In this document: piece by piece, positions 1 to 64,000 of the stretch
How the letters are laid out: the number at the start of each line of letters is the position of its first letter
Numbering within the stretch: the first letter of the stretch is position 1
Source: Bacteroidales bacterium
Lineage (GTDB): Bacteria > Bacteroidota > Bacteroidia > Bacteroidales > WCHB1-69
Direction: 5' to 3'
Length of the DNA: 64,000 nt
Assembly: GCA_045130275.1 (NCBI GenBank)
Contig: JBGUPL010000029.1
Location: 17,452 to 81,451 of the forward strand
The notes under the pieces: model-generated
Told to the model about the DNA's origin: nothing
Databases searched by the model: none
The model's input: the letters and a program-made list of their open reading frames with translations, nothing else
Made by a program: the position numbers and the translations under genes

Positions 1-173
1 ATGGACAGGGATATTTATCAGCGGATTCTGATATTGTAATTACAAATAACATTTTTCGTTTCTTGGTACACATCAAATAACTAATTCATCGGAATTTGTA
101 TGTTATAAAACGAGAGATATAAGCATAACTTCTTGAACGGCAATCACATAGAGACTATAAAAATCTTACAGCA

Positions 174-950
174 ATGAGAAAGAATCAGAAAAGAATTATC
201 ATCACAGCAATTGAGATTTTGGCTGTCTTGCTTCTTTTGGCACCAGCCTATCGCTTGGCGTGTGGCATAGGCCTGAAAAAAAACTATTCCCAAAACGGCA
301 TTACCATATATGCCGATGGTGTTGAGCATAAAGAGGAGGCCAAGCAGATGGCAGAAACGCTTCGAGCACAGTTGTTGAAGGTTGATCGCGATTATTCTCC
401 AAAAATCTCTTTCTATTTTTGCCGAACAATGGCCGGCTTTCAAATAAAGGCAATTGCGATTGGCAAACCTTTTGCTTTGTCGCGAACCGGCCTGAAGGCA
501 ACTTTGATTCGTCCGTGCGACTGGACGAAAAATTCTATAGAACCACGAAAACCGGAACTTTTGCCACGCAGTCTTTCCTCGGTTTTGTTGCACGAAGCAC
601 TACATCATTATGAAAAGGAGAAACTTGGTGCCGTTCGTTTTTTCATCAAAATGCGTGCCGAGAATTGGAAGATTGAGGGGTTTTGTGAATACCATTCCGC
701 CTCTTCTTCGTTTCCGACAGACAAAGGATTGCGTATATTCTATGGTGAAGACAGCTATGATTTTGTGACAAGCAATGAGATAAAACCGGAATACTTCTAT
801 TTCGTGTCGCGACTCAGAACCGACTACCTTCTCAATTTCAAAAAAGTCAGCGAAAGCGACTTTTGGTCAACAAAATACGATGAAGATCAATTGGATGATG
901 AAATCCGACAGGCCTTAAAAGAAAAGAGATACGCTTTCACGGGGCGGTGA
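174..950 (+). CDS. membrane-anchored hypothetical protein with an HExxH (HEALH) metallopeptidase-like motif
   Basis: 258-aa ORF. N-terminal hydrophobic helix (IIITAIEILAVLLLLAPA). Single HEALHH motif. No family recognised beyond the motif. Confidence 0.5.
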   Translation: MRKNQKRIIITAIEILAVLLLLAPAYRLACGIGLKKNYSQNGITIYADGVEHKEEAKQMAETLRAQLLKVDRDYSPKISFYFCRTMAGFQIKAIAIGKPFALSRTGLKATLIRPCDWTKNSIEPRKPELLPRSLSSVLLHEALHHYEKEKLGAVRFFIKMRAENWKIEGFCEYHSASSSFPTDKGLRIFYGEDSYDFVTSNEIKPEYFYFVSRLRTDYLLNFKKVSESDFWSTKYDEDQLDDEIRQALKEKRYAFTGR

Positions 951-1007
951 TAGAACGAATCACCGAACAATGCCAACTCAACGGGCTGCAGGAAACCATC
1001 AAAGAAC

Positions 1008-1330
1008 TTATTTAAGTTTCACAAGCTTTTTTTGTTGCATCTGTTGGCGTGTTTTCGTGATTTTCTGTTGGAGATTCCGCTCGCTCACTGTGTTCGCGGC
1101 GGAATGGTGCGCGCCTCCGTATGAGACCAAGGGGAAGAAGATGGGCGGCGGGGAAATAGCTGCCGTTGCCTGAAGTTTCACGACCGCCGCCCATCTTCTT
1201 CCCTCTTTTTCTTTGAATGTGACGCACCATTCCGCTAGTGACGATAGGAACTGGCGGAATCTCCTCCGTTCAAAGACAAATTTCCTCAAACAGTCTGAGG
1301 CATACTTGCGAAACTTGAGAAACTTACAAT
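1008..1330. repeat. 323-nt self-complementary long-hairpin MITE-like element, copy A
   Basis: About 94% identical (hand count) to the reverse complement of 25135-25457. Internally symmetric around ~1167: an 18-bp perfect stem 1134-1151/1184-1201, plus 1098-1112/1223-1235 and 1070-1080/1254-1264. Terminal TAAGTTTCNCAAG-like inverted ends. Confidence 0.8.
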
Positions 1331-1491
1331 CAGACAAATGACTTTTTGGGCTGTCAAGTGTTGTGGATTTTTAGTGATTGTTATATGGAATGACTAGACA
1401 GCGGCGTAATAAAGGATATGTTGAAACAACGGCACATTCAAAATTCTGCACAGAAAAGGAAGAATACTTTCGATTTCCGTGTGAGATTTTG

Positions 1492-1499
1492 TATCTTTG
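1492..1499 (+). promoter_or_regulatory. Bacteroidota -7 promoter box TATCTTTG (TAnnTTTG) upstream of cat
   Basis: Matches the consensus TAnnTTTG, 72 nt upstream of the ATG at 1571. Lies within a 21-mer that is identical to 4589-4609. Confidence 0.6.
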
Positions 1500-1570
1500 C
1501 CAACTCATCAACCGGCCACGATGTCTGGATTGCCGGCAATGAATATTAAGGATTTGGAAAACGATACGAT

Positions 1571-2200
1571 ATGAAACAAGAAATCAACCCTCAAGACTCG
1601 CCGCGCGGATTTGCTTTCGAGCTGTGGAAAACAGCTGGGATGCCGAAGGTGACGATTTTCAAAACCTTCGATATCACCCGATTGATCAAGGTCGCCAAAC
1701 GGAGCGGGATGAAGACCAACATGCTGATGTGCTGGTGCATCGGAAAGGCGGCAAGCCCTGTCGAGGAGTTCTATACGCTGCCTGCCGGTGGACATCTGTG
1801 GCAGTATGATCGTCTGGCGGTCAACACCGTTGTGAAGACCGTGAACGGTACCGTCCGCCTCTGCGATATTCCCTTTTCGGAGGATATTCATCAGTTCAAC
1901 GAGGACTATCTGCGGCTGACCCGTCAGGTGCACGACACGAACGAAGATCATCTTCTCGGCGACGAATACATGGCCGTTGACACTTCAACGTTGGTGGAAT
2001 GCGAGATTGACGGTGTGGCGAGTGTCTATTCCGAACTGTTTACCAATCCTTTCCTGGCCTGGGGCAAATATCGCCGAGGGCTCTTCAAAACGACGTTGCC
2101 CATCTCTTTCCAGTTCCACCACGCCCAGATGGACGGTTTCGAGGCGGCGCGCTTCCTCAATGGGCTGCAGGAGACCATCAATGGAATCACGATAGGATAA
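1571..2200 (+). CDS. cat: type A chloramphenicol O-acetyltransferase family protein
   Basis: 209 aa. C-terminal catalytic motif FQFHHAQMDGFEAARFLNGLQ matches the CAT HHAxxDGfH signature. Length and N-terminal FAFELWK region are typical of CatA. Confidence 0.85.
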   Translation: MKQEINPQDSPRGFAFELWKTAGMPKVTIFKTFDITRLIKVAKRSGMKTNMLMCWCIGKAASPVEEFYTLPAGGHLWQYDRLAVNTVVKTVNGTVRLCDIPFSEDIHQFNEDYLRLTRQVHDTNEDHLLGDEYMAVDTSTLVECEIDGVASVYSELFTNPFLAWGKYRRGLFKTTLPISFQFHHAQMDGFEAARFLNGLQETINGITIG

Positions 2201-2298
2201 ATATCGCATTTGGCAATCATGTGCGATGGCTTCTTAGTGGTTGTCCTATACACGACATAGCACACCATAACACATTTTGGACGAAACAGAAAGGTCTT

Positions 2299-3195
2299 TT
2301 ATTCTCCCCTTGTCCTGAATGCCTTCGGACTCACGCCGACCGCACGGCGGAAGAAGGTGCCGAAATGGCTCTGGTTCTGGAAGCCGAGGCGGTCGGAAAT
2401 CTCCTGGACAGAAAGCGTGGAGGTCCGCAACAGCGACTTGGCTTTCCGAATCAGGATTTCGCTGATGCAGTCGCCGGCGGTACTGCCCGTCACCTGTTTC
2501 ACCACATTGGCCACATACGTGGATGTAAGGTGCAACTCGTCGGCATACCATTTGATGTCATGATGCTCGTGGCAACATTGATCCACCAAAGACAGAAATC
2601 GCCCTGTCAATTCCTCAGCACGGGAAAGCGGTTTCTGCGATGCAAGACTGTCGGTGAAAAATCCGTAAAGAAAAGACACGAGTGATCGGATAAGGTGCAG
2701 GATAGTCGTCTGCCGATTCGGGGTTTCCTTCCGCATCAGTTCCTCTACAAGGTCAAGATAGAGCATTATCGTCTGCATATTGGGTGCGTCAATCTGTGAG
2801 GCTGGGCGTATGTATGCGTAATGTAATTTGTCGTATGGCAATGAAAGCATCAGTTTCTCCGCAATGACAGGCGAAAAGGATAGCAAACGAATCTTCAAGT
2901 CCGGGGTGTTACTGATATGATGCAAGATGTGGTCGTTAAAAATATACACAGCTGTCGGCGCTTTTAATTCAATGTCAAGCAGGTTGAACTTTCCACGAAG
3001 TGTACCTTGCGTGACGAAAAGGATGGCATAATGGCTGGTATGAAAATACTCTGGCAGGTTTTCATCAATATAACTCTCTATTTCCGCCACCAGAATCTCG
3101 CTATTACGCCACGAGGTGCGCTTTATGATTTTTTCCGAATCATACAGAACAGGCAAATCGCCGTTTCTCTTCTTTTCAACATTCATAACATCCAT
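2299..3195 (-). CDS. AraC family transcriptional regulator
   Basis: C-terminal HTH_18-like region (ISDRLGFQNQSHFGTFFRRAVGVSPKAFR). Start moved to the internal ATG (MDVMNVEKK) because the upstream 50 codons are low-complexity and AT-rich. Confidence 0.8.
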   Translation of the reverse strand: MDVMNVEKKRNGDLPVLYDSEKIIKRTSWRNSEILVAEIESYIDENLPEYFHTSHYAILFVTQGTLRGKFNLLDIELKAPTAVYIFNDHILHHISNTPDLKIRLLSFSPVIAEKLMLSLPYDKLHYAYIRPASQIDAPNMQTIMLYLDLVEELMRKETPNRQTTILHLIRSLVSFLYGFFTDSLASQKPLSRAEELTGRFLSLVDQCCHEHHDIKWYADELHLTSTYVANVVKQVTGSTAGDCISEILIRKAKSLLRTSTLSVQEISDRLGFQNQSHFGTFFRRAVGVSPKAFRTRGE

Positions 3196-3353
3196 TGTCT
3201 TATATTTTAGAACAATTAATATTGTAATCAGAACAGTTGAATTATTTCTAAATCCACTAAAAATCGACAAAGATACATTTTTTTTAAATTGGAATATATA
3301 AAATAGAACATATTTTGTTGTCTTGAGAACATTGGCATAACGCATAATAGGTT

Positions 3354-3361
3354 TATTTTTG
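3354..3361 (+). promoter_or_regulatory. -7 promoter box TATTTTTG upstream of the glycosyltransferase
   Basis: TAnnTTTG match 30 nt upstream of the ATG at 3391. Confidence 0.5.
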
Positions 3362-3390
3362 CAAAATTGTTTTCACTAATTCCATCCGTT

Positions 3391-4557
3391 ATGAGAATTC
3401 TCTTTGTCATAGACACTTACGATACAAATAATAACGGAACTAGCATCTCGGCACAGCGTTTTGCCGCCGAATTGCGCCGACGCGGGCATGAGGTGAAAAT
3501 TCTCACTTCCGGCGAGCCAGGCGAAGACCGTTTTGCCTTGCCCACGTACAAGATGCCCATATTCCAGCCATTGATGGACAAACACAACTTCAACTTTGCC
3601 TATAGTGAAAAAAAGACCATTCGGGAAGCCGTTGAATGGGCTGATATCATACATTGCTTCCTCCCGTTCGCTATCGAGGTGGAAGCCAAGCGTTATGCCG
3701 ACAAGATAGGGAAGCCCTCTACCGCCGCTTTCCACATCCAGCCGCAAAACCTTTGGTCGTCGGTGGGATTGGGCAAGGTGGATTGGATTCAGGACGGCAC
3801 TTATCGTAGTTTCCGTACTTTTCTTTACAATAAATTCCGCCACGTCCACGCCCCGTCACAATTTATGGCCGATGAGATCAAGAAACGAGGTTACACCGCC
3901 AAAATCCACGTCATTTCCAATGGCATCCAAGATGCATTCCTGGAGACCGGACATCTCGTCCATCAACAGGGCAGGCCGGCCAAATCGCCTGAATTTGAGG
4001 GTAAAATACCGATCATCATGATCGGCCGTCTTTCGCAGGAGAAAAGGCAGGATGTAATCATTAACTCGGTGCAATATTCGAAATATGCCGACAAAATACA
4101 GCTGATTTTTGCTGGAAAAGGTCCCGAGTACGATCGTTATGTGGAACTTGGAAAGCAGCTGAAAAATCCGCCCCAATTTGTCTATCTCGAGCAACAGAAA
4201 CTGATTGACTTACTGCTGCAATGCGACTTGTACGTACACGCCAGCGATATGGAGAGCGAGGCCATCTCGTGCATCGAGGCCTTTGCCACCGGGCTGGTGC
4301 CGGTCATCGCCAATTCGGAGGTCAGCGCCACGCCGCAGTTCGCCCTTGACGGCCGGAGCCTGTTCAAGCCCGGCAGCCCCAAGGATCTCGCCCGCGCCAT
4401 CGACTACTGGCTTGATCATCCGAATGAGCGGGAATATATGGGAGAACTTTACCGTGTGGCGGCAAAGAAGTACAGTCTGGCCAACTCGGTGCGAATGTTT
4501 GAGGAGATGTTGAACGAGGAAATCGAGGACAATGCAAAACAATCCGTTCAAGATTGA
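3391..4557 (+). CDS. glycosyltransferase family 4 (GT-B, group 1)
   Basis: MRILFVIDTYDTNNNGTSISAQRF N-terminus, plus a C-terminal EAISCIEAFATGLVPV (E-x7-E-like) region typical of GT4. Confidence 0.8.
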   Translation: MRILFVIDTYDTNNNGTSISAQRFAAELRRRGHEVKILTSGEPGEDRFALPTYKMPIFQPLMDKHNFNFAYSEKKTIREAVEWADIIHCFLPFAIEVEAKRYADKIGKPSTAAFHIQPQNLWSSVGLGKVDWIQDGTYRSFRTFLYNKFRHVHAPSQFMADEIKKRGYTAKIHVISNGIQDAFLETGHLVHQQGRPAKSPEFEGKIPIIMIGRLSQEKRQDVIINSVQYSKYADKIQLIFAGKGPEYDRYVELGKQLKNPPQFVYLEQQKLIDLLLQCDLYVHASDMESEAISCIEAFATGLVPVIANSEVSATPQFALDGRSLFKPGSPKDLARAIDYWLDHPNEREYMGELYRVAAKKYSLANSVRMFEEMLNEEIEDNAKQSVQD

Positions 4558-4599
4558 ATTTGTGAATCCATCTCACAGATTTTTTTATGTGAGATTTTG

Positions 4600-4607
4600 T
4601 ATCTTTG
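4600..4607 (+). promoter_or_regulatory. -7 promoter box TATCTTTG upstream of the exported glutathione peroxidase
   Basis: TAnnTTTG match 25 nt upstream of the ATG at 4632. The 21-mer 4589-4609 is identical to 1481-1501. Confidence 0.6.
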
Positions 4608-4631
4608 CCGTTCAAAAATAGAACAGCTCTT

Positions 4632-5264
4632 ATGAAAGTTAAAACCCTCATCATTGCAACTTTCGCCCTGCTTGCGGCGGTGAGTTGCTTCGGACAAAAC
4701 AAAAAGTACAAAAGCATCTACGACATCACGGTCAAGGATATCAAAGGCAATGACGTGTCGTTAGCTGACTACAAAGGCAAGGTGCTGCTGATCGTCAATG
4801 TGGCGAGCAAGTGCGGGCTCACCCCGCAATACGAAGGCCTCGAAGCCCTCTATCTGAAATACAAAGACCAAGGACTGGAGATCCTGGCGTTCCCGTGCAA
4901 CCAGTTCCTCGAACAGGAGCCCGGCACCAACGAGGAGATCCAAAATTTCTGTTCGTTGACCTACAACGTCACTTTCCCGCTGTTCGACAAAGTCGATGTC
5001 AACGGGAAGAAAGAGAGTCCGCTTTACACCTTCCTTAAGTCAAAAGCCCCGTTCACCGGCTATCCGGAGGGCTACGAGGCTTTCGCCGCCCAGCTCGACA
5101 TGATTCACCAAAAAACGGGTTCCGGTTTCGACAAAGGCGATGCCATCAAGTGGAACTTCGGCAAGTTTTTGGTTTCCAAAGACGGCAAGACCATCCTGCG
5201 CTTCGAGCCGATGGTGTCACCGGAGGGTTTGGAGGAGGATATTCAACGGATGCTGGGAGAGTGA
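4632..5264 (+). CDS. glutathione peroxidase family protein with N-terminal signal peptide
   Basis: [20 protein letters not shown]...FPCNQF motifs. Signal-like [22 protein letters not shown]. Confidence 0.85.
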
Positions 5265-5404
5265 TTGCGGACTGCAGTCGCCTTTGTTGCCAACGTGCTG
5301 GCGGTGTGATCGTGTTGCAGATGCTATCAAGCAGGGACACAAAAACTTTGGCACATTTTTCAATCCAGCGCAGTGGTTTCTAAGTGTTTGTTATATATAC
5401 TCGA

Positions 5405-7528
5405 TCACAGCCTGACATTCACCCCAAAATAGATGCTTCGTGGCTGCTTCGGACCGTAAATGTAGCCCGAATCGCGAAACACACCGTAGTCCAGGTCGCG
5501 CTGGTAGGCGTTGGTGATGTTCTGCACTCCGGCAGTCAGGCGCAGCACGACCTCGTTATAGCCCACTTCAGACGGGCGTTGTATCATAGGATATTCATCT
5601 CTCCGCTGGATCTTGAAATGGAAGTCGTAAGAAACCTGCGCGTTGAGAACGAAGAAGGTCGGGGTTTTCACCAGGACGGGTTCGTCCAATTCGTGGGGCA
5701 CTAACATGGGACCGGTGAGGTTGCCCGTGACATTCAGGGTGAGATGGCGCCACGGTTTGCTTTCCAGCATCAAAAAGCCATAGACATTCGGTGTCCTGAG
5801 CATTCGGATTTCGGGGGCGGCATCCTCGCTCCACTCCACGGGCTCGCTGTAGCGGCTCACCTGCCAGGTGGCACCGAGCTGACCGGAAATCCAACGACTC
5901 CAGCTCACCTTCAACGCGCCGTGCACGCCCGCCACATACCCGCGACCGGCGTTGTAGCGCTCCGACACTTCGTTGCCGGTGGCATCCTCATAGCGTCGCT
6001 CCGCGAAGATGTCCTTCAGATAGGTGAAGAACCCTTCGCCTGTAATGTCCACATCTACATTGCCTTTGTAGAGGCAGAAGTCTGCAGAGAGAGATGCGCT
6101 GTGTGAGCGTTCCTCCTTGAGGTCCGGGGCGAGGGTGCTGATGATACGCTCGCCACCCGCCAAGGAGACGTGCAGGTCTTCGTCGTACGATTGCGGAGCC
6201 CGGAATCCAGTGGCGTAACTTGCTCGTAATGAGATCTTTCGATTTGGATTGTAACGGAGATTCACCCTCGGGGAGAAAATCGGCCGGCGGATGAGCGAGT
6301 GTTTGTCCATGCGCACACCAGCCAACAGCGACCAATGCTCGTTTCGCCACTCGTTCTGCGCATACACACTGCCGATGTGCACGTCCTGGTGCAGATATTG
6401 CGCGTAACCCGGGATCGAGTCAGTCAGGTGGTCGAAGTTGTATTCCGCCCCGACGGTCAACGAGGCGGGCATAAACCACAGTTTGTCAAAGTGGTAGCGC
6501 CACAGCGCACCGGTGGCGAGCGTCAGGTTATGGGTGCAGCCGTAGGCCTTCAGCGCATCCTCCCGTTCCTCAGGCGTGCCCTCGCCGATACCACCGTAGT
6601 AGCTGTCGCGGTGGATGTGTTGCAGGGCGGCGTAGGCCTCCACATGCTGGTGGCCGAAGTCGAGGTGGTAGTTGAGATGGCCGCTGTGCACGAGGTGTGA
6701 CGCGCCCTCGGAGATGTTCGACTCGTGGGGTTGCAGACTGAGGTTGTTGCCACCCCGGTGCTCGTCGCTGACGATGTTGTAGCGGAAACTCAGCTTCGAC
6801 AGCCGGGTGGGTCGCACGAACGCGTTCACCCCGACGGAGAGGTTGCGCAGCTTGGGAATATCGCTGTAGCCGTCATCGTTGCGGTCGTAGGAACTGCGGT
6901 GACGGTCCTGCGCGAAGAGGTAAAGTCCGGCATTGCGATTCTTCGTGACGGCCGAAGCGTAGGCGTGCGTGGTGTTGTCGAAAGAGCGGGTGAAGTCGAA
7001 GTTGCTGACGGTGTGGCCGAAGCCGCCGCCGTTCTCCGTGGCCTCCTTGGTGATGATGTTGATGACGCCGCCTACCGCCGACGCGCCGAAGAGGGCACTG
7101 CCGCCACCGCGCATCACCTCGATGCGTCCAATCATCTCCGCCGGAATCTGTTCCAGACCGTAAACGCCGTTCAATGAGGAGAATATCGGCTTGGAGTCGA
7201 TGAGGATTTGGGAATAGTGGCCGTCGAGTCCGTTGATGCGCACCTGCGTGAAGCCGCAGTTCTGGCAGTTGTCTTCCACACGCAGCCCCGGCATGAAATC
7301 GAGCGTCTGTGCCAAACAGACGGCATTGGCGGCGGTCATGGTGCGCGGCGTGACAATGTTGATCAGCGCCGGTGCCTCCCGCCGGAGTGTCTGCTCGCGG
7401 TTCGATGATATGGTGATTTCGTCCACGTGAACGGTGTCGTGATCGTGGTGCGGCAAATCCTGAGCCCCCGCACCAAAAGCTATCGCCCCGAACAGGAACG
7501 TTAGGGCATAATAAATATGTCTTTTCAT
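5405..7528 (-). CDS. TonB-dependent outer-membrane receptor
   Basis: 707 aa. Signal peptide, plug-domain motifs (IEVMRGGGSALFGASAVGGVINIITK), C-terminal barrel ending in F/L residues, and a His-rich mature N-terminus (HHDHDTVH). Confidence 0.85.
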   Translation of the reverse strand: MKRHIYYALTFLFGAIAFGAGAQDLPHHDHDTVHVDEITISSNREQTLRREAPALINIVTPRTMTAANAVCLAQTLDFMPGLRVEDNCQNCGFTQVRINGLDGHYSQILIDSKPIFSSLNGVYGLEQIPAEMIGRIEVMRGGGSALFGASAVGGVINIITKEATENGGGFGHTVSNFDFTRSFDNTTHAYASAVTKNRNAGLYLFAQDRHRSSYDRNDDGYSDIPKLRNLSVGVNAFVRPTRLSKLSFRYNIVSDEHRGGNNLSLQPHESNISEGASHLVHSGHLNYHLDFGHQHVEAYAALQHIHRDSYYGGIGEGTPEEREDALKAYGCTHNLTLATGALWRYHFDKLWFMPASLTVGAEYNFDHLTDSIPGYAQYLHQDVHIGSVYAQNEWRNEHWSLLAGVRMDKHSLIRRPIFSPRVNLRYNPNRKISLRASYATGFRAPQSYDEDLHVSLAGGERIISTLAPDLKEERSHSASLSADFCLYKGNVDVDITGEGFFTYLKDIFAERRYEDATGNEVSERYNAGRGYVAGVHGALKVSWSRWISGQLGATWQVSRYSEPVEWSEDAAPEIRMLRTPNVYGFLMLESKPWRHLTLNVTGNLTGPMLVPHELDEPVLVKTPTFFVLNAQVSYDFHFKIQRRDEYPMIQRPSEVGYNEVVLRLTAGVQNITNAYQRDLDYGVFRDSGYIYGPKQPRSIYFGVNVRL

Positions 7529-7609
7529 TTTTTTGCTTGTTAGTGAATAGTGATCAGTGATCAGTGGTTAGTGTACGGCAAGTAGAACGTTGCCGCAAAC
7601 TACTAACTG

Positions 7610-7972
7610 CTAACTTCTAACTACCAACTGAACAGGCGGTGCACGTAACAAGCTCACACCCTGTAGGTTGGATTGTGTGCAGAGTGTAAAAAAGAAAAGA
7701 TGGGGGAAAAGTTTTTGGTCGTTGTTGAAGAAGTGCAAGCTGGTCGGAAAAACGACTTTGGTGACGGTGAAATGACAGATGGCGCAGTAGTCGTCGGCAT
7801 CATCTTCCATATTTTGGAGGATTGTGTGCGCAAGCGTGTGGTGCGACATGGTGACACCGTCCAACGGGCAGACAACATCTTCCGCCTCCGTCCAATGATG
7901 GTGGTGGAGGGCCTTGGTGCCGATCATGCCGCAGAACGCGAACAACAGCACCCAAGCGATCAGTTGTCTCAT
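7610..7972 (-). CDS. small exported His/Cys-rich hypothetical protein (possible metal-handling partner of the receptor)
   Basis: Start set at MRQLIAWVLLFAFCG, which has a -7 box 21 nt upstream. Contains HHHH, SHH and CAICH motifs. The last ~7 codons are encoded by the low-complexity spacer. Confidence 0.45.
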   Translation of the reverse strand: MRQLIAWVLLFAFCGMIGTKALHHHHWTEAEDVVCPLDGVTMSHHTLAHTILQNMEDDADDYCAICHFTVTKVVFPTSLHFFNNDQKLFPHLFFFTLCTQSNLQGVSLLRAPPVQLVVRS

Positions 7973-7992
7973 TCGTGTCTTCTTCACGGCGG

Positions 7993-8000
7993 CAAAAATA
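7993..8000 (-). promoter_or_regulatory. -7 promoter box (TATTTTTG on the minus strand) for the small His/Cys protein and receptor operon
   Basis: The reverse complement of CAAAAATA is TATTTTTG. It sits just upstream of the ATG at 7972. Confidence 0.55.
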
Positions 8001-8045
8001 CATTTTTTCCTATACGACGGGGAAGAATATGGAAAACGAAACGAT

Positions 8046-8112
8046 ATGAGACACGAAATCAACTATCAAGACCCGCTGCGCAGATTTGCTTTTGAGTTGT
8101 GGAAAACGGCTG
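8046..8112 (+). pseudogene. 5' remnant of a second cat gene (22 codons plus upstream leader)
   Basis: MRHEINYQDPLRRFAFELWKTA versus MKQEINPQDSPRGFAFELWKTAG of the intact cat. About 80% nucleotide identity over ~90 nt, including GGAAAACGAxACGATATG upstream of the ATG. Similarity ends near 8112. Confidence 0.7.
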
Positions 8113-8680
8113 ATTTGAGATTCCAAATTTTCTTCTGAAAACGGAACATCCCGCTACTATCTTCATCGGCTGATTCTGGATCATTCGCGTCGGGGTGACG
8201 GCTGTTGAAATACTCTACGATGTGGAAACCGCAGCGGTTGACATAGAAGTGGATGTTTCGCTTTTCGAAATAGGGGGTGTGGGTCTCCCAGACTGTCACT
8301 TCGGGGTGCAGCTGTTCGATTAGGCACCAGGCGGAATAACCGATGCCCTTGCTGTGAACCTCGGGGTTGACATACAACAGTTCCAATTCGCCGCATTCTC
8401 CTTTCACGCTGATAACGGCACCGCCAACCTTCTCCCCGTCGAGGAGAATGCGGTAGGTTTCAGCATTTTCGCTATCAATGGATGCTTCGATGGTGGCACG
8501 GGAAATGATTTCCCCGTCCTCTTCAAAATGATTGTCACGGAGACCGAACTCTTCGGTGGCTCCGTACTTGAACGCCCGCTGGTTGTCGAGGATGAACTGC
8601 TCGCGGTCGTCGGGTTGCAGCGACGACAAGGTTACATTTTTGTTGACTCGTGATTGCATAATTTTATGGATTATCGACAT
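8066..8680 (-). CDS. GNAT family N-acetyltransferase
   Basis: 204 aa. Acetyl-CoA-binding-like VNPEVHSKGIGYSAW. An alternative start is at 8659. The last ~16 codons are antisense to the cat remnant. Confidence 0.75.
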   Translation of the reverse strand: MSIIHKIMQSRVNKNVTLSSLQPDDREQFILDNQRAFKYGATEEFGLRDNHFEEDGEIISRATIEASIDSENAETYRILLDGEKVGGAVISVKGECGELELLYVNPEVHSKGIGYSAWCLIEQLHPEVTVWETHTPYFEKRNIHFYVNRCGFHIVEYFNSRHPDANDPESADEDSSGMFRFQKKIWNLKSAVFHNSKANLRSGS

Positions 8681-10017
8681 AATGCCTTATATAGATTGAT
8701 TTTTCCCTGCTGTAACTCCAGCCAGTCGGCAGTCTGCTGCAGCTGGGCATTGAGCCAGGATGACTGGGCGGTTAGCACTTCCAAATAGGTGACGGATGGG
8801 GAATACTGCATCAGTTCGCGAACGTTCTCCACCGCTTTTCGGCTGGCCTCCACCTGCACCTCGCGGACAAGCAGCTTCTGCTGGGCGGTATGGCATTCCG
8901 ACAAAGCATTGGCGACCTCGCTGCCCGCCTGCAACAGTGCCTGCTCGAAGGCGATCTGCGCCTGTTCCTGCTGCGACTTGGCTATTTCAAAACCCGCCTT
9001 GATTTGTCCCATCTGAAACAGAGGCTGTGTAAGTCCGCCAATCAGGTTCAGCAACAGTTTGGCGGGATTGACAATCTCGCCGACATTGTTGGTCCACGAG
9101 CCGCTGGCGGTGAGCTTCAGCGATGGGTAGAACTGCGAGCGCGCCACTTTGGTGTTGCTAAACGAGGCCCGCAGCTGATACTCCGCACTGCGCACATCCG
9201 GACGCATGGCCAATGCCTCCAAGCTGACAGGCGAATCCGCATCCATATTGATATCTTTCACATCCGTATAATTGGAATATTGAACATTCTGAGGTGTGCG
9301 GCTCAACAACAAATTCAGTGCCCGCTCTGTCTTCTCGCGTTGCAGGCGCAGGTCGCTTACCGAAGCGATAGTGGCCTGCAATTCTGTTTCGGCTTGATTG
9401 ACAGCCAATTCGTTCATCATCCCCACCTCTTTCATTGCCGTGATGGTTTCCAGCGTTTCCCGTTGCAGTTTCACGCTCTGTTCCGACAACCGCAGCTGCT
9501 CGTCGAGCATGATGAGCGTGTAGTAAGTGTTGGCTACGGAAGCAATGAGCTGCAGTTGTGTATATTTGAGTTGCTCTTGTGTGTTCATCCACTGGTATTT
9601 CGTTGCTGCTTTCAGAGCCTCCACCTGTCCGCCGAGGTTCAATTCCCAGCTCATCGTGAGCGGCAGTTCGTAGCTGGTGGAAACGGGCGCTCCGTTGGCT
9701 TTGGTAACAGTTCCCGATGGTGACAGCGCAAACGACGGAAGATAAGACAATTTGGCCACTCGCATCTGGATGGCGGCCTGTTCCACATTGAGCTGCATAG
9801 TGCGCACATCGGCATTGTTTGTCAGGGCTTCGGAAATCAGTGCCTGCAAGGATTCGTCCACGAAAATCTCCTGCCAAGAACGCATAGGAACACTGTCAAC
9901 CAATATGATGTCCGGTTCAAGAAGATTTGGCCTGACGGCTTCCTCAACCACCGGTTTCTGCACACCGCAGCCGACCATCAGCAATGTTGTCAATATAAAA
10001 AACCAATTACTCTTCAT
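8671..10017 (-). CDS. RND efflux outer-membrane factor lipoprotein (TolC/NodT family)
   Basis: Lipoprotein signal LLMVGCGV and two long coiled repeat halves. Lies downstream of the RND permease. The ORF track starts at a GTG (10023); the ATG at 10017 is preferred. Confidence 0.85.
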   Translation of the reverse strand: MKSNWFFILTTLLMVGCGVQKPVVEEAVRPNLLEPDIILVDSVPMRSWQEIFVDESLQALISEALTNNADVRTMQLNVEQAAIQMRVAKLSYLPSFALSPSGTVTKANGAPVSTSYELPLTMSWELNLGGQVEALKAATKYQWMNTQEQLKYTQLQLIASVANTYYTLIMLDEQLRLSEQSVKLQRETLETITAMKEVGMMNELAVNQAETELQATIASVSDLRLQREKTERALNLLLSRTPQNVQYSNYTDVKDINMDADSPVSLEALAMRPDVRSAEYQLRASFSNTKVARSQFYPSLKLTASGSWTNNVGEIVNPAKLLLNLIGGLTQPLFQMGQIKAGFEIAKSQQEQAQIAFEQALLQAGSEVANALSECHTAQQKLLVREVQVEASRKAVENVRELMQYSPSVTYLEVLTAQSSWLNAQLQQTADWLELQQGKINLYKALCR

Positions 10018-10057
10018 TCTCACTTTTTACAATTTACAATTTACAATTCACAACTCA

Positions 10058-13000
10058 CTATTTACTAATCCCTTTTACTTTCTCCTGTAATTTCTGAAAC
10101 ACGACAAACAACACCGGCACGGTAAGCAGCAAGCCGAGCGTGCCGAACAGCATTCCACCGACCACGCAGACCCCGATGGTGCGGCTGCCGTTGGCGCCCA
10201 CGCCCGAGGCGAACATCAGAGGCAGCATGCCGATAATCATCGTCATCGAGGTCATCAGGATGGGACGCAGACGCACTTTGGCGCTGCTGAGTGCCGCCTC
10301 GGCGAGCGACATCCCCTCCCTGCGTGCCTTCGAGGCGTACTCGGTGAGCAATATGGCCGTTTTCGACAGCAGACCCACCAGCATCACCATCCCGATCTGC
10401 ATGTAGATGTTGTTCTCCACGCCGAACAGCTTGGCAAACAGCAAACTGCCCGCCAGACCGAAGGGCACCGACAGCATTACCGATAGCGGGATGAAGAGAC
10501 TTTCGTAGAGAGCCACCATCACAAGATAGGCGAACACGATGCATATCAGGAAGATGAAGATCACTCTGCCGGAGGTCTGGCTCTCCTCGCGGGTGATGCC
10601 GCCAAACTCAATGCTATAGCCCACGGGCAGCTCCTTCGCGGCGGTCTCCTGGATGGCCTTGATGGCACGACCTGAACTGCTGCCCTCTGCCACGCTGCCC
10701 GAAACATCAATGCTGGGGAACATGTTGAAACTGTTGATGGACTGCGGCATGTACTCCTTGGTGAGGGTGACGAACTGGTTGATGGGCATCATCTCGCCGC
10801 TTTCGGAACGAACAAAAAGACTCGCCAATGACTCGGGTCGGTTACGGTCGGAGGGCCGGAGCTGCAAATCCACCTGATACACCTTGTTGTATTTGTTGAA
10901 GTTGGAGATGTAGTCGCCGCCCAAGTAAGCCCCCATCTCGTTGAGGACGGTGGAAGGTGCGACCCCCATCTTCTTGCACCGCGCCACATCCAAATCCACG
11001 CGGTACTGCGGATAGTTGACATCGTAGTTCGAGTAGGTCTCGCCGATTTCTGGGCGCTCGCTGAGCTTATCCATAAAACGGGTGGTGATCGCGTGCAACG
11101 TTTTGGCATCCTGCCCGTTGCGGCCCTGCACCGAGAACTCGAAACCGCCGTTGCCGCCATAGCCCTCCACCATGCCCGGTTCCGAGACGAAGCTTTGCGC
11201 CTCCGTTTCCTGGGACAAAATCGCGTCTATTTTCTCCATGATGGCGGAAGAGGAGTGCGCTTTTCCTCGGCGTTCTTTCCATGGTTTCAGCTGAATGAAG
11301 ATGTTGGCACCGGCTCCGACGCCCACCACGCCGCCGACATCCTGCACCTCGGGCAACTCGCGGATCTTGTCGCAATTACGGTTCATCAGATCGAAAGTCT
11401 TGTTGGCCGTATATCCCGACGGCGGCGTAAGGTCCACGAAGAGCGTGCCCATGTCCTCGTTGGGGATAAAGCCCGTGGGCACCACTTTGAAAAGGATGCC
11501 GAACAGCAGCAATGTGACCGCCACACTGCCGATCGTAAGCCATTTGCGGCCAAGCAGCCAGCGGACCATATTGGCGTAATGTTTTAACAGGGCGGAGAAG
11601 GTTACATCGTAGGCATTTTTGATTCGATCGGACACCGCCTTTGTAGGGGCGAATGATGATTCGCCCCTTGAATCAAACGGTTTCAAAATCAATGCGCACA
11701 ATGCTGGTGACAATGTCAGCGCGTTGACCAACGAGATGCCCACCGCGACAGCCATCGTCAGACCGAACTGTTTGAAGAAGATGCCGGTGGTGCCGCCCAC
11801 AAAGGCGACGGGGATGAAGATGACCATAAATACCAGCGTGGTGGTGAACAGCGTGACGGAAAGACCGCTCATGGCTTCCTCCGTGGCATTACGGGCGGAG
11901 GTTGTAGAGACGCGCCATGGCACGTCTCTACTTTGCCTCGTTTTTACCGCCTCCACCACCACGATGGAGTCATCGACCACGGTGCCGATGACCAGCACCA
12001 ACGCAAAGAGCGTCAGCAGGTTGACGGAGAATCCCGCCACCTTCATAAAGGCGAAAGTGCCGATGAGCGAGACAACGATGCCGACGGCGGGAATCAGCGT
12101 GGCGCGGAAATCCTGCAGGAAGAAGAGCACCACGACCAATACCAGCAGAATGGCAATGACGAGCGTCAGAATCACCTCGCGGATGGAGGCGAAAAGGAAG
12201 TCGTTGGTGTTGTCGAAGGTGACGATTTTCACGTCCTTGGGCAGCGATTTCTCGGTTTCGGCCAGCAGTTTGTCGATTTCGAGGTTGATTTTGGTAGCGT
12301 TGGAGCCGGCCATCTGGCTCACCGAGCCCATCACGCCCGGATGCCCGTTGATGCTGTTGATGTAGTCGTAATCCGACTGTCCTAACTCCACATCCGCCAC
12401 ATCCTTCAGCAGCAGCTCCTCGCCGGTGGGCAGCGAGGCAATCACAAGGTTCTCGAACTCCGACACCTCGGTTTTGCGGCCCGTATAGCGCAGCATATAT
12501 TGGAACACATTGTCGGAGTTGCTGCCCAACGAACCGACCGAGGCCTCGATGTTCTGTTCGGCCAAGACGGTGGATATGTCGCTGGGCATCAGCTTGTGAC
12601 GCGTCATCACGTCGGGTTTGAGCCAGATGCGCAGGGCGTATTGCGCACCCCACACCTCCACCTTGCCCACGCCCTTGATGCGCAGCAGGGCGGGACGCAG
12701 ATTGTTGTAGAAATAGTTGCTGAGGAAGTTCTCGTCGTAGGTGCCGTTGGGACTCTCCAGCGCGATGATGCGGAGCTGGCCGGGTTGCCGTTTCTCGGTG
12801 GCCACGCCCGTCTGCAGCACCTCGGCGGGCAGCTGCGCCTGTGCCTGGATGACGCGGTTCTGCACGTTCACGGCGGCCATATCGGCATTGGCGCCCTGCT
12901 CGAAGTAGATGGTGATGCTGGCCGAGCCGTTGCTGGCCGACGAGGTCATGTAGGTCATTCCCTCCACCCCGTTGATGGCCTCCTCCAACGGCATCACCAC

Positions 13001-13183
13001 GCTCTTATGCACCGTTTCGGCACTCGCGCCTGGATAGCTCGCCCACACGTAGATGGCCGGCGGCGCGATGTCGGGATAGCGCTCCACCGGCAGCGACAGC
13101 AACGAAATCACCCCCAACAGCACGATGAACACGCTGATGACGAGGGAGAGCAAGGGTCTGGATATAAAAGTCTTAATATTCAT
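10058..13183 (-). CDS. efflux RND transporter permease subunit (AcrB/HAE1 family)
   Basis: 1041 aa, 12-TM architecture, conserved VIGTVVDDSIVVVE and GMLPLMFASGVGA regions. Contains two in-frame palindromic elements. Confidence 0.95.
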   Translation of the reverse strand: MNIKTFISRPLLSLVISVFIVLLGVISLLSLPVERYPDIAPPAIYVWASYPGASAETVHKSVVMPLEEAINGVEGMTYMTSSASNGSASITIYFEQGANADMAAVNVQNRVIQAQAQLPAEVLQTGVATEKRQPGQLRIIALESPNGTYDENFLSNYFYNNLRPALLRIKGVGKVEVWGAQYALRIWLKPDVMTRHKLMPSDISTVLAEQNIEASVGSLGSNSDNVFQYMLRYTGRKTEVSEFENLVIASLPTGEELLLKDVADVELGQSDYDYINSINGHPGVMGSVSQMAGSNATKINLEIDKLLAETEKSLPKDVKIVTFDNTNDFLFASIREVILTLVIAILLVLVVVLFFLQDFRATLIPAVGIVVSLIGTFAFMKVAGFSVNLLTLFALVLVIGTVVDDSIVVVEAVKTRQSRDVPWRVSTTSARNATEEAMSGLSVTLFTTTLVFMVIFIPVAFVGGTTGIFFKQFGLTMAVAVGISLVNALTLSPALCALILKPFDSRGESSFAPTKAVSDRIKNAYDVTFSALLKHYANMVRWLLGRKWLTIGSVAVTLLLFGILFKVVPTGFIPNEDMGTLFVDLTPPSGYTANKTFDLMNRNCDKIRELPEVQDVGGVVGVGAGANIFIQLKPWKERRGKAHSSSAIMEKIDAILSQETEAQSFVSEPGMVEGYGGNGGFEFSVQGRNGQDAKTLHAITTRFMDKLSERPEIGETYSNYDVNYPQYRVDLDVARCKKMGVAPSTVLNEMGAYLGGDYISNFNKYNKVYQVDLQLRPSDRNRPESLASLFVRSESGEMMPINQFVTLTKEYMPQSINSFNMFPSIDVSGSVAEGSSSGRAIKAIQETAAKELPVGYSIEFGGITREESQTSGRVIFIFLICIVFAYLVMVALYESLFIPLSVMLSVPFGLAGSLLFAKLFGVENNIYMQIGMVMLVGLLSKTAILLTEYASKARREGMSLAEAALSSAKVRLRPILMTSMTMIIGMLPLMFASGVGANGSRTIGVCVVGGMLFGTLGLLLTVPVLFVVFQKLQEKVKGISK
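11645..11668. repeat. 24-nt palindromic element AGGGGCGAAT-GATG-ATTCGCCCCT in-frame within the RND pump gene
   Basis: 10-bp perfect stem. Same family as 34737-34760 and 59097-59119. Encodes RGESSFAPT in the pump. Confidence 0.8.
11904..11931. repeat. 28-nt palindromic element GTAGAGACGCGCCATGGCACGTCTCTAC in-frame within the RND pump gene
   Basis: 14-bp stem with one mismatch. The near-identical copy at 55176-55203 is in the opposite orientation. Encodes SRDVPWRVST. Confidence 0.8.
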
Positions 13184-13205
13184 AGTGAAGTTTAAGGTTT
13201 AAGGT

Positions 13206-14306
13206 TTAGGGTTTAACGATTACCGTTCCTTCCTCCACAAACCCCGCCCCTTTGGCAATAATCACATCCCCTTCTTCAAGACCGCTAATCACCACGTACT
13301 CTTTGCCGTTGTTCTGTGGTTCCACCTGGATGATGGTGGAGACTGCCTTGCCGTCCGCCACTTTCATCACATACACCTTGTCTTGGATGCTGTAGGTGGC
13401 CTCTTGAGGGATGACGATGGCGTTGTGCAGTTCGGTGGGGATAACGATTTTGCCCGTACCGCCACTGAGCAGCATTCCGTCGGGGTTGTCGAAGCGGGCG
13501 CAGACCGAGACGGCTCCCGTGCGCTCGTCCACCACGCCGCTGATGCTCTCCACACGACCGGTATGTTCGTAAAGGGTGCCATTAGGCAACTGCAGCCGCA
13601 GTTCGGGCATCTGCCGTATAGCCGCTTCCATACTTTTGTGTTCGGAAAGGTATTGCATCACCGTTTTTTCCGTCATCGAGAAATAGACCCGCATTTGGCG
13701 GTTGTCGGCCACCACGGTGAGTCCGTCCTGGATGGAAGGTCCCACGAGGTCGCCCTTGCGGTAAAAGATTCGCCCCACCACACCGTTGGAAGGACTGCGG
13801 ATTTCGGTGTAGCTGAGGTCGTTGCGGGCGGAGGTGAGGGCCGCTTTCGCTGCTGCGAGGTTCGCTTTCGCCACGTTGAGGTCGCTTTCGGCCAGCGAGA
13901 GTTCGAAGTCGGAGACGACCGATTTCTGCCGCAAGTTCTTCTTGCCGTTGTATTCCAACTGCGCCTTGTCCAAAGCGGCCGTCATCATCTGCACATTGGC
14001 GTTGGCCGACTCTACTGCCGCCCGGCTGGGTGCATCATCGAGACGGAACAGCAGTTGACCTTCGCGAACACGCTCACCCTCCTTCACATACACGCCCATC
14101 AAGTGGCCTTCCACGCGAGGAATGATCTTGATGGCTTGGGCGCCATGGATAGAAGCAGGATATTCCGCATTCAAGGTGTAATCCTGCGACGTGACCGTGA
14201 GCAGTTCATGGATTTCGGGGGCGTTTTGCTCCTTTTGCGCTTTATTCTGGCACGACCCTATCAAGAGCGACGCAGCTGCCAATATCAACAATCTGCTGAT
14301 TCTCAT
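13206..14306 (-). CDS. efflux RND transporter periplasmic adaptor subunit (membrane fusion protein)
   Basis: Lipoprotein signal MRISRLLILAAASLLIGSC. Lipoyl-like, coiled-coil and beta-barrel regions. Immediately upstream of the pump. The ORF track start at 14324 is also possible. Confidence 0.85.
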   Translation of the reverse strand: MRISRLLILAAASLLIGSCQNKAQKEQNAPEIHELLTVTSQDYTLNAEYPASIHGAQAIKIIPRVEGHLMGVYVKEGERVREGQLLFRLDDAPSRAAVESANANVQMMTAALDKAQLEYNGKKNLRQKSVVSDFELSLAESDLNVAKANLAAAKAALTSARNDLSYTEIRSPSNGVVGRIFYRKGDLVGPSIQDGLTVVADNRQMRVYFSMTEKTVMQYLSEHKSMEAAIRQMPELRLQLPNGTLYEHTGRVESISGVVDERTGAVSVCARFDNPDGMLLSGGTGKIVIPTELHNAIVIPQEATYSIQDKVYVMKVADGKAVSTIIQVEPQNNGKEYVVISGLEEGDVIIAKGAGFVEEGTVIVKP

Positions 14307-14416
14307 ATAATTACAAAACCTCATTTCAATTCTGTTTAATAATGCAAAAATACCGCGCCGAAAGGGAACAAAGGTGTATGAAGGTGAACCAGTATTGTAT
14401 GTTTTCGGAACTTTTG

Positions 14417-14424
14417 TATCTTTG
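14417..14424 (+). promoter_or_regulatory. -7 box TATCTTTG only 4 nt before the ATG of the AraC regulator (possible leaderless mRNA)
   Basis: TAnnTTTG match. The G is at 14424 and the ATG at 14429. Confidence 0.45.
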
Positions 14425-14428
14425 CCGC

Positions 14429-15244
14429 ATGAATGTCACCATCCAACAATATCACCACGGTGCAGAACTCGTGAAGTCCAACCTCAACGGGTTATGGCTT
14501 TGCCGTGTGTTGAAAGGCAGCATGCGGGTGCTTTTCGAACAGAAATCGTACAAATTAGCCGCCGGAACGGTGTTTGCTGTTCAGGAGGGCGCGACGTTCC
14601 GCGTGCAGTCGTCCACCCAAAATATGGTCGTGGAGGTTATGGCCTTTGACGAATCGCTGATGAATGTCGTATATGCTTTGCTCGGGGCGGAGGCCGACAT
14701 CGGGACACTGGAAACGGCCTTTTGGAGCGACACAACGCTGGAGGATCCCTTTGGCCGAATGTTTGCCGCTGATTATGAGCTGCTTCGGATGGCTGTAGGG
14801 CAGCCCGATCTCATCGCCCGCCACAAAATGATCACCGCCAGTCTCGTACACCTGCTGCTTTCCATTTTCAATGCGATGGGAGAGGCCACCACTTCGTCGT
14901 CAGGCGATAACGGCAAACGTTCTCGTCAGCTGTTGAACCATTTTTTCGAGCTGGTCGGCGAAAACACTCCGTCAGGATGCCGCAATATCACCTACTATGC
15001 CGACAAACTCTGCGTGTCAGAGCGTTATCTCTTCAAGGTCTGCAAAAAGGAAACCGGCAAAACACCGAAAGAACTCATCCATCTGTTTTTAATCGGCCAA
15101 ATCAAGAACGCCCTGCTGACCACCGAAATGACCCACCAGCAGATTGCCGACCAGTTCGGCTTTCCTGACCAGTCGGCTTTCGGACAGTTCTTCAAGCGTC
15201 AGGAGGGGATGTCGCCTTCGGAATTCCGGAAGAGGTATAGGTAA
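14429..15244 (+). CDS. AraC family transcriptional regulator, divergent from the RND operon
   Basis: C-terminal HTH (IADQFGFPDQSAFGQFFKRQEGMSPSEFRK). The start is uncertain: the ORF track begins at 14342. Confidence 0.75.
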   Translation: MNVTIQQYHHGAELVKSNLNGLWLCRVLKGSMRVLFEQKSYKLAAGTVFAVQEGATFRVQSSTQNMVVEVMAFDESLMNVVYALLGAEADIGTLETAFWSDTTLEDPFGRMFAADYELLRMAVGQPDLIARHKMITASLVHLLLSIFNAMGEATTSSSGDNGKRSRQLLNHFFELVGENTPSGCRNITYYADKLCVSERYLFKVCKKETGKTPKELIHLFLIGQIKNALLTTEMTHQQIADQFGFPDQSAFGQFFKRQEGMSPSEFRKRYR

Positions 15245-15369
15245 TGCGTGTGTAAATAGTAATCTTACCTGAAACTTTTGCGGAACGTCAGCGGAGAAAC
15301 GCCTTCGTTTTGCGCCATGCAGCGCATCAACTGAGCCGCTTAGTGAAGACCTAACGTTAGTGTATTAAT

Positions 15370-15402
15370 CCCGCATGTAAGTTGTACATGGCGGGATTTT
15401 TT
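15370..15402 (+). terminator. rho-independent terminator after the AraC gene
   Basis: CCCGCATGTA / TACATGGCGGG stem followed by a TTTTTT tract. Confidence 0.6.
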
Positions 15403-15425
15403 GCGACGCTGGGAAGCGTCGGCTC

Positions 15426-17399
15426 CTAGCTCACGACGACTTTCCGCGCCGGAAGGTCGCCGACTTTGACGACATAAACGCCGGGAGCGAGCCCGCGGTC
15501 ACCTACCCGGCGGCCTTCCATGGTGAATATGCTCACTGCGCAATTTTCACAGCCCTCGACAATGATATTGCCGTTCAGACTCTTGATGGTGACATCCTCC
15601 ATGTCAAGTTCGCTGATACCGGTGTCGTCACCGTTGGAACCGCTGACATAGCAGTTCCCTTCAAAATGGGCAGTGCCGTCGTTTATGTTGTTGCCATTTG
15701 CGAGCGATGGGGTGCTGGGGGCCGAAATTAAAGTGGACGAATTGCCGCCACCAGGACCACCACCGCCACCAGGCCCGCCACCGGAAGTGAGCGTAGGCGT
15801 ATAGAACGCCACCGCATCGTCACCGTAAGTCACCGTGTACCAGCTGTTGCCGCTGACGGACGAAGACTGGATATAGGGTTGATTAATACTACTGCCGTTC
15901 TCTATTCCTCTCACCGCGATGACAACGCCTCCGTTGATATAGACCTTCTTTCCCCCTTCTGAATTGGCATCGATGGCCAACTCGGGCGAACGGGAACCGA
16001 TGGCGTAAACCAAGCCGCCATTGATGTAGAAGTTGCCATTGGCATCCATGCCGTCGTTGTTGTTGGAGCGGGAATAGACATAACCATCGGTGATGGTCAG
16101 ATTCTGGGCCGAGTTGACGCCGTCGTCGTATGCGTTGACATAGACTTCGCCACCCGTGATCTCCAATGTGTTCTTGCTCTCGATGCCTTCGCCATTACGG
16201 CCTGTGGTGGTCACTTTTATGTTGCCACCGCTGATGACCATGCCGCCGCTGTAGGTGTAGCTGTTCCCGACCTGCGTCTTCAATCCGGCTTTGATGCCCT
16301 TGGGCGACGAGTAGTAGTCGCTGTTTATGTGGTCGGTGTTGCCAGTATAGTTGGTGTTTTCCGTCGTGCCGTTATTGTAATAGAGGCCGCCGCTGGTGGA
16401 TATGGTGATGTCACCGCCGCTGATCGTCAGCACGTTGTCGCACTTCATGCCCTTGCCGCCCGAGCCGGTGGAGGTCAGGTTGAACGTGCCGCCGTTGATG
16501 TTGATGTTCCCGTCGGCGCTTATTCCGCAGGCCGCTTTGGTTTCCAAATCATCCTCGTCCCAAGTGCCTTTGCCGCTGGTGGTTACTGTGATGACGGGTT
16601 CGTCGGTGATGTATATGTCGCCCGCGCATTTGATGCCCTTGGCGGCAACGGTCGTGCAATTGATGGTGATGGTTCCGCCTTCAATGTAGATGTTACCGCT
16701 GTCCTCATCCTCGTGGTCGGTGGTGATGCCTGTGGAAGTGTCGCCTTCCAGGTCGCACTGGATGCCGTCATCAGCGGTGCCGCTGATGTTGAGGGTGCCG
16801 CTCTCCATCAGGAAATACTGGTTGCATGAGATGCCGTCGCCCACGGCGGAGGTCACATTGATCGTGGCATTCTTCAGACTGATGTACTCGCCGGCCTTGA
16901 TGCCGTGTTTCACGTTGCCCACCACGTTGAGCGTACCCTGTTGCTTGAATTCGGCATGGCCTTTCACGTAGAGGCATCCCTTCTGCGAGCCGCTGGCCGC
17001 ATCAACGAGCGTGTTGGTGGTGCCAGTGATAAGCTTGACGTTGATGCGCTTGCCGTTCTGGATATGCACCGCCGCACCGCTATATACGGGTGTGGTGTTG
17101 GTCAACGTGAGACCGTTGAGTTCGATGGTGGTTTTGTAAGAACCCGACATATAGAACTCACCGTCGGTCGATGTGCCGCTCAGCTTGTAGGTGATTTCGC
17201 TGGCGAGGGAATCGCTCTGAGTGATGGAGACGTGCGCCCCTTGCTGGGTGACGGTCAGGTATTGCGTCACATTGTCGGCGACGGCCACCGTTGCCGTCGT
17301 GCCGTTATAGACCACTTCGACGGTGTTGTCGTTCGGCGTCTGTGCAAAAGCGCAGGTTGTCAAAAGCAACATACAGATCAGGAAAGCTGTGTGTTTCAT
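15426..17399 (-). CDS. secreted parallel beta-helix repeat protein with T9SS C-terminal sorting domain
   Basis: Signal peptide MKHTAFLICMLLLTTCAFAQ. Many G-x-hydrophobic beta-helix rungs (GGTFNLTSTGSGGKGMKCDNVLTISGGDITIST). A GGGPGGGGGPGGG linker. CTD-like tail ...GVYVVKVGDLPARKVVVS. Confidence 0.7.
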   Translation of the reverse strand: MKHTAFLICMLLLTTCAFAQTPNDNTVEVVYNGTTATVAVADNVTQYLTVTQQGAHVSITQSDSLASEITYKLSGTSTDGEFYMSGSYKTTIELNGLTLTNTTPVYSGAAVHIQNGKRINVKLITGTTNTLVDAASGSQKGCLYVKGHAEFKQQGTLNVVGNVKHGIKAGEYISLKNATINVTSAVGDGISCNQYFLMESGTLNISGTADDGIQCDLEGDTSTGITTDHEDEDSGNIYIEGGTITINCTTVAAKGIKCAGDIYITDEPVITVTTSGKGTWDEDDLETKAACGISADGNININGGTFNLTSTGSGGKGMKCDNVLTISGGDITISTSGGLYYNNGTTENTNYTGNTDHINSDYYSSPKGIKAGLKTQVGNSYTYSGGMVISGGNIKVTTTGRNGEGIESKNTLEITGGEVYVNAYDDGVNSAQNLTITDGYVYSRSNNNDGMDANGNFYINGGLVYAIGSRSPELAIDANSEGGKKVYINGGVVIAVRGIENGSSINQPYIQSSSVSGNSWYTVTYGDDAVAFYTPTLTSGGGPGGGGGPGGGNSSTLISAPSTPSLANGNNINDGTAHFEGNCYVSGSNGDDTGISELDMEDVTIKSLNGNIIVEGCENCAVSIFTMEGRRVGDRGLAPGVYVVKVGDLPARKVVVS

Positions 17400-17532
17400 A
17401 AGATTGTCTTTTAGAAAATACGTACTATTAAATTTGCCTGCAAAATTAATTTCGCCACCGTCACGTAAGTTGACATATCGACGCAAAAATTTGGCAAAAA
17501 GACCGATTGTGACGGATTTTTAAAAAAATCCG

Positions 17533-17540
17533 TATTTTTG
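17533..17540 (+). promoter_or_regulatory. -7 box TATTTTTG only 4 nt before the ATG of the AraC regulator (possible leaderless mRNA)
   Basis: TAnnTTTG match. The G is at 17540 and the ATG at 17545. Confidence 0.45.
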
Positions 17541-17544
17541 CATC

Positions 17545-18396
17545 ATGAAAAAGAAATCGTCATATACTCATCCGATGAACCTTTATCCTCAGAGAATCAA
17601 GGAGGAAGGCATTGTGGTTTTCAATGATGTAAGGGGGTTGCCCTCCGGGGACGAGCCGTTTGTCTCGTCAGACTACGTCATCTGTATCGGTCACAAAGGA
17701 CGCATCAACCTCATGTACGATGACAACGCCGACTTTTCGGAGCAGCGCACCGTTGGCGTTATCTTCCCCAATCACAGACTTTTGAAAGTGGACAAAACCG
17801 ATGACTATCGTGCCACATTGATTGTGGTCAGGGCATCGCTCCTGAATGATCCGATGCTGCAAATCATCAACCAACTGCGCTACCGTTACGAACCGCATCC
17901 CAACGTGAAGCTCGACAGGCATGAATACAAAATGATAACGAACGTGGTGGAGGGGATGTGCGAAATCACCCGCCTCAAGCTTCCCGACCTTCAGATGCTG
18001 ATGACACGTCTGTTGGAATTTCTCCTGCGCCTGCTCAATAACTACCGCAGGAACAAACTGAACGAGACATCGGCCGACAAGAGGGTCAGCGCACATTTCC
18101 ACAATGACCTCAAGCAGTATTTCCGTAAGCACCGCGATGCGAGTTTCTACGCCGAGAAGGCATGCTTGTCAAGCAAACATTTCAGCGCTGTCATCAAGCA
18201 GGAGACGGGTCAAACCGCCGCCTACTGGATTCATCGCCAAGTCGTGGCGGAAGCGAAGATGCTGCTGCATGTCCGGCCTGACCTCTCGGTGCAGGTCATT
18301 GCCGACATGTTGGGTTTCGAGGAACAATCCACGTTCAGCCGTTATTTCCGCCGCGAGACAGGCATGAGTCCCACCGAATTCCGCAACAGTCTATAA
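17545..18396 (+). CDS. AraC family transcriptional regulator
   Basis: C-terminal HTH (IADMLGFEEQSTFSRYFRRETGMSPTEFR). Confidence 0.8.
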   Translation: MKKKSSYTHPMNLYPQRIKEEGIVVFNDVRGLPSGDEPFVSSDYVICIGHKGRINLMYDDNADFSEQRTVGVIFPNHRLLKVDKTDDYRATLIVVRASLLNDPMLQIINQLRYRYEPHPNVKLDRHEYKMITNVVEGMCEITRLKLPDLQMLMTRLLEFLLRLLNNYRRNKLNETSADKRVSAHFHNDLKQYFRKHRDASFYAEKACLSSKHFSAVIKQETGQTAAYWIHRQVVAEAKMLLHVRPDLSVQVIADMLGFEEQSTFSRYFRRETGMSPTEFRNSL

Positions 18397-18398
18397 GG

Positions 18399-18483
18399 GA
18401 TTCCTTTGGATTTTGTCTGATTTTGGCAAATTATTTCTTTGGATTTTATTTAGAATTCTGATGATATAATTTCCTTGGGAAGG
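18399..18483. repeat. ~32-nt tandem repeat array (ATTTCYTTGGATTTTRTC..ATTTTGGCRA), upstream block
   Basis: Three motif copies start near 18401, 18433 and 18470. The same unit recurs at 19158-19245. Confidence 0.65.
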
Positions 18484-18579
18484 GACTTTTTTTGTGCTTT
18501 TTTATTGGCAGATTTTCTACTTTTGCATTTCTATTTCAATAAGCATTCAAAATAATAACAAGTTAAAACATAATTCCTT

Positions 18580-19143
18580 ATGAAACAACCGATTAAAACA
18601 ACCGAAGCCATTTTCCCGATGCCCGTTCTGCTCATCGCCACCTACAACGAGGACGGCACCGTTGACGTGATGAACGCCGCCTGGGGCACGATGCTCGACC
18701 GCGACCGCGTGGCCCTCAACCTCACCGAAACCCACAAGACGGTGGAGAACATCAAGAAACGCAAGGGCTTTGTGGTCCACATCGCCGACGCCGCCCACGT
18801 GGTGGAGGCCGACTATTTCGGCGTGGTGTCGGGCCACAAGGAGAAAGACAAGTTCGCCAAGAGCGGTCTCACCGCCACCAAATCCTCATTGGTGGATGCT
18901 CCCGTCATCAACGAGCTGCCCATCGCGATGGAGTGCGAATTTATTGAATACCAAGGTGATGACACAGGATTGGGCGTCATCGGCAAAGTGCTGCAAACCT
19001 CCGTGGAGGCCGACAAGATGAAGGACGGCAAAGTGGATATCGACGCCCTGAAGGCCATCGCCTTCGACCCTTACACGCACGGTTACTATCTTGTCTCCCA
19101 ACGCGTTGGCGAAGCCTTCAAGGACGGGATGAAGCTGAAATAG
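18580..19143 (+). CDS. flavin reductase family protein (FMN-binding split barrel)
   Basis: 187 aa. PMPVLLIATYNEDGTVDVMNAAWG... is typical of the flavin reductase-like/flavoredoxin domain. Confidence 0.8.
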   Translation: MKQPIKTTEAIFPMPVLLIATYNEDGTVDVMNAAWGTMLDRDRVALNLTETHKTVENIKKRKGFVVHIADAAHVVEADYFGVVSGHKEKDKFAKSGLTATKSSLVDAPVINELPIAMECEFIEYQGDDTGLGVIGKVLQTSVEADKMKDGKVDIDALKAIAFDPYTHGYYLVSQRVGEAFKDGMKLK

Positions 19144-19157
19144 CCTGCTGCGAAAAG

Positions 19158-19245
19158 ATATTTCCTTGGATTTTATCATAATCCGACAGTTTATTTCTTT
19201 GGATTTTATCGAATTTTGGCGATTTATTTCCTTGGATAATATTAA
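19158..19245. repeat. ~32-nt tandem repeat array, downstream block
   Basis: Motif copies start near 19160, 19193 and 19226. The unit is shared with 18399-18483. Confidence 0.65.
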
Positions 19246-19413
19246 TTTTGTGTTTTTGTAGTCAATAATATAAGGTTGCGATTTTATGTATTATCCAAAA
19301 TTCATAGACTGAAGAATTTACGTTGGACTGTTTGAGGCAATCAGAAAAATGGAAACATCTGATTTCTCTTGTGGACGAAGCTGCTCAAATGTCTTAACCA
19401 ATCCTTGAAATTC

Positions 19414-19469
19414 GTTCATCATAATGAACAAAAATCAAAAATTTTCCATTTTGTTCATTATAGTGAACA
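19414..19469. promoter_or_regulatory. two operator-like palindromes (GTTCAT-N4-ATGAAC; TGTTCA-N6-TGAACA) upstream of the ATPase gene
   Basis: Sites at 19414-19429 and 19452-19469, immediately 5' of the -7 box TATTTTTG at 19479-19486. Confidence 0.45.
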
Positions 19470-19506
19470 AAAAAATAGTATTTTTGCGCGAGAAAAATAT
19501 TGAGAC

Positions 19507-20712
19507 ATGGAACTGGTTTATAGACCCTATTACTACTCAAAAGTAGAGAAATTTCTTGGCACAGGTGTACTTCTTGTTTTGACCGGTCAACGCCGTGTCG
19601 GCAAAAGTTACGTCATGAGGGAGGTTGTCCAACGGAAACGACAGGATTCAGACTCGTGCGTCATCTATATTGACAAGGAAAAGACCGATTTCGACTTCAT
19701 CCAGAACTACAAAGATCTGGTGGCATATATTGACGAACGAAGAGAGCCGAATAAGCATACATTTATCCTTATTGACGAGGTTCAGGAAATCGAGGAATTT
19801 GAACGCGGACTAAGGAATTACTATGACAATCTGGATATTGACATCATTGTGACAGGCAGCAATTCCGACACGCTTTCAAGCGACTTGGCGACTCTGCTTT
19901 CTGGCAGATATGTGGAAATCTTCGTGCAGGGCCTCAGCTATGAAGAGTTCCTGATCTTCCATAATTTGGAAGATAGTGATGATACGCTCCGTAGATATAT
20001 CAATTTTGGAGGACTGCCTGGCCTTCGTCCTATCGGACTGGATGACCCCGAAGTCGTTCGGCAATATCTTCAGGGCGTTTACAACACAATCCTTGTGAAA
20101 GACATCGTCCGTCGCAAAAAAGTGCGCAATGTGTCCTTTTTGGAAAACCTGATCAAATATGTTGGTGACAACATAGGTAAGCCACTGTCGGCCACCAATA
20201 TTCAGAACTATATGACATCCAACAAGAATGAAGTATCCAAGAACCTCATTCTGAATTATTTGAAAGCAATGTCCGAGGCTTTTCTTGTGCATGATGTAAC
20301 ACGTTTCAACTTACACGGGAAGAAACTGCTGGAAAACAACGACAAATATTATTTTGGTGATGTTGGGCTCCGTAATTTCATAGTTGGCGGCAGACGTGCC
20401 AATGACATTGAGAAAATTGTGGAAAACCTTGTATATCAGCATCTCATCCGTTTAGGATATAAGGTAACCGTCGGACAAATGTATGCCACGGAAATCGATT
20501 TCGTAGGGACAAAGGGTGATGACACCATTTACGTTCAGGCAGCTTATCTCATCAGTGAAGAGTCAACTTTCGAACGCGAATTCGGGAACCTTCAGAAGAT
20601 TAACGACAACTACCCGAAATATGTAATATCGATGACCCCTTTCATGGATTCCAGCAAATATGAGGGCATCATTCACGTCCCACTTGTTGATTTCTTGAAA
20701 AATGGTTTCTGA
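19507..20712 (+). CDS. AAA-type ATP-binding protein with DUF4143-like C-terminal region (COG1373 type)
   Basis: Walker A LTGQRRVGKSY, Walker B FILIDEVQ. ~400 aa architecture typical of this family. Confidence 0.75.
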   Translation: MELVYRPYYYSKVEKFLGTGVLLVLTGQRRVGKSYVMREVVQRKRQDSDSCVIYIDKEKTDFDFIQNYKDLVAYIDERREPNKHTFILIDEVQEIEEFERGLRNYYDNLDIDIIVTGSNSDTLSSDLATLLSGRYVEIFVQGLSYEEFLIFHNLEDSDDTLRRYINFGGLPGLRPIGLDDPEVVRQYLQGVYNTILVKDIVRRKKVRNVSFLENLIKYVGDNIGKPLSATNIQNYMTSNKNEVSKNLILNYLKAMSEAFLVHDVTRFNLHGKKLLENNDKYYFGDVGLRNFIVGGRRANDIEKIVENLVYQHLIRLGYKVTVGQMYATEIDFVGTKGDDTIYVQAAYLISEESTFEREFGNLQKINDNYPKYVISMTPFMDSSKYEGIIHVPLVDFLKNGF

Positions 20713-20740
20713 CACTAAAAAAAATCAATCCCCCCAAAAA

Positions 20741-22180
20741 ATGACAACCAACAACATCAATACCGACCGCGTTTTCAGCATCTTCCGTGAGCTGAACCGG
20801 ATTCCGCGCCCTTCGCACCACGAGGAGCGCATCGCCGACTACCTTTGCCAGTTCGCCGAGCGGCTGCATCTGGAGTACGAGCGCGACAAAGAGAACTGCG
20901 TGGTGATCCGCAAGCCCGCCACTCCCGGACACGAGACGGCCGAGCCTATCGTGCTGCTCAACCACATGGATATGGTCTGCGTGGGTATGAACGACCCGCT
21001 CAACGACCCCATCGAGGCTTACGAGGAGAACGGCTGGATGAAGGCCCGCGGTACCTCACTGGGCGCCGACAACGGCATCGGGCTGTCGATGGCCCTCGCC
21101 GTGCTCGAAGATGACCGCATCGTACACCCCGCCCTGGAGGTTATCACCACGACTAACGAGGAGGACGGTATGTCGGGCGCATCGCAGCTCAGCAAGGACT
21201 TCCTCAAAGGCCGCAAGGTCATCAACCTCGACTCCGAGGACTACGACACCATCACCACCGGGGCTGCCGGCGCCTGCCTGCAGTTCCATCGCATCCCCGT
21301 GAAACGCCTGCCAGCGCCCAAGGACGGCCAGTGGCACCGTATCCGCATCGCCGGCGGATTAGGCGGCCACTCCGGCGTCGATATCAACAAAGGACGCTGC
21401 AGCGCGGTGGAGCAGACCAAAATCATCCTGAAAGTAATCAGCAAGGAAGAGGATATCGAAGTTGCTGACATTCAGATCGGTGAAGCCAACGCCTCGATTG
21501 CGTCGTCGGGCGAGATGGTGATTTGGACCGAAAACAACGGGGCTTCAGAGTTTGTAAAGGAGCTGTTGGACAACATCAACCAGACGTTCCAGAGACAATA
21601 TGCGGGCACCGACCCGCGCATCACCTGCAGCATGGAGGTGTGCGAGAAGCGGGAGGCGGTCATCCCAAAAGAGACTGTCGCGGCGTTGGTCCGCAGTTTG
21701 GAGAAGGTGCCGCAGGGCGTGGTGAAGATGAGCGCGGCGATGCCCGGCACGGTGGAGACCTCCAACAATGTGGGGCGCATCGTGGCGGAAGCAGACCACC
21801 TTTTCGTCTCCACCCACACCCGCAGCTTCGTTGACGACGACATGGCCGCGTTGAGCAAGACCATTGCCGCAACCTTTGCTAATGCCGGCGCCGTTTCCGA
21901 GGTCGTGATGTCGGCCCCGGCGTGGCAGGAGGACCAGCACTCGCCGTTCCTACAGCGGGTCAGCGACACGTTCCAGGACGTGCTGGGCTGGCGTCCCCGT
22001 ATGGTGGCGATGCACTTCGTGTTGGAGGCGGGCTTCTTCGTGCAGCACTACCCCGGCATCCAGATCGCCAGCATCGGTCCGCGCATCGTGGAGCCGCACT
22101 CCACCAGCGAGCGCGTCGAGCTCTCGACCATCCACGACATCTGGCGGGTGCTGATCGAATTGCTGGAGCGGCTGGCGTGA
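20741..22180 (+). CDS. pepD: aminoacyl-histidine dipeptidase (M20 family)
   Basis: FRELNRIPRPSHHEERI..., HMDMV, GADNGIG and TNEEDGMSGA motifs. Confidence 0.85.
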   Translation: MTTNNINTDRVFSIFRELNRIPRPSHHEERIADYLCQFAERLHLEYERDKENCVVIRKPATPGHETAEPIVLLNHMDMVCVGMNDPLNDPIEAYEENGWMKARGTSLGADNGIGLSMALAVLEDDRIVHPALEVITTTNEEDGMSGASQLSKDFLKGRKVINLDSEDYDTITTGAAGACLQFHRIPVKRLPAPKDGQWHRIRIAGGLGGHSGVDINKGRCSAVEQTKIILKVISKEEDIEVADIQIGEANASIASSGEMVIWTENNGASEFVKELLDNINQTFQRQYAGTDPRITCSMEVCEKREAVIPKETVAALVRSLEKVPQGVVKMSAAMPGTVETSNNVGRIVAEADHLFVSTHTRSFVDDDMAALSKTIAATFANAGAVSEVVMSAPAWQEDQHSPFLQRVSDTFQDVLGWRPRMVAMHFVLEAGFFVQHYPGIQIASIGPRIVEPHSTSERVELSTIHDIWRVLIELLERLA

Positions 22181-22217
22181 GGGCGGTGATCACAAAAGTA
22201 TGACAAAATGATAGTAT

Positions 22218-22706
22218 ATGAGCAATAGTTTCAATATCCGTCCGGCGAAGCCCGAAGAGGCGGGTCTCGTCCTGGAGTTCATCAAAAAGTTGGCCGTTTA
22301 CGAGAAATGCGCCGACGAGGTGGTGGCCGACGAAGCCACTGTCTATCATTCCCTGTTTGTGGAGCGTTCCGCCGAAGTGGTCTTCGCAGAGGAGGACGGC
22401 GCGGTGGTCGGCTTCGCCCTCTTCTTCCACAACTTCTCCACCTTCGTGGGGCGCAAGGGGCTCTATCTCGAAGACCTGTTCATCCTTCCCGAGAAGCGGG
22501 GTAGGGGATACGGGAAAGCTCTGCTGAAGCACCTGGTCAAGATCGCCGTGGAGCGCAACTGTGGCCGCATGGAGTGGATCTGCCTCGACTGGAACGAGCC
22601 CGCCCTGAAGGTCTATCGCAGCATCGGGGCCGTCCCGATGGACGAATGGACCGTGCAGCGGTTGGACGAGGGGGCGTTGAAGCGGTTTGCGGGGGCGGAG
22701 CGCTAA
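22218..22706 (+). CDS. GNAT family N-acetyltransferase (diamine/spermidine acetyltransferase-like)
   Basis: 162 aa. LFILPEKRGRGYGKALL acetyl-CoA motif and an SSAT-like layout. Confidence 0.8.
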   Translation: MSNSFNIRPAKPEEAGLVLEFIKKLAVYEKCADEVVADEATVYHSLFVERSAEVVFAEEDGAVVGFALFFHNFSTFVGRKGLYLEDLFILPEKRGRGYGKALLKHLVKIAVERNCGRMEWICLDWNEPALKVYRSIGAVPMDEWTVQRLDEGALKRFAGAER

Positions 22707-22720
22707 CGACGGAAGCACGT

Positions 22721-22857
22721 TCACCCCTCCTCACGATCCACTAACGCCTCTATCGGCACCGTGCTGTCCATCAGCCCGATGCGGGTGTCGGAGGCGTGGC
22801 GGTTGACGCCGGTGTAGGCCAGGGAGGCGTCTTTTGAAATAATGTTAAGGATTTAAT
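22721..22857. repeat. direct repeat copy 1 (fragment of a minus-strand coding sequence) flanking the TA-like cassette
   Basis: The core 22754-22840 is 80/87 identical to 23588-23674. Minus-strand reading: ..ISKDASLAYTGVNRHASDTRIGLMDSTVPIEALVDREEG*. Confidence 0.8.
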
Positions 22858-23167
22858 GATACAACAAACTGTGTACTGCGTCGCGAACGAAAATGACTTC
22901 TTGCCCGTTCTTATCGAGAACCACCTCGTATGCAAAATGGAAATCCTCGCAAATAAAATCCTGCCATCCCTTATTAATCCATTCTTTTTTTAGTCTGGCC
23001 TTAGGGAATATGGTCGCATAGTTGGCAAGCGATTCCAATCCGTCATAGAGACGATTTTTCTTGTTTTCAACGGTATCGAAACTTAAAGTATGCCAATGTC
23101 TTAATATGGCAGCATCATAGAACGATTCTATGGCTTGATGTACACGTTCTTCAATAAGAATTCTCAT
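22853..23167 (-). CDS. putative ParE/RelE-fold toxin
   Basis: 104 aa. 4-nt ATGA overlap with the upstream small gene. C-terminal FHFAYEVVLDKNGQEVIFVRDAVH strand pattern resembles ParE/RelE. Assigned by pattern only. Confidence 0.45.
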   Translation of the reverse strand: MRILIEERVHQAIESFYDAAILRHWHTLSFDTVENKKNRLYDGLESLANYATIFPKARLKKEWINKGWQDFICEDFHFAYEVVLDKNGQEVIFVRDAVHSLLYH

Positions 23168-23355
23168 GCTTCAGGATGATAGAACTTGTAAATCTTTTCA
23201 GTCATCCGACGACGGGACTCTTCGAGCGGAATACACTGTGCCATTTCTTCATCGGAGATTGTCCGATATGTTGTTTTTGCGGCAACGCCATATTCTGTGG
23301 ATGGTTCATTAACCATCTGGTTTTCAGGTTCTTCTATAGGATAATCTTTTGCCAT
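23164..23355 (-). CDS. putative cognate antitoxin (small acidic protein)
   Basis: 63 aa. Translationally coupled to the 104-aa gene. Own -7 box upstream. Confidence 0.4.
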   Translation of the reverse strand: MAKDYPIEEPENQMVNEPSTEYGVAAKTTYRTISDEEMAQCIPLEESRRRMTEKIYKFYHPEA

Positions 23356-23375
23356 ATCAAAGTTTTTTTACAAGG

Positions 23376-23383
23376 CAAAGATA
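23376..23383 (-). promoter_or_regulatory. -7 box (TATCTTTG on the minus strand) for the TA-like pair
   Basis: The reverse complement of CAAAGATA, 20 nt upstream of the ATG at 23355. Confidence 0.55.
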
Positions 23384-23562
23384 CATATATTTTTAACACC
23401 TCGATAGTTTTTCTTCTAAAATTTCAAAGATTGTTCTTTATCAATTATTCCATCGGTCACGACAATGTTTCGGCGACCCGTTGAACATGAATCCCCTCCG
23501 GGGATTTGAACCCGCACGTGGACATCCATTTCTACAGATAGGCATCCCCTGACGGGGATGAG

Positions 23563-23690
23563 TCACCCCGAACACCAGCACCTCGATCGACACGGTGCTG
23601 TCCATCAGCCCGATGCGGGTGCCGGAAGCGTGGCGGTTGACACCGGTGTAGGCGAGGGAGGCATCTTTTGAAATATGTTACGGAATTAAC
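23563..23690. repeat. direct repeat copy 2 flanking the TA-like cassette
   Basis: See 22721-22857. Here the minus-strand frame continues into a different tail. Confidence 0.8.
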
Positions 23691-23977
23691 ATATTGACAT
23701 ACATGTCTTTATGAATATTTGTTGAATTTTCGATTTGAAATAATTCCCGTTTTCCGCACGATAAGTGCGGTCGCGAAAATTCCCCTTTTTTTCAAGAAGG
23801 GGTGCCTTTAGGCGGGGTAGTAATATAAAATATCAGAATTCCTTATGAAAAAAATCAATCATCAGCGACCATTGATATAGTTCGCAATCAGAAGACAGAG
23901 TTGCTGACTAAGAAAAAGAGAATCCCAAACCATTATTTTGTGTACCTTTGCGGCGTTGTTTTTACCAATTATCGCAA

Positions 23978-25141
23978 ATGAAAAAGACACTGCTTTTCCT
24001 GACGGCCGTCTTCTGCTTCTCCACCCTCATGGGGCAGCAGATGAACAATATCCTCTATTACAGCCATCTCTATCTGGAATCAAAGGTCAACGGGAAAACC
24101 GCCCGGCTGGTCTTCGACACCGGATCCCCCTACACCTGCATCGACAGCATTTTCGTTGCCGACAGCAACTTCCAATACAGTAGGATCGTCGAGGGCAGGA
24201 TGGGCGGTGCCGGAAATAGTCAGGAAACGGTACGGGTCATCGTCAACGAGCTGACTTATACTGTTTCGGGTCAAGAGTATGTGAGCGACATCTCTCCCAT
24301 CATTCAGCTTAAGCCCATCGTGGGCGATTACGCCGACGGCATACTGGGGATCGACAACTTGGACGACAAAGTCATCACGATAGACTATTTGAATGAACAA
24401 ATGGCTTTTGAAGATCAATTGGGCCACACCGAAGGTTTTACCTCCATTCCCATACGCTATGAAAATAGACGCATCTATGTGCCGCTGACGGTTGCCATCA
24501 GTGAAGGGATAATCATCGAAGGGGAGGGATTGATGGACCTTGGCAGCAGCGGTTCGGTGGAGTTGACGAGCTTGGTGGCTCAGAAATATGCTTTGACGAA
24601 CATCACGCCACAGATACGATACTTTACGGCTGTCGGCGGTATCGGCGGGGCATCTTCCGGCAGCGATTTCAGAGCGAAAAGCGCTTCGGTGGGTGGCTTC
24701 ACCTTGAACGATATTGTCATGGGATTCAGCAACAACACGGGCGGGGCACTCGCCAGCAAGGAATACATTGGCATAGTCGGCACCTACTTCTGGGAACGTT
24801 TTGATATGATTATCGACCTTCCGGGAAAGCGTCTTTTTCTCAGACCGAACAGTAAGTTCCATGACCCGTTTGAATGTCCCGTGCGGGGATTCTCCTACAC
24901 CGACCGAAGCCGTACCCTCGGATATTGGATAGTCAATAGTCTGGCTGAGGATTCCAATGCCGAGAAAGCCGGTTTGAGAAATGGCGACCGCATCGTGGCT
25001 GTCAACGGACGGGATGTGAAGGGGATTTCTCTTGAGGAACGTAAGACCTTCTTCGACGGCATGACGGAGATCACCCTCACGATCCAGCGCGACCATGAGA
25101 CGGTGGAGATTTCCTTCCCCTTCGACGCGCCGAAATTGTAA
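23978..25141 (+). CDS. secreted retropepsin-like aspartyl protease with C-terminal PDZ domain
   Basis: Signal peptide MKKTLLFLTAVFCFSTLMGQ. VFDTGSP and LMDLGSSG aspartic motifs. PDZ-like GLRNGDRIVAVNGRDVKG. Confidence 0.7.
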   Translation: MKKTLLFLTAVFCFSTLMGQQMNNILYYSHLYLESKVNGKTARLVFDTGSPYTCIDSIFVADSNFQYSRIVEGRMGGAGNSQETVRVIVNELTYTVSGQEYVSDISPIIQLKPIVGDYADGILGIDNLDDKVITIDYLNEQMAFEDQLGHTEGFTSIPIRYENRRIYVPLTVAISEGIIIEGEGLMDLGSSGSVELTSLVAQKYALTNITPQIRYFTAVGGIGGASSGSDFRAKSASVGGFTLNDIVMGFSNNTGGALASKEYIGIVGTYFWERFDMIIDLPGKRLFLRPNSKFHDPFECPVRGFSYTDRSRTLGYWIVNSLAEDSNAEKAGLRNGDRIVAVNGRDVKGISLEERKTFFDGMTEITLTIQRDHETVEISFPFDAPKL

Positions 25142-25457
25142 GGGACTCAAGCTTCGCAAGTATGCCTTAGACTGTTTGAGGAAATTTGTCTTTGAACGGA
25201 GGAGATTCCGCCAGTTCCTATCGTCACTGGCGGAATGGTGCGCCACATTCAAGAAAAAAGGGGGAAAAAGATGGGCGGCGGTCGTGAAACTTCAGGCAAC
25301 GGCAGCTTTTTCCCCGCCGCCCATCTTCTTCCCCTTGGTCTCATACGGAGGTGCGCACCATTCCGCCGCGAACGCAGTGAGCGAGCGGAATCTCCAACGG
25401 AAAATCACGAAAACACGCCAACAGCTGCAACAAAAAGAGCTTGCGAAACTTAAATAA
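25135..25457. repeat. 323-nt self-complementary long-hairpin MITE-like element, copy B (inverted relative to copy A)
   Basis: Its reverse complement aligns end to end with 1008-1330. It overlaps the stop codon of the protease gene. Confidence 0.8.
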
Positions 25458-25519
25458 GGGATAATTCAGAAAATTTTTTAGCCAGCCCTCCCGCCGAAAA
25501 AGAGACTCCGGACACCGCC

Positions 25520-26116
25520 CTATCTCGGCACCTGGTGGATGATCTCTAAAATATTGTTGACGAACATGTTGATGGCCATCGCCAGGAGGATGACGCCGAA
25601 AAACTTGCGGATGATGAAGATCACGTTGGCGCCCAACAGCTTCTGGATTTTGTCGAGGTAGCGGATGACGAGGTAGTCGAGGATGATGTTCAGCGACAGT
25701 CCCAGCAGGATGTTGATGACGGCGTAATCGGCGCGGAGGGAGAGCAGGGCGGTGATGGCGCCGGGACCCGCAATGAGCGGGAAGGCCACGGGCACGATGC
25801 TCGCGCCGCCGCTGCTCGGCTCGTTCTTGATGATGTCGCGACCCAAGACCATCTCCACCGCAAGGATGAAGAGCACCAACGAACCCGCCACTGCAAAGGA
25901 GGCCGAGTTGATGCCGAAGAGCCGGAACAAAGCATCGCCGGCGAAGAAAAAGAGCAAGAACAGACCTAAAGCCGTCAGACAGGCCTGCGCCGCCTTGATG
26001 TCCTGGTTTTTCTCACGAATGCCCATGAAAATGGGGATGGATCCCAAAATATCGATGATGGCGAACATCACGATAAACGAGCTGAATATCTCTACGAAGT
26101 TGATGGTTCCGAACAT
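25520..26116 (-). CDS. MarC family (UPF0056) integral membrane protein
   Basis: MFGTINFVEIFSSFIVMFAIIDILGSIPIF... multi-TM. Start set at the ATG downstream of the -7 box; the ORF track starts at an upstream TTG. Confidence 0.85.
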   Translation of the reverse strand: MFGTINFVEIFSSFIVMFAIIDILGSIPIFMGIREKNQDIKAAQACLTALGLFLLFFFAGDALFRLFGINSASFAVAGSLVLFILAVEMVLGRDIIKNEPSSGGASIVPVAFPLIAGPGAITALLSLRADYAVINILLGLSLNIILDYLVIRYLDKIQKLLGANVIFIIRKFFGVILLAMAINMFVNNILEIIHQVPR

Positions 26117-26141
26117 GGCCTTTTCTTTTTGAAAACGGCTG

Positions 26142-26149
26142 CAAAAGTA
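26142..26149 (-). promoter_or_regulatory. -7 box (TACTTTTG on the minus strand) for the MarC-family gene
   Basis: The reverse complement of CAAAAGTA, ~25 nt upstream of the ATG at 26116. Confidence 0.55.
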
Positions 26150-26203
26150 CAAAAATGTCAGATGCGGAACTGCTTTCCAATGCGTTGCATCTAAATAAAA
26201 AAT

Positions 26204-26211
26204 GTACTTTT
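26204..26211 (+). promoter_or_regulatory. -7 box TACTTTTG for the flavodoxin lipoprotein gene
   Basis: TAnnTTTG match 23 nt upstream of the ATG at 26235. Confidence 0.55.
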
Positions 26212-26234
26212 GCGGCCTTAAAAAATAAATCAAA

Positions 26235-26777
26235 ATGAAAAACATCACCTTTATCGTCGCTGCGTGCTGTCTGATGATGGCCGCTTGCGCACAGTCACCC
26301 AAAAGTGCTGACAGCCAAATCAATTTACAAACCAATCAGAAAGAGATGAAAAAGACTTTGATCGTTTATTTCTCGGCCACCGGCAACACCAAGGCGGCCG
26401 CGCAGAAACTCGCCCAAGAGTACAACGCCGACCTTTACGAAATCACCCCGGAACAACCGTACACTTCCGCCGACCTCGATTGGCGCGACAAGCAATCCCG
26501 CTCCACGCTCGAGATGAAGGACAAGAGTTCCCGCCCCGCCATCAAGGGTAACTGCGAGAACATCGCCGACTACGACACGGTGTGGATCGGCTTCCCGGTG
26601 TGGTGGTACACCGCCCCCACCATTGTCAACACCTTCATCGAAGCCCACGATCTCAGTGGCAAGGTGCTCAACGTGTTCGCCACCAGCGGCGGCAGCCCTG
26701 TGGAGCCGTGCGCCGACGACCTCAAAAAGGCCTATCCACAATACCAATGGGGCGAAAGCCGTCTGATGAATCGCTAA
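26235..26777 (+). CDS. flavodoxin family protein with lipoprotein-type signal peptide
   Basis: MKNITFIVAACCLMMAAC signal/lipobox. Flavodoxin FMN loop LIVYFSATGNTK and GFPVWWYTAP. Confidence 0.8.
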   Translation: MKNITFIVAACCLMMAACAQSPKSADSQINLQTNQKEMKKTLIVYFSATGNTKAAAQKLAQEYNADLYEITPEQPYTSADLDWRDKQSRSTLEMKDKSSRPAIKGNCENIADYDTVWIGFPVWWYTAPTIVNTFIEAHDLSGKVLNVFATSGGSPVEPCADDLKKAYPQYQWGESRLMNR

Positions 26778-26901
26778 ATCCCCTCCGTTGCAGAGCCTGT
26801 CGATGCCATTGTTGGCGTGCTCGCAGGGAAGGAAATGCAGGACCAGGCCATTGACCAGTTTGTCATGAAGAATGCCTGTTGCACCCTAAATTATTCAACG
26901 A

Positions 26902-27663
26902 ATGGACAGACGAGAATTTCTGAAGAAGGCGGCCCTCGGAGTGGCGGCAGTGGCGGCGACCAGCCTGCTGGAGCATCCCGCCGTGGCTGCGGCTAACAAA
27001 ATGATTAACGACAAAATACCGAATAATATGAAGAAAATAATGGTTATCGACGGCGGTCCGCGCCGTAATATGAACACTGCCGCCATGTTGGAATCCTTCG
27101 CCAACGGCGCCAAAGAGGGTGGGGCAGAAGTGAAGGTTGTCCGTCTCAATGACATGGACTACAAGGGCTGCATGTCGTGCATGGCCTGCAAACTCAAAGG
27201 CAAGGCCTCGAACATCTGCAAGTTCAAGGACGCCTTGACCCCTGTTTTGGAGGAGATTGCCGAAGCCGATGGCTTAGTGCTCGGCTCCCCGATCTACTTC
27301 GGCGACGTGACCGGCCAGATGCGCACCTTCTTGGAACGGCTGGCTTTCCCGTGGCTCTCCTACAACGACTACAGCTTGACTGCGCCGAAACGGATGCCCG
27401 TGGTGCTGTTGGAGACTATGAACGGCACTCCCGCCCGCAACAACAGCAAGGGCTACGGTTCGATGGAGCACTGCATCTCCGCCGCGCTCGGCGACCCCGA
27501 ACGGCTGGTCGCCTACAACACCTACCAGGTGAAGAACTACGACCGCTACGAGCTAGCCGGCTTCTCCGAAGAGGCCAAGCGGAAATACCGCGAGGAGCAT
27601 TGGGAAGAGGACCTGCAGAAGGCCTTCGAGGCGGGGAAGCGGATGGCGGAGGCGAAAGAGTGA
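26902..27663 (+). CDS. Tat-signal flavodoxin-fold NAD(P)H-dependent FMN reductase / iron-sulfur flavoprotein-like
   Basis: Twin-arginine motif MDRREFLKKAALGVAAVAA. Flavodoxin-like fold (IMVIDGGPRRNMNT, LVLGSPIYFGDVTGQM). Cys cluster CMSCMACK. Confidence 0.75.
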   Translation: MDRREFLKKAALGVAAVAATSLLEHPAVAAANKMINDKIPNNMKKIMVIDGGPRRNMNTAAMLESFANGAKEGGAEVKVVRLNDMDYKGCMSCMACKLKGKASNICKFKDALTPVLEEIAEADGLVLGSPIYFGDVTGQMRTFLERLAFPWLSYNDYSLTAPKRMPVVLLETMNGTPARNNSKGYGSMEHCISAALGDPERLVAYNTYQVKNYDRYELAGFSEEAKRKYREEHWEEDLQKAFEAGKRMAEAKE

Positions 27664-27773
27664 GTTTTGCTGGCTGTTAGCCGCCAAAAGCCAACAGCTA
27701 AAAGCTAAAAGCCAAACCTAAAACCCAAAGAATAATCGAATCAACAAATAATATCACTTAAAACAATAAAACA

Positions 27774-28322
27774 ATGGCTACTATTTATGATTTCAAGGCC
27801 CTGAACAACAAGGGCGAAGAGGTGGACATGGCGCAATACCGCGGCAAGGTCCTCATGATTGTCAACACCGCTTCCAAATGCGGTTTCACCCCACAATATG
27901 ACGGGCTGGAGGCGCTGTACAAGAAGTACAAAGACCAAGGTCTCGTGATTCTCGGATTCCCGTGCGACCAGTTCAAGCACCAGGAGCCCGGTTCCGATGC
28001 GGAAATCGCGGAGTTCTGCCGCCTCAACCATGGCGTCACCTTCCCGCTGATGAAAAAGATCGACGTTTTCGGCGAGAATGCCCACCCGATATTCAAATAT
28101 CTGACCCAAACCGTGCCCACTGAAGAGGTGAAAGGACTGAAAAACAAGGCCACGATGGCTTTCGTGGACGGTCTGAGCAAATCTGAAGGTCGCGAGGAAG
28201 GCGGTGTGCGCTGGAATTTCACCAAGTTCCTCATTTCCAAAGACGGCAGCATCGTCAAACGCTTCCCGCCTGTGGCCACGCCCGAGGATATGGAGGCAGA
28301 TGTTGAATCTATGTTGAAATAA
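27774..28322 (+). CDS. glutathione peroxidase (cytoplasmic paralogue)
   Basis: VNTASKCGFTPQYDGLEALY, FPCDQF and WNFTKFLI motifs. No signal peptide. Confidence 0.9.
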   Translation: MATIYDFKALNNKGEEVDMAQYRGKVLMIVNTASKCGFTPQYDGLEALYKKYKDQGLVILGFPCDQFKHQEPGSDAEIAEFCRLNHGVTFPLMKKIDVFGENAHPIFKYLTQTVPTEEVKGLKNKATMAFVDGLSKSEGREEGGVRWNFTKFLISKDGSIVKRFPPVATPEDMEADVESMLK

Positions 28323-28329
28323 TTCGATT

Positions 28330-29085
28330 ATGATCCTCTACTTTTCAGGCACGGGCAACAGCTTAGCCATCAGCCGCCATATCGCGGAGAAACTCAACGA
28401 AACGGTGATGCCGCTCAGTCAGGCGGTGCATCAGGATTTGTCGCAGGAGCGGCGCATCGGGCTGGTCTATCCCAGCTACTGGTTCAACGCGCCGCGGGCG
28501 GTGACGGAGTTGCTGCCGCGACTGCAATTGCCCAAGGAGGCGTACGTCTTCGTCGTCATCCCTTGCGGCGCGCAGGCCGGCAATGCTATCCATACGGTTC
28601 AGAAACTGCTGGCCGACAAAGGGTTGCCGTTGGCGTACAGTCAGAAAATCCGCGTGCCCGACAACAGCGCCGTCGGCTTCGGGCGCGACCCCAACAAGCA
28701 AGTGTGGAAGTTCGAGAAGTACGCCGCGCGGTTGGAGCGCATCACCGAGGAGATTGCCGCCGGCACGCACCGTCTGCACTACGCGTGGTGGGGACCCATA
28801 GGTGCCTTGTGCGCCCGTCCCGGTATGCAACGCCGCACGCTGCCGATGCTCACGCCCGCCGTCAATACTGACCTGTGCGTGGGTTGCGGCATCTGTGCCG
28901 ACGTGTGCCCGCAAGGCAACATCGTCCTCACGGACGGCAAAGCCCGTTGCGGCGACAACTGCACGCAATGCCTCGCCTGCGTCCACTTCTGCCCGAAGCA
29001 GGCTGTCGAGCTCAACCGCAAGCCTACGCCCAAAGCGCACCAGTACCACCACCCGAAGGTGACGGTAGGGGATATGAAGCGGTAA
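28330..29085 (+). CDS. flavodoxin-domain / 2x[4Fe-4S] ferredoxin fusion (EFR1-type ferredoxin)
   Basis: MILYFSGTGNS flavodoxin loop. CVGCGICADVCP and CTQCLACVHFCP cluster motifs. Only 7 nt after the gpx stop. Confidence 0.8.
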   Translation: MILYFSGTGNSLAISRHIAEKLNETVMPLSQAVHQDLSQERRIGLVYPSYWFNAPRAVTELLPRLQLPKEAYVFVVIPCGAQAGNAIHTVQKLLADKGLPLAYSQKIRVPDNSAVGFGRDPNKQVWKFEKYAARLERITEEIAAGTHRLHYAWWGPIGALCARPGMQRRTLPMLTPAVNTDLCVGCGICADVCPQGNIVLTDGKARCGDNCTQCLACVHFCPKQAVELNRKPTPKAHQYHHPKVTVGDMKR

Positions 29086-29183
29086 CGCATTTTCCGCCAA
29101 AAGTGTCTATGAAATACATAATAATTTGAGAATCAGCTTTATAAAATCGAAGGTATAAAGATGGTAAATCAATAAAAAAATTG

Positions 29184-29191
29184 TACTTTTG
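29184..29191 (+). promoter_or_regulatory. -7 box TACTTTTG preceding the TPP riboswitch
   Basis: TAnnTTTG match immediately 5' of the riboswitch. Confidence 0.55.
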
Positions 29192-29194
29192 CCG

Positions 29195-29270
29195 CCGTTT
29201 TGAAAGGGGTGCCGGAAGGCTGAGATCAGACCCGTTGAACCTGATGCGGATAATGCCGCCGTAGGGAAAT
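29195..29270 (+). promoter_or_regulatory. TPP (thiamine pyrophosphate, THI-box) riboswitch
   Basis: GGGGUGC..GGCUGAGA..ACCC..GAACCUGAUGCGGAUAAUGCCGCCGUAGGGAA matches the conserved TPP aptamer core almost position for position. Confidence 0.9.
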
Positions 29271-29376
29271 TCACAACGTCCTCTTATCCCTCTTTCAGTG
29301 TGTTTAATTTATTAATAACCAAACTGTTAGAGCTATGTTTAAAAGTTTAGAGTTTAGCGTTTATGGTTTAAGGCGT

Positions 29377-31674
29377 ATGGCGGTTCGCACTGTTGTTGCC
29401 TTGGCCTGTTTTATTTTCATTCCTGCAGCCCTCTTCGCGCAGAAGCCGGACACGGTGCAGCAGGGTACCATCCAGGGAGTGACCATCGAGTTCCAGAAAC
29501 CCTCGGTGCAGCAGTCGGCGAACGTGACCACGATGTCGATGCCGCAGATACGCGCACAGCAGGGCAACGGCAGCGTCAACAACTTGCTGGAGCTGATGCC
29601 TTCCGTGGTGGTCACTTCCGAGTCGGGTAACGGCCTGGGCGCCACCTACATGTTCATCCGCGGCATCGACCAGACCCGTATCAACACCACCCTCAACGGC
29701 GTGACCATCAACAACGCCGAGTCGCAGGGTTCGTGGCTGGTGAACCTGCCCGACATGGGTACCTACATCCAGAATGTGAGCGTTCAGAGCGGTGCCAACA
29801 CCTCCGACGGCAGTACCTCCTACGGCGCCCGTGTCGATTTTGTGACTCGGAACATCCCGTTGAAACCCTTCGCGGAGGCCCGCACGGCGTACGGTTCTTT
29901 CAACACCTTCCACAACATGGTGAGCGCGGGTACCGGCCTCATCGGCAAGCGTTTCTCCATGCTCGCCTCCTTCTCCGACATCCGCAGCGACGGCTACATC
30001 GACTATTCCGGTGTGCGCCTCAACTCGGGCTTCCTCACCGCACAACTTGATCTTTATAACTTCAAGAAGAACAAGGACAACGGCAAACTGCGTTTCCACA
30101 TGCTCTATGGCACCGAACACACCGGTCTCGCTTGGAACGGCGTGCCCTTCGACCTGCTTGAGACCGACCGCACCTACAACTCCTGCGGTGAATATTACGA
30201 TGACAACGGTGAGCGTCACTACTACGATAATTCCTTTGATCATTATACCCAGACTTTTTACCAACTGGAGTATCTCAAAGATTGGATTCGTCAAGGAGGC
30301 CTCCAACACCACAGCTTACAGGTGATGCCCTATCTGACGCGTGGTTTCGGCTATTACGAACAGTATAAAGACGACAAAAAAGTGGGTAAATATGGATTAG
30401 AGGGCCTTATTCGAATTGTCGGTCATGAACTTGATAGCACGAACTATATGGTTAACTATTTATATGACACCGTTAAAAAGACAGATCTAGTCACCCAAAA
30501 ATATTTGGACAACTACTACTATGGTCTTCATGCACAATATACTGGTTCACAAGTGTTTAAGAACCATACGGACCAGGGTTTGCGCTGGGTGGCAGGCGTG
30601 GATGTGAGCAACTACAACGGCAACCATTACGGCAACATTGTATGGGTGCAGCCTGACCGGGTGGTGGAGTGCCCTGCGAATTATGAGTGGTACCGCGGAA
30701 CCGGTAACAAGCTGCAGTCCAAAGTATTCGGCAATGTTCGTTACTGGATCAAGAACTTCAGCGTGACCGGCGAGTTGCAGTACCGTCGCGTGGATTACAC
30801 CATTGAAGGGGTCAACGACGAGCTGACGCCCATTCCGCAGGAGTACCACTGGAACTTCGTGAACCCGAAAGTCGCGTTGCACTATTACCTGCAACGTCCC
30901 AAGGTGAAACACAGCTTCGACCTCTCCTTTGCCACGGCCAACCGCGAACCCACCCGCAACGACCTCGTGGGCGCCCCCGACGACCGCAAGCCCGTTCCGG
31001 AAACCCTCTACGATGTGGAGTTTAGCTACATGAACTACAATGACAAGTACTTCTTCAACACCACGTTATACGGAATGTACTACAAAAACCAGCTGGTGCG
31101 CACGGGCGAGCTCGACCAGACCGGCGACCCGCTCATGACGAACGTCGATAAGAGCTACCGTCTGGGCATCGAGCTTTCTGCTGCTTACAAACCGGTGCGT
31201 TTCTTCACATGGCACGTCAACGGCGGCTTCAGCCTCAACCGCATCCTCGACTACACGCATTATGTTGAAGATTGGGAGAACGGCGGCTATGTGGAACAGC
31301 AGATCGGCAACACGCCCATCGCCTATTCCCCGAATATCGTGTTGGGCAACGATTTCACCTTCACCCCGCTCAAGGACTTCAACATCAGCCTCATTACCAA
31401 GTTCGTCAGCAAGCAGTATCTCGACAACTCCGGCGACGCCACCTATATTCTGAAACCCTACAGCTATACCAATCTGCGTCTATCCTACACCTTCCACTTC
31501 AAAGCGCTGAAGGATTTGGAGTTGTTCCTGAACGTCAACAACCTCTTCAACACGAAGTATGAGACCAATGCGGCGCTGTACGAGGGTTACTATGGCGGTG
31601 AGATTTCGTATGACCCGTACTATTTCCCGCAGGCCGGTATCAATTTCCTCGGTGGCGTGAGAGTCCGGTTCTGA
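29377..31674 (+). CDS. TonB-dependent receptor under TPP-riboswitch control (thiamine or thiamine-precursor uptake candidate)
   Basis: Signal peptide MAVRTVVALACFIFIPAALFAQ, plug motifs and a terminal aromatic residue. The ORF track start at 29335 lies in a low-complexity spacer. Confidence 0.85.
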   Translation: MAVRTVVALACFIFIPAALFAQKPDTVQQGTIQGVTIEFQKPSVQQSANVTTMSMPQIRAQQGNGSVNNLLELMPSVVVTSESGNGLGATYMFIRGIDQTRINTTLNGVTINNAESQGSWLVNLPDMGTYIQNVSVQSGANTSDGSTSYGARVDFVTRNIPLKPFAEARTAYGSFNTFHNMVSAGTGLIGKRFSMLASFSDIRSDGYIDYSGVRLNSGFLTAQLDLYNFKKNKDNGKLRFHMLYGTEHTGLAWNGVPFDLLETDRTYNSCGEYYDDNGERHYYDNSFDHYTQTFYQLEYLKDWIRQGGLQHHSLQVMPYLTRGFGYYEQYKDDKKVGKYGLEGLIRIVGHELDSTNYMVNYLYDTVKKTDLVTQKYLDNYYYGLHAQYTGSQVFKNHTDQGLRWVAGVDVSNYNGNHYGNIVWVQPDRVVECPANYEWYRGTGNKLQSKVFGNVRYWIKNFSVTGELQYRRVDYTIEGVNDELTPIPQEYHWNFVNPKVALHYYLQRPKVKHSFDLSFATANREPTRNDLVGAPDDRKPVPETLYDVEFSYMNYNDKYFFNTTLYGMYYKNQLVRTGELDQTGDPLMTNVDKSYRLGIELSAAYKPVRFFTWHVNGGFSLNRILDYTHYVEDWENGGYVEQQIGNTPIAYSPNIVLGNDFTFTPLKDFNISLITKFVSKQYLDNSGDATYILKPYSYTNLRLSYTFHFKALKDLELFLNVNNLFNTKYETNAALYEGYYGGEISYDPYYFPQAGINFLGGVRVRF

Positions 31675-31716
31675 TGGATTTCTGTGTTATAGGCAGATGG
31701 TTTTCTAACATATTGA

Positions 31717-31748
31717 AGAGCGCTTTCCTGAGGGAGGCGCTCTTTTTG
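31717..31748 (+). terminator. rho-independent terminator after the receptor gene
   Basis: AGAGCGC..(13 nt)..GCGCTCT stem followed by TTTTT. Confidence 0.6.
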
Positions 31749-31804
31749 ATTGCGGATGAATCTTCGTTTTTTGCTGAAAAAAATGTATCTTTGCCCGATT
31801 ATTT

Positions 31805-32392
31805 TTGATGATGGATTATTACGACGATCTGCTGCACATTGAACCCACCGCGTTGGCTCCGGAGGCGGGACGACTGTTGATATCCACCCCTTATTTCAAT
31901 GATCCGTTCTTCAACCATTCCGTGGTGTTGCTGACCGATTATGAGGAGGAGCATACTGCGGGGCTGATCATCAACCGGCCGTTGCCGCACACGGTGTATG
32001 ATGTGGTAAACGAAATCCGTGTGGACGATCCGATCTTTTTCGGCGGCCCGGTGTTGGCGGAAGCTGTTTTCCTGCTCCACAGCTTTGATGCATGCCCTGA
32101 GGCCACCCGTCTTCTGCCCGGTGTGTATGTGGGCTACAATCCTGTGCTTATCGCGGTGATTGAGCAGCATGCCATCGCCAACCTCAAGTCCAAATTCCTG
32201 CTGGGTTATGCCGGCTGGTCGCCTGGACAGCTCGAAGATGAAATCCAGCGCAAAATGTGGGTCGTCGCCCCTGCCACGAAATCACTCGTCTTCGACACGC
32301 CTCCTCAGGATATTTGGACCCGAGCGGTAACCCGACTGGGCAAATCTTACGACCATTGGCTGAAAATACCCAAAAATATTGGATATAACTGA
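31805..32392 (+). CDS. YqgE/AlgH family (UPF0301) protein
   Basis: GRLLISTPYFNDPFFNHSVVLLTDYEEEHTAGLIINRPL signature. Confidence 0.85.
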   Translation: MMMDYYDDLLHIEPTALAPEAGRLLISTPYFNDPFFNHSVVLLTDYEEEHTAGLIINRPLPHTVYDVVNEIRVDDPIFFGGPVLAEAVFLLHSFDACPEATRLLPGVYVGYNPVLIAVIEQHAIANLKSKFLLGYAGWSPGQLEDEIQRKMWVVAPATKSLVFDTPPQDIWTRAVTRLGKSYDHWLKIPKNIGYN

Positions 32393-32443
32393 GCAGTGAA
32401 CCGTAAGAATGCGTGTCGGATTCTCAATCATTAACCCAAAACA

Positions 32444-33829
32444 ATGAGTCGCGAAACTTTTAACAACCATACAGTCTATTCGTTGTCGGATGTGGCCCTG
32501 AGTCTCCATAAGGTGATCGAGCGGACGTACACTCGACCGTACTATATCAAGGCGGAGATTCTAAAGCTGAATTACTATCCGTACAGCGGGCATTGTTATC
32601 CGGAACTTGTGGAACGCGACGGGAATGTGATCAAGACGGAGATGCGTGCGGTGATCTGGTCCACCCACTTCCAGGATATCAACCGTCGTTTCGTGCAGAT
32701 CACCGGTGAGCCGCTGAAGGAGAACATCCGCATTTTGTGTCTGGCCACCGTGCAGTTCAGTCCGAAACATGGTTTGGCGCTGCATATCGAGGACATAGAG
32801 CCGGCCTACACTCTCGGCGAGATGGTCCGCAACCGCCAGGAAGTCATCGCACGCCTCAAAGACGAGCAGATCTTCGAACTCAACCGGAATCTGAAGATGC
32901 CTATGTTGCCCAAGCGTGTGGCGGTCATCTCCGTGGAGACGAGCAAAGGGTATAGCGATTTCATGCAGACATTGCACCAAAATGAGTATGGATATTGCTT
33001 CCATACAGATCTTTTCCCGTCCATTCTCCAGGGTGACAAAGCCATAACGGGTATTATGGGGCAACTCGATAGAATCGAGGCGCGCCAGCGTGAGTTCGAT
33101 GTGGTGGTTCTTGTGCGCGGCGGCGGCGGTGATGTGGGCATGAGCTGCTACGACGATTACAACCTTACCCGTCGGGTGGCCACGTTCCCCTTGCCAGTCC
33201 TCACCGGTATCGGTCACTCCACCAACCTCACCGTCACAGACATGGTGGCGCATGCCAATTTCATCACGCCTACGGATGTCGCCTTCTCATTGCTGGAACA
33301 TTTCCGCCGTTTCGATGACCTTCTTGGCGAAACGGTGTCGAGGATGGTGCAGCAGGTGCGTGCGCTGGTTGCGGAGCACCGGCAGGCGCTGGCGCTTACG
33401 GAAACCGCGTTCCGCTACAATTTGCCGAATGTGTTGGCTGAGCAACGTAAAATGTTGGGCGAGATCGCCAAAGAGCTGGTGTTCAACTCGAAATCGGTGA
33501 CGATGAACCAAACTTTCCATTTGAAGGCCCTTGCCCAGAAGATGGAACGGGATATGCAGTTGCATCTACATCAGGAGTTGTTGCAATTGCAAGGGATTAA
33601 AGAGGCGCTTCCCCGTTTGGGGAAAGCCGTATTGCAGAAATACCGAAGGGAATGCGACAGTGTGGATGAACAGTTGCGCCTCCTCAGCCCTGAAAACGTC
33701 CTGAAGCGCGGATACAGCATCACGTTGCGTGACGGCCATGTGATCACCCAAGCCGGCGACCTGCGCCCCGGGGACCACATTGTCACACGATTTTTCGAAG
33801 GGGAGACTGAATCGGTGGTCAACGGATGA
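32444..33829 (+). CDS. xseA: exodeoxyribonuclease VII large subunit
   Basis: N-terminal OB-fold region, VAVISVETSKGYSDF and VVLVRGGGGDVGMSCYDD motifs, and a long C-terminal coiled coil. Confidence 0.9.
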   Translation: MSRETFNNHTVYSLSDVALSLHKVIERTYTRPYYIKAEILKLNYYPYSGHCYPELVERDGNVIKTEMRAVIWSTHFQDINRRFVQITGEPLKENIRILCLATVQFSPKHGLALHIEDIEPAYTLGEMVRNRQEVIARLKDEQIFELNRNLKMPMLPKRVAVISVETSKGYSDFMQTLHQNEYGYCFHTDLFPSILQGDKAITGIMGQLDRIEARQREFDVVVLVRGGGGDVGMSCYDDYNLTRRVATFPLPVLTGIGHSTNLTVTDMVAHANFITPTDVAFSLLEHFRRFDDLLGETVSRMVQQVRALVAEHRQALALTETAFRYNLPNVLAEQRKMLGEIAKELVFNSKSVTMNQTFHLKALAQKMERDMQLHLHQELLQLQGIKEALPRLGKAVLQKYRRECDSVDEQLRLLSPENVLKRGYSITLRDGHVITQAGDLRPGDHIVTRFFEGETESVVNG

Positions 33830-33935
33830 AGAGGGAAGAGCACTGTTTACGTTAAAAAAAATGTAACTTTGCCCGTTTGAAAAAGGTATATTGAAATAAT
33901 TCTAACGAAAAGTAAATCAGATAAATATAAACATT

Positions 33936-34721
33936 ATGATGAAACCAAAGATTGTTATCGGAAACTGGAAAATGAACAAGGACTTCGAAGAAGCTGAAGA
34001 CCTTATCACCAAAATAGAGGAAGAACTGGCTGATTATCAGCTCCAGACGGAGGTTGTGCTTTGTCCGCCTGCCATCTACGCCGAATTGGTCACCGACCAT
34101 GCCAGCCTGGAGGACAGCCATTTCTACGCTGGTTTGCAGAATGTGAGCGAATATGAGAATGGTGCATATACTGGAGAAGTCTCCGCGGAGATGCTTGCTT
34201 CCATGGAGGTCGATTTCTGCATCGTGGGACATTCGGAACGTCGCAAATATTTTGGTGAAACGGATGAGATTGTACTCAAGAAGATGCTTCGACTCCTTGA
34301 TAACCAGATCGTTCCGGTGATGTGCTGCGGTGAGACGCTGGAGGAACGCAAGGCTGGCAAACATTTTGAGGTGGTGCAGAAGCAGATTGAGGCCACCATT
34401 TGCACGCTCACGCCCGAGCAGTTGGAGCGCACGATGATCGCCTATGAGCCTATTTGGGCCATCGGCACGGGCGAGACAGCCACCCCGGAGCAGGCTCAGG
34501 AAATGCTCGCTTTCATCCGTTCCCTCATCGAAAAGAAATTCGGCACCGAACTCGCCGTTTTCACCTATATCCTTTACGGCGGCAGCTGCAATGCCAAAAA
34601 CGCCCTCGAACTCTTCTCTCAACCTGATGTTGACGGCGGACTCATTGGCGGCGCCTCCCTCAAACCCGACGATTTCATCAAGATCATTGAGGCTGCCGAA
34701 ACGGTGATTAAAGATAATTAG
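33936..34721 (+). CDS. tpiA: triose-phosphate isomerase
   Basis: IGNWKMN, VGHSERR, AYEPIWAIGTG and GGASLK motifs. Confidence 0.95.
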   Translation: MMKPKIVIGNWKMNKDFEEAEDLITKIEEELADYQLQTEVVLCPPAIYAELVTDHASLEDSHFYAGLQNVSEYENGAYTGEVSAEMLASMEVDFCIVGHSERRKYFGETDEIVLKKMLRLLDNQIVPVMCCGETLEERKAGKHFEVVQKQIEATICTLTPEQLERTMIAYEPIWAIGTGETATPEQAQEMLAFIRSLIEKKFGTELAVFTYILYGGSCNAKNALELFSQPDVDGGLIGGASLKPDDFIKIIEAAETVIKDN

Positions 34722-34736
34722 GAAATATGTGTCGCT

Positions 34737-34760
34737 AGGGGCGAATAATTATTCGCCCCT
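34737..34760. repeat. perfect 24-nt palindrome AGGGGCGAATAATTATTCGCCCCT (intergenic copy)
   Basis: 12+12 perfect palindrome between tpiA and the OmpA-family gene. Same family as 11645-11668 and 59097-59119. Confidence 0.85.
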
Positions 34761-34788
34761 ACACCCAATTGTAAATCTCCAACCGTCA

Positions 34789-36810
34789 ATGTCTAGATTA
34801 TCGCTCATATTGTTCGTGTTATGCATGGCATTCTCCTACGCGGGTTTCGCGCAGGATGATGACCCGTGCGAGCAGACGATGGACAAGAACAGTGAGAAAC
34901 TATACAAAAAGGCTAGGGATTACCACAAATCAGGAAAGAAAGAAGAAGCCTACGAACTTTATGAGGAAATCCTGGCAGACCATCCCGAATATCTGGATGT
35001 GAACTACTATTATGCGCTGGGCTACTATTTGCCTCTCGAGAGTAACCAGTTCATCTCCAAGAGGAGTGACAAGTCGGACGTGACCAAGGCGATGGCCGCC
35101 TTCAACAGGATATATGATGTTTGCCCGTTCTACAAGCCGCAGCATAACCTCTATGCTGCCAAACTTGCCTATTTCAACGAAAATTTTTCAGATGCGGTGA
35201 AATTTGCAGGTGTCGTTGTGGATAACCCAGACCTTTTTTCGAAGCTGAACGATCCGGACAAGGTCATCAACGAGGCAAAAATGATTCTCCGGAAGGCACG
35301 CTTCTTCGACAACATCCTCAACCATCCTGTACCGTTCGATCCGCATCCGGTGCCGAACATCTCGACCTCTTCGGACGAGTATCTCGGCACGCTTTCGCCT
35401 GACGGACAGTATTTTTATTTCACCCGTCGCATGTATGTGGCGGATAACTCCCCGTTCGGGCAAGGCGGCAAGGTGCAACGGGAGTTTTTCAGCTGCAGTG
35501 AGAAAAAAGGCGGGAATTTCGGAAAGGGTGATGCTCTGCCTGAACCGTTCAACAAAGCGGAAGGGGAGGGAAGCCCTACCATCAACCTCACCAACGACCT
35601 GCTGATTTTCGTGCAGCGGCACAATGTGAAGCTACAGAATGCATCCTATCCCAACTACGACCTCTATTTTTCCGAATACGACGGGTATGGTTGGACGGAG
35701 CCGAAACCGCTGCCGGGCAAGATCAACCGCAACGACTCTTGGGAATCGCAGCCTTCGCTCAGCTCCGACGGCAAAGTGCTTTTCTTCGCCAGCGACCGTC
35801 CGGGCGGCTACGGTGGCTCCGACATCTGGTATGCCACCCGCAGGAGCGACGGCTCTTGGAACGATCCCGTCAACATGGGACCGACCATCAACACCGATCG
35901 AAACGAACGCTCCCCGTTCCTGCATACCGACAGCAAGACGCTCTATTTCTCCTCCAACGGTCACGACGGGCTTGGCGGCCAGGACATCTTCTATTCGAAG
36001 ATGGACAGCAAACGGCTGTGGTCAACGCCGGTCAATATCGGGTCTCCTATCAATACTGAGAACGACGAGGTTGATTTCTTCGTCAGCTTGGACGGTAAGA
36101 CAGGCTTCTTCTCCTCCAACAACTATGGCGAAAAGGACTGGAACATCTACCAGTTCGAGCTGTACGAGGAGGCGCGTCCGCACACGATGGTCATCGTGAA
36201 GGGCAAAGTGACCGTGGACGAAGGCGATTTGGAGAACGCGGTGGTCGAGATTCGCGACACCAACGCAAACGTGATTTCCACTGGCATTGTGAGTGCGGCG
36301 CAGGGCAAGTATGCTGTGGCCGCAGAAGTACACCATGACAATCCGCAACCGCTTATCGTGAATGTGAAGAAAGAGGGGTATTCTTTTGACACACAGATTA
36401 TTAAACCTGAGGAAATTAAAGAAGAGATTGTTGAGAAGGATGCGGAGGTGAAAGCTGTGGAGACGGGCAAGGTGTGCGACCTTCGTGACATCTACTATGA
36501 AACCAACGATTTCAGTCTGACGCAGGAATCGAAAATGCTGTTGGCGCTTTTTGTCGAGTTCTTGAAAGAGAATCCGACGGTGAAGGTGGAAATCCAGGGT
36601 CACACTGACAATGTCGGCAGTGACGAAGACAACCTGCGCCTGTCCGAAAACCGCGCCAAATCGGTGTATGACTATGTGATCCAGCAAGGTGTCGGTGCCA
36701 ACCGACTGAGATACAAAGGGTACGGCGAGTCAAAACCTATTGCCACCAACAATACGGAGGAAGGACGTGCCAAAAACCGCAGAACCGTTTTCTTGATTTA
36801 TGAGAAGTAA
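34789..36810 (+). CDS. OmpA family protein with TPR and TolB-like (PD40) beta-propeller repeats
   Basis: Signal peptide MSRLSLILFVLCMAFSYAGFAQ. SPDGQYFYF and SSDGKVLFFASDRPGGYGGSDIW repeats. C-terminal OmpA motif IQGHTDNVGSDEDNLRLSENRA. Confidence 0.85.
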   Translation: MSRLSLILFVLCMAFSYAGFAQDDDPCEQTMDKNSEKLYKKARDYHKSGKKEEAYELYEEILADHPEYLDVNYYYALGYYLPLESNQFISKRSDKSDVTKAMAAFNRIYDVCPFYKPQHNLYAAKLAYFNENFSDAVKFAGVVVDNPDLFSKLNDPDKVINEAKMILRKARFFDNILNHPVPFDPHPVPNISTSSDEYLGTLSPDGQYFYFTRRMYVADNSPFGQGGKVQREFFSCSEKKGGNFGKGDALPEPFNKAEGEGSPTINLTNDLLIFVQRHNVKLQNASYPNYDLYFSEYDGYGWTEPKPLPGKINRNDSWESQPSLSSDGKVLFFASDRPGGYGGSDIWYATRRSDGSWNDPVNMGPTINTDRNERSPFLHTDSKTLYFSSNGHDGLGGQDIFYSKMDSKRLWSTPVNIGSPINTENDEVDFFVSLDGKTGFFSSNNYGEKDWNIYQFELYEEARPHTMVIVKGKVTVDEGDLENAVVEIRDTNANVISTGIVSAAQGKYAVAAEVHHDNPQPLIVNVKKEGYSFDTQIIKPEEIKEEIVEKDAEVKAVETGKVCDLRDIYYETNDFSLTQESKMLLALFVEFLKENPTVKVEIQGHTDNVGSDEDNLRLSENRAKSVYDYVIQQGVGANRLRYKGYGESKPIATNNTEEGRAKNRRTVFLIYEK

Positions 36811-38128
36811 ACACATCTATTTTTTGGGGATCGGGGGCATCGGGATGAGTGCGCTGGCGCAATATTACCTCCAGCGCGGCGATGCCGTTTACGGCTACGA
36901 CCTGACCCCATCGCCAGTGACGGAAATGTTGCTGCGCAAAGGTGCGGACATCCACTTCGATGGAGATATTGCGAAAATCCCCTCTGAAGTGGATTTTGTG
37001 GTTTATACCCCCGCTGTTCCCAAAGATTTTGTTGAATATCAGTATTTTGTAGATAAAGGAGTTCCAATGTACAAACGTTCGCAAGTGTTGGGACATGTCA
37101 CGGATGAGCTGAAGACACTGGCGGTGGCCGGCACGCACGGCAAGACCACCACCACTTCGATGATTGCGCATCTGCTCTATCCCGAGCAGCCGATCGTCGC
37201 TTTCATCGGGGGCATCTCCAAAAATCTGAACGACAATTACATCTGCTCAGCGAATCCGGACACAGCTGTGGTAGAGGCTGACGAGTTCGATCGTTCCTTC
37301 CTGACCTTGCATCCGGAAGTCTCCGTCATCACCTCCATGGATGCCGATCATCTGGACATTTACCGCGATGTGGAAGACTTGCGTGACGCGTTCGGGCAGT
37401 TTGCATCGCAGACCCGCTGTGCTGTCATCGTGGAAGAAGCCGTTGCGCAGTATGTCAAACATCCCGGGAAACGGATCTATGGTATTGATTCACGCAGCGA
37501 TTATTATGCGTATAATATTGATTACCAGCAAGAATTTTCCTGTTTTTGTTTGCATACGCCCGTTGGAGAAATCCAAAGCCTGACGTTACCGGCACATGGA
37601 CTTTATAACATATTGAATGCCACAGCTGCCATCGCGGCTGTGCTGGAGGCTTTTCCGAATATGAACGAGGATGTCATTCGACAGAAAATCAGTTCGTTCG
37701 CAGGCGTGAAGCGCCGGTTCGACTATATTGTGAGGCGGCCTGATTTCGTCTATATTGACGACTATGCGCATCATCCGAACGAGATGCGGTCGTTCATCAC
37801 GGCGGTGCGGAAGATATATCCCGACAAGTGCATCTGTGGGGTTTTCCAGCCTCATCTTTACACCCGCACCCGCGATTTCGCTGACGGGTTCGCTGAGGTG
37901 CTCGGACTGCTCGACAGGGTTGTCCTGCTGCCCATTTACCCGGCACGGGAGAAACCCATTGAGGGGGTCACCTCCGAGTTCCTGCTTGGAAAAGTCGATG
38001 TGCAAGACAAACGGGTCCTGCAGAAGTCTGAATTGCTCACCTATCTCCAACAACATCGTCCCGATGTGTTGCTCACCATCGGTGCCGGCGACATCGACCG
38101 GCTGGTCCCTGAATTAGGAACGCTTTAG
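36800..38128 (+). CDS. murC: UDP-N-acetylmuramate--L-alanine ligase
   Basis: YFLGIGGIGMSALA and VAGTHGKTTTTSM motifs. 11-nt overlap with the upstream gene. Confidence 0.95.
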   Translation: MRSKHIYFLGIGGIGMSALAQYYLQRGDAVYGYDLTPSPVTEMLLRKGADIHFDGDIAKIPSEVDFVVYTPAVPKDFVEYQYFVDKGVPMYKRSQVLGHVTDELKTLAVAGTHGKTTTTSMIAHLLYPEQPIVAFIGGISKNLNDNYICSANPDTAVVEADEFDRSFLTLHPEVSVITSMDADHLDIYRDVEDLRDAFGQFASQTRCAVIVEEAVAQYVKHPGKRIYGIDSRSDYYAYNIDYQQEFSCFCLHTPVGEIQSLTLPAHGLYNILNATAAIAAVLEAFPNMNEDVIRQKISSFAGVKRRFDYIVRRPDFVYIDDYAHHPNEMRSFITAVRKIYPDKCICGVFQPHLYTRTRDFADGFAEVLGLLDRVVLLPIYPAREKPIEGVTSEFLLGKVDVQDKRVLQKSELLTYLQQHRPDVLLTIGAGDIDRLVPELGTL

Positions 38129-38204
38129 TCATGCTTTTTTTACACACAGAAATATAACCCTCTAACCCATTAACCTTCTAACCTTTTAACCTTATTACCA
38201 AAAA

Positions 38205-38405
38205 ATGGCACACAAAAAATTGTATAGAACCCGAGATGATGCCAAAATCGCCGGAGTCTGTGGCGGTCTGGCAGAGTATCTTGACGTTGATCCCACCGTG
38301 GTGCGGATTGTTTTCCTGTTGCTTTTGCTGACTGGTTCGCTGGGCTTTTGGATATACCTGGTCATCTGGATTGTCGCCCCATGGGATTATTTAAGAGAAC
38401 AATGA
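38205..38405 (+). CDS. PspC domain-containing small membrane protein
   Basis: LYRTRDDAKIAGVCGGLAEYLDVDPTVVRIVF is the PspC signature. Confidence 0.75.
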   Translation: MAHKKLYRTRDDAKIAGVCGGLAEYLDVDPTVVRIVFLLLLLTGSLGFWIYLVIWIVAPWDYLREQ

Positions 38406-40693
38406 GAAGAATATTGCTTTTTTGCCTGCTGCTGATGACGGCAGGGTGGGGCGTTGCCCAATCGTTGACTGGGAAAGTGTTGCAGGTCAATGAAAACGGA
38501 GACACGACGGCCGTGGTCTATGCTTCGGTGCAGTGGTTGCGGACATCCATCGGCGCACATACAGATGCTGATGGCAAATTCACCATCCCTCGCACCAAAA
38601 CGGACTCGCTGGTCATCTCGTTTCCTACCTTCCTGCCGGATACGATGGTGATTCCGCGCGGACAGAACTACATTACCGTGTTTCTGAATACGGCACATAA
38701 CCTCAATGAGGTGAGCATTGTCGCCCGCGATGGTTCCTATATTTCCGTGCAACCCATTTACACCCAAATAATTGGAACGGAAGGACTGCGCCGTGCCGCC
38801 TGCTGCAACTTGGCTGAAAGCTTTGAGAGCAGCGTGGCCATCGACTCGGAATTTCCCGACGCGGTGAGCGGTGCGAGACAGATTTCCATGCTCGGGCTCG
38901 CCGGCACTTACAGCCAAATTCTGTTGGAAAATGTGCCCTATATCCGCCTTTTGTCGCACCAGTTCGGACTCGGCTTCATCCCCGGCTCTTGGATGGAGTC
39001 CATCAGCCTCTCGAAAGGAACCTCTTCGGTGGTGAACGGTTTCGAGGCCATCACGGGACAGATCAACATCGACTATAAAAAACCGGAAAGCAATCTGGAG
39101 AAATTCTTCATGAATTTCTACGCTAATTCTATGGGAAAAGGCGAGCTGGCCATGAACACCCGCATTCCCGTAGGCAAGAAAGAGAAAGTGAGCACTAACT
39201 TCCTTGTATTTCTGGCTGATCAGTTCTTGAAGATGGATATGAACAAGGACGGCTTCATGGACGCACCGCGCAGCCGCCAGGTCAACGTGATGAACCGCTG
39301 GGACTACAAGGCACCCGTAGTAGAAGGTCGCACGATGGTGGATTTCGTGTGGGACAACCGTTTCGGCGGGCAGATGGGCTTCACACCCAACAGCTTTGAA
39401 TATCGCTATAGTGATCCGTACGGTTTCATCTCCGACAACAAACGTTTGGATGTCATCACCAAGAATGGTTTCCTGTTGAAGGGCGAGCACGAGAGTATCG
39501 GCACCATCCTCTCCTTTACAGGACATTGGCTGGATTCACGTTACGGCAATGGCGCTCTTTATAACGGGGATCAATATAGTATTTATGCTAATGTAATGTA
39601 TTCCAACAAATTAGGCGCAAGTGAGCGACACAAATTGACGGCGGGTGCCAGTTTACAGTATGATTGTTTGAATGAACTCTACGACTCCGGTGGGGATTTG
39701 TATTATTATTTCAGACCGCATCACCACGATCTGATACCCGGTGTCTTTGCCGAATATGCATACGTTATAGACCCGAAGTTGGTGTTGATGGGCGGTATGC
39801 GTTTGGATTACAATATGGTACGTGACAAACAGAATTCTTCATTGTGGTCGAGTGTCAACCAGCTCTTTTGGACACCGCGAGTGCATGTCAAGTGGCAGGC
39901 CACCAAAGACTTGTCGTTACGCGCATCTGCTGGCAAGGGCTACCGCAACGCCCATTTCTTCGCTGAGAACCAGTCGCTGATGATATCCTCCCGCACGCTC
40001 CATTTCGACGGGCAAGACAAACCCGAAGAGGCTTGGAACGCCGGCGCCAGTGCCGTTTGGCAGTTCAACATGCCGGGCGGAAAAGCCTCTCTGGCCGTCG
40101 ATTACTTCTACACCTACTTCGTGCAGCAGATGATCGTGGATTTGGATCAGGACGTCCACGCGGTGCATTACTACGCCTTGAACGGCGAATACAACGGCTA
40201 TCACAACCGCTCGCGCTCACATTCCGCGCAGATCGAATTGACCCTCAAACCGTTACAGCGATTCGAAATCCTGCTGGCTTACCGCTACAACGACGTGCGC
40301 TATATGCGCAACGGGGTGATGCGCCAGAAGGATATGATGAGCCCCCACAAAGCGCTCGTCAACCTCAATTACAGCACACCGTACGATAAGTGGAAGTTCA
40401 ACCTCAACTTCCAGATTTACGGACCGATGCCGCTGCCCAACACGCAGAGCAACCCCGAGCCGTACCGCCGTCCCGAAGTCTCGAAACCCTATTGCCTGTT
40501 TAATGCGCAGATCACCAAGAAGTTCCGCAAGTGGGAGATTTACGCAGGCGGCGAGAACCTCCTCAACGTCAAGCAGAAAGACCCGATTGTGCAGGCGGAG
40601 AACCCCTTCGGCGAATATTTCGACGCCACGATGGTCTATAAGCCGATTACCGGCATCATGGGGTACGTTGGCGTGCGGGTTATTTTGAAATAG
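38402..40693 (+). CDS. TonB-dependent receptor with N-terminal carboxypeptidase-regulatory-like domain
   Basis: Signal peptide MRRILLFCLLLMTAGWGVAQ. ATGA overlap with the pspC-like gene. Plug and barrel motifs. Confidence 0.85.
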   Translation: MRRILLFCLLLMTAGWGVAQSLTGKVLQVNENGDTTAVVYASVQWLRTSIGAHTDADGKFTIPRTKTDSLVISFPTFLPDTMVIPRGQNYITVFLNTAHNLNEVSIVARDGSYISVQPIYTQIIGTEGLRRAACCNLAESFESSVAIDSEFPDAVSGARQISMLGLAGTYSQILLENVPYIRLLSHQFGLGFIPGSWMESISLSKGTSSVVNGFEAITGQINIDYKKPESNLEKFFMNFYANSMGKGELAMNTRIPVGKKEKVSTNFLVFLADQFLKMDMNKDGFMDAPRSRQVNVMNRWDYKAPVVEGRTMVDFVWDNRFGGQMGFTPNSFEYRYSDPYGFISDNKRLDVITKNGFLLKGEHESIGTILSFTGHWLDSRYGNGALYNGDQYSIYANVMYSNKLGASERHKLTAGASLQYDCLNELYDSGGDLYYYFRPHHHDLIPGVFAEYAYVIDPKLVLMGGMRLDYNMVRDKQNSSLWSSVNQLFWTPRVHVKWQATKDLSLRASAGKGYRNAHFFAENQSLMISSRTLHFDGQDKPEEAWNAGASAVWQFNMPGGKASLAVDYFYTYFVQQMIVDLDQDVHAVHYYALNGEYNGYHNRSRSHSAQIELTLKPLQRFEILLAYRYNDVRYMRNGVMRQKDMMSPHKALVNLNYSTPYDKWKFNLNFQIYGPMPLPNTQSNPEPYRRPEVSKPYCLFNAQITKKFRKWEIYAGGENLLNVKQKDPIVQAENPFGEYFDATMVYKPITGIMGYVGVRVILK

Positions 40694-40989
40694 TTAGCAG
40701 TTAGTAGTTAGCAGTAGGGCTGCCCGGTGTAGTAGGACTGCCGCACTGCGACAGATTTATAGATATGTGTTCATTTTTTTGACGGAGGTGTTCAATTTCT
40801 ATACACTTCTTATAGTGTATTAGTCTTAAATCGATTGATTTATAATGTGTTATGAAATTGGCACGCTTTTGGTTTCTCTCGTCATTAGTAGAAAATGTAG
40901 TAAATCGACCTTGAAGGTTGTCTAACGTAATAAAAATGTATTTTTGCAATTTATAATTAAATAATCAAACCAACTAAAATAGTGAGATT

Positions 40990-43455
40990 ATGACACAGCT
41001 TGGAAATGTCGCAACGAAGTCTTTCTTTATCTCGTTTTTAATCTTAGTTTGCTCGTTTACAGTGTTTTCCCAGAACACAGTCTCGGGCACGTTGCAGGAT
41101 GCGAATTCCGGCAATCCGGTGCAGTACGCCAATGTGAGTCTGTTGCGGCAGTCAGACAGCGTGCTCGTGAGCCACACTTTTGCCAACGACAAAGGTGTCT
41201 TCGAGTTGCAGATGGTGCCCAACGGCAATTATCGTATGGTTGTCTATTTTGTTGGTTATGAGACTTTTGAACAAAATCTTAGCGTAACTAAAAATATGGA
41301 TTTGGGTACCCTGAAGATTACGCCGGGCACCATGACCATCGGCGAGGTGACGGTGAAGGGTGAGCGGCCTCTCTTTGCTGTGGATGGGGAGAAAACCTAC
41401 TACAACACGGCCGAGGATCCATCTGTCCAGACCGGTACCGCCTCCGACGTGCTGCAGAACGCGCCGGGAGTCTCCGTTGATGTGGAGGGTAACGTCACCC
41501 TGCGCGGCACTTCCAGCGTGGAGATCTGGATCAACGACAAACCTTCGCACATGAATGCCGAGAACCTCAAGACCTACCTCCAGCAAATGCCCGCCAACAG
41601 CATCGATCACGTGGAGGTCATCACCAACCCGTCGGCGCGTTACGGTTCCAAAGCCGACGGCATCATCAACATCGTGACCACCACCAAGGTGATGAGGAAC
41701 CAATTCATCAGTTTCGGCGCCAACGCCTCCATCAAACCTTATGCAAGTCCTTGGATTTCATACGTTTGGAGCAACGAGAAACTCTCCATCAACCTATACA
41801 GCAACTTCTCCTATTCGATGGATCGATACCGGAATATGTCTGACATCACCATTTTCCAACCCGGACTGGAAGGCCGTGACACCGTGAGTTTCGAGAAGGA
41901 CTCCACCTATTCCAAAGGCCACAATTTCGGAGGCGGACTCCATTTCAACCTTGATTATGAGATTGACAGCATGAACACTATTTCGTTGTGGAGCGGTTTT
42001 TGGCCGAATATGCGCAACTTCAACGGCTATTCCGAGACCAATCGTGAAATGTTCATAGACAATTCCCTGACTCATTACAAAACGTCATCGCCCAGCAGAA
42101 GTAAAAGCCATTGGGCGGGTTTCGGGTTCTATTACCAGCACAATTTCGACCGAAATGGACACAACCTCTCCTTGGATGTCAATGGAAGTAGCTGGGGATG
42201 GGGAAATGTTGGCAAAACCGAAAAAATCTTCCTCTCGCCAGTCGAATACACACGGTCGATGGACGAAACAAACCGCAGTGGCTCTTTTGATGCAAACGCC
42301 GAATTGACCTACAACCGTCCGTACTCCGAAAAGGGTGAGATTTCAGTCGGTTATTACGGAGGGTTCACGCTCTCGCACGAGCTCGACCATTTGGACACAC
42401 TGAACGAAGGGGTTTGGGTGAGAGATGAGATGCGCAGCTACAAGAGCCGGTCTCCGGAAATCGAGAACCAGGTGTTCTTCACTTTGCAGCATAAATTCGG
42501 CAATTTCACGATCAAGCCCGGCGTGCGGTTCGAGCACACCTACACCACTATCCTGTATCCCGAAATCGTGCCTGACACCTTTGCCGTGCGGCGGCACTTC
42601 TTCCACGTGCGCCCGTCATTGCACCTGTCGTACCGCACCAAGTCGATGCACAACTTCCGACTCAGCTACACCTTCCGCAGCAGCAATCCCAGTGCCGAGC
42701 AGCTCACCCGCTTTGTCTCCTACGAAGAAGAGAGTTTCTACAGCGGCAATCCCGACCTGAACTCCATTCTAACGCATTCTGTAGAAGCAGGTTGGCAGAA
42801 GTATTGGGCGAAGTACGGCTCTTTAGGCGTCACGCTCTACTATCGTGCCAAAACCCGGGACATCGAACAGATCACGGTGCCCGCCTACCACGACCTTTAC
42901 GGCCGCCTGGTTTCTTTCGGTTATCCCGTAAACGTGGGCAAGGCGATGAACACAGGCTTGGAAGTCAACACCATGTACCGCCCGAACGCCATGTTCAACA
43001 TACGCCTCTATGCCAACGTCTATCATCGTTATATAGAAACAATGTATGACAACGAGCTCTACAAGCAACAGATGTGGTCTTACAGTTTCAATATGAGTTT
43101 ATGGGCTAAGTTGTGGAAACGCTTGGAAATCAATGTTTCCGGTTATTACGGTTCGCCTTCTATTTCCCTCTTCAGCAGCACTCACGCCCATTACAGCATC
43201 AACGCCGGTCTGCGTTGCGACTTCTTCGACAAGAAACTCTCCATCTATCTGAATGCCAACGATATCTTCAACTGGAACAGTTGGGGGTACGACAACGACA
43301 GCCCTTACTACGTGTCGCACGGCACTTTCAAGTACAATTCCCGCACAGTTGCGTTGGGCTTCACCCTGCGTTTCGGCAAGATGGAGTTAGAGAACCAGGC
43401 ACGCCAAGGCGCGGCCAGCGAAAGCAGCGGACAAGGTGGCCAAGGAGGTATGTAA
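40990..43455 (+). CDS. outer-membrane beta-barrel family protein (TonB-dependent-receptor-like, CarboxypepD_reg N-domain)
   Basis: 821 aa. TVSGTLQDANSGNPVQYANVSL N-domain, plug-like VEVITNPSARYGS, and a Gly/Gln-rich tail. Confidence 0.8.
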   Translation: MTQLGNVATKSFFISFLILVCSFTVFSQNTVSGTLQDANSGNPVQYANVSLLRQSDSVLVSHTFANDKGVFELQMVPNGNYRMVVYFVGYETFEQNLSVTKNMDLGTLKITPGTMTIGEVTVKGERPLFAVDGEKTYYNTAEDPSVQTGTASDVLQNAPGVSVDVEGNVTLRGTSSVEIWINDKPSHMNAENLKTYLQQMPANSIDHVEVITNPSARYGSKADGIINIVTTTKVMRNQFISFGANASIKPYASPWISYVWSNEKLSINLYSNFSYSMDRYRNMSDITIFQPGLEGRDTVSFEKDSTYSKGHNFGGGLHFNLDYEIDSMNTISLWSGFWPNMRNFNGYSETNREMFIDNSLTHYKTSSPSRSKSHWAGFGFYYQHNFDRNGHNLSLDVNGSSWGWGNVGKTEKIFLSPVEYTRSMDETNRSGSFDANAELTYNRPYSEKGEISVGYYGGFTLSHELDHLDTLNEGVWVRDEMRSYKSRSPEIENQVFFTLQHKFGNFTIKPGVRFEHTYTTILYPEIVPDTFAVRRHFFHVRPSLHLSYRTKSMHNFRLSYTFRSSNPSAEQLTRFVSYEEESFYSGNPDLNSILTHSVEAGWQKYWAKYGSLGVTLYYRAKTRDIEQITVPAYHDLYGRLVSFGYPVNVGKAMNTGLEVNTMYRPNAMFNIRLYANVYHRYIETMYDNELYKQQMWSYSFNMSLWAKLWKRLEINVSGYYGSPSISLFSSTHAHYSINAGLRCDFFDKKLSIYLNANDIFNWNSWGYDNDSPYYVSHGTFKYNSRTVALGFTLRFGKMELENQARQGAASESSGQGGQGGM

Positions 43456-43484
43456 TTAAGTGTGAATGACGCAGGTATGCGTTA

Positions 43485-44660
43485 TCAGTGGAGTATTTTG
43501 CATTTGGTCTCCTGATCCAGTGCCAGATAATCGTCAATGGATTTCGGCTTTGCTGCAGGTGCGGAAGACAAAGCTGTTTCGATGATTCTTGGAATATCGG
43601 TGAATTTGATTTTTCCGTCCATAAACATTCGTACGGCAGCTTCATTGGCGGCGTTCATCACGCAGGGCATGCCGCCGCCGGCAGCTGATGCCTTGTATGC
43701 CATATTTAAGCACGGAAATACCTCCCTGTCAGGCTTCTCGAATGTTAGGGTGGCATATCTTGCGAAGTCAAGTCTTTCGTATGGCAGCGGAAGTCTGAGC
43801 GGGTAGGTGAGGGCGTATTGGATGGGCAGCCGCATGTCGGGGACACCGAGTTGCGCTTTCACCGATCCGTCTTCGAACTGCACCATGGAGTGGATGACCG
43901 ACTGCGGATGCACCAGCACGTCGATTTTCTCCAACGGCATGTTGAACAACCATTTGGCCTCGATGACCTCCAATCCTTTGTTCATCAGCGATGCGCTGTC
44001 GATGGTCACTTTCGGGCCCATGCTCCAGTTGGGATGCTTGAGGGCATTCTGCAGGGTGACCGTTTCCAGTTGCTCTTTGGTATATCCACGGAATGCGCCG
44101 CCGGAAGCGGTAATGATGAGTTTTTCCACGGGGTTGAAGTGTTCGCCCGCGAGGCATTGGAAAATCGCCGAGTGCTCTGAATCCACAGGCAACACGGGGG
44201 CATTATGCTCCTTCGCGGTGCGCATGATGAGCTCGCCCGCCACTACGAGGGTCTCCTTGTTCGCAATGGCCAAAGGTGTGCCGCACGACACGGTGCGGAA
44301 AGCCGGCTTGAGTCCCGCGATGCCCACGATGCACGACAGCACCATATCGACGCAGTCCATTTCGCACACGTCGCACAAGGATTCCTCGCCGCAGAAGACT
44401 TTCACGTCCTCGTCGGCAAGCGCCTCTTTCACCTTGCGGTAAGCCTCTTCCTGCACCACTACCACGATGTTGGGGCGGTACTTCTTCGCTTGCTCGATGA
44501 GCAGATCCGCACTGGAATTGGCTGCGATGATTTCCAGCTGTAACAACTCGGGATGGAGCGCGATGACCTCCAACGCCTGCGTGCCCATTGAGCCCGTCGA
44601 GCCGAGGACGGCGATGCGACGGGGGTGGTTTTCTGCTTGCTTGTATGTTTCTGTGTTCAT
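43485..44660 (-). CDS. dxr: 1-deoxy-D-xylulose-5-phosphate reductoisomerase
   Basis: IAVLGSTGSMGTQAL, PVDSEHSAIFQC and NKGLEVIEA motifs. Confidence 0.95.
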   Translation of the reverse strand: MNTETYKQAENHPRRIAVLGSTGSMGTQALEVIALHPELLQLEIIAANSSADLLIEQAKKYRPNIVVVVQEEAYRKVKEALADEDVKVFCGEESLCDVCEMDCVDMVLSCIVGIAGLKPAFRTVSCGTPLAIANKETLVVAGELIMRTAKEHNAPVLPVDSEHSAIFQCLAGEHFNPVEKLIITASGGAFRGYTKEQLETVTLQNALKHPNWSMGPKVTIDSASLMNKGLEVIEAKWLFNMPLEKIDVLVHPQSVIHSMVQFEDGSVKAQLGVPDMRLPIQYALTYPLRLPLPYERLDFARYATLTFEKPDREVFPCLNMAYKASAAGGGMPCVMNAANEAAVRMFMDGKIKFTDIPRIIETALSSAPAAKPKSIDDYLALDQETKCKILH

Positions 44661-44804
44661 ATAACTAACTATGACTAATGACTTAAACTTAGACTTTGGC
44701 TATTAGCTATTGGCTGTTGGCTGATGGATAGTAGCCATTTGTACGTAATTATTCCCTAATTACAAGTCCTAAACTCCAAAGTCTCAAGTCTCAAGTCTCG
44801 AGTC

Positions 44805-45383
44805 CTATAAAGATTCCACCACCTTGCAGATGTCGGCGAACACGTGCTCGATATCCTGCATGCCGTTGATTTCCACCAGCTTGCCTTGTTTCTGGTAGTA
44901 TTCCACGAGCGGCATGGTCTGGGCGAAGAAGTTTTCCACGCGGGCCTTGACGGTGGCGGGGGTGTCGTCGGCGCGTTGCTCGATTTCGGCGCGTTTGAGA
45001 ATGCGTTTCTGCACCTCTTCCATTTCCACCTTCAGGTAGATGACTTTGGTGATGTCGAGGTTGTTGAAGAAGCTCTTGTCGTCGAGCATCTCGGCCTGTT
45101 TGATGGTGCGCGGTACGCCGTCGAAGATAAAGCCCTTGGCGTCAGCGTGTTTCTCGATATGATTGCGCAACATGCCGAGGGTGATGTCATCGGGACAAAG
45201 GTCGCCGCGGTTGATGATTTCCTGCGCCTTCAAGCCCAGCGGGGTCTTGTGGGAGATCTCATAACGGAACAGGTCACCGGTGGAAACGTGTTCAAGTTGG
45301 AATTTCTCGGCCATCTGTTTGGCCTGGGTGCCTTTCCCGCTGCCGGGGGCACCGAACATGACGAGGGTGATTTGGTTGCTCAT
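44805..45383 (-). CDS. adk: adenylate kinase
   Basis: GAPGSGKGTQA P-loop and FDGVPRT motifs. Confidence 0.95.
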   Translation of the reverse strand: MSNQITLVMFGAPGSGKGTQAKQMAEKFQLEHVSTGDLFRYEISHKTPLGLKAQEIINRGDLCPDDITLGMLRNHIEKHADAKGFIFDGVPRTIKQAEMLDDKSFFNNLDITKVIYLKVEMEEVQKRILKRAEIEQRADDTPATVKARVENFFAQTMPLVEYYQKQGKLVEINGMQDIEHVFADICKVVESL

Positions 45384-45532
45384 ATTGTGATAATTAAGAA
45401 TTCAGAATTAAAAATTAAGAATGAAGAATAGTGATTCGTGAGCAGTGAATAGTGAATTGTCATTAGTCTAAGTCTATGTCATTAGTTTAAGTCACTTATA
45501 AAAGCTAAAAGCCAATAGCTAATAGCCAAAAA

Positions 45533-46072
45533 CTAACTACAGACTTGATAGATGTCAGGAAGATTCCGGCCGTAACCGTCGTAGTCGAGACCGCGGCCGA
45601 CAACGAACTTGTTGGGAATGTTGATCCCCACATAATGGACGGGCAGTTCCCCTTTGTAGGCATCGGGTTTCATCGTCATAGTGGCGATGCGCACATCCTT
45701 GGCACCAGCGTCCATGAGCATTTGGTGCAGATGACGGTAAGTGGCGCCGGTATCGACGATGTCTTCAAGGATGAGGATGCGTTTGCCGCGCACATCTTCG
45801 TTGAGACCGATGAGGTTGTTGATGTTGCCGGTGCATTCGGTGCCGCTGTAGGATGAGAGCTTCACGCAGGTGATACGGCAGGGGAAATCCAGCTGCTTCA
45901 GCAAATCCACGGCGAAAACGATGGCTCCGTTGAGGGTGATCAGCAGAATCGGGTCGTCGTAGCGGTATTCCAACATGATTTCAGCTGCCACCCGAGAGAT
46001 GGCTGTGTCAATTTCATTGGATGGAATGTATTTGACAAAAGTTTTGTCCAAAAGGGTGACTTTTTCGCTCAT
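45533..46072 (-). CDS. hpt: hypoxanthine phosphoribosyltransferase
   Basis: ILILEDIVDTGAT PRPP motif. Start set downstream of the -7 box at ~46100. Confidence 0.9.
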   Translation of the reverse strand: MSEKVTLLDKTFVKYIPSNEIDTAISRVAAEIMLEYRYDDPILLITLNGAIVFAVDLLKQLDFPCRITCVKLSSYSGTECTGNINNLIGLNEDVRGKRILILEDIVDTGATYRHLHQMLMDAGAKDVRIATMTMKPDAYKGELPVHYVGINIPNKFVVGRGLDYDGYGRNLPDIYQVCS

Positions 46073-46158
46073 ATCCACATTTTTTTGTGAGTGCAAAAGT
46101 ACAATTTTTTTGTGATGTGTGAACAGCGAATCGCGATCAGTGAATTATGCATTATAAA

Positions 46159-48504
46159 TTAAAACCCACGAGTGGTACGGGCACTGCTGGGGATCACGCT
46201 GCTGCGCGGGCGCACTGAGCCGCTGGAAACAGGCCGCGCGGTGGTCGAGGCCGTGCTCTTGGAAGCGGAAGTGTGTGTGCTGCCGGTGGAGGGTTTGGAG
46301 CTGGAAGAGGGAATTGTTCCTGATGTGGGCTTGGATCCCGAGACTGGTTTGCTGCCGGAGGTAGGGACGTTTGTCTTCGGCGTGGCGGGCTTCTCAGCCG
46401 CTGGCGGAACGTTCGCCTGCGCCACAGGTTCTCCACCGCCACTGTATCGCTTGTAGTTCGTGGTGCTACCCACACGGCTGATCCGCGAGGAGATGTTGTG
46501 ACCGCCGGTGGTGAGGAGATCGTTGTAGGTTACGATGACCGATGGCGTTTTCAGGTATCGGCCGCCGCTGTTGCGCAGACTGCCGACATAGTAATCCCGT
46601 ACCTTCGCCAGGTCGATTCCCAACAAGGTCAGGTTGTTCTTGCCTATGTGCCGCAACAGGTTGTTGATTTTCTGTGCCCGCAACATCCGGTCGTAAGTTT
46701 CACGGCTGTTAACGGTTGAGCCGCGCGGATAGGCCAAATAGCGAGCCAATATCGTGTATTCCTCCTCGGAAAGCCCCTTCAACATCGAACGCACCCCTCG
46801 GAATTCCTCAACCAAAGACCTCTTCTCGTTCTGGTTGACGTCCCGGTAGATGTTCTGTGTGTGTTCGTCGGTATAAGTGAAATTGTATTCGCGCTCGTTC
46901 TGCCGCAACTGCTTGTTGACCTGCTCCTCGCCGTATGTAGTGAAATGAAGGGAGGCAAGCGAATCGGAAACAGCGTCTATCTGGCTGTCGGTCAGATTTT
47001 TGAGCATATCCATCAAATCGCGGCAGGGCTTGGCCAACAGATAAGGTTTGTTGGCAGGGAAAGCGGGATGCAACAGTTTCCCTTTGTAGGTAATCCCGTT
47101 GTCCATAAACAGCTGATATAGCGCGACATACTGCACCACACGGGCTATGTCGGTGTTGCCGACGCGGGCGAAATAGTTGCCCGCCTGCCGCTCGTATTGC
47201 GACCCTGCGCTGACACCGCTGTTCTGCGAACGGAAATAGGAGACCGGCAGTGCCCCCGTGCGGTTGAGCGTGTATATCGTATATTCGGGCAGATCGATGG
47301 CGTACATCGTGTTGGCGGTGTTCCAGTTATATACCAACTCGCTGAGTCCCAGTTTTTTGAAAAGCGGGCGGTCGAATGGAAAACGCCCTGGGGATGGATA
47401 GTGGTAACTTGCTTCTTGGATAGTGCCGTTTTCCGACCAGTCCTTGAGCAGCACGTCGGTGATGGTGAGAAGATGTCCCAACTCGGTGTTCTCCAACTCG
47501 CGACTGAGGTAAGTGGGACACCAGTCGCGGCCGTTGCCCATCTTGCCGGCCATGCAGTCGTTGACATCGAGGCTTTGCGAGAGTTCCTTGCTGCTGATGG
47601 AGGCGATGAGAAGGACGGTTTCCACGCGCAGAGGCGGCAGCACCTCCAACGGGGTTTCGCGCTCGCGCCCGATGACCACCAATGTGGCAGAATCCCGCAA
47701 GGCGCCGAGGACAAGGTCCGCATCCAGCGCGAACCGGTGAATGTCGCCCGCTTGCTCGAAGAGGTCACTGTCACGACGGATGCTCCAAGCCACCAATCCC
47801 GGTTCCCGGCTGAAGAACACCCCGCGCCGCTGTTGCTGAAACATGTCGCTGACAGTCAAGTTGTTGGCTGTGTCGCTTTCGTCAATAAAAGCTTCCCCTG
47901 CGGCAAAGAACCAGTCGTCGAACTCGCCCAACGTAATCTGGTAGTCCAGATTGCCCTGGGTGAAATATTGACGTTTTGAACCCTCCAACAGGTTGAGGGC
48001 GTTGGGCTTATAGTCGGAGAGGAATTGTTGTTTGGAGATTTTGGCCACCAGATTGTCGAGGTTTTCGGTGGTGGCGTTGCCCAACACGATGGCCAGGTCG
48101 GTGACATGTCCGTCATAGCCGATTTTGAAAACCCGCTGCGAGGTCTGATGGGTGAACTTGCCGCAAATTGACTCGATGCTGTCAGGTTCGAGAAACGGTG
48201 CTGGTTCGGCGAGGAGGATAATGCGGCTGCTGTCGGAGAAAGTGGCGGTGGCGATGGTCTGGTAGTGCATCCGGAAATGTTGCCGGAAGTCGTTATAGAG
48301 CGAATCCAACTTCTGGAAGGCCATGGTGGATGCCAAATCCACATTTTGGTTAGGGATAAACTCTTTCTTGAGGATGACGGCGGTCTGTTGCCGGACGCTC
48401 TCCGCCAGCTTGGTGCGCCGCCCGAAAACGGCGAACAACCCCACCGCAAGGAGAACCGCCCCGCCGATGATGATTGCCGTTCTTTTGCTCTTCCAGTTCT
48501 TCAT
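46159..48504 (-). CDS. large N-terminally membrane-anchored hypothetical protein with Ser/Thr/Pro-rich C-terminal tail
   Basis: 781-aa ORF. TM helix TAIIIGGAVLLAVGLFAVF. ~90-aa low-complexity tail (PTSGSKPVSGSKPTSG...). No family recognised. Confidence 0.6.
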   Translation of the reverse strand: MKNWKSKRTAIIIGGAVLLAVGLFAVFGRRTKLAESVRQQTAVILKKEFIPNQNVDLASTMAFQKLDSLYNDFRQHFRMHYQTIATATFSDSSRIILLAEPAPFLEPDSIESICGKFTHQTSQRVFKIGYDGHVTDLAIVLGNATTENLDNLVAKISKQQFLSDYKPNALNLLEGSKRQYFTQGNLDYQITLGEFDDWFFAAGEAFIDESDTANNLTVSDMFQQQRRGVFFSREPGLVAWSIRRDSDLFEQAGDIHRFALDADLVLGALRDSATLVVIGRERETPLEVLPPLRVETVLLIASISSKELSQSLDVNDCMAGKMGNGRDWCPTYLSRELENTELGHLLTITDVLLKDWSENGTIQEASYHYPSPGRFPFDRPLFKKLGLSELVYNWNTANTMYAIDLPEYTIYTLNRTGALPVSYFRSQNSGVSAGSQYERQAGNYFARVGNTDIARVVQYVALYQLFMDNGITYKGKLLHPAFPANKPYLLAKPCRDLMDMLKNLTDSQIDAVSDSLASLHFTTYGEEQVNKQLRQNEREYNFTYTDEHTQNIYRDVNQNEKRSLVEEFRGVRSMLKGLSEEEYTILARYLAYPRGSTVNSRETYDRMLRAQKINNLLRHIGKNNLTLLGIDLAKVRDYYVGSLRNSGGRYLKTPSVIVTYNDLLTTGGHNISSRISRVGSTTNYKRYSGGGEPVAQANVPPAAEKPATPKTNVPTSGSKPVSGSKPTSGTIPSSSSKPSTGSTHTSASKSTASTTARPVSSGSVRPRSSVIPSSARTTRGF

Positions 48505-48512
48505 TCCACCAA

Positions 48513-49052
48513 TTACAAATTCCTAATTCCTAATTGAAAAACCGCTTCCCACAGCACGATTCCCGTGGCCACGGCGACGTTCAGCGAGTGTTTGGTGCCG
48601 AACTGCGGGATTTCAATGGCGGCATCGCACAACGGAAGCAGACCTTCGGAGATGCCGAACACCTCGTTGCCCACAAAAAGGGCAATCTTCCCGTATTTGG
48701 CAAAATCGAAATCCTGCAACATGACGGAGGTGTCGGTTTGTTCCACTAATATGACGGCATAACCATCTGATTTTAATTCTTTTGCAAGTTCAAGTACATC
48801 TTCTTTGTATCTCCACTCGACGCTTTCGGTAGCACCTAGAGCCGTCTTGCTGATCTCCTTCTGCGGTGGTGTGGCCGTGATCCCGCACAAGTAGAGCTTT
48901 TCGATGTTGAAGGCGTCGCACGTGCGGAACGCGGAACCCACGTTGTGCATACTGCGGATATTGTCAAGCACCAGCACCATCGGCGCCTTCGCTTGTCTCT
49001 TGAACTCCTCCGGGGTCACCCGCCCCAATTCCTCCATACTCAACTTTTTCAT
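48513..49052 (-). CDS. TrmH/SpoU family RNA 2'-O-methyltransferase
   Basis: VLDNIRSMHNVGSAFRTCDAF and GNEVFGISEGLL...IPQFGTKHSLNVAVA motifs. Confidence 0.85.
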   Translation of the reverse strand: MKKLSMEELGRVTPEEFKRQAKAPMVLVLDNIRSMHNVGSAFRTCDAFNIEKLYLCGITATPPQKEISKTALGATESVEWRYKEDVLELAKELKSDGYAVILVEQTDTSVMLQDFDFAKYGKIALFVGNEVFGISEGLLPLCDAAIEIPQFGTKHSLNVAVATGIVLWEAVFQLGIRNL

Positions 49053-49161
49053 ATATCAATTATTCTACGTTACTTTCTTCCATTCCGCCCGACGTTAGGA
49101 GGGCGGAATCTCCGACTTGCAAATGCACGTGATTGTCGAGACGATGTGTACCGTGTCTCTG

Positions 49162-50745
49162 TTAAAACGCGAAATCGTCCTCATACCCTTGCTGCGCCGG
49201 GTCGTTGCTTGCGCCACCACCATCGTCACCATTGACCGCGCTGTCATAATATTGGGCGGAGAAGTTCTCGTTTGGAGTGATGCCTGCACCTGGGGAAACG
49301 TAGTTCCCGCCGTCTCCGAACGAACCTTCGCTCACATCGCAGAATTTCGTGAATTGGCTCTGGAAGCGTACTTTGATGTTGCCGGTGCTGCCATGGCGGT
49401 TTTTCTCGAACATGATTTCGGCCATGCCGTCGGCAGGGGTGTTGTCCTCGAAAGTGTCCAGATGGTAGTATTCAGGACGGTAGATGAAGAGCACCATGTC
49501 GGCATCCTGCTCGATGGAGCCGGACTCGCGCAAGTCGGAAAGCATCGGGCGTTTGGATCCGCCACGAGTTTCCACGGCACGGCTCAGCTGCGACAGTGCG
49601 ATGACAGGGATGTTCAGCTCTTTGGCCAACGCTTTGAGGGATCGTGAGATGTAGCTGATTTCCTGCTCGCGGTTGCCGCCGTGCTTGGCGCTGTCGTTGC
49701 CGGCCTGCATCAATTGCAGGTAGTCGATGATGATCATTTGTATGTTGTATTTGTGCTTCAGACGACGGCATTTGGCGCGCAGATCGAAGACGGACAGCGC
49801 CGGGGTGTCGTCGATGATCAAGTTCGAGCTTTGCAGCCGGCCGACATTCTCCCAAATTTTCGACCATTCCACATCAGAAAGATTGCCTTTGGAAATATGG
49901 TCGGAAGGGATGCCCGACTCGATGGATAAAAGTCTGTGCACCAACTGGTCTGAGGACATTTCCAGTGAGAAGAAAGCGATGGGTTGGTCGTAATCGATGG
50001 CGGCGTTGCGAGCCACCGAAAGCACGAAGGAGGTCTTACCCATACCCGGTCGGGCGGCGAGGATCACCAGGTCGGACTTCTGCCATCCGCCGGTTTTCTC
50101 GTCGATGGCGCGGATACCGCAGGGCACGCCCTGCAACTCATCCTGGGACTCCCGGATTTCCTGCAGGTCGTCCAGCACCCGACTCACCACATCGCCAAGT
50201 TCCTTGCTGTCGCGGTGGAGATTGCTCTCCACGATGGAGAAGATTTTTGTCTCGGCCTCGTCAAGCAACTCCAGCACGTCGCGGCTCTCGTCGTAGGAGT
50301 CGGTCACGATGGTGTTGCACTGCTTGATGAGCTCCCGCAGGATGAATTTCTCCATCACGATGCGGGCGTGGTATTCCACGTTGGCGGCGGAGTTCAGCCG
50401 GTTGGTCAGCCCCGCCACATAGGAGGCCCCTCCGGAGAGTTCCAACTGCTTGTTTTTCTTCAGTTGGTTGGTGACCGTCAGCACGTCAATGGGCTGCGAG
50501 GCCGAGAAAAGCTGACGTATTGCGGTGAATATCTGTTGGTTGGCTTCTACATAGAACATTTCGGGTCTCAGCATGGCCAGCACTTCGGTCACGGCGTTGT
50601 CATCAATCATCAGGGCGCCGAGCACCGCCTCCTCGAACTCCACGGCCTGCGGGGTGAGCTTGCCGGTGGTGCCTAAGAGAGTGTCAATGCGGTTGTAGGA
50701 CATTGTCCGTGAGGGTCGGTTTGTTGTAATCGTTTCGTTATCCAT
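49162..50745 (-). CDS. dnaB: replicative DNA helicase
   Basis: AARPGMGKTSF Walker A, IIDYLQLM and ALSQLSRAVE motifs. Confidence 0.95.
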   Translation of the reverse strand: MDNETITTNRPSRTMSYNRIDTLLGTTGKLTPQAVEFEEAVLGALMIDDNAVTEVLAMLRPEMFYVEANQQIFTAIRQLFSASQPIDVLTVTNQLKKNKQLELSGGASYVAGLTNRLNSAANVEYHARIVMEKFILRELIKQCNTIVTDSYDESRDVLELLDEAETKIFSIVESNLHRDSKELGDVVSRVLDDLQEIRESQDELQGVPCGIRAIDEKTGGWQKSDLVILAARPGMGKTSFVLSVARNAAIDYDQPIAFFSLEMSSDQLVHRLLSIESGIPSDHISKGNLSDVEWSKIWENVGRLQSSNLIIDDTPALSVFDLRAKCRRLKHKYNIQMIIIDYLQLMQAGNDSAKHGGNREQEISYISRSLKALAKELNIPVIALSQLSRAVETRGGSKRPMLSDLRESGSIEQDADMVLFIYRPEYYHLDTFEDNTPADGMAEIMFEKNRHGSTGNIKVRFQSQFTKFCDVSEGSFGDGGNYVSPGAGITPNENFSAQYYDSAVNGDDGGGASNDPAQQGYEDDFAF

Positions 50746-50818
50746 ATCTTACAAAGTTTGGTTTTTTACTCGTTCGGGGCGGCAAATATCCGAAATTTTG
50801 TGAGGGTCTCGCGGGTGA

Positions 50819-50864
50819 GTTATCAACATTTCATCACAAGCGTTTGTGAACAATTGTTGATAAC
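50819..50864. other. 46-nt nested palindrome upstream of dnaB
   Basis: GTTATCAACA...TCACAA-GCGT-TTGTGA...TGTTGATAAC: outer 10-bp and inner 6-bp perfect arms. Confidence 0.6.
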
Positions 50865-50968
50865 TAGTGATTAGTGGTCAGTGAATTGTGATTAATGGTC
50901 AGTGAATTGTGATTAGTGAATTGTGTTCTTGCTAAACTTTGTCATGTCCACTGTGTCAGCAGAAAATG

Positions 50969-50976
50969 TATCTTTG
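50969..50976 (+). promoter_or_regulatory. -7 box TATCTTTG for the alpha-2-macroglobulin gene
   Basis: TAnnTTTG match ~220 nt upstream of the ATG at 51197. Confidence 0.55.
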
Positions 50977-51022
50977 CCGACGGAATATTTAATAATATTT
51001 CCTTAAGCAGCCCCGAAGGGGC

Positions 51023-51139
51023 AAGACGCGCGAAGCGCAAATAACCCCACACAAGGCGAAGCCGAAGTGTGGGGTGAACAAAAGCGAAAGACGCGCGAAG
51101 CGCAAATAACTCCACACAAGGCGAAGCCGCAGTGTGGGG
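51023..51139 (+). repeat. two tandem ~65-nt units, each with a CCCCACAC/GTGTGGGG hairpin, in the A2M leader
   Basis: The units 51023-51074 and 51088-51139 differ at 2 of 52 positions. Confidence 0.8.
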
Positions 51140-51196
51140 AGCATCCAATGTGGGGACGTATCGCATACGTCCATGTATAATCAAAATCAAAATATC

Positions 51197-54100
51197 ATGA
51201 AACGAACCCTAATCACCGCCACCATGGTCATCACCACCCTCATCACCGCCTCCGGACAGTCCCAGTCCCCGGCGGCAATCGCTAAGAAATGGGACGAAAT
51301 CCGCCACCTTTGCGAGAAATACGACAACGGTGCGGACTCCGCGTACCGCATCCTCAACGAACAGATCGCCGCCACGCAGAAGGACCCCGTGGCCAACGCC
51401 ATCTGGCACAGCTGTATGGGGCAATTTCTCTCGGAGTACTGCGACGGGAACCGCTACCGTATCAGTGAGCGGACCCAACTCGCCGAGGAGCCCCCCGCCG
51501 ATTTCAAGGAGTGGGATTTGAAAACGTTCCAACGGCGCGCACACGAGGAGTATTTGCTTTCGCTGCAGAATGCCCAAGCGCTTCAGACAGTGGATGCGAA
51601 GGAGTATTCGGAACTGTTGTATGAAAAGTCGGATAATAAACCGTATATCAGGTCTTTGTATGAAGTGCTGGCCTATCGCGCCCTGACCTGGTTCAGCTCC
51701 CAGTTGCGGAATGAACGCGCCGACCTTTCGCTCGCCGGCGATGCGCTTTGGCATAACGACCAATTTCTCGAAATGCCGTTACATATCACGGAAAACTCCA
51801 CGATGATGCAGACGGTGCTGTCTATTTATCAGGGACTTACCCGTCACTATCAGACTCAAGGTCAAGAGATGGAACTCATCCTGTTGACCATTGATCGTTA
51901 TAATTTCATGCGCAACCAAGGGTTTGCTCCCGATAATTCGATGGATTGGTACATCTCCTTCTTGGAGAAATGGGCGAAGGAGTGCGAGTCGATGCAGGGC
52001 TACGGACTCATCGCCTATCGGATAGGAAGCCTGTATCTGAATCAGTATCAAGATCTTATTCAAAATGGCGAGGGCCATTGGGAAGACCAATGCCGCGACA
52101 TCCTGCTCAAGGCGGAATCCTGGCTGAAGATAGCCATCAACGCCTCGGGCAAATCCTTCTATCGAGATGACGTGGACAAGACCCTCCGGGAGTTGCACGG
52201 CCGGACCGTCAGTGCGTACTCGCTTACCGGTGACCAAACGGTTTCTCCCACGGGTGAGCCTACCTTGTGGCGGGTTAAATATGTGAACTGCAAACAGTTG
52301 TACGTCTGGGTTGTCAAGGCCACCCCTGCCTCCATACAATTGCCGCAGAATAAGATATTCGCATTCTTGTCATCACAAAAACACGTGTATGATGAGATCG
52401 TGGAACTTCCTGATAATCAAGATATGATGACCCACATGGGACTCTACCTGTTGCCCAAACTGCCTGCCGGGGCTTACTGGTTCGTGGTCTCCGACCAGCC
52501 CCAGGAAAAGTGGGACAAAAATACCCCGCGCGAGTGCAGTCTGTTCCAAGTAAGCGACATAAAACTCCTGCCGCGAAGTGCGGATGACGGTTTGGAAGTC
52601 TTGGCGGTGCACAGAAAGACCGGCGAGCCGCTGTCCAATGCCAAGGTGACCATGAACAAATCCAAGCAAATCATAACCCGTACCACCGACCGAGACGGGT
52701 TCTGCCTGTTCGAACGGAAGGACAACCAGTATTCCGGATGCGACGGTTTTACAGCCACTTGGCAAGGACAGACCCTTTTGGCTGCAAATCGATTCAGCTG
52801 GTGGAGTAGAGGGGACTTATCCTTAAAAGACCGTATCAATGCCCACCTCTTTACCGACAGGTCGCTTTACCGTCCGGGGCAAACGGTGTATTTCAAGGGG
52901 ATTTTCGAGTTTATCTATGAAGATGAGAAGTCTGTCTTGCTCGCCGACACCTCCGTTAAGGTTATATTGAAGGATGCGAATTATCAGCAGGTGGACGAGA
53001 TTGAGTTGAGAACCAATGAGTTCGGATCCATCGCGGGTGAGTTTACCTTGCCTGAAGGCGGTCTGACGGGCATGTTCCATATTTATGCTTACGTGGACGA
53101 CCAATCGTTCAGCCATGCGATTTCCGTAGAGGAGTACAAGTTGCCGGCGTTTGAGGTGAAAGTCGAAATGCCGGAGGAAACGTTCACCATCGGACAGGAA
53201 GTGACGGTAAAGGGCAGTGCGATGGCGTTGGCGGGTTACCCGCTCGACGGCGCCTCGTTGAGCTACCGCGTGACCCGCAGCACCTCGTTCCCGTGGTGGC
53301 GCAGCTATTGGTGGCATCCCACCTCCGAACCGCTCGACGTGGCGCACGGCACCCTCGAAACCGATAATGACGGCATCTTCCGCATCTCCTTCCAAACGGA
53401 GGAGGACAAGACTTTGCGACAATACACCCCGCTCTACCGGTATGAGGTTTCGGTGGATGTCACCGACATCAACGGCGAGACCCACAGCGGTAGCACCGTG
53501 GTCTATGTCAGTAGTCGTAACCTGCTGCTGTCGTGTGATTTGCCTGGTGAGATTGCGGCTGGGAAAACGGACAACCAATATCGGATTTCGCTGACCAATA
53601 CGGCGGGAAAACCACAGAGCGGCACCGTCGGGTACGAGTTGTTCCGTCTGCAAGCCCCTGACCGTTATATGTATGAGGTGAAAAGCAAGCAGGATGTCGT
53701 GATTACTGATACGAACCTGATCCGTCAGAAGTTCCCGTGGCTGGCCTTCCATGACGAGCAGATGCGGGAGAACTGGCCGGCCGTCCCCATACAGAAAGGT
53801 ACTGTCGAGGTGAGCAAGGATTCTGCCGCCTATTTCACGTTCCCTGGCCTCGAGAATTTGCCGGATGGTTACTACAAGGTGCTGCTCTATACGGAGGATA
53901 ATAACGGAAATCGCATAGAATCAGAAGGCTACACTCTGATTTATCGTGAAGATAGCAAGAAGTGCAGCGCGTACAAGCAGCTGTGGGTGGCGATGGATAA
54001 TTCCGTCAACATCGGGGAGACGCTGACGATTACCCTCGGCAGCATCCTGCCCGAGGCGAATGTCCTTTGCGAAATCTACTCACACGACAAAAAGGTGTTT

Positions 54101-57100
54101 GCGGAGTGGGTGAATTTGAGAGGGAAGACCCGTACAATCACCTATCCTGTGACGAAAGACGACATCGGCGGTATGAGTGTCCATCTGCTGTGCATCCATC
54201 AGAACAATAAGGAAGAGGAAACTCGTTCAGTCTCCGTCACCGACAAGATGAAAGACATCCATTTCGAATTCCTACGCTTCCGCGACAAGACGCTGCCGGG
54301 AAGTCCGGAGGAGTATCAGGTTCGCCTCGCCGACAAAGACGGGAAGCCTGTTTCCGCCGAACTTCTGTGCTCAATGTACGACATGGCGTTGGATGCCTTG
54401 GGAAGCCACAACTACCATTCCTTGAGATTTTATACTCCGTGGAACAATGCCGATGGCAGTTTCCGTGAACTGTATTTTGAAACTTCCTCCAGCGAGCACA
54501 ACTATCGGAACATCTCCTTGTACTATACCGTCCACATGTCTGGAGATTGGCTGAGGTTTAACCCAGGTAGCTGCACGCGTTACTATGGAAAGATGTTTTC
54601 CGTGCGCGGCAACCGCAGCGACGGCGCCCAGACGATAGTGGATGGTGTGCGGGTTAGAGGCTATGACAATGGTGTTGATTATTCTGAAGATGAGGTGGTT
54701 CTGAATGTTGTCGAGGATAATATTGCAGTTGAGGAGAGTGCTGTGATGTACGATGCGGCCGCTCCTCCTATGCCAGCCGCCAAGAGAGTTGCAGGTGGGG
54801 CATCCGACGCTCCCGCCGAGCAGATCCGCACCAACTTCAACGAGACTGCCTTCTTCTACCCGCAGCTGCGCACCGACGAGCGCGGCGATGTCTATATCAG
54901 CTTCACCATGCCCGACGCGCTCACCAAGTGGAAGATGCAAGGCGTGGCCCATAATCCCGCTCTGATGACCGGCCGTTTCGAGAAGTTCGTGCAAACCGCC
55001 AAGGACGTGATGATCGTGCCCAACGCCCCGCGCTTCCTCCGCGAGGGCGACACCATGGACTTCTCCGCCAAGGTGGTGAACATGAGCGGCCGGAACATTT
55101 GCGGCTACGTGACACTGCAGATGTTCAACGCCGTGAACAACCAACCCGTTTCGATGATCATTACGGATTCGGACCGTAGAGACGTGTCATGGCGCGTCTC
55201 TACAGAGGGAAATCAACAATATGAAATTCCCGCCAACTCCTCCTCCGAAATCCATTTCCGCATCGTCGTCCCCGAGGACGTTCCCGCCGTCACCTACCGT
55301 ATCGTCGCGCACAACACCGACCCGCAGGAGGTGGCCGGCGACGGAGAGGAGAAGACCCTCCCGGTGCTCACCAACCGCATGATGGTGACGGAAACGATGC
55401 CGTTCTATATCTCGGGGAAAGGCTCGAAATCGTTTACCTTCAATAAATTGCGGGATGCATTCGGCGCGACGGCCAGCAATACCCTCAAACATTACCGCCT
55501 TACCGTGGAATGCACGCCCAACCCTGTCTGGTACGCCATCCAGGCGATGCCCTACATGATGGAATACCCGCACGAGTGCAACGAACAGCGCTTCAGCCGC
55601 TACTACGCCAACGCCCTCGCCACCCACATCCTGAAGGCCAACCCCGTCATCGAGGAGGTCTTCAACCGCTGGCAGGTGGAGAGTCCCGACGCCTTCTGCT
55701 CCGCCTTGGAGAAGAACCAGGAACTCAAGCAGGTGATACTGGAGGAGACCCCGTGGGTGCTCGACGCGCAACGCGAAGGGGCCAACAAGCAGGCACTTGC
55801 CGCGATGTTCGACTTCAAACGGATGTCCAAGGAGGAGACTGCCACGCTTAAGAAACTGCAGCAGGCGCAGAACGGCGACGGCGGCTGGCCGTGGTTCTCC
55901 GGCGGCAAGAGCTGCGACTTCATCACACGGCACATCGTGGCGGGCTTCGGTCACCTCAAAGCCCTCGGTGTCAGCACCGATGTGGCTAATTCCACGCTCC
56001 GCAGCGCTGTCTCCTACATGGACGGGCAGATGTACCAACGCTACCTTGACCGCAAGAAATACCACTACACTTACGTCGATGAAACGCACTACCTCTACGC
56101 TCGCAGTTTCTACAAAGACAAGATATCCGCCAAGCACAAAGTCGCCTACGACACCTGCTACAAGGCTTTGTTGAGGGGTTGGAAAGACGAAACCTTCTAC
56201 ACGCAGGCGATGATCGCGCTCACCGCTTGGCGCAACGGCGATCAGAAGGTGGCGAAGGAAATTGTGGCCTACCTCAAGAGCATGGCCCAGCATGACGAGG
56301 AGATGGGCATGTTTTGGAAGAAGCAGGGTGGGGGATGGTTTTGGTACGAGCAACCCGTGGAGCGACAGGCGATGCTGATCGAGGCGTTTCACACCATCAC
56401 ACCAGAAGACGAAGAGTCGCTGGCACAGATGCAGTTATGGCTCCTCAAACAGAAGCAGACCCAGCACTGGAGCACCACGAAATCGACCACGGAAGCCATC
56501 TACGCGCTGCTGCTGAACAAGACGCTCGTAGCTGAGGACAAGACTGTTGCTGTCACCGTGGGGAACGTGCGTCTGCCGGATGAGACCGTACAGACCGAGG
56601 CGGGCACCGGCTATTTCAAGAAAGCATGGACAGGCGAGGAAATCACCGCCGACAAGGCCAATGTTCGCATCGAGAAAGGCACCGACGGTCCCGCCTGGGG
56701 TGGCCTCTACTGGCAGTATTTCGAGAATCTCGACAAAATCACCCGCAGCGACGACAAGAATCTGGTCATTGAGAAGCAACTCTACAAGGTGGAGAACACC
56801 GACAAGGGCGAAGTGCTGAAGGCCATTTCAGAGAATCAGCCGCTGCAAAAGGGCGACAAGGTGCGCGTGAGGGTGGTCATTACCGCCGACCGCGACATGG
56901 AGTTCGTGCACCTCAAAGACATGCGCGCTGCCACCTTCGAGCCCGTCAACGTCTTCTCGCAGTACAAATACCAGGATGGATTGTGGTACTATGAGGCCAC
57001 CAAAGACGCGGCCACCCACTTCTTCATCGACTGGATGCCGAAAGGCAAGTACGTTTTCGAATACACCCTCTTCGCCACGCAGTCGGGCGACTTCAGCAAC

Positions 57101-57178
57101 GGCATCACGCACATCGAGTGCATGTACGCGCCGGAGTTCCAGTCGCATTCGGCTGGGGTGAGGGTGAAGGTTCGGTAA
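51197..57178 (+). CDS. alpha-2-macroglobulin family protein (bacterial A2M, thioester-type)
   Basis: ~1993 aa. Signal peptide MKRTLITATMVITTLITASGQ. Repeated MG-like domains. YPHECNEQRFS matches the CxEQ thioester motif. The ORF track start at 51134 lies inside leader hairpins. Confidence 0.85.
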   Translation: MKRTLITATMVITTLITASGQSQSPAAIAKKWDEIRHLCEKYDNGADSAYRILNEQIAATQKDPVANAIWHSCMGQFLSEYCDGNRYRISERTQLAEEPPADFKEWDLKTFQRRAHEEYLLSLQNAQALQTVDAKEYSELLYEKSDNKPYIRSLYEVLAYRALTWFSSQLRNERADLSLAGDALWHNDQFLEMPLHITENSTMMQTVLSIYQGLTRHYQTQGQEMELILLTIDRYNFMRNQGFAPDNSMDWYISFLEKWAKECESMQGYGLIAYRIGSLYLNQYQDLIQNGEGHWEDQCRDILLKAESWLKIAINASGKSFYRDDVDKTLRELHGRTVSAYSLTGDQTVSPTGEPTLWRVKYVNCKQLYVWVVKATPASIQLPQNKIFAFLSSQKHVYDEIVELPDNQDMMTHMGLYLLPKLPAGAYWFVVSDQPQEKWDKNTPRECSLFQVSDIKLLPRSADDGLEVLAVHRKTGEPLSNAKVTMNKSKQIITRTTDRDGFCLFERKDNQYSGCDGFTATWQGQTLLAANRFSWWSRGDLSLKDRINAHLFTDRSLYRPGQTVYFKGIFEFIYEDEKSVLLADTSVKVILKDANYQQVDEIELRTNEFGSIAGEFTLPEGGLTGMFHIYAYVDDQSFSHAISVEEYKLPAFEVKVEMPEETFTIGQEVTVKGSAMALAGYPLDGASLSYRVTRSTSFPWWRSYWWHPTSEPLDVAHGTLETDNDGIFRISFQTEEDKTLRQYTPLYRYEVSVDVTDINGETHSGSTVVYVSSRNLLLSCDLPGEIAAGKTDNQYRISLTNTAGKPQSGTVGYELFRLQAPDRYMYEVKSKQDVVITDTNLIRQKFPWLAFHDEQMRENWPAVPIQKGTVEVSKDSAAYFTFPGLENLPDGYYKVLLYTEDNNGNRIESEGYTLIYREDSKKCSAYKQLWVAMDNSVNIGETLTITLGSILPEANVLCEIYSHDKKVFAEWVNLRGKTRTITYPVTKDDIGGMSVHLLCIHQNNKEEETRSVSVTDKMKDIHFEFLRFRDKTLPGSPEEYQVRLADKDGKPVSAELLCSMYDMALDALGSHNYHSLRFYTPWNNADGSFRELYFETSSSEHNYRNISLYYTVHMSGDWLRFNPGSCTRYYGKMFSVRGNRSDGAQTIVDGVRVRGYDNGVDYSEDEVVLNVVEDNIAVEESAVMYDAAAPPMPAAKRVAGGASDAPAEQIRTNFNETAFFYPQLRTDERGDVYISFTMPDALTKWKMQGVAHNPALMTGRFEKFVQTAKDVMIVPNAPRFLREGDTMDFSAKVVNMSGRNICGYVTLQMFNAVNNQPVSMIITDSDRRDVSWRVSTEGNQQYEIPANSSSEIHFRIVVPEDVPAVTYRIVAHNTDPQEVAGDGEEKTLPVLTNRMMVTETMPFYISGKGSKSFTFNKLRDAFGATASNTLKHYRLTVECTPNPVWYAIQAMPYMMEYPHECNEQRFSRYYANALATHILKANPVIEEVFNRWQVESPDAFCSALEKNQELKQVILEETPWVLDAQREGANKQALAAMFDFKRMSKEETATLKKLQQAQNGDGGWPWFSGGKSCDFITRHIVAGFGHLKALGVSTDVANSTLRSAVSYMDGQMYQRYLDRKKYHYTYVDETHYLYARSFYKDKISAKHKVAYDTCYKALLRGWKDETFYTQAMIALTAWRNGDQKVAKEIVAYLKSMAQHDEEMGMFWKKQGGGWFWYEQPVERQAMLIEAFHTITPEDEESLAQMQLWLLKQKQTQHWSTTKSTTEAIYALLLNKTLVAEDKTVAVTVGNVRLPDETVQTEAGTGYFKKAWTGEEITADKANVRIEKGTDGPAWGGLYWQYFENLDKITRSDDKNLVIEKQLYKVENTDKGEVLKAISENQPLQKGDKVRVRVVITADRDMEFVHLKDMRAATFEPVNVFSQYKYQDGLWYYEATKDAATHFFIDWMPKGKYVFEYTLFATQSGDFSNGITHIECMYAPEFQSHSAGVRVKVR
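55176..55203. repeat. 28-nt palindromic element GTAGAGACGTGTCATGGCGCGTCTCTAC in-frame within the A2M gene
   Basis: The reverse complement differs by 1 nt from 11904-11931. Encodes RRDVSWRVST. Confidence 0.8.
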
Positions 57179-57195
57179 TAAGGTGTCAACGCGGA

Positions 57196-59025
57196 TTAGG
57201 GTCTCATCGCACTCTTATACCCTTTTCCCTTCCATACCGGCCACTCTATGGCCATGATGATGCCGTAAAACCGCTCGAAATCAGCTTTGAAGGCATCTTC
57301 GGTGGGCCAATAAGGGTAGGCGTTCCAGGCACGCTCGGCCGTGCCGAGACCTTTGGGGAGCATCTGGTAGGTGGCGTCGGAGAAGCTGCGGAGCTGAGAC
57401 GACCACAGTGCGGCCTCCACCCCGACGATGTCGCCGAGGTATTCCTTGGGCTGCAACGAGAAAGTTTTCCGCTCATCCACATAGCCGGCCCAGTTGAGGC
57501 CGATTTCGAACGGACTGTCGTTGTAAGCCAAATCCAAATAGGTGTGGTCCGCGGGAGAAACCACCACGGGGAATCCTTCTATTCCCTTGGTATTCCATAC
57601 GTTGAGGAAAAAGAGCGACTTTCGCAACCGCTCCTGCGTCTCGGGCGTCAGGTTGCGGGCGATGTCTTCCCAGCCCGCCAGTTTGATGCCGCGCTCCTCG
57701 GCCAAGTCTAACATCCCGTTGATAAACTGCTCTTTCAGAGCCTTGCGGTCGTGGCCCGACCACGCGCCAGCAGGCACCTCGTCGCCGCCGATGTGGATGG
57801 CGGGCAACGGCACCTCGGCCTCGCGATGCAGCCGGATCACCTCATCGAAAACCTTTCCGTAGAATGTGTAAACACTTGGCAGATAGACACTCAGCACATT
57901 GTCTGTGAAGTCCTGCGCCGACCAATAGTGCGAGGTGTCGGTAGGGTCCTGCAACCGATAGGTGGTGTCTCCTGTGCGCCGCTCGTAAGCCTGCATCGCC
58001 TTGATGGAGGCACGCGAGTGCCCAGGGGTGTCGAATTCCGGCACCACCCGGATGCGTCGCTCCCACGCGTAACGGAGAATCCGCTGGTACTCCTCCGCTG
58101 TGTAATAGGTGCTGTAGCCGATGCGCCCGTTGCAGGTGGGCTTCAGCGCGGCGGTCTCCTGCAGGTTCCAGTCGGGTAGTTCGTGGTGCGCCCCGTATTC
58201 CGTAAGCTCCGGCAACCCGTTGATTTCCAGACACCACGACTCATCGTCCGCGATGTGGAAGTGCAGCGTGTTGAGTTTCCATTCCGCCATCAGGTCGAGG
58301 ATGGCCAGCACTTCGTCCAACGTGCGGAAGTCACGTGCCACATCGAGCATGAACCCACGGTAGGGCATGTCGGGCCAGTCCTCGATGGTGAAGGGAATAA
58401 GCGGTTCCCTCAGCTTTCCGAGGGTCATCTTCGCATAGAATTCGCCATCCTCATCTTCGGATTCCACCCAAACATTGTCATAATCCATAATCGTGATGCG
58501 GTACCAGCCGGCGGGGTGCTCGCCGCTGTCCTCCATCGGTTCCGTGCCAAAGTGCATGCGTTTCACTCGGGGGATGATCTCGCCGAAGGAAATCTCACCG
58601 CCACTGGGGGCCTGTCTGTTGGCAACAACGGCAGTATCTTTCTGTCTAATAAAGTGATACGTCACCTCCATCGGTTGGTCGGGCTTGCCCTTTTGCTGGA
58701 GGACGAAGCCTTCGGGCGCCCAACCGTGTCGCGGCAACGGCCGACCGAAGTATTTTAACGTGACCTTGCCGCTTTTCGGGATATCGATGTACCAGGAAGT
58801 GCCCTGATAGTGGTGCATGGCGGGGCCTTCGAGGTACGTTTTGCCGTCGAAGAGTTCCTGGAACCAGACGCGGGAGCCTTTGGTCACGTTGTGGAGCACG
58901 AGGGTGTGCAGCGCGTGGCCCGAGCTGTCCGCCGCACCCTCCGTCCACTCGGTTCTCGGCGCCTGCGCGAAGACGGCGGCGTGGAGCAGGAGGAATAGGA
59001 AAATGTTGGTTATGAACGGTCTCAT
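57196..59025 (-). CDS. beta-N-acetylhexosaminidase (GH20)
   Basis: PEFDTPGHSRA and IHIGGDEVP catalytic region. Signal peptide present. Confidence 0.9.
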   Translation of the reverse strand: MRPFITNIFLFLLLHAAVFAQAPRTEWTEGAADSSGHALHTLVLHNVTKGSRVWFQELFDGKTYLEGPAMHHYQGTSWYIDIPKSGKVTLKYFGRPLPRHGWAPEGFVLQQKGKPDQPMEVTYHFIRQKDTAVVANRQAPSGGEISFGEIIPRVKRMHFGTEPMEDSGEHPAGWYRITIMDYDNVWVESEDEDGEFYAKMTLGKLREPLIPFTIEDWPDMPYRGFMLDVARDFRTLDEVLAILDLMAEWKLNTLHFHIADDESWCLEINGLPELTEYGAHHELPDWNLQETAALKPTCNGRIGYSTYYTAEEYQRILRYAWERRIRVVPEFDTPGHSRASIKAMQAYERRTGDTTYRLQDPTDTSHYWSAQDFTDNVLSVYLPSVYTFYGKVFDEVIRLHREAEVPLPAIHIGGDEVPAGAWSGHDRKALKEQFINGMLDLAEERGIKLAGWEDIARNLTPETQERLRKSLFFLNVWNTKGIEGFPVVVSPADHTYLDLAYNDSPFEIGLNWAGYVDERKTFSLQPKEYLGDIVGVEAALWSSQLRSFSDATYQMLPKGLGTAERAWNAYPYWPTEDAFKADFERFYGIIMAIEWPVWKGKGYKSAMRP

Positions 59026-59096
59026 TCTTTGTCAAATTTCACCGCAAAAATACGATTTTTATTGGATTGCGTTAGCAGAAATCCCAATCCCCGTTG

Positions 59097-59140
59097 GGGC
59101 GAATAATTATTCACCCCTACGCGGAAATTCGCCCCTACAA
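59097..59140. repeat. GGGGCGAATAATTATTCACCCCT palindrome plus an extra right arm (GAAATTCGCCCCTAC)
   Basis: Same family as 34737-34760. Overlaps the 3' end of the 59107-59439 gene and is probably its terminator. Confidence 0.75.
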
Positions 59141-59439
59141 TCCTTCAGCAAGAACTTCGCCACCGTTTTCCCCTGATGTTCCATCTTTTCCAACGACGCC
59201 AATGCCCGTTGCTTCACTGCATCATCTTCATTCTCTGAATGGTTGAGGATGAGGTGGAGTTCATCCGCGACGGGATGTTCTGGCAATTCGCCGTCTAACG
59301 TACGAAACACCTTGAAGATGATGTTTGTGTTCACGGAATGGAACCGCTTCTCGAAAAAATATTCGTGGCTCGGGATGCTCTCCGGCAGCAGTCCGGGGAA
59401 TGTGTCGCAAAGCAGGATGTTGATGACGGCTTGGTGCAT
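59107..59439 (-). CDS. hypothetical protein
   Basis: 110 aa from MHQAVINILL. The track's TTG start lies inside the -7 box. No family recognised. Confidence 0.45.
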   Translation of the reverse strand: MHQAVINILLCDTFPGLLPESIPSHEYFFEKRFHSVNTNIIFKVFRTLDGELPEHPVADELHLILNHSENEDDAVKQRALASLEKMEHQGKTVAKFLLKDCRGEFPRRGE

Positions 59440-59460
59440 AGGTTTGTTGATTTCAGGCGG

Positions 59461-59468
59461 CAAAAATA
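59461..59468 (-). promoter_or_regulatory. -7 box (TATTTTTG on the minus strand) within a duplicated ~35-nt promoter segment
   Basis: The reverse complement of CAAAAATA. The segment 59459-59494 shares an exact 21-mer with 60591-60624. Confidence 0.5.
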
Positions 59469-59512
59469 CTTTTTTTCAACAAACTGCAACCTATCAATAT
59501 TATTGTCATAAT

Positions 59513-59905
59513 TTAAGCTCTGTGTGCGTAAATGTCCCCGAAACGATATTCGATAAACAAAACTTGGAACACATCACCGTCTCTATATCCAAGAAAAACA
59601 TGGTTGTCACCTGTAGCACGTAAGACAATGAGCTTCCTCAATCCGAAAGGAACATGTTGCAAAGCACTCCGTGTCAAGCTACTAACGCCTATTGTTTCCG
59701 ATCCGAAACCATGTCGTTGCGTAGTCCGAATCTCATCCCACGTCATGTTGCAGAATGACTTTAGACGGTGGATGTACTCAATAAAAAACTTAGAATCGTT
59801 GCGTGCCATAATAAAACTCACATCACGTATCTCAGAGAAACCGAAAGAGACTTTCTGACGAGCGATCTTTTCTATAGGCTTTTGGGTCAACGTGTTAGTC
59901 TTCAC
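59513..59905 (-). CDS. uncharacterised 130-aa protein, candidate toxin partner of the Panacea-domain gene
   Basis: 11-nt overlap with the upstream PanA-like gene. The C-terminal LIVLRATGDNHVFLGYRDGDVFQVLFIEYRFGDIYAH strand pattern is loosely RelE/HigB-like. Inference only. Confidence 0.5.
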   Translation of the reverse strand: MKTNTLTQKPIEKIARQKVSFGFSEIRDVSFIMARNDSKFFIEYIHRLKSFCNMTWDEIRTTQRHGFGSETIGVSSLTRSALQHVPFGLRKLIVLRATGDNHVFLGYRDGDVFQVLFIEYRFGDIYAHRA

Positions 59906-60347
59906 TATATTGTGTTTTAAAATAGGATTTCATGGTTTCCACGGGAATGACGCTCCCCCTGTCATGGGGCTTGACACTCAACCATGGATATTCGGTATGG
60001 GTTTTGTTCATCAGGCCAATGGCCGAGAATTCCCTAAAAGCGTCAAAAACCCGATAGAAAAGAGATTCCTCCCTGTCTTCCAAAACGATGACATCGTCGC
60101 TGACAGGCAAACTAGTGGCACCATATTGTTGGAAATAATCATAAGTCACAGGCACGACCGGGCCGTAAATCCACGCTTCCACCGCCTCGTTAAACAAAGG
60201 AGTGTCGAAAGCGGCCAAATGGTATCCCTGCTGATAGTACAACAGCTTCTGCAACTTGAGGTTGGTGATATTGTCGCCTCCGTTGGCAATATCGTCATCC
60301 GCCATCTTGATCAGTTTCTTCGCTATGTCAATAACATTGTATGCCAT
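59895..60347 (-). CDS. Panacea (DUF4065 / SocA-like) antitoxin-domain protein
   Basis: ITNLKLQKLLYYQQGYHLAAFDTPLFNEAVEAWIYGPVVPVTYDYFQQYG is the characteristic DUF4065 core. Start at MAYNVIDIAKKLI, 21 nt below a -7 box (60369-60376). Confidence 0.8.
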   Translation of the reverse strand: MAYNVIDIAKKLIKMADDDIANGGDNITNLKLQKLLYYQQGYHLAAFDTPLFNEAVEAWIYGPVVPVTYDYFQQYGATSLPVSDDVIVLEDREESLFYRVFDAFREFSAIGLMNKTHTEYPWLSVKPHDRGSVIPVETMKSYFKTQYSED

Positions 60348-60739
60348 ACATTCAGAATAATAATGCGGCAAAAATACAACAATTCAACAATATGAACAAT
60401 GTTAAAATCTTGAATTTTTTCAAAAAAGTGACAAACTCTTCGTTTTTCAATGCTTTTCTGCCGTTATCGTATGGTTTTTGACATGTTTGTTGATATTTGA
60501 TGCGAGAACAACGAAATGTCGCAGTTTGATGTTTTTTAGTCTTTTGACAAAAATATGAAATACTACTTCCCATTTTCAATTATAATCGGGAGCAAAATAC
60601 ATTTTTTCAACAAACTGCAACCATTTGGAATTTATGCGTCATACATATAAATAATGTTGTAACTTTGCCGCGCCGTTGTCTTCGGAGGTTGTTTCCGGAC
60701 TTTGCATCGATCGTGGACGCGGCGTGAAAAAAAACAAAA

Positions 60740-61618
60740 ATGTGCCACAATATGAATACCACTATCGAAAAAGCCCTTGATTACCGCTGTTTTTTACTCG
60801 GAATCATTCTTTACTGGATGTTTGACGCTGTTTGGACATCCTTCGCCCCGTTTTTCTTCGCGCTGGAAGCCGTGCTGCATCCGATAGCCATAGTCGTCGG
60901 GAAATCCCTGCTGTTCCTGCTGGTTTTTTATCTCCTGTTCCGCAAACCGAGGCTCTTCGATGTCAAATGGGGACATCTCGCGATGTTGGTCGGTTTTATT
61001 CTCCTGATGACGGCGCTGGATTATTTTCTGCTCGACCGCTTCTTTGACCTTCATTCTGTCGCGGACAATCGGATGGAATGTGACGTTACTATGTCAACGA
61101 TGCGAAATGTGCGGAAGTGGGCGAATCTGGCCGTTTCGCTCCTCTTCATCGGTTTCTTGTGGTGGCGTTACTATTCCGAGAATACGGAAGCCGATGCGGA
61201 AGTCTCGGCAGGAAAATCGCGAAGTTTTTACGCAGGGATATTATTTGTCATAACCATCGGATATATGCTCTATGCCATTTCCATTTTAGGAGGCATATTG
61301 TGGTTTTATGTGCATCAGCCGGTGTTGATGGAGGTCATTCTTTGCCTGCTGATGGCCTTGGTAGCAGGTGTAGCCATCTATTTGCTGGCCAAAAGGCGGA
61401 CGATAGTTTTTCCGCTTGCGGTGATTTTAGCGGTTGTTGCCGTTCATTTTTTCATTTCCAACTATTTGGGAGTCATCCTGTTTGAACATGGCACGGCAAA
61501 CACAGTCACCACCCAAAATGGGATGTTATTCGACAATGTCGCCAATTGTTGTGATTGGGTGTTGTTTTTGACCGCCTTTGTCCTCTACCGCAGGGAGATG
61601 AAACAACAAAATGTGTGA
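60740..61618 (+). CDS. polytopic membrane protein, hypothetical
   Basis: 292 aa with ~7-8 hydrophobic helices. -7 box TAACTTTG upstream. No family recognised. Confidence 0.55.
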   Translation: MCHNMNTTIEKALDYRCFLLGIILYWMFDAVWTSFAPFFFALEAVLHPIAIVVGKSLLFLLVFYLLFRKPRLFDVKWGHLAMLVGFILLMTALDYFLLDRFFDLHSVADNRMECDVTMSTMRNVRKWANLAVSLLFIGFLWWRYYSENTEADAEVSAGKSRSFYAGILFVITIGYMLYAISILGGILWFYVHQPVLMEVILCLLMALVAGVAIYLLAKRRTIVFPLAVILAVVAVHFFISNYLGVILFEHGTANTVTTQNGMLFDNVANCCDWVLFLTAFVLYRREMKQQNV

Positions 61619-61812
61619 TTTTCCCCGCAGACCTGTCGGCCTGCGAAAGAGCCTGCTGACACCAGCAGTCGTGACGTGTATGGGGCACCGTTTCAGACGC
61701 TAATCAGCCAGTTAGGGCTGATGGGCTCGGTAGCAAATGGCGTGGAAGGGCAGCTCGTACTTGACAGGTGCAGAATTTCACCCGTGTTTTGCTGTAGGGA
61801 ATTGCGTTATGC

Positions 61813-62523
61813 TCAGATTCGTCCCTCTTCCGCAAAACTGTAATACCGTTCTTTATGGATGATGAGGTGGTCAACTAAGAGCAAGTCCATCAACTCGGCA
61901 GCGCTGCGTAGTTTGTCTGTCAGCTGGATGTCGGCCTTGCTGGGCCGCACGGATCCGGACGGATGATTGTGGCACAGGATGATTTGTGTGGCTTTGTTCA
62001 GAACCGCCTCTTGCATTACAATACGTGTGTCCACTTCGGTGCCGGTAATTCCGCCTTTGCTGATTTGGACTGTCTTGAGGATCCGGTTGGCGTGGTTCAG
62101 GTAAATGGCCCAAAACTCCTCGTGGTCGAGGTAGGCGATTTTGTCTTGCATCAGATTCACCACATCGTGACTGTTGTGGATTTGCAGGCTCACTTCCACC
62201 TTCTCGGCGCGGGTGCGCTTCCCGAGTTCAAAAGCGGAGAGCAGGGAGATGGCTTTCGCCTGTCCGATGCCTTTGATTTGCGAGAGCTCTCGCAGCGACA
62301 TGTCGGAAATGTTGTTGAGGCTGTTCCCCGAAGAGACGAGTAGTCTTTTGGCCAAGTCCACAGCGGATTCGGCGGCGTTCCCGGTGCGCAGCAAGATTGC
62401 GATTAGTTCCGCGTCGGACAAGACTGAGGCACCGCTTTTGGCGTATTTCTCTCGTGGTCGGTCTTGGACGCTCCACTCTTTGATGGTCAGTTTTCTGTTT
62501 TCGTAGTTTTGGGGGTCGTTCAT
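61813..62523 (-). CDS. radC: RadC-family JAB/MPN domain protein
   Basis: HhH region plus HNHPSG JAMM motif. Confidence 0.85.
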   Translation of the reverse strand: MNDPQNYENRKLTIKEWSVQDRPREKYAKSGASVLSDAELIAILLRTGNAAESAVDLAKRLLVSSGNSLNNISDMSLRELSQIKGIGQAKAISLLSAFELGKRTRAEKVEVSLQIHNSHDVVNLMQDKIAYLDHEEFWAIYLNHANRILKTVQISKGGITGTEVDTRIVMQEAVLNKATQIILCHNHPSGSVRPSKADIQLTDKLRSAAELMDLLLVDHLIIHKERYYSFAEEGRI

Positions 62524-62532
62524 GGATTTTGG

Positions 62533-63468
62533 TTAATACATTTGGGATCGTTTAAGCAAGTAAGGTAGCAGGATCTGTTCAAAACCTTGCGTGATGTCTG
62601 CGGGAATGACGTCGATTTGGTATTGACCGCATTTCACTTTGATTTCCTGGAAGTAGTCGCGCACGGTTTGCTGGTAGTATTCGCGGATGTTGTTGGCATG
62701 GACTTTCACCTCATTGCCGGTCTCCATGTCAACAAATCGGTAAAGCCGGTTGTCGAAGGCGAAGTCGTATTCCAGTTGCTTGTCGAAGGTGTGGAAGAGG
62801 ACGACTTCGTGCTTGTTGTGGCGGAGGTGACCCAAAGCCAGCAACAGCTCGTCCAAGTTTTTGTTCGATTCCAGCATGTCGCTGAAGATGATAACCAGTG
62901 AGCGGCGGTGGATTTGTTCGGCAATTTGGTGGAGGGTGTCCGTCACCATGGATTGCCGCTTCACGTCGTCCCCGATAGGCTGAAGCACTTTTTCCAGTTC
63001 CCGGTAGATCATTTTGTGGTGCGCGTCACCGCCACGTGCGTGCGTGTGTAGTTCCAGTTTGTCGGAGAATAGACTAAGTCCGACGGCATCGCGCTGGCTC
63101 TTGAAGACTTGCATGAGTACGGCGGCGGCATACACGGCGAAGAAAATTTTGTTCGGTTGCGCAAGGGTGTATTTCTCTCGTTTAGGGAAATACATGGACG
63201 ACGAATTGTCGATGACCAAATGGCAGCGAAGGTTGGTTTCCTCCTCATACTGTTTGACGAACAGCTTGTCGGTGCGTGCGTACAGCTTCCAGTCGATGTG
63301 CCGGATCGGTTCGCCGGTGTTGTACGGCCGGTGTTCCGCGAACTCCACGGAGAATCCGTGCATGGGACTTTTGTGTATGCCTGTGATAAACCCTTCCACC
63401 ACTTGCTTGGCCACGAATTCCACATGGTCGAACTGGGTGATTTTCGTCAAATCGATTGTATATGCCAT
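62533..63468 (-). CDS. DUF58 domain-containing protein (MoxR/vWA-associated family)
   Basis: IRHIDWKLYARTDKLFVKQYEEETN and VIDNSSSM motifs. Confidence 0.85.
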   Translation of the reverse strand: MAYTIDLTKITQFDHVEFVAKQVVEGFITGIHKSPMHGFSVEFAEHRPYNTGEPIRHIDWKLYARTDKLFVKQYEEETNLRCHLVIDNSSSMYFPKREKYTLAQPNKIFFAVYAAAVLMQVFKSQRDAVGLSLFSDKLELHTHARGGDAHHKMIYRELEKVLQPIGDDVKRQSMVTDTLHQIAEQIHRRSLVIIFSDMLESNKNLDELLLALGHLRHNKHEVVLFHTFDKQLEYDFAFDNRLYRFVDMETGNEVKVHANNIREYYQQTVRDYFQEIKVKCGQYQIDVIPADITQGFEQILLPYLLKRSQMY

Positions 63469-63552
63469 AACGTATTTTTTTCCGGGCGCAAAAGTACACT
63501 TTTTTGGTTAATGGTAGGGGTTAATGGTGAAGGGTTACGCGGTGGAAGAGGG

Positions 63553-63996
63553 TTATTGGTGGAGGAAAGAGTGCCAGGATTCGAGGAAGGTCTCCTGGAA
63601 CTCGGTGGAATTGTAGTCGGGGGTGAAAAGGTCGGTACTGCGGAAGAGGGTCGGGCGTTCCCCTTTTCGGTAGAGTATCAGGCAGGGGAAATCGGACTCC
63701 TGGAGCGTAAGGGTGGGGGAGAAGCCCCCGTATTGAGCGGTGGTGTCGTAGTAGAGCGTGAACGGCTTGTCGAGTTGTTGCCGAAGTTCGTTTCTGATTT
63801 CGAAAGCTTGCAATCCCATGAGTTGCTTTGGGTAAACCTGGCCGATATGGATTCCTTCTGTTTCCGAATGGTTCAACAGCCCCAACAGCGCTTTCACGCA
63901 TCCGGAACACTCGATGCCTTGGTGCAGAAGCAAGACGGTCTTTTCGGACGGCAGACATTCAAGAGAGATGGGATTCCCGCTTGTGGTGAACAGCAT
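63553..63996 (-). CDS. thioredoxin-fold-like hypothetical protein, possibly truncated by the window edge
   Basis: CSGC motif in a redoxin-like context. Only 4 nt of upstream sequence are visible. Confidence 0.35.
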   Translation of the reverse strand: MLFTTSGNPISLECLPSEKTVLLLHQGIECSGCVKALLGLLNHSETEGIHIGQVYPKQLMGLQAFEIRNELRQQLDKPFTLYYDTTAQYGGFSPTLTLQESDFPCLILYRKGERPTLFRSTDLFTPDYNSTEFQETFLESWHSFLHQ

Positions 63997-64000
63997 TGGC

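Follow-up and report, generated by a model that had tools for sequence, protein, structure and literature searches.

Hairpins within and between genes of the window

The window, a 64-kb stretch of a Bacteroidales contig, carries an intact RND efflux pump gene and an intact alpha-2-macroglobulin (A2M) gene, both of which contain short palindromic DNA elements that are translated in frame. Three of the five hairpin copies found in the window are genic, and the features considered here are the following.

10058-13183, minus strand: RND efflux permease of the AcrB/HAE1 family, 1041 aa, intact (Pfam ACR_tran, E = 1e-284)
11643-11670, read on the minus strand: sister-family double-foot hairpin, GTAGGGGCGAA-N6-TTCGCCCCTAC, in frame in the pump gene
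11904-11931, read on the minus strand: probable double-foot REP hairpin of the GAGACG family, copy 1, pump residues 418-427, (S)RDVPWRVST
34735-34762, no strand assigned: GGGGCG double-foot family, intergenic, 14 nt past the stop codon of ORF 33936-34721
51194-57178 (alternative start 51134), plus strand: bacterial alpha-2-macroglobulin family protein, ~1994 aa, intact, with A2M, MG2 and bMG10 domains
55176-55203, read on the plus strand: probable double-foot REP hairpin of the GAGACG family, copy 2, A2M site 1, (R)RDVSWRVST
55472-55480, plus strand: second hairpin site of the A2M gene, here in its empty form, GCC AGC AAT = ASN
59093-59138, no strand assigned: GGGGCG family, intergenic, comprising a copy (59093-59120) and a half copy (59127-59138)

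The palindrome at 11904-11931, whose sequence is GTAGAGACGCGCCATGGCACGTCTCTAC, forms a 12-bp stem with a CATG loop, and 55176-55203 is its reverse complement with one nucleotide changed, confirming the inverted recurrence reported in the initial annotation. The two copies have the same apex type, and both conform to GTAGAGACG-N10-CGTCTCTAC; the chance expectation for such a palindrome match, obtained from shuffled versions of the window, was 0.00. Each copy is in frame and encodes ~10 residues, both host reading frames remain open, and translation returned the peptides SRDVPWRVST and RRDVSWRVST that had been given earlier. With 12 base pairs of stem and four loop nucleotides, the 28-bp GAGACG copies both fall within the size of REP stem-loops (20-40 bp), and their GTAG...CTAC ends conform to the double-foot pattern (5' GT[AG]G, 3' C[TC]AC).

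Folding as DNA gave -10.7 to -12.9 kcal/mol for the sense strands (z -3.4 to -4.6) and -9.1 to -10.8 kcal/mol for the antisense strands (z -2.7 to -3.2). The window copies contain three mismatches, every one a U.G wobble on the sense strand. There was no T-run or U-tract 3' of copy 1 or copy 2, and an Rfam scan of the window had a TPP riboswitch elsewhere as its only match and none at the hairpins; a known structured RNA or an intrinsic terminator was rejected on these two grounds. RNA contigs contained the hairpin in many contexts, and one contig spanned the filled site, with DNA carry-over possible. A depth spike and loose ends in these contigs placed the bounds of the repeat unit at copy 1 at 11901-3 to 11931-6, a kind of signal that is unsuited to showing processing at the hairpin.

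The pump gene holds a second in-frame palindrome (11643-11670), absent from the initial annotation. One of its feet has decayed to CAAG, and it translates to SRGESSFAPT (pump residues 505-514), directly after 'LSPALCALILKP'.

Filled and empty alleles at orthologous sites

The pump segment that follows the VVVE motif is 6 residues longer than the corresponding E. coli AcrB segment (344-499), matching the earlier estimate of about 6, and the pump is also 6 residues longer than its own empty-site orthologues. Neither AcrB nor CmeB has a hairpin insert at this site, which was empty in 89 of the 120 orthologues compared. Filled alleles share a common junction (CGN CAA RGT AGA GAC..TCT ACA ACC), the single exception being a pair of loci, L120 and L121, with the junction CTA GAT. 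Within this constant frame, as many as 10 of the 12 nucleotides at the hairpin centre vary between alleles, sister sequences included. In one pair of near-identical strains (L118 and L324) the site is filled in one and empty in the other, and over 9.1 kb their only differences are a patch of at most 45 nt at the pump site and one SNP. An AlphaFold model of the pump built with 43 close orthologues interrupts its helices at 420-426 and 500-513, where the two inserts lie; with a mean pLDDT of 37.8 the model is unusable, and we did not rely on it.

At A2M site 1 the hairpin is present in essentially all orthologues from 94% down to ~57% identity, with the stem kept through paired changes, and the site is empty in homologues at or below 47% identity. 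The second A2M site, empty in the window, is occupied in many orthologues by G-RD....VST with a net gain of 24 nt. Empty-site alleles, which the initial annotation had proposed to look for, exist.

The target-site duplication suggested as a further check was found neither in the filled/empty comparison at the pump site nor at A2M site 2; at both sites a few target bases are replaced instead. Lack of a duplication is the pattern of IS200/IS605-type chemistry. Filled and empty alleles differ by 21 to 39 nt at the pump site, where the net change in length is +18 nt; for A2M site 2 the corresponding range is 9 to 33 nt. Because these are not clean 28-nt differences, the insertion chemistry is unreadable from the junctions. 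The empty pump allele contains CTAC (GGC TAC), an observation that is suggestive only.

The hairpin family and its association with RAYT genes

A search pattern with fixed feet and a free 10-nt centre found 116 stretches in IMG/VR and at least 120 in genome representatives, at least 236 in both collections; all comparison sequences are metagenome assemblies. Additional copies are plentiful. Their centres are nearly always self-complementary and fall into 112 types among 271 copies; the conserved part of the family is a 9-bp foot, with GTAG at the start and CTAC at the end, around a free apex. Copies occur in Bacteroidota, Cyanobacteria, Chloroflexi, Acidobacteria, Ignavibacteria and other taxa, a range matching that published for Group 4 / subclass 2.4 RAYTs (PMC5581495, PMC6006769). 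That a foot starting with GTAG is conserved across phyla suggests that a conserved protein recognises it.

The family is repeated, mainly extragenic and concentrated near the 3' ends of genes: of the 128 copies at genome loci, 54 follow a stop codon by no more than 60 nt and 22 are inside ORFs. Long ORFs contain ~17-18% of the sampled copies. The reading phase VET....SLQ is used by 39 of 51 intragenic copies, and the encoded central residues vary (VPWR, AKFC, AINR, VARN, AMHC, GARP and others) without loss of the palindrome. Copies at the same locus share their centre type in 20 of 54 pairs (1.5 expected), a concordance to which common descent or local duplication may have contributed. Tandem slippage arrays of 21 nt and 42 nt also occur. 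Sense-strand mismatches in 66 non-redundant intragenic copies comprised 11 G.U and 10 A.C.

Genes for RAYTs of the subclass-2.4 type adjoin a hairpin or hold one in frame at 6 of 120 hairpin-selected genome loci (L136, L137, L159, L178, L195 and L202). The six ORFs have NHxH, WQ and YIxNNP motifs and score no higher than Pfam's curated cut-off; at L137 identical hairpins occupy both flanks. NCBIfam REP_Tyr_transpos was the sole match for the three RAYT ORFs scanned (E = 1e-13 to 1e-18, below the NCBIfam cut-off), and the TnpA-REP structure 4ER8 was the only PDB match for the one ORF searched. Across hairpin-selected genome loci totalling 0.85 Mb, a motif scan found seven HUH-Y1 ORFs; other loci (2.2 Mb) yielded none. 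The seventh (L182) has NHIH/YIHANP and matches Pfam Y1_Tnp strongly (E = 3e-16), and may be an ordinary IS200-type transposase. Neither the 64-kb window nor viral contigs with the hairpin (1.0 Mb) contained a RAYT motif.

Origin of the coding hairpins and comparison with known systems

We propose that both GAGACG copies are 'double-foot' GTAG-type REPs, of the class associated with RAYT (REP-associated tyrosine, HUH-Y1) transposases of subclass 2.4 / Group 4, and we assign this reading a probability of roughly 0.8. The initial annotation had described a repeated palindromic DNA element colonising coding sequence in frame, and this description is supported. We infer that movement of the hairpin family is RAYT-driven. 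A RAYT would recognise the GTAG foot and stem on single-stranded DNA and would move or copy the hairpin without target duplication. A genic copy would survive only if it landed in a tolerant loop, in either reading phase that leaves the TAG of GTAG out of frame (RD....VST or VET....SLQ), and with a net length change divisible by three, here +18 and +24 nt. Once fixed, the site would persist, with other genomic copies serving as templates for overwriting its apex, and recombination over very short patches would carry filled and empty alleles from strain to strain. The peptide it encodes most likely rides along as a neutral passenger.

Alternative readings differ in what they take the repeat to be and what they take to move it. 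If RDxxxxVST were a conserved protein motif encoded by a chance palindrome, the identical phase in both window genes would be expected, and this is what the two copies show. That reading is refuted by the remaining results: the four central residues vary freely with DNA self-complementarity retained, most intragenic copies use the other phase, the majority of copies are intergenic, and orthologues lacking RDxxxxVST look functional. Since the peptide varies with the palindrome kept and many further copies exist, the repeat is not a protein motif, in line with the initial annotation. It is very improbable that a different family of in-frame invaders, resembling Rickettsia palindromic elements (RPEs) or MITEs, is involved. 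Palindromic inserts in conserved proteins are typical of RPEs too, but the present unit is 28 bp (MITEs, at 70-300 bp, are larger; PMC3733652), has neither terminal inverted repeats flanking a core nor a target-site duplication, and combines GTAG/CTAC feet with a RAYT gene association. An RPE was rejected on size, with 28 bp and 10 residues, and a MITE on size, the missing core flanked by terminal inverted repeats and the missing target-site duplication. Paired type IIS (CGTCTC) restriction sites were also discarded, the site being absent from the sister family.

Retention of the hairpin as a structural signal acting in RNA or DNA (in mRNA stability, processing or attenuation, or as a gyrase or replication site) rather than as a mobile passenger appears improbable. 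The long retention of A2M site 1 with paired stem changes, the exclusively U.G mismatches in the window and the existence of RNA contigs containing the hairpin are what such a signal would predict. Across the 66 intragenic copies, however, G.U and A.C mismatches are about equally frequent, therefore revealing no RNA-sense bias, and RNA-level selection was dropped on this count. The lack of an Rfam match or U-tract also argues against a signal, as does the dispensability of the pump site, which most orthologues and one member of the near-identical strain pair leave empty; moreover, the apex types are family-wide alleles and not site-specific compensations. We also consider it unlikely that the hairpins spread and are rewritten without a RAYT, by palindrome-driven template switching or short-patch gene conversion, with the RAYT link incidental. 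The window and the viral contigs without RAYT motifs, the messy junctions, the slippage arrays and the strain-level difference confined to 45 nt or less would all fit such a process. Against it stand the enrichment of HUH-Y1 motifs at hairpin-selected loci, six of the seven ORFs being of the subclass-2.4 type, and the cross-phylum 9-bp foot, which agrees with the known recognition of GTAG by TnpA-REP (PMC6006769).

We tentatively suggest, while regarding it as somewhat doubtful, that in-frame REP sites are fixed 'landing pads' at which the hairpin is rewritten in place. The apex would switch between the types present in a genome, an entire sister-family hairpin could replace the resident one at the same site in another reading phase, and near-identical strains would acquire filled alleles from one another in patches of at most 45 nt. 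If so, hairpin cassettes would undergo templated exchange, via RAYT strand transfer or hairpin-primed template switching, and 4-10 residues in host surface loops would be recoded continually. The filled, empty and re-written alleles form a natural series at the same codons that could serve tests of RAYT-type hairpin movement and in-place overwriting. For annotation, RD....VST, VET....SLQ and RGE..FAPT peptides and the accompanying length variation are DNA-driven and not functional motifs.

The Rickettsia elements provide an analogy only to the present unit, which with its GTAG/CTAC feet belongs to the GTAG-REP class; the initial annotation had taken in-frame colonisation as their hallmark. RPE-1 and others likewise form in-frame palindromic inserts in tolerant surface regions of conserved proteins, but they lack the GTAG double foot and have another host range. 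RPEs are roughly 100-150 bp, RPE-1 encodes tens of residues, and we know of no RAYT link for them. The REPIN-RAYT systems of Pseudomonas and E. coli (Bertels & Rainey 2011, PMC3116915; TnpA-REP structure 4ER8) are alike in combining a non-autonomous hairpin repeat with an HUH-Y1 protein, present in single copy, by which the GTAG foot is recognised, and in forming within-genome sequence populations with one dominant type. REPINs are, however, ~100-bp doublets and are described as almost exclusively extragenic, whereas the present hairpin is a single symmetric 28-mer with ~17-18% of sampled copies genic.

The earlier statement that no equivalent had been described for such a short unit did not hold. 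Di Nocera et al. (2013; PMC3733652) reported intragenic GTAG/CGTC REPs in several species, with examples from Opitutus terrae, Rickettsia conorii (RPE-4/6), Thauera and others. Like the present hairpins, these are short (20-40 bp), lie mainly just downstream of ORFs, have G-T pairs in their stems and occur within known genes without breaking the frame. The differences are that Bacteroidetes appear there only under CGTC repeats, that the tag is at one end and not at both, and that many intragenic copies are dimers of 20-30 aa, in contrast to single 28-bp units of ~10 aa. The best match is with the 'double foot' REPs (5' GT[AG]G ... C[TC]AC 3') of RAYT subclass 2.4 described by Quentin et al. 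(2018; PMC6006769) from Cyanobacteria and Bacteroidetes, in-frame insertions included. The likeness extends to the long hairpin with its feet, the scatter over other phyla, the YIxNNP motif and the position of copies flanking RAYT genes or in frame inside them. Their account does not give the present sequence family, and it does not report persistence at orthologous coding sites, apex switching or sister-family replacement at the same site; the literature searched had no match to the exact sequences or peptides of the family, and the preprint of Bertels & Rainey does not discuss in-place turnover.

In-frame genic REPs were thus already described in 2013 and 2018, and the present hairpin is a further member of that class. 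REPs have been named and modelled as extragenic, and here a sizeable share is genic: of the five copies on this contig from a ruminant-gut Bacteroidales, three are translated, within an efflux pump and an alpha-2-macroglobulin. What our analysis adds to the earlier finding is a second hairpin in the pump, constant junctions with exchanged apexes, and a near-identical strain pair whose difference is limited to a site patch of at most 45 nt.

Hairpins read in frame in two genes

The 28-nt palindrome reported in the initial annotation is real and lies in frame in two genes, an RND efflux permease of the AcrB/HAE1 family (the pump; 1041 aa, minus strand, end-to-end ACR_tran match, E 1e-284) and an alpha-2-macroglobulin (A2M; plus strand, ~1994 aa), both of which remain open. 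In both genes the reading phase is xGT AGA GAC ... GTC TCT ACx, which yields the peptides SRDVPWRVST in the pump and RRDVSWRVST in A2M. As single-stranded DNA, the sense strand of each copy is predicted to fold into a 12-bp stem with a CATG loop (-10.7 to -12.9 kcal/mol), and dinucleotide-preserving shuffles gave no matches, even to a relaxed stem pattern. The window holds the following copies and sites.

11904-11931, in the minus-strand pump ORF: GAGACG-family hairpin, copy 1, GTAGAGACGCGCCATGGCACGTCTCTAC
55176-55203 (A2M site 1), in the plus-strand A2M ORF: GAGACG-family hairpin, copy 2, reverse complement of GTAGAGACGCGCCATGGCACGTCTCTAC with 1 change
11643-11670, read on the minus strand: second in-frame pump palindrome, SRGESSFAPT, residues 505-514
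34735-34762: GGGGCG-family intergenic copy, 14 nt past a gene end
59093-59138: GGGGCG-family intergenic copies, one full and one half
55472-55480 (A2M site 2), ~90 residues downstream of site 1: empty here, filled in many orthologues

The second pump hairpin (coding strand TCA AGG GGC GAA TCA TCA TTC GCC CCT ACA) and the intergenic GGGGCG copies are members of a sister double-foot family, GTAGGGGCGAA-N6-TTCGCCCCTAC, with 35 copies in IMG/VR, 16 of them within long ORFs. The window thus has five double-foot hairpins, and with this second in-frame copy in the pump three of them are translated. In close pump orthologues both feet of this hairpin are perfect; in some others the site has a GAGACG-family hairpin instead, in the other phase (SVET....SLQ), and further ones have neither family's hairpin there. 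Homology with AcrB and CmeB places the two pump inserts after TM4 (VVVE) and after TM6 (LSPALCAL), positions that, together with the published AcrB topology, we take to be cytoplasmic loops; our own structure model of the pump was too poor for placing them.

Other signals in the window include a ~110-nt element in two copies of opposite orientation (1110-1225 and 25240-25355), distinct from the double-foot hairpins, with 20-nt perfect arms (GGGAAGAAGATGGGCGGCGG) and a 32-nt loop; an AT-rich 30-nt inverted repeat (19411-19472; 80% complementary, 1 nt between the arms, smaller palindromes nested within it); and a plus-strand TPP riboswitch at 29195-29286 (Rfam RF00059, 64.7 bits, above the gathering score).

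Filled and empty alleles and their proposed turnover

The insert is missing from 89 of 120 pump orthologues (86-100% identity), which have a short loop, VK-A[KR]-[LF]DEG[YC]-TSAR; this loop equals those of AcrB and CmeB in length and is the ancestral state. The other 31 are filled at exactly the position of copy 1. Their peptides vary (RDVPWRVS, RDAKFCVS, RDAINRVS, RDVARNVS) and the underlying DNA invariably consists of GTAGAGACG, 10 nt and CGTCTCTAC, the centre being self-complementary; we therefore reject a conserved protein motif, in agreement with the initial reading of a palindromic DNA element. That reading had also suggested searching relatives for empty sites, which proved common for the pump, and for a target-site duplication. 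Comparison of filled and empty alleles at the pump site and A2M site 2 revealed neither such a duplication nor a clean 28-nt insertion. At the pump junction, 21 nt (GCC AAG TTG GAT GAG GGC TAC) are exchanged for 39 nt (ACG AGG CAA GGT AGA GAC ... GTC TCT ACA), a net gain of 18, and at A2M site 2, 9 nt become 33, a net gain of 24.

All A2M orthologues of ~57% identity or more have a hairpin at site 1, where at least 15 centre types occur and some copies have decayed (e.g., GD....VA); homologues at or below 47% identity lack it. Site 2 was seen in loci L248, L252, L253 and L259-L262 and has decayed to tandem 21-nt half-hairpin arrays, (DA[IM]NRN...)n, in L250, L257, L264 and L265. Many orthologues carry a third copy ~10 nt past the stop codon (L246:9166, L247:5912, L248:11991, L253:6685, L265:12037, L270:1628); in the window no hairpin follows the A2M stop (57179 onward).

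The junction CGN CAA RGT AGA GAC..TCT ACA ACC is common to all filled pump alleles but one (L120/L121, with CTA GAT and no GTAG foot), and this shared junction argues for a single original insertion as their probable source. In a site-masked tree, filled and empty pump alleles are intermingled, as are the four centre types, and this extends to near-identical sequences. Filled L118 and empty L324, from different samples, differ by 12 substitutions over 9,123 nt, 11 of them inside the site patch beside the 18-nt indel. Up to 10 of 12 centre positions differ between sister sequences whose flanks diverge by ~3% (L326 vs L327), and A2M site 1 shows the same pattern. The discrete centre types are not site-specific; they reappear at different sites and in different taxa, and copies within one locus share a type in 20 of 54 pairs (1.5 expected; 0 of 2000 shuffles as high). 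Within single A2M proteins, sites 1 and 2 have the same type in 7 of 20 cases (1.4 expected), a figure inflated by relatedness. We propose that the hairpin apex may be overwritten by templated replacement from other copies, and that whole filled or empty alleles would be exchanged by short-patch recombination.

Close orthologues also differ in what surrounds the pump operon (upstream in L120/L121; L118/L119/L324): its neighbours are in one instance an Eco57I-type methylase, elsewhere SLFN/AlbA_2 and LRR genes, and elsewhere again AraC regulators. The operon seems to lie in a variable stretch of the genome.

Family size and the case against a selected RNA structure

Additional copies are abundant: the GAGACG pattern with a free 10-nt centre occurs in 116 stretches in IMG/VR and at least 120 in one-genome-per-species bacterial contigs, at least 236 together. 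Among the matches listed, about half of the hosts are Bacteroidota and ~30% Cyanobacteria, the remainder including Chloroflexi, Acidobacteria and Ignavibacteria. Centres are nearly all palindromic (112 types in 271 non-redundant copies). Among the genome-locus copies listed, 54 of 128 lie no more than 60 nt beyond the stop of a long ORF, the classical REP position, and 22 of 128 within ORFs of at least 200 aa. With viral loci included, 51 of the 280 listed copies are intragenic: 39 are read as VET....SLQ, 12 as RD....VS and none in the third phase, because that phase reads TAG. One IMG/VR contig (L083:3406-3560) carries four tandem copies of 42-nt period, with feet mutated to GTAC, inside a 569-aa ORF. 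In RNA-run contigs from ruminant gut samples, depth is 700-2200-fold on 11904-11939 against ~20-fold on the flanks, and contigs turn to unrelated sequence at 11901-3 and 11931-6, which delimits the repeat unit and shows that many further copies exist in the community.

All three mismatches in the window hairpins are U.G on the sense strand, which would suggest that the hairpin is kept as a selected RNA structure; a wider mismatch count (11 vs 10), however, has no sense bias, Rfam gave no match at the hairpins and the pump site is dispensable.

Relation to REP elements and their transposases

The initial annotation likened the element to Rickettsia palindromic elements. The likeness holds for in-frame palindromic insertion into coding genes; membership in that class, or among MITEs, is excluded by its size, its termini and the missing target-site duplication. 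A motif scan found seven HUH-Y1 ORFs in 120 hairpin-selected genome loci; 2.2 Mb of other DNA contained none. Six contain NHxH, WQ and YIxNNP; the seventh (L182; NHIH/YIHANP, strong Pfam Y1_Tnp match) may be an ordinary IS200-type transposase. For three of the six, the sole NCBIfam match was the REP-associated tyrosine transposase (RAYT; E 1e-13 to 1e-18, below the equivalog cut-off), and a PDB search with one of these returned only TnpA-REP 4ER8. Identical hairpins lie on both sides of the RAYT in L137. The 64-kb window has no RAYT, and in this lineage spread by RAYT-free template switching is a possible but less likely alternative.

In the literature searched, we found no description of so large a share of copies inside genes, of their prolonged retention at orthologous codons, of replacement of the apex, or of one family by another, at a fixed site, or of the strain-level patch polymorphism. 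The element itself belongs to an already described class, although the initial annotation knew of no equivalent for so short a unit in Bacteroidota. Intragenic REPs were listed in several species by Di Nocera et al. 2013 (PMC3733652). 'Double foot' REPs of RAYT/TnpA-REP subclass 2.4 (Bertels Group 4), with 5' GT[AG]G and 3' C[TC]AC, occur in Cyanobacteria, Bacteroidetes and scattered phyla, and are also found in frame within the RAYT genes, whose Y motif is YIxNNP (Quentin et al. 2018, PMC6006769). For Group 4, Bertels et al. 2017 report this same wide host range. Because its feet match these and RAYT-motif ORFs were found in hairpin loci, the window element is a double-foot GTAG REP, and the subclass 2.4 elements (PMC6006769) are its precise match in the literature.
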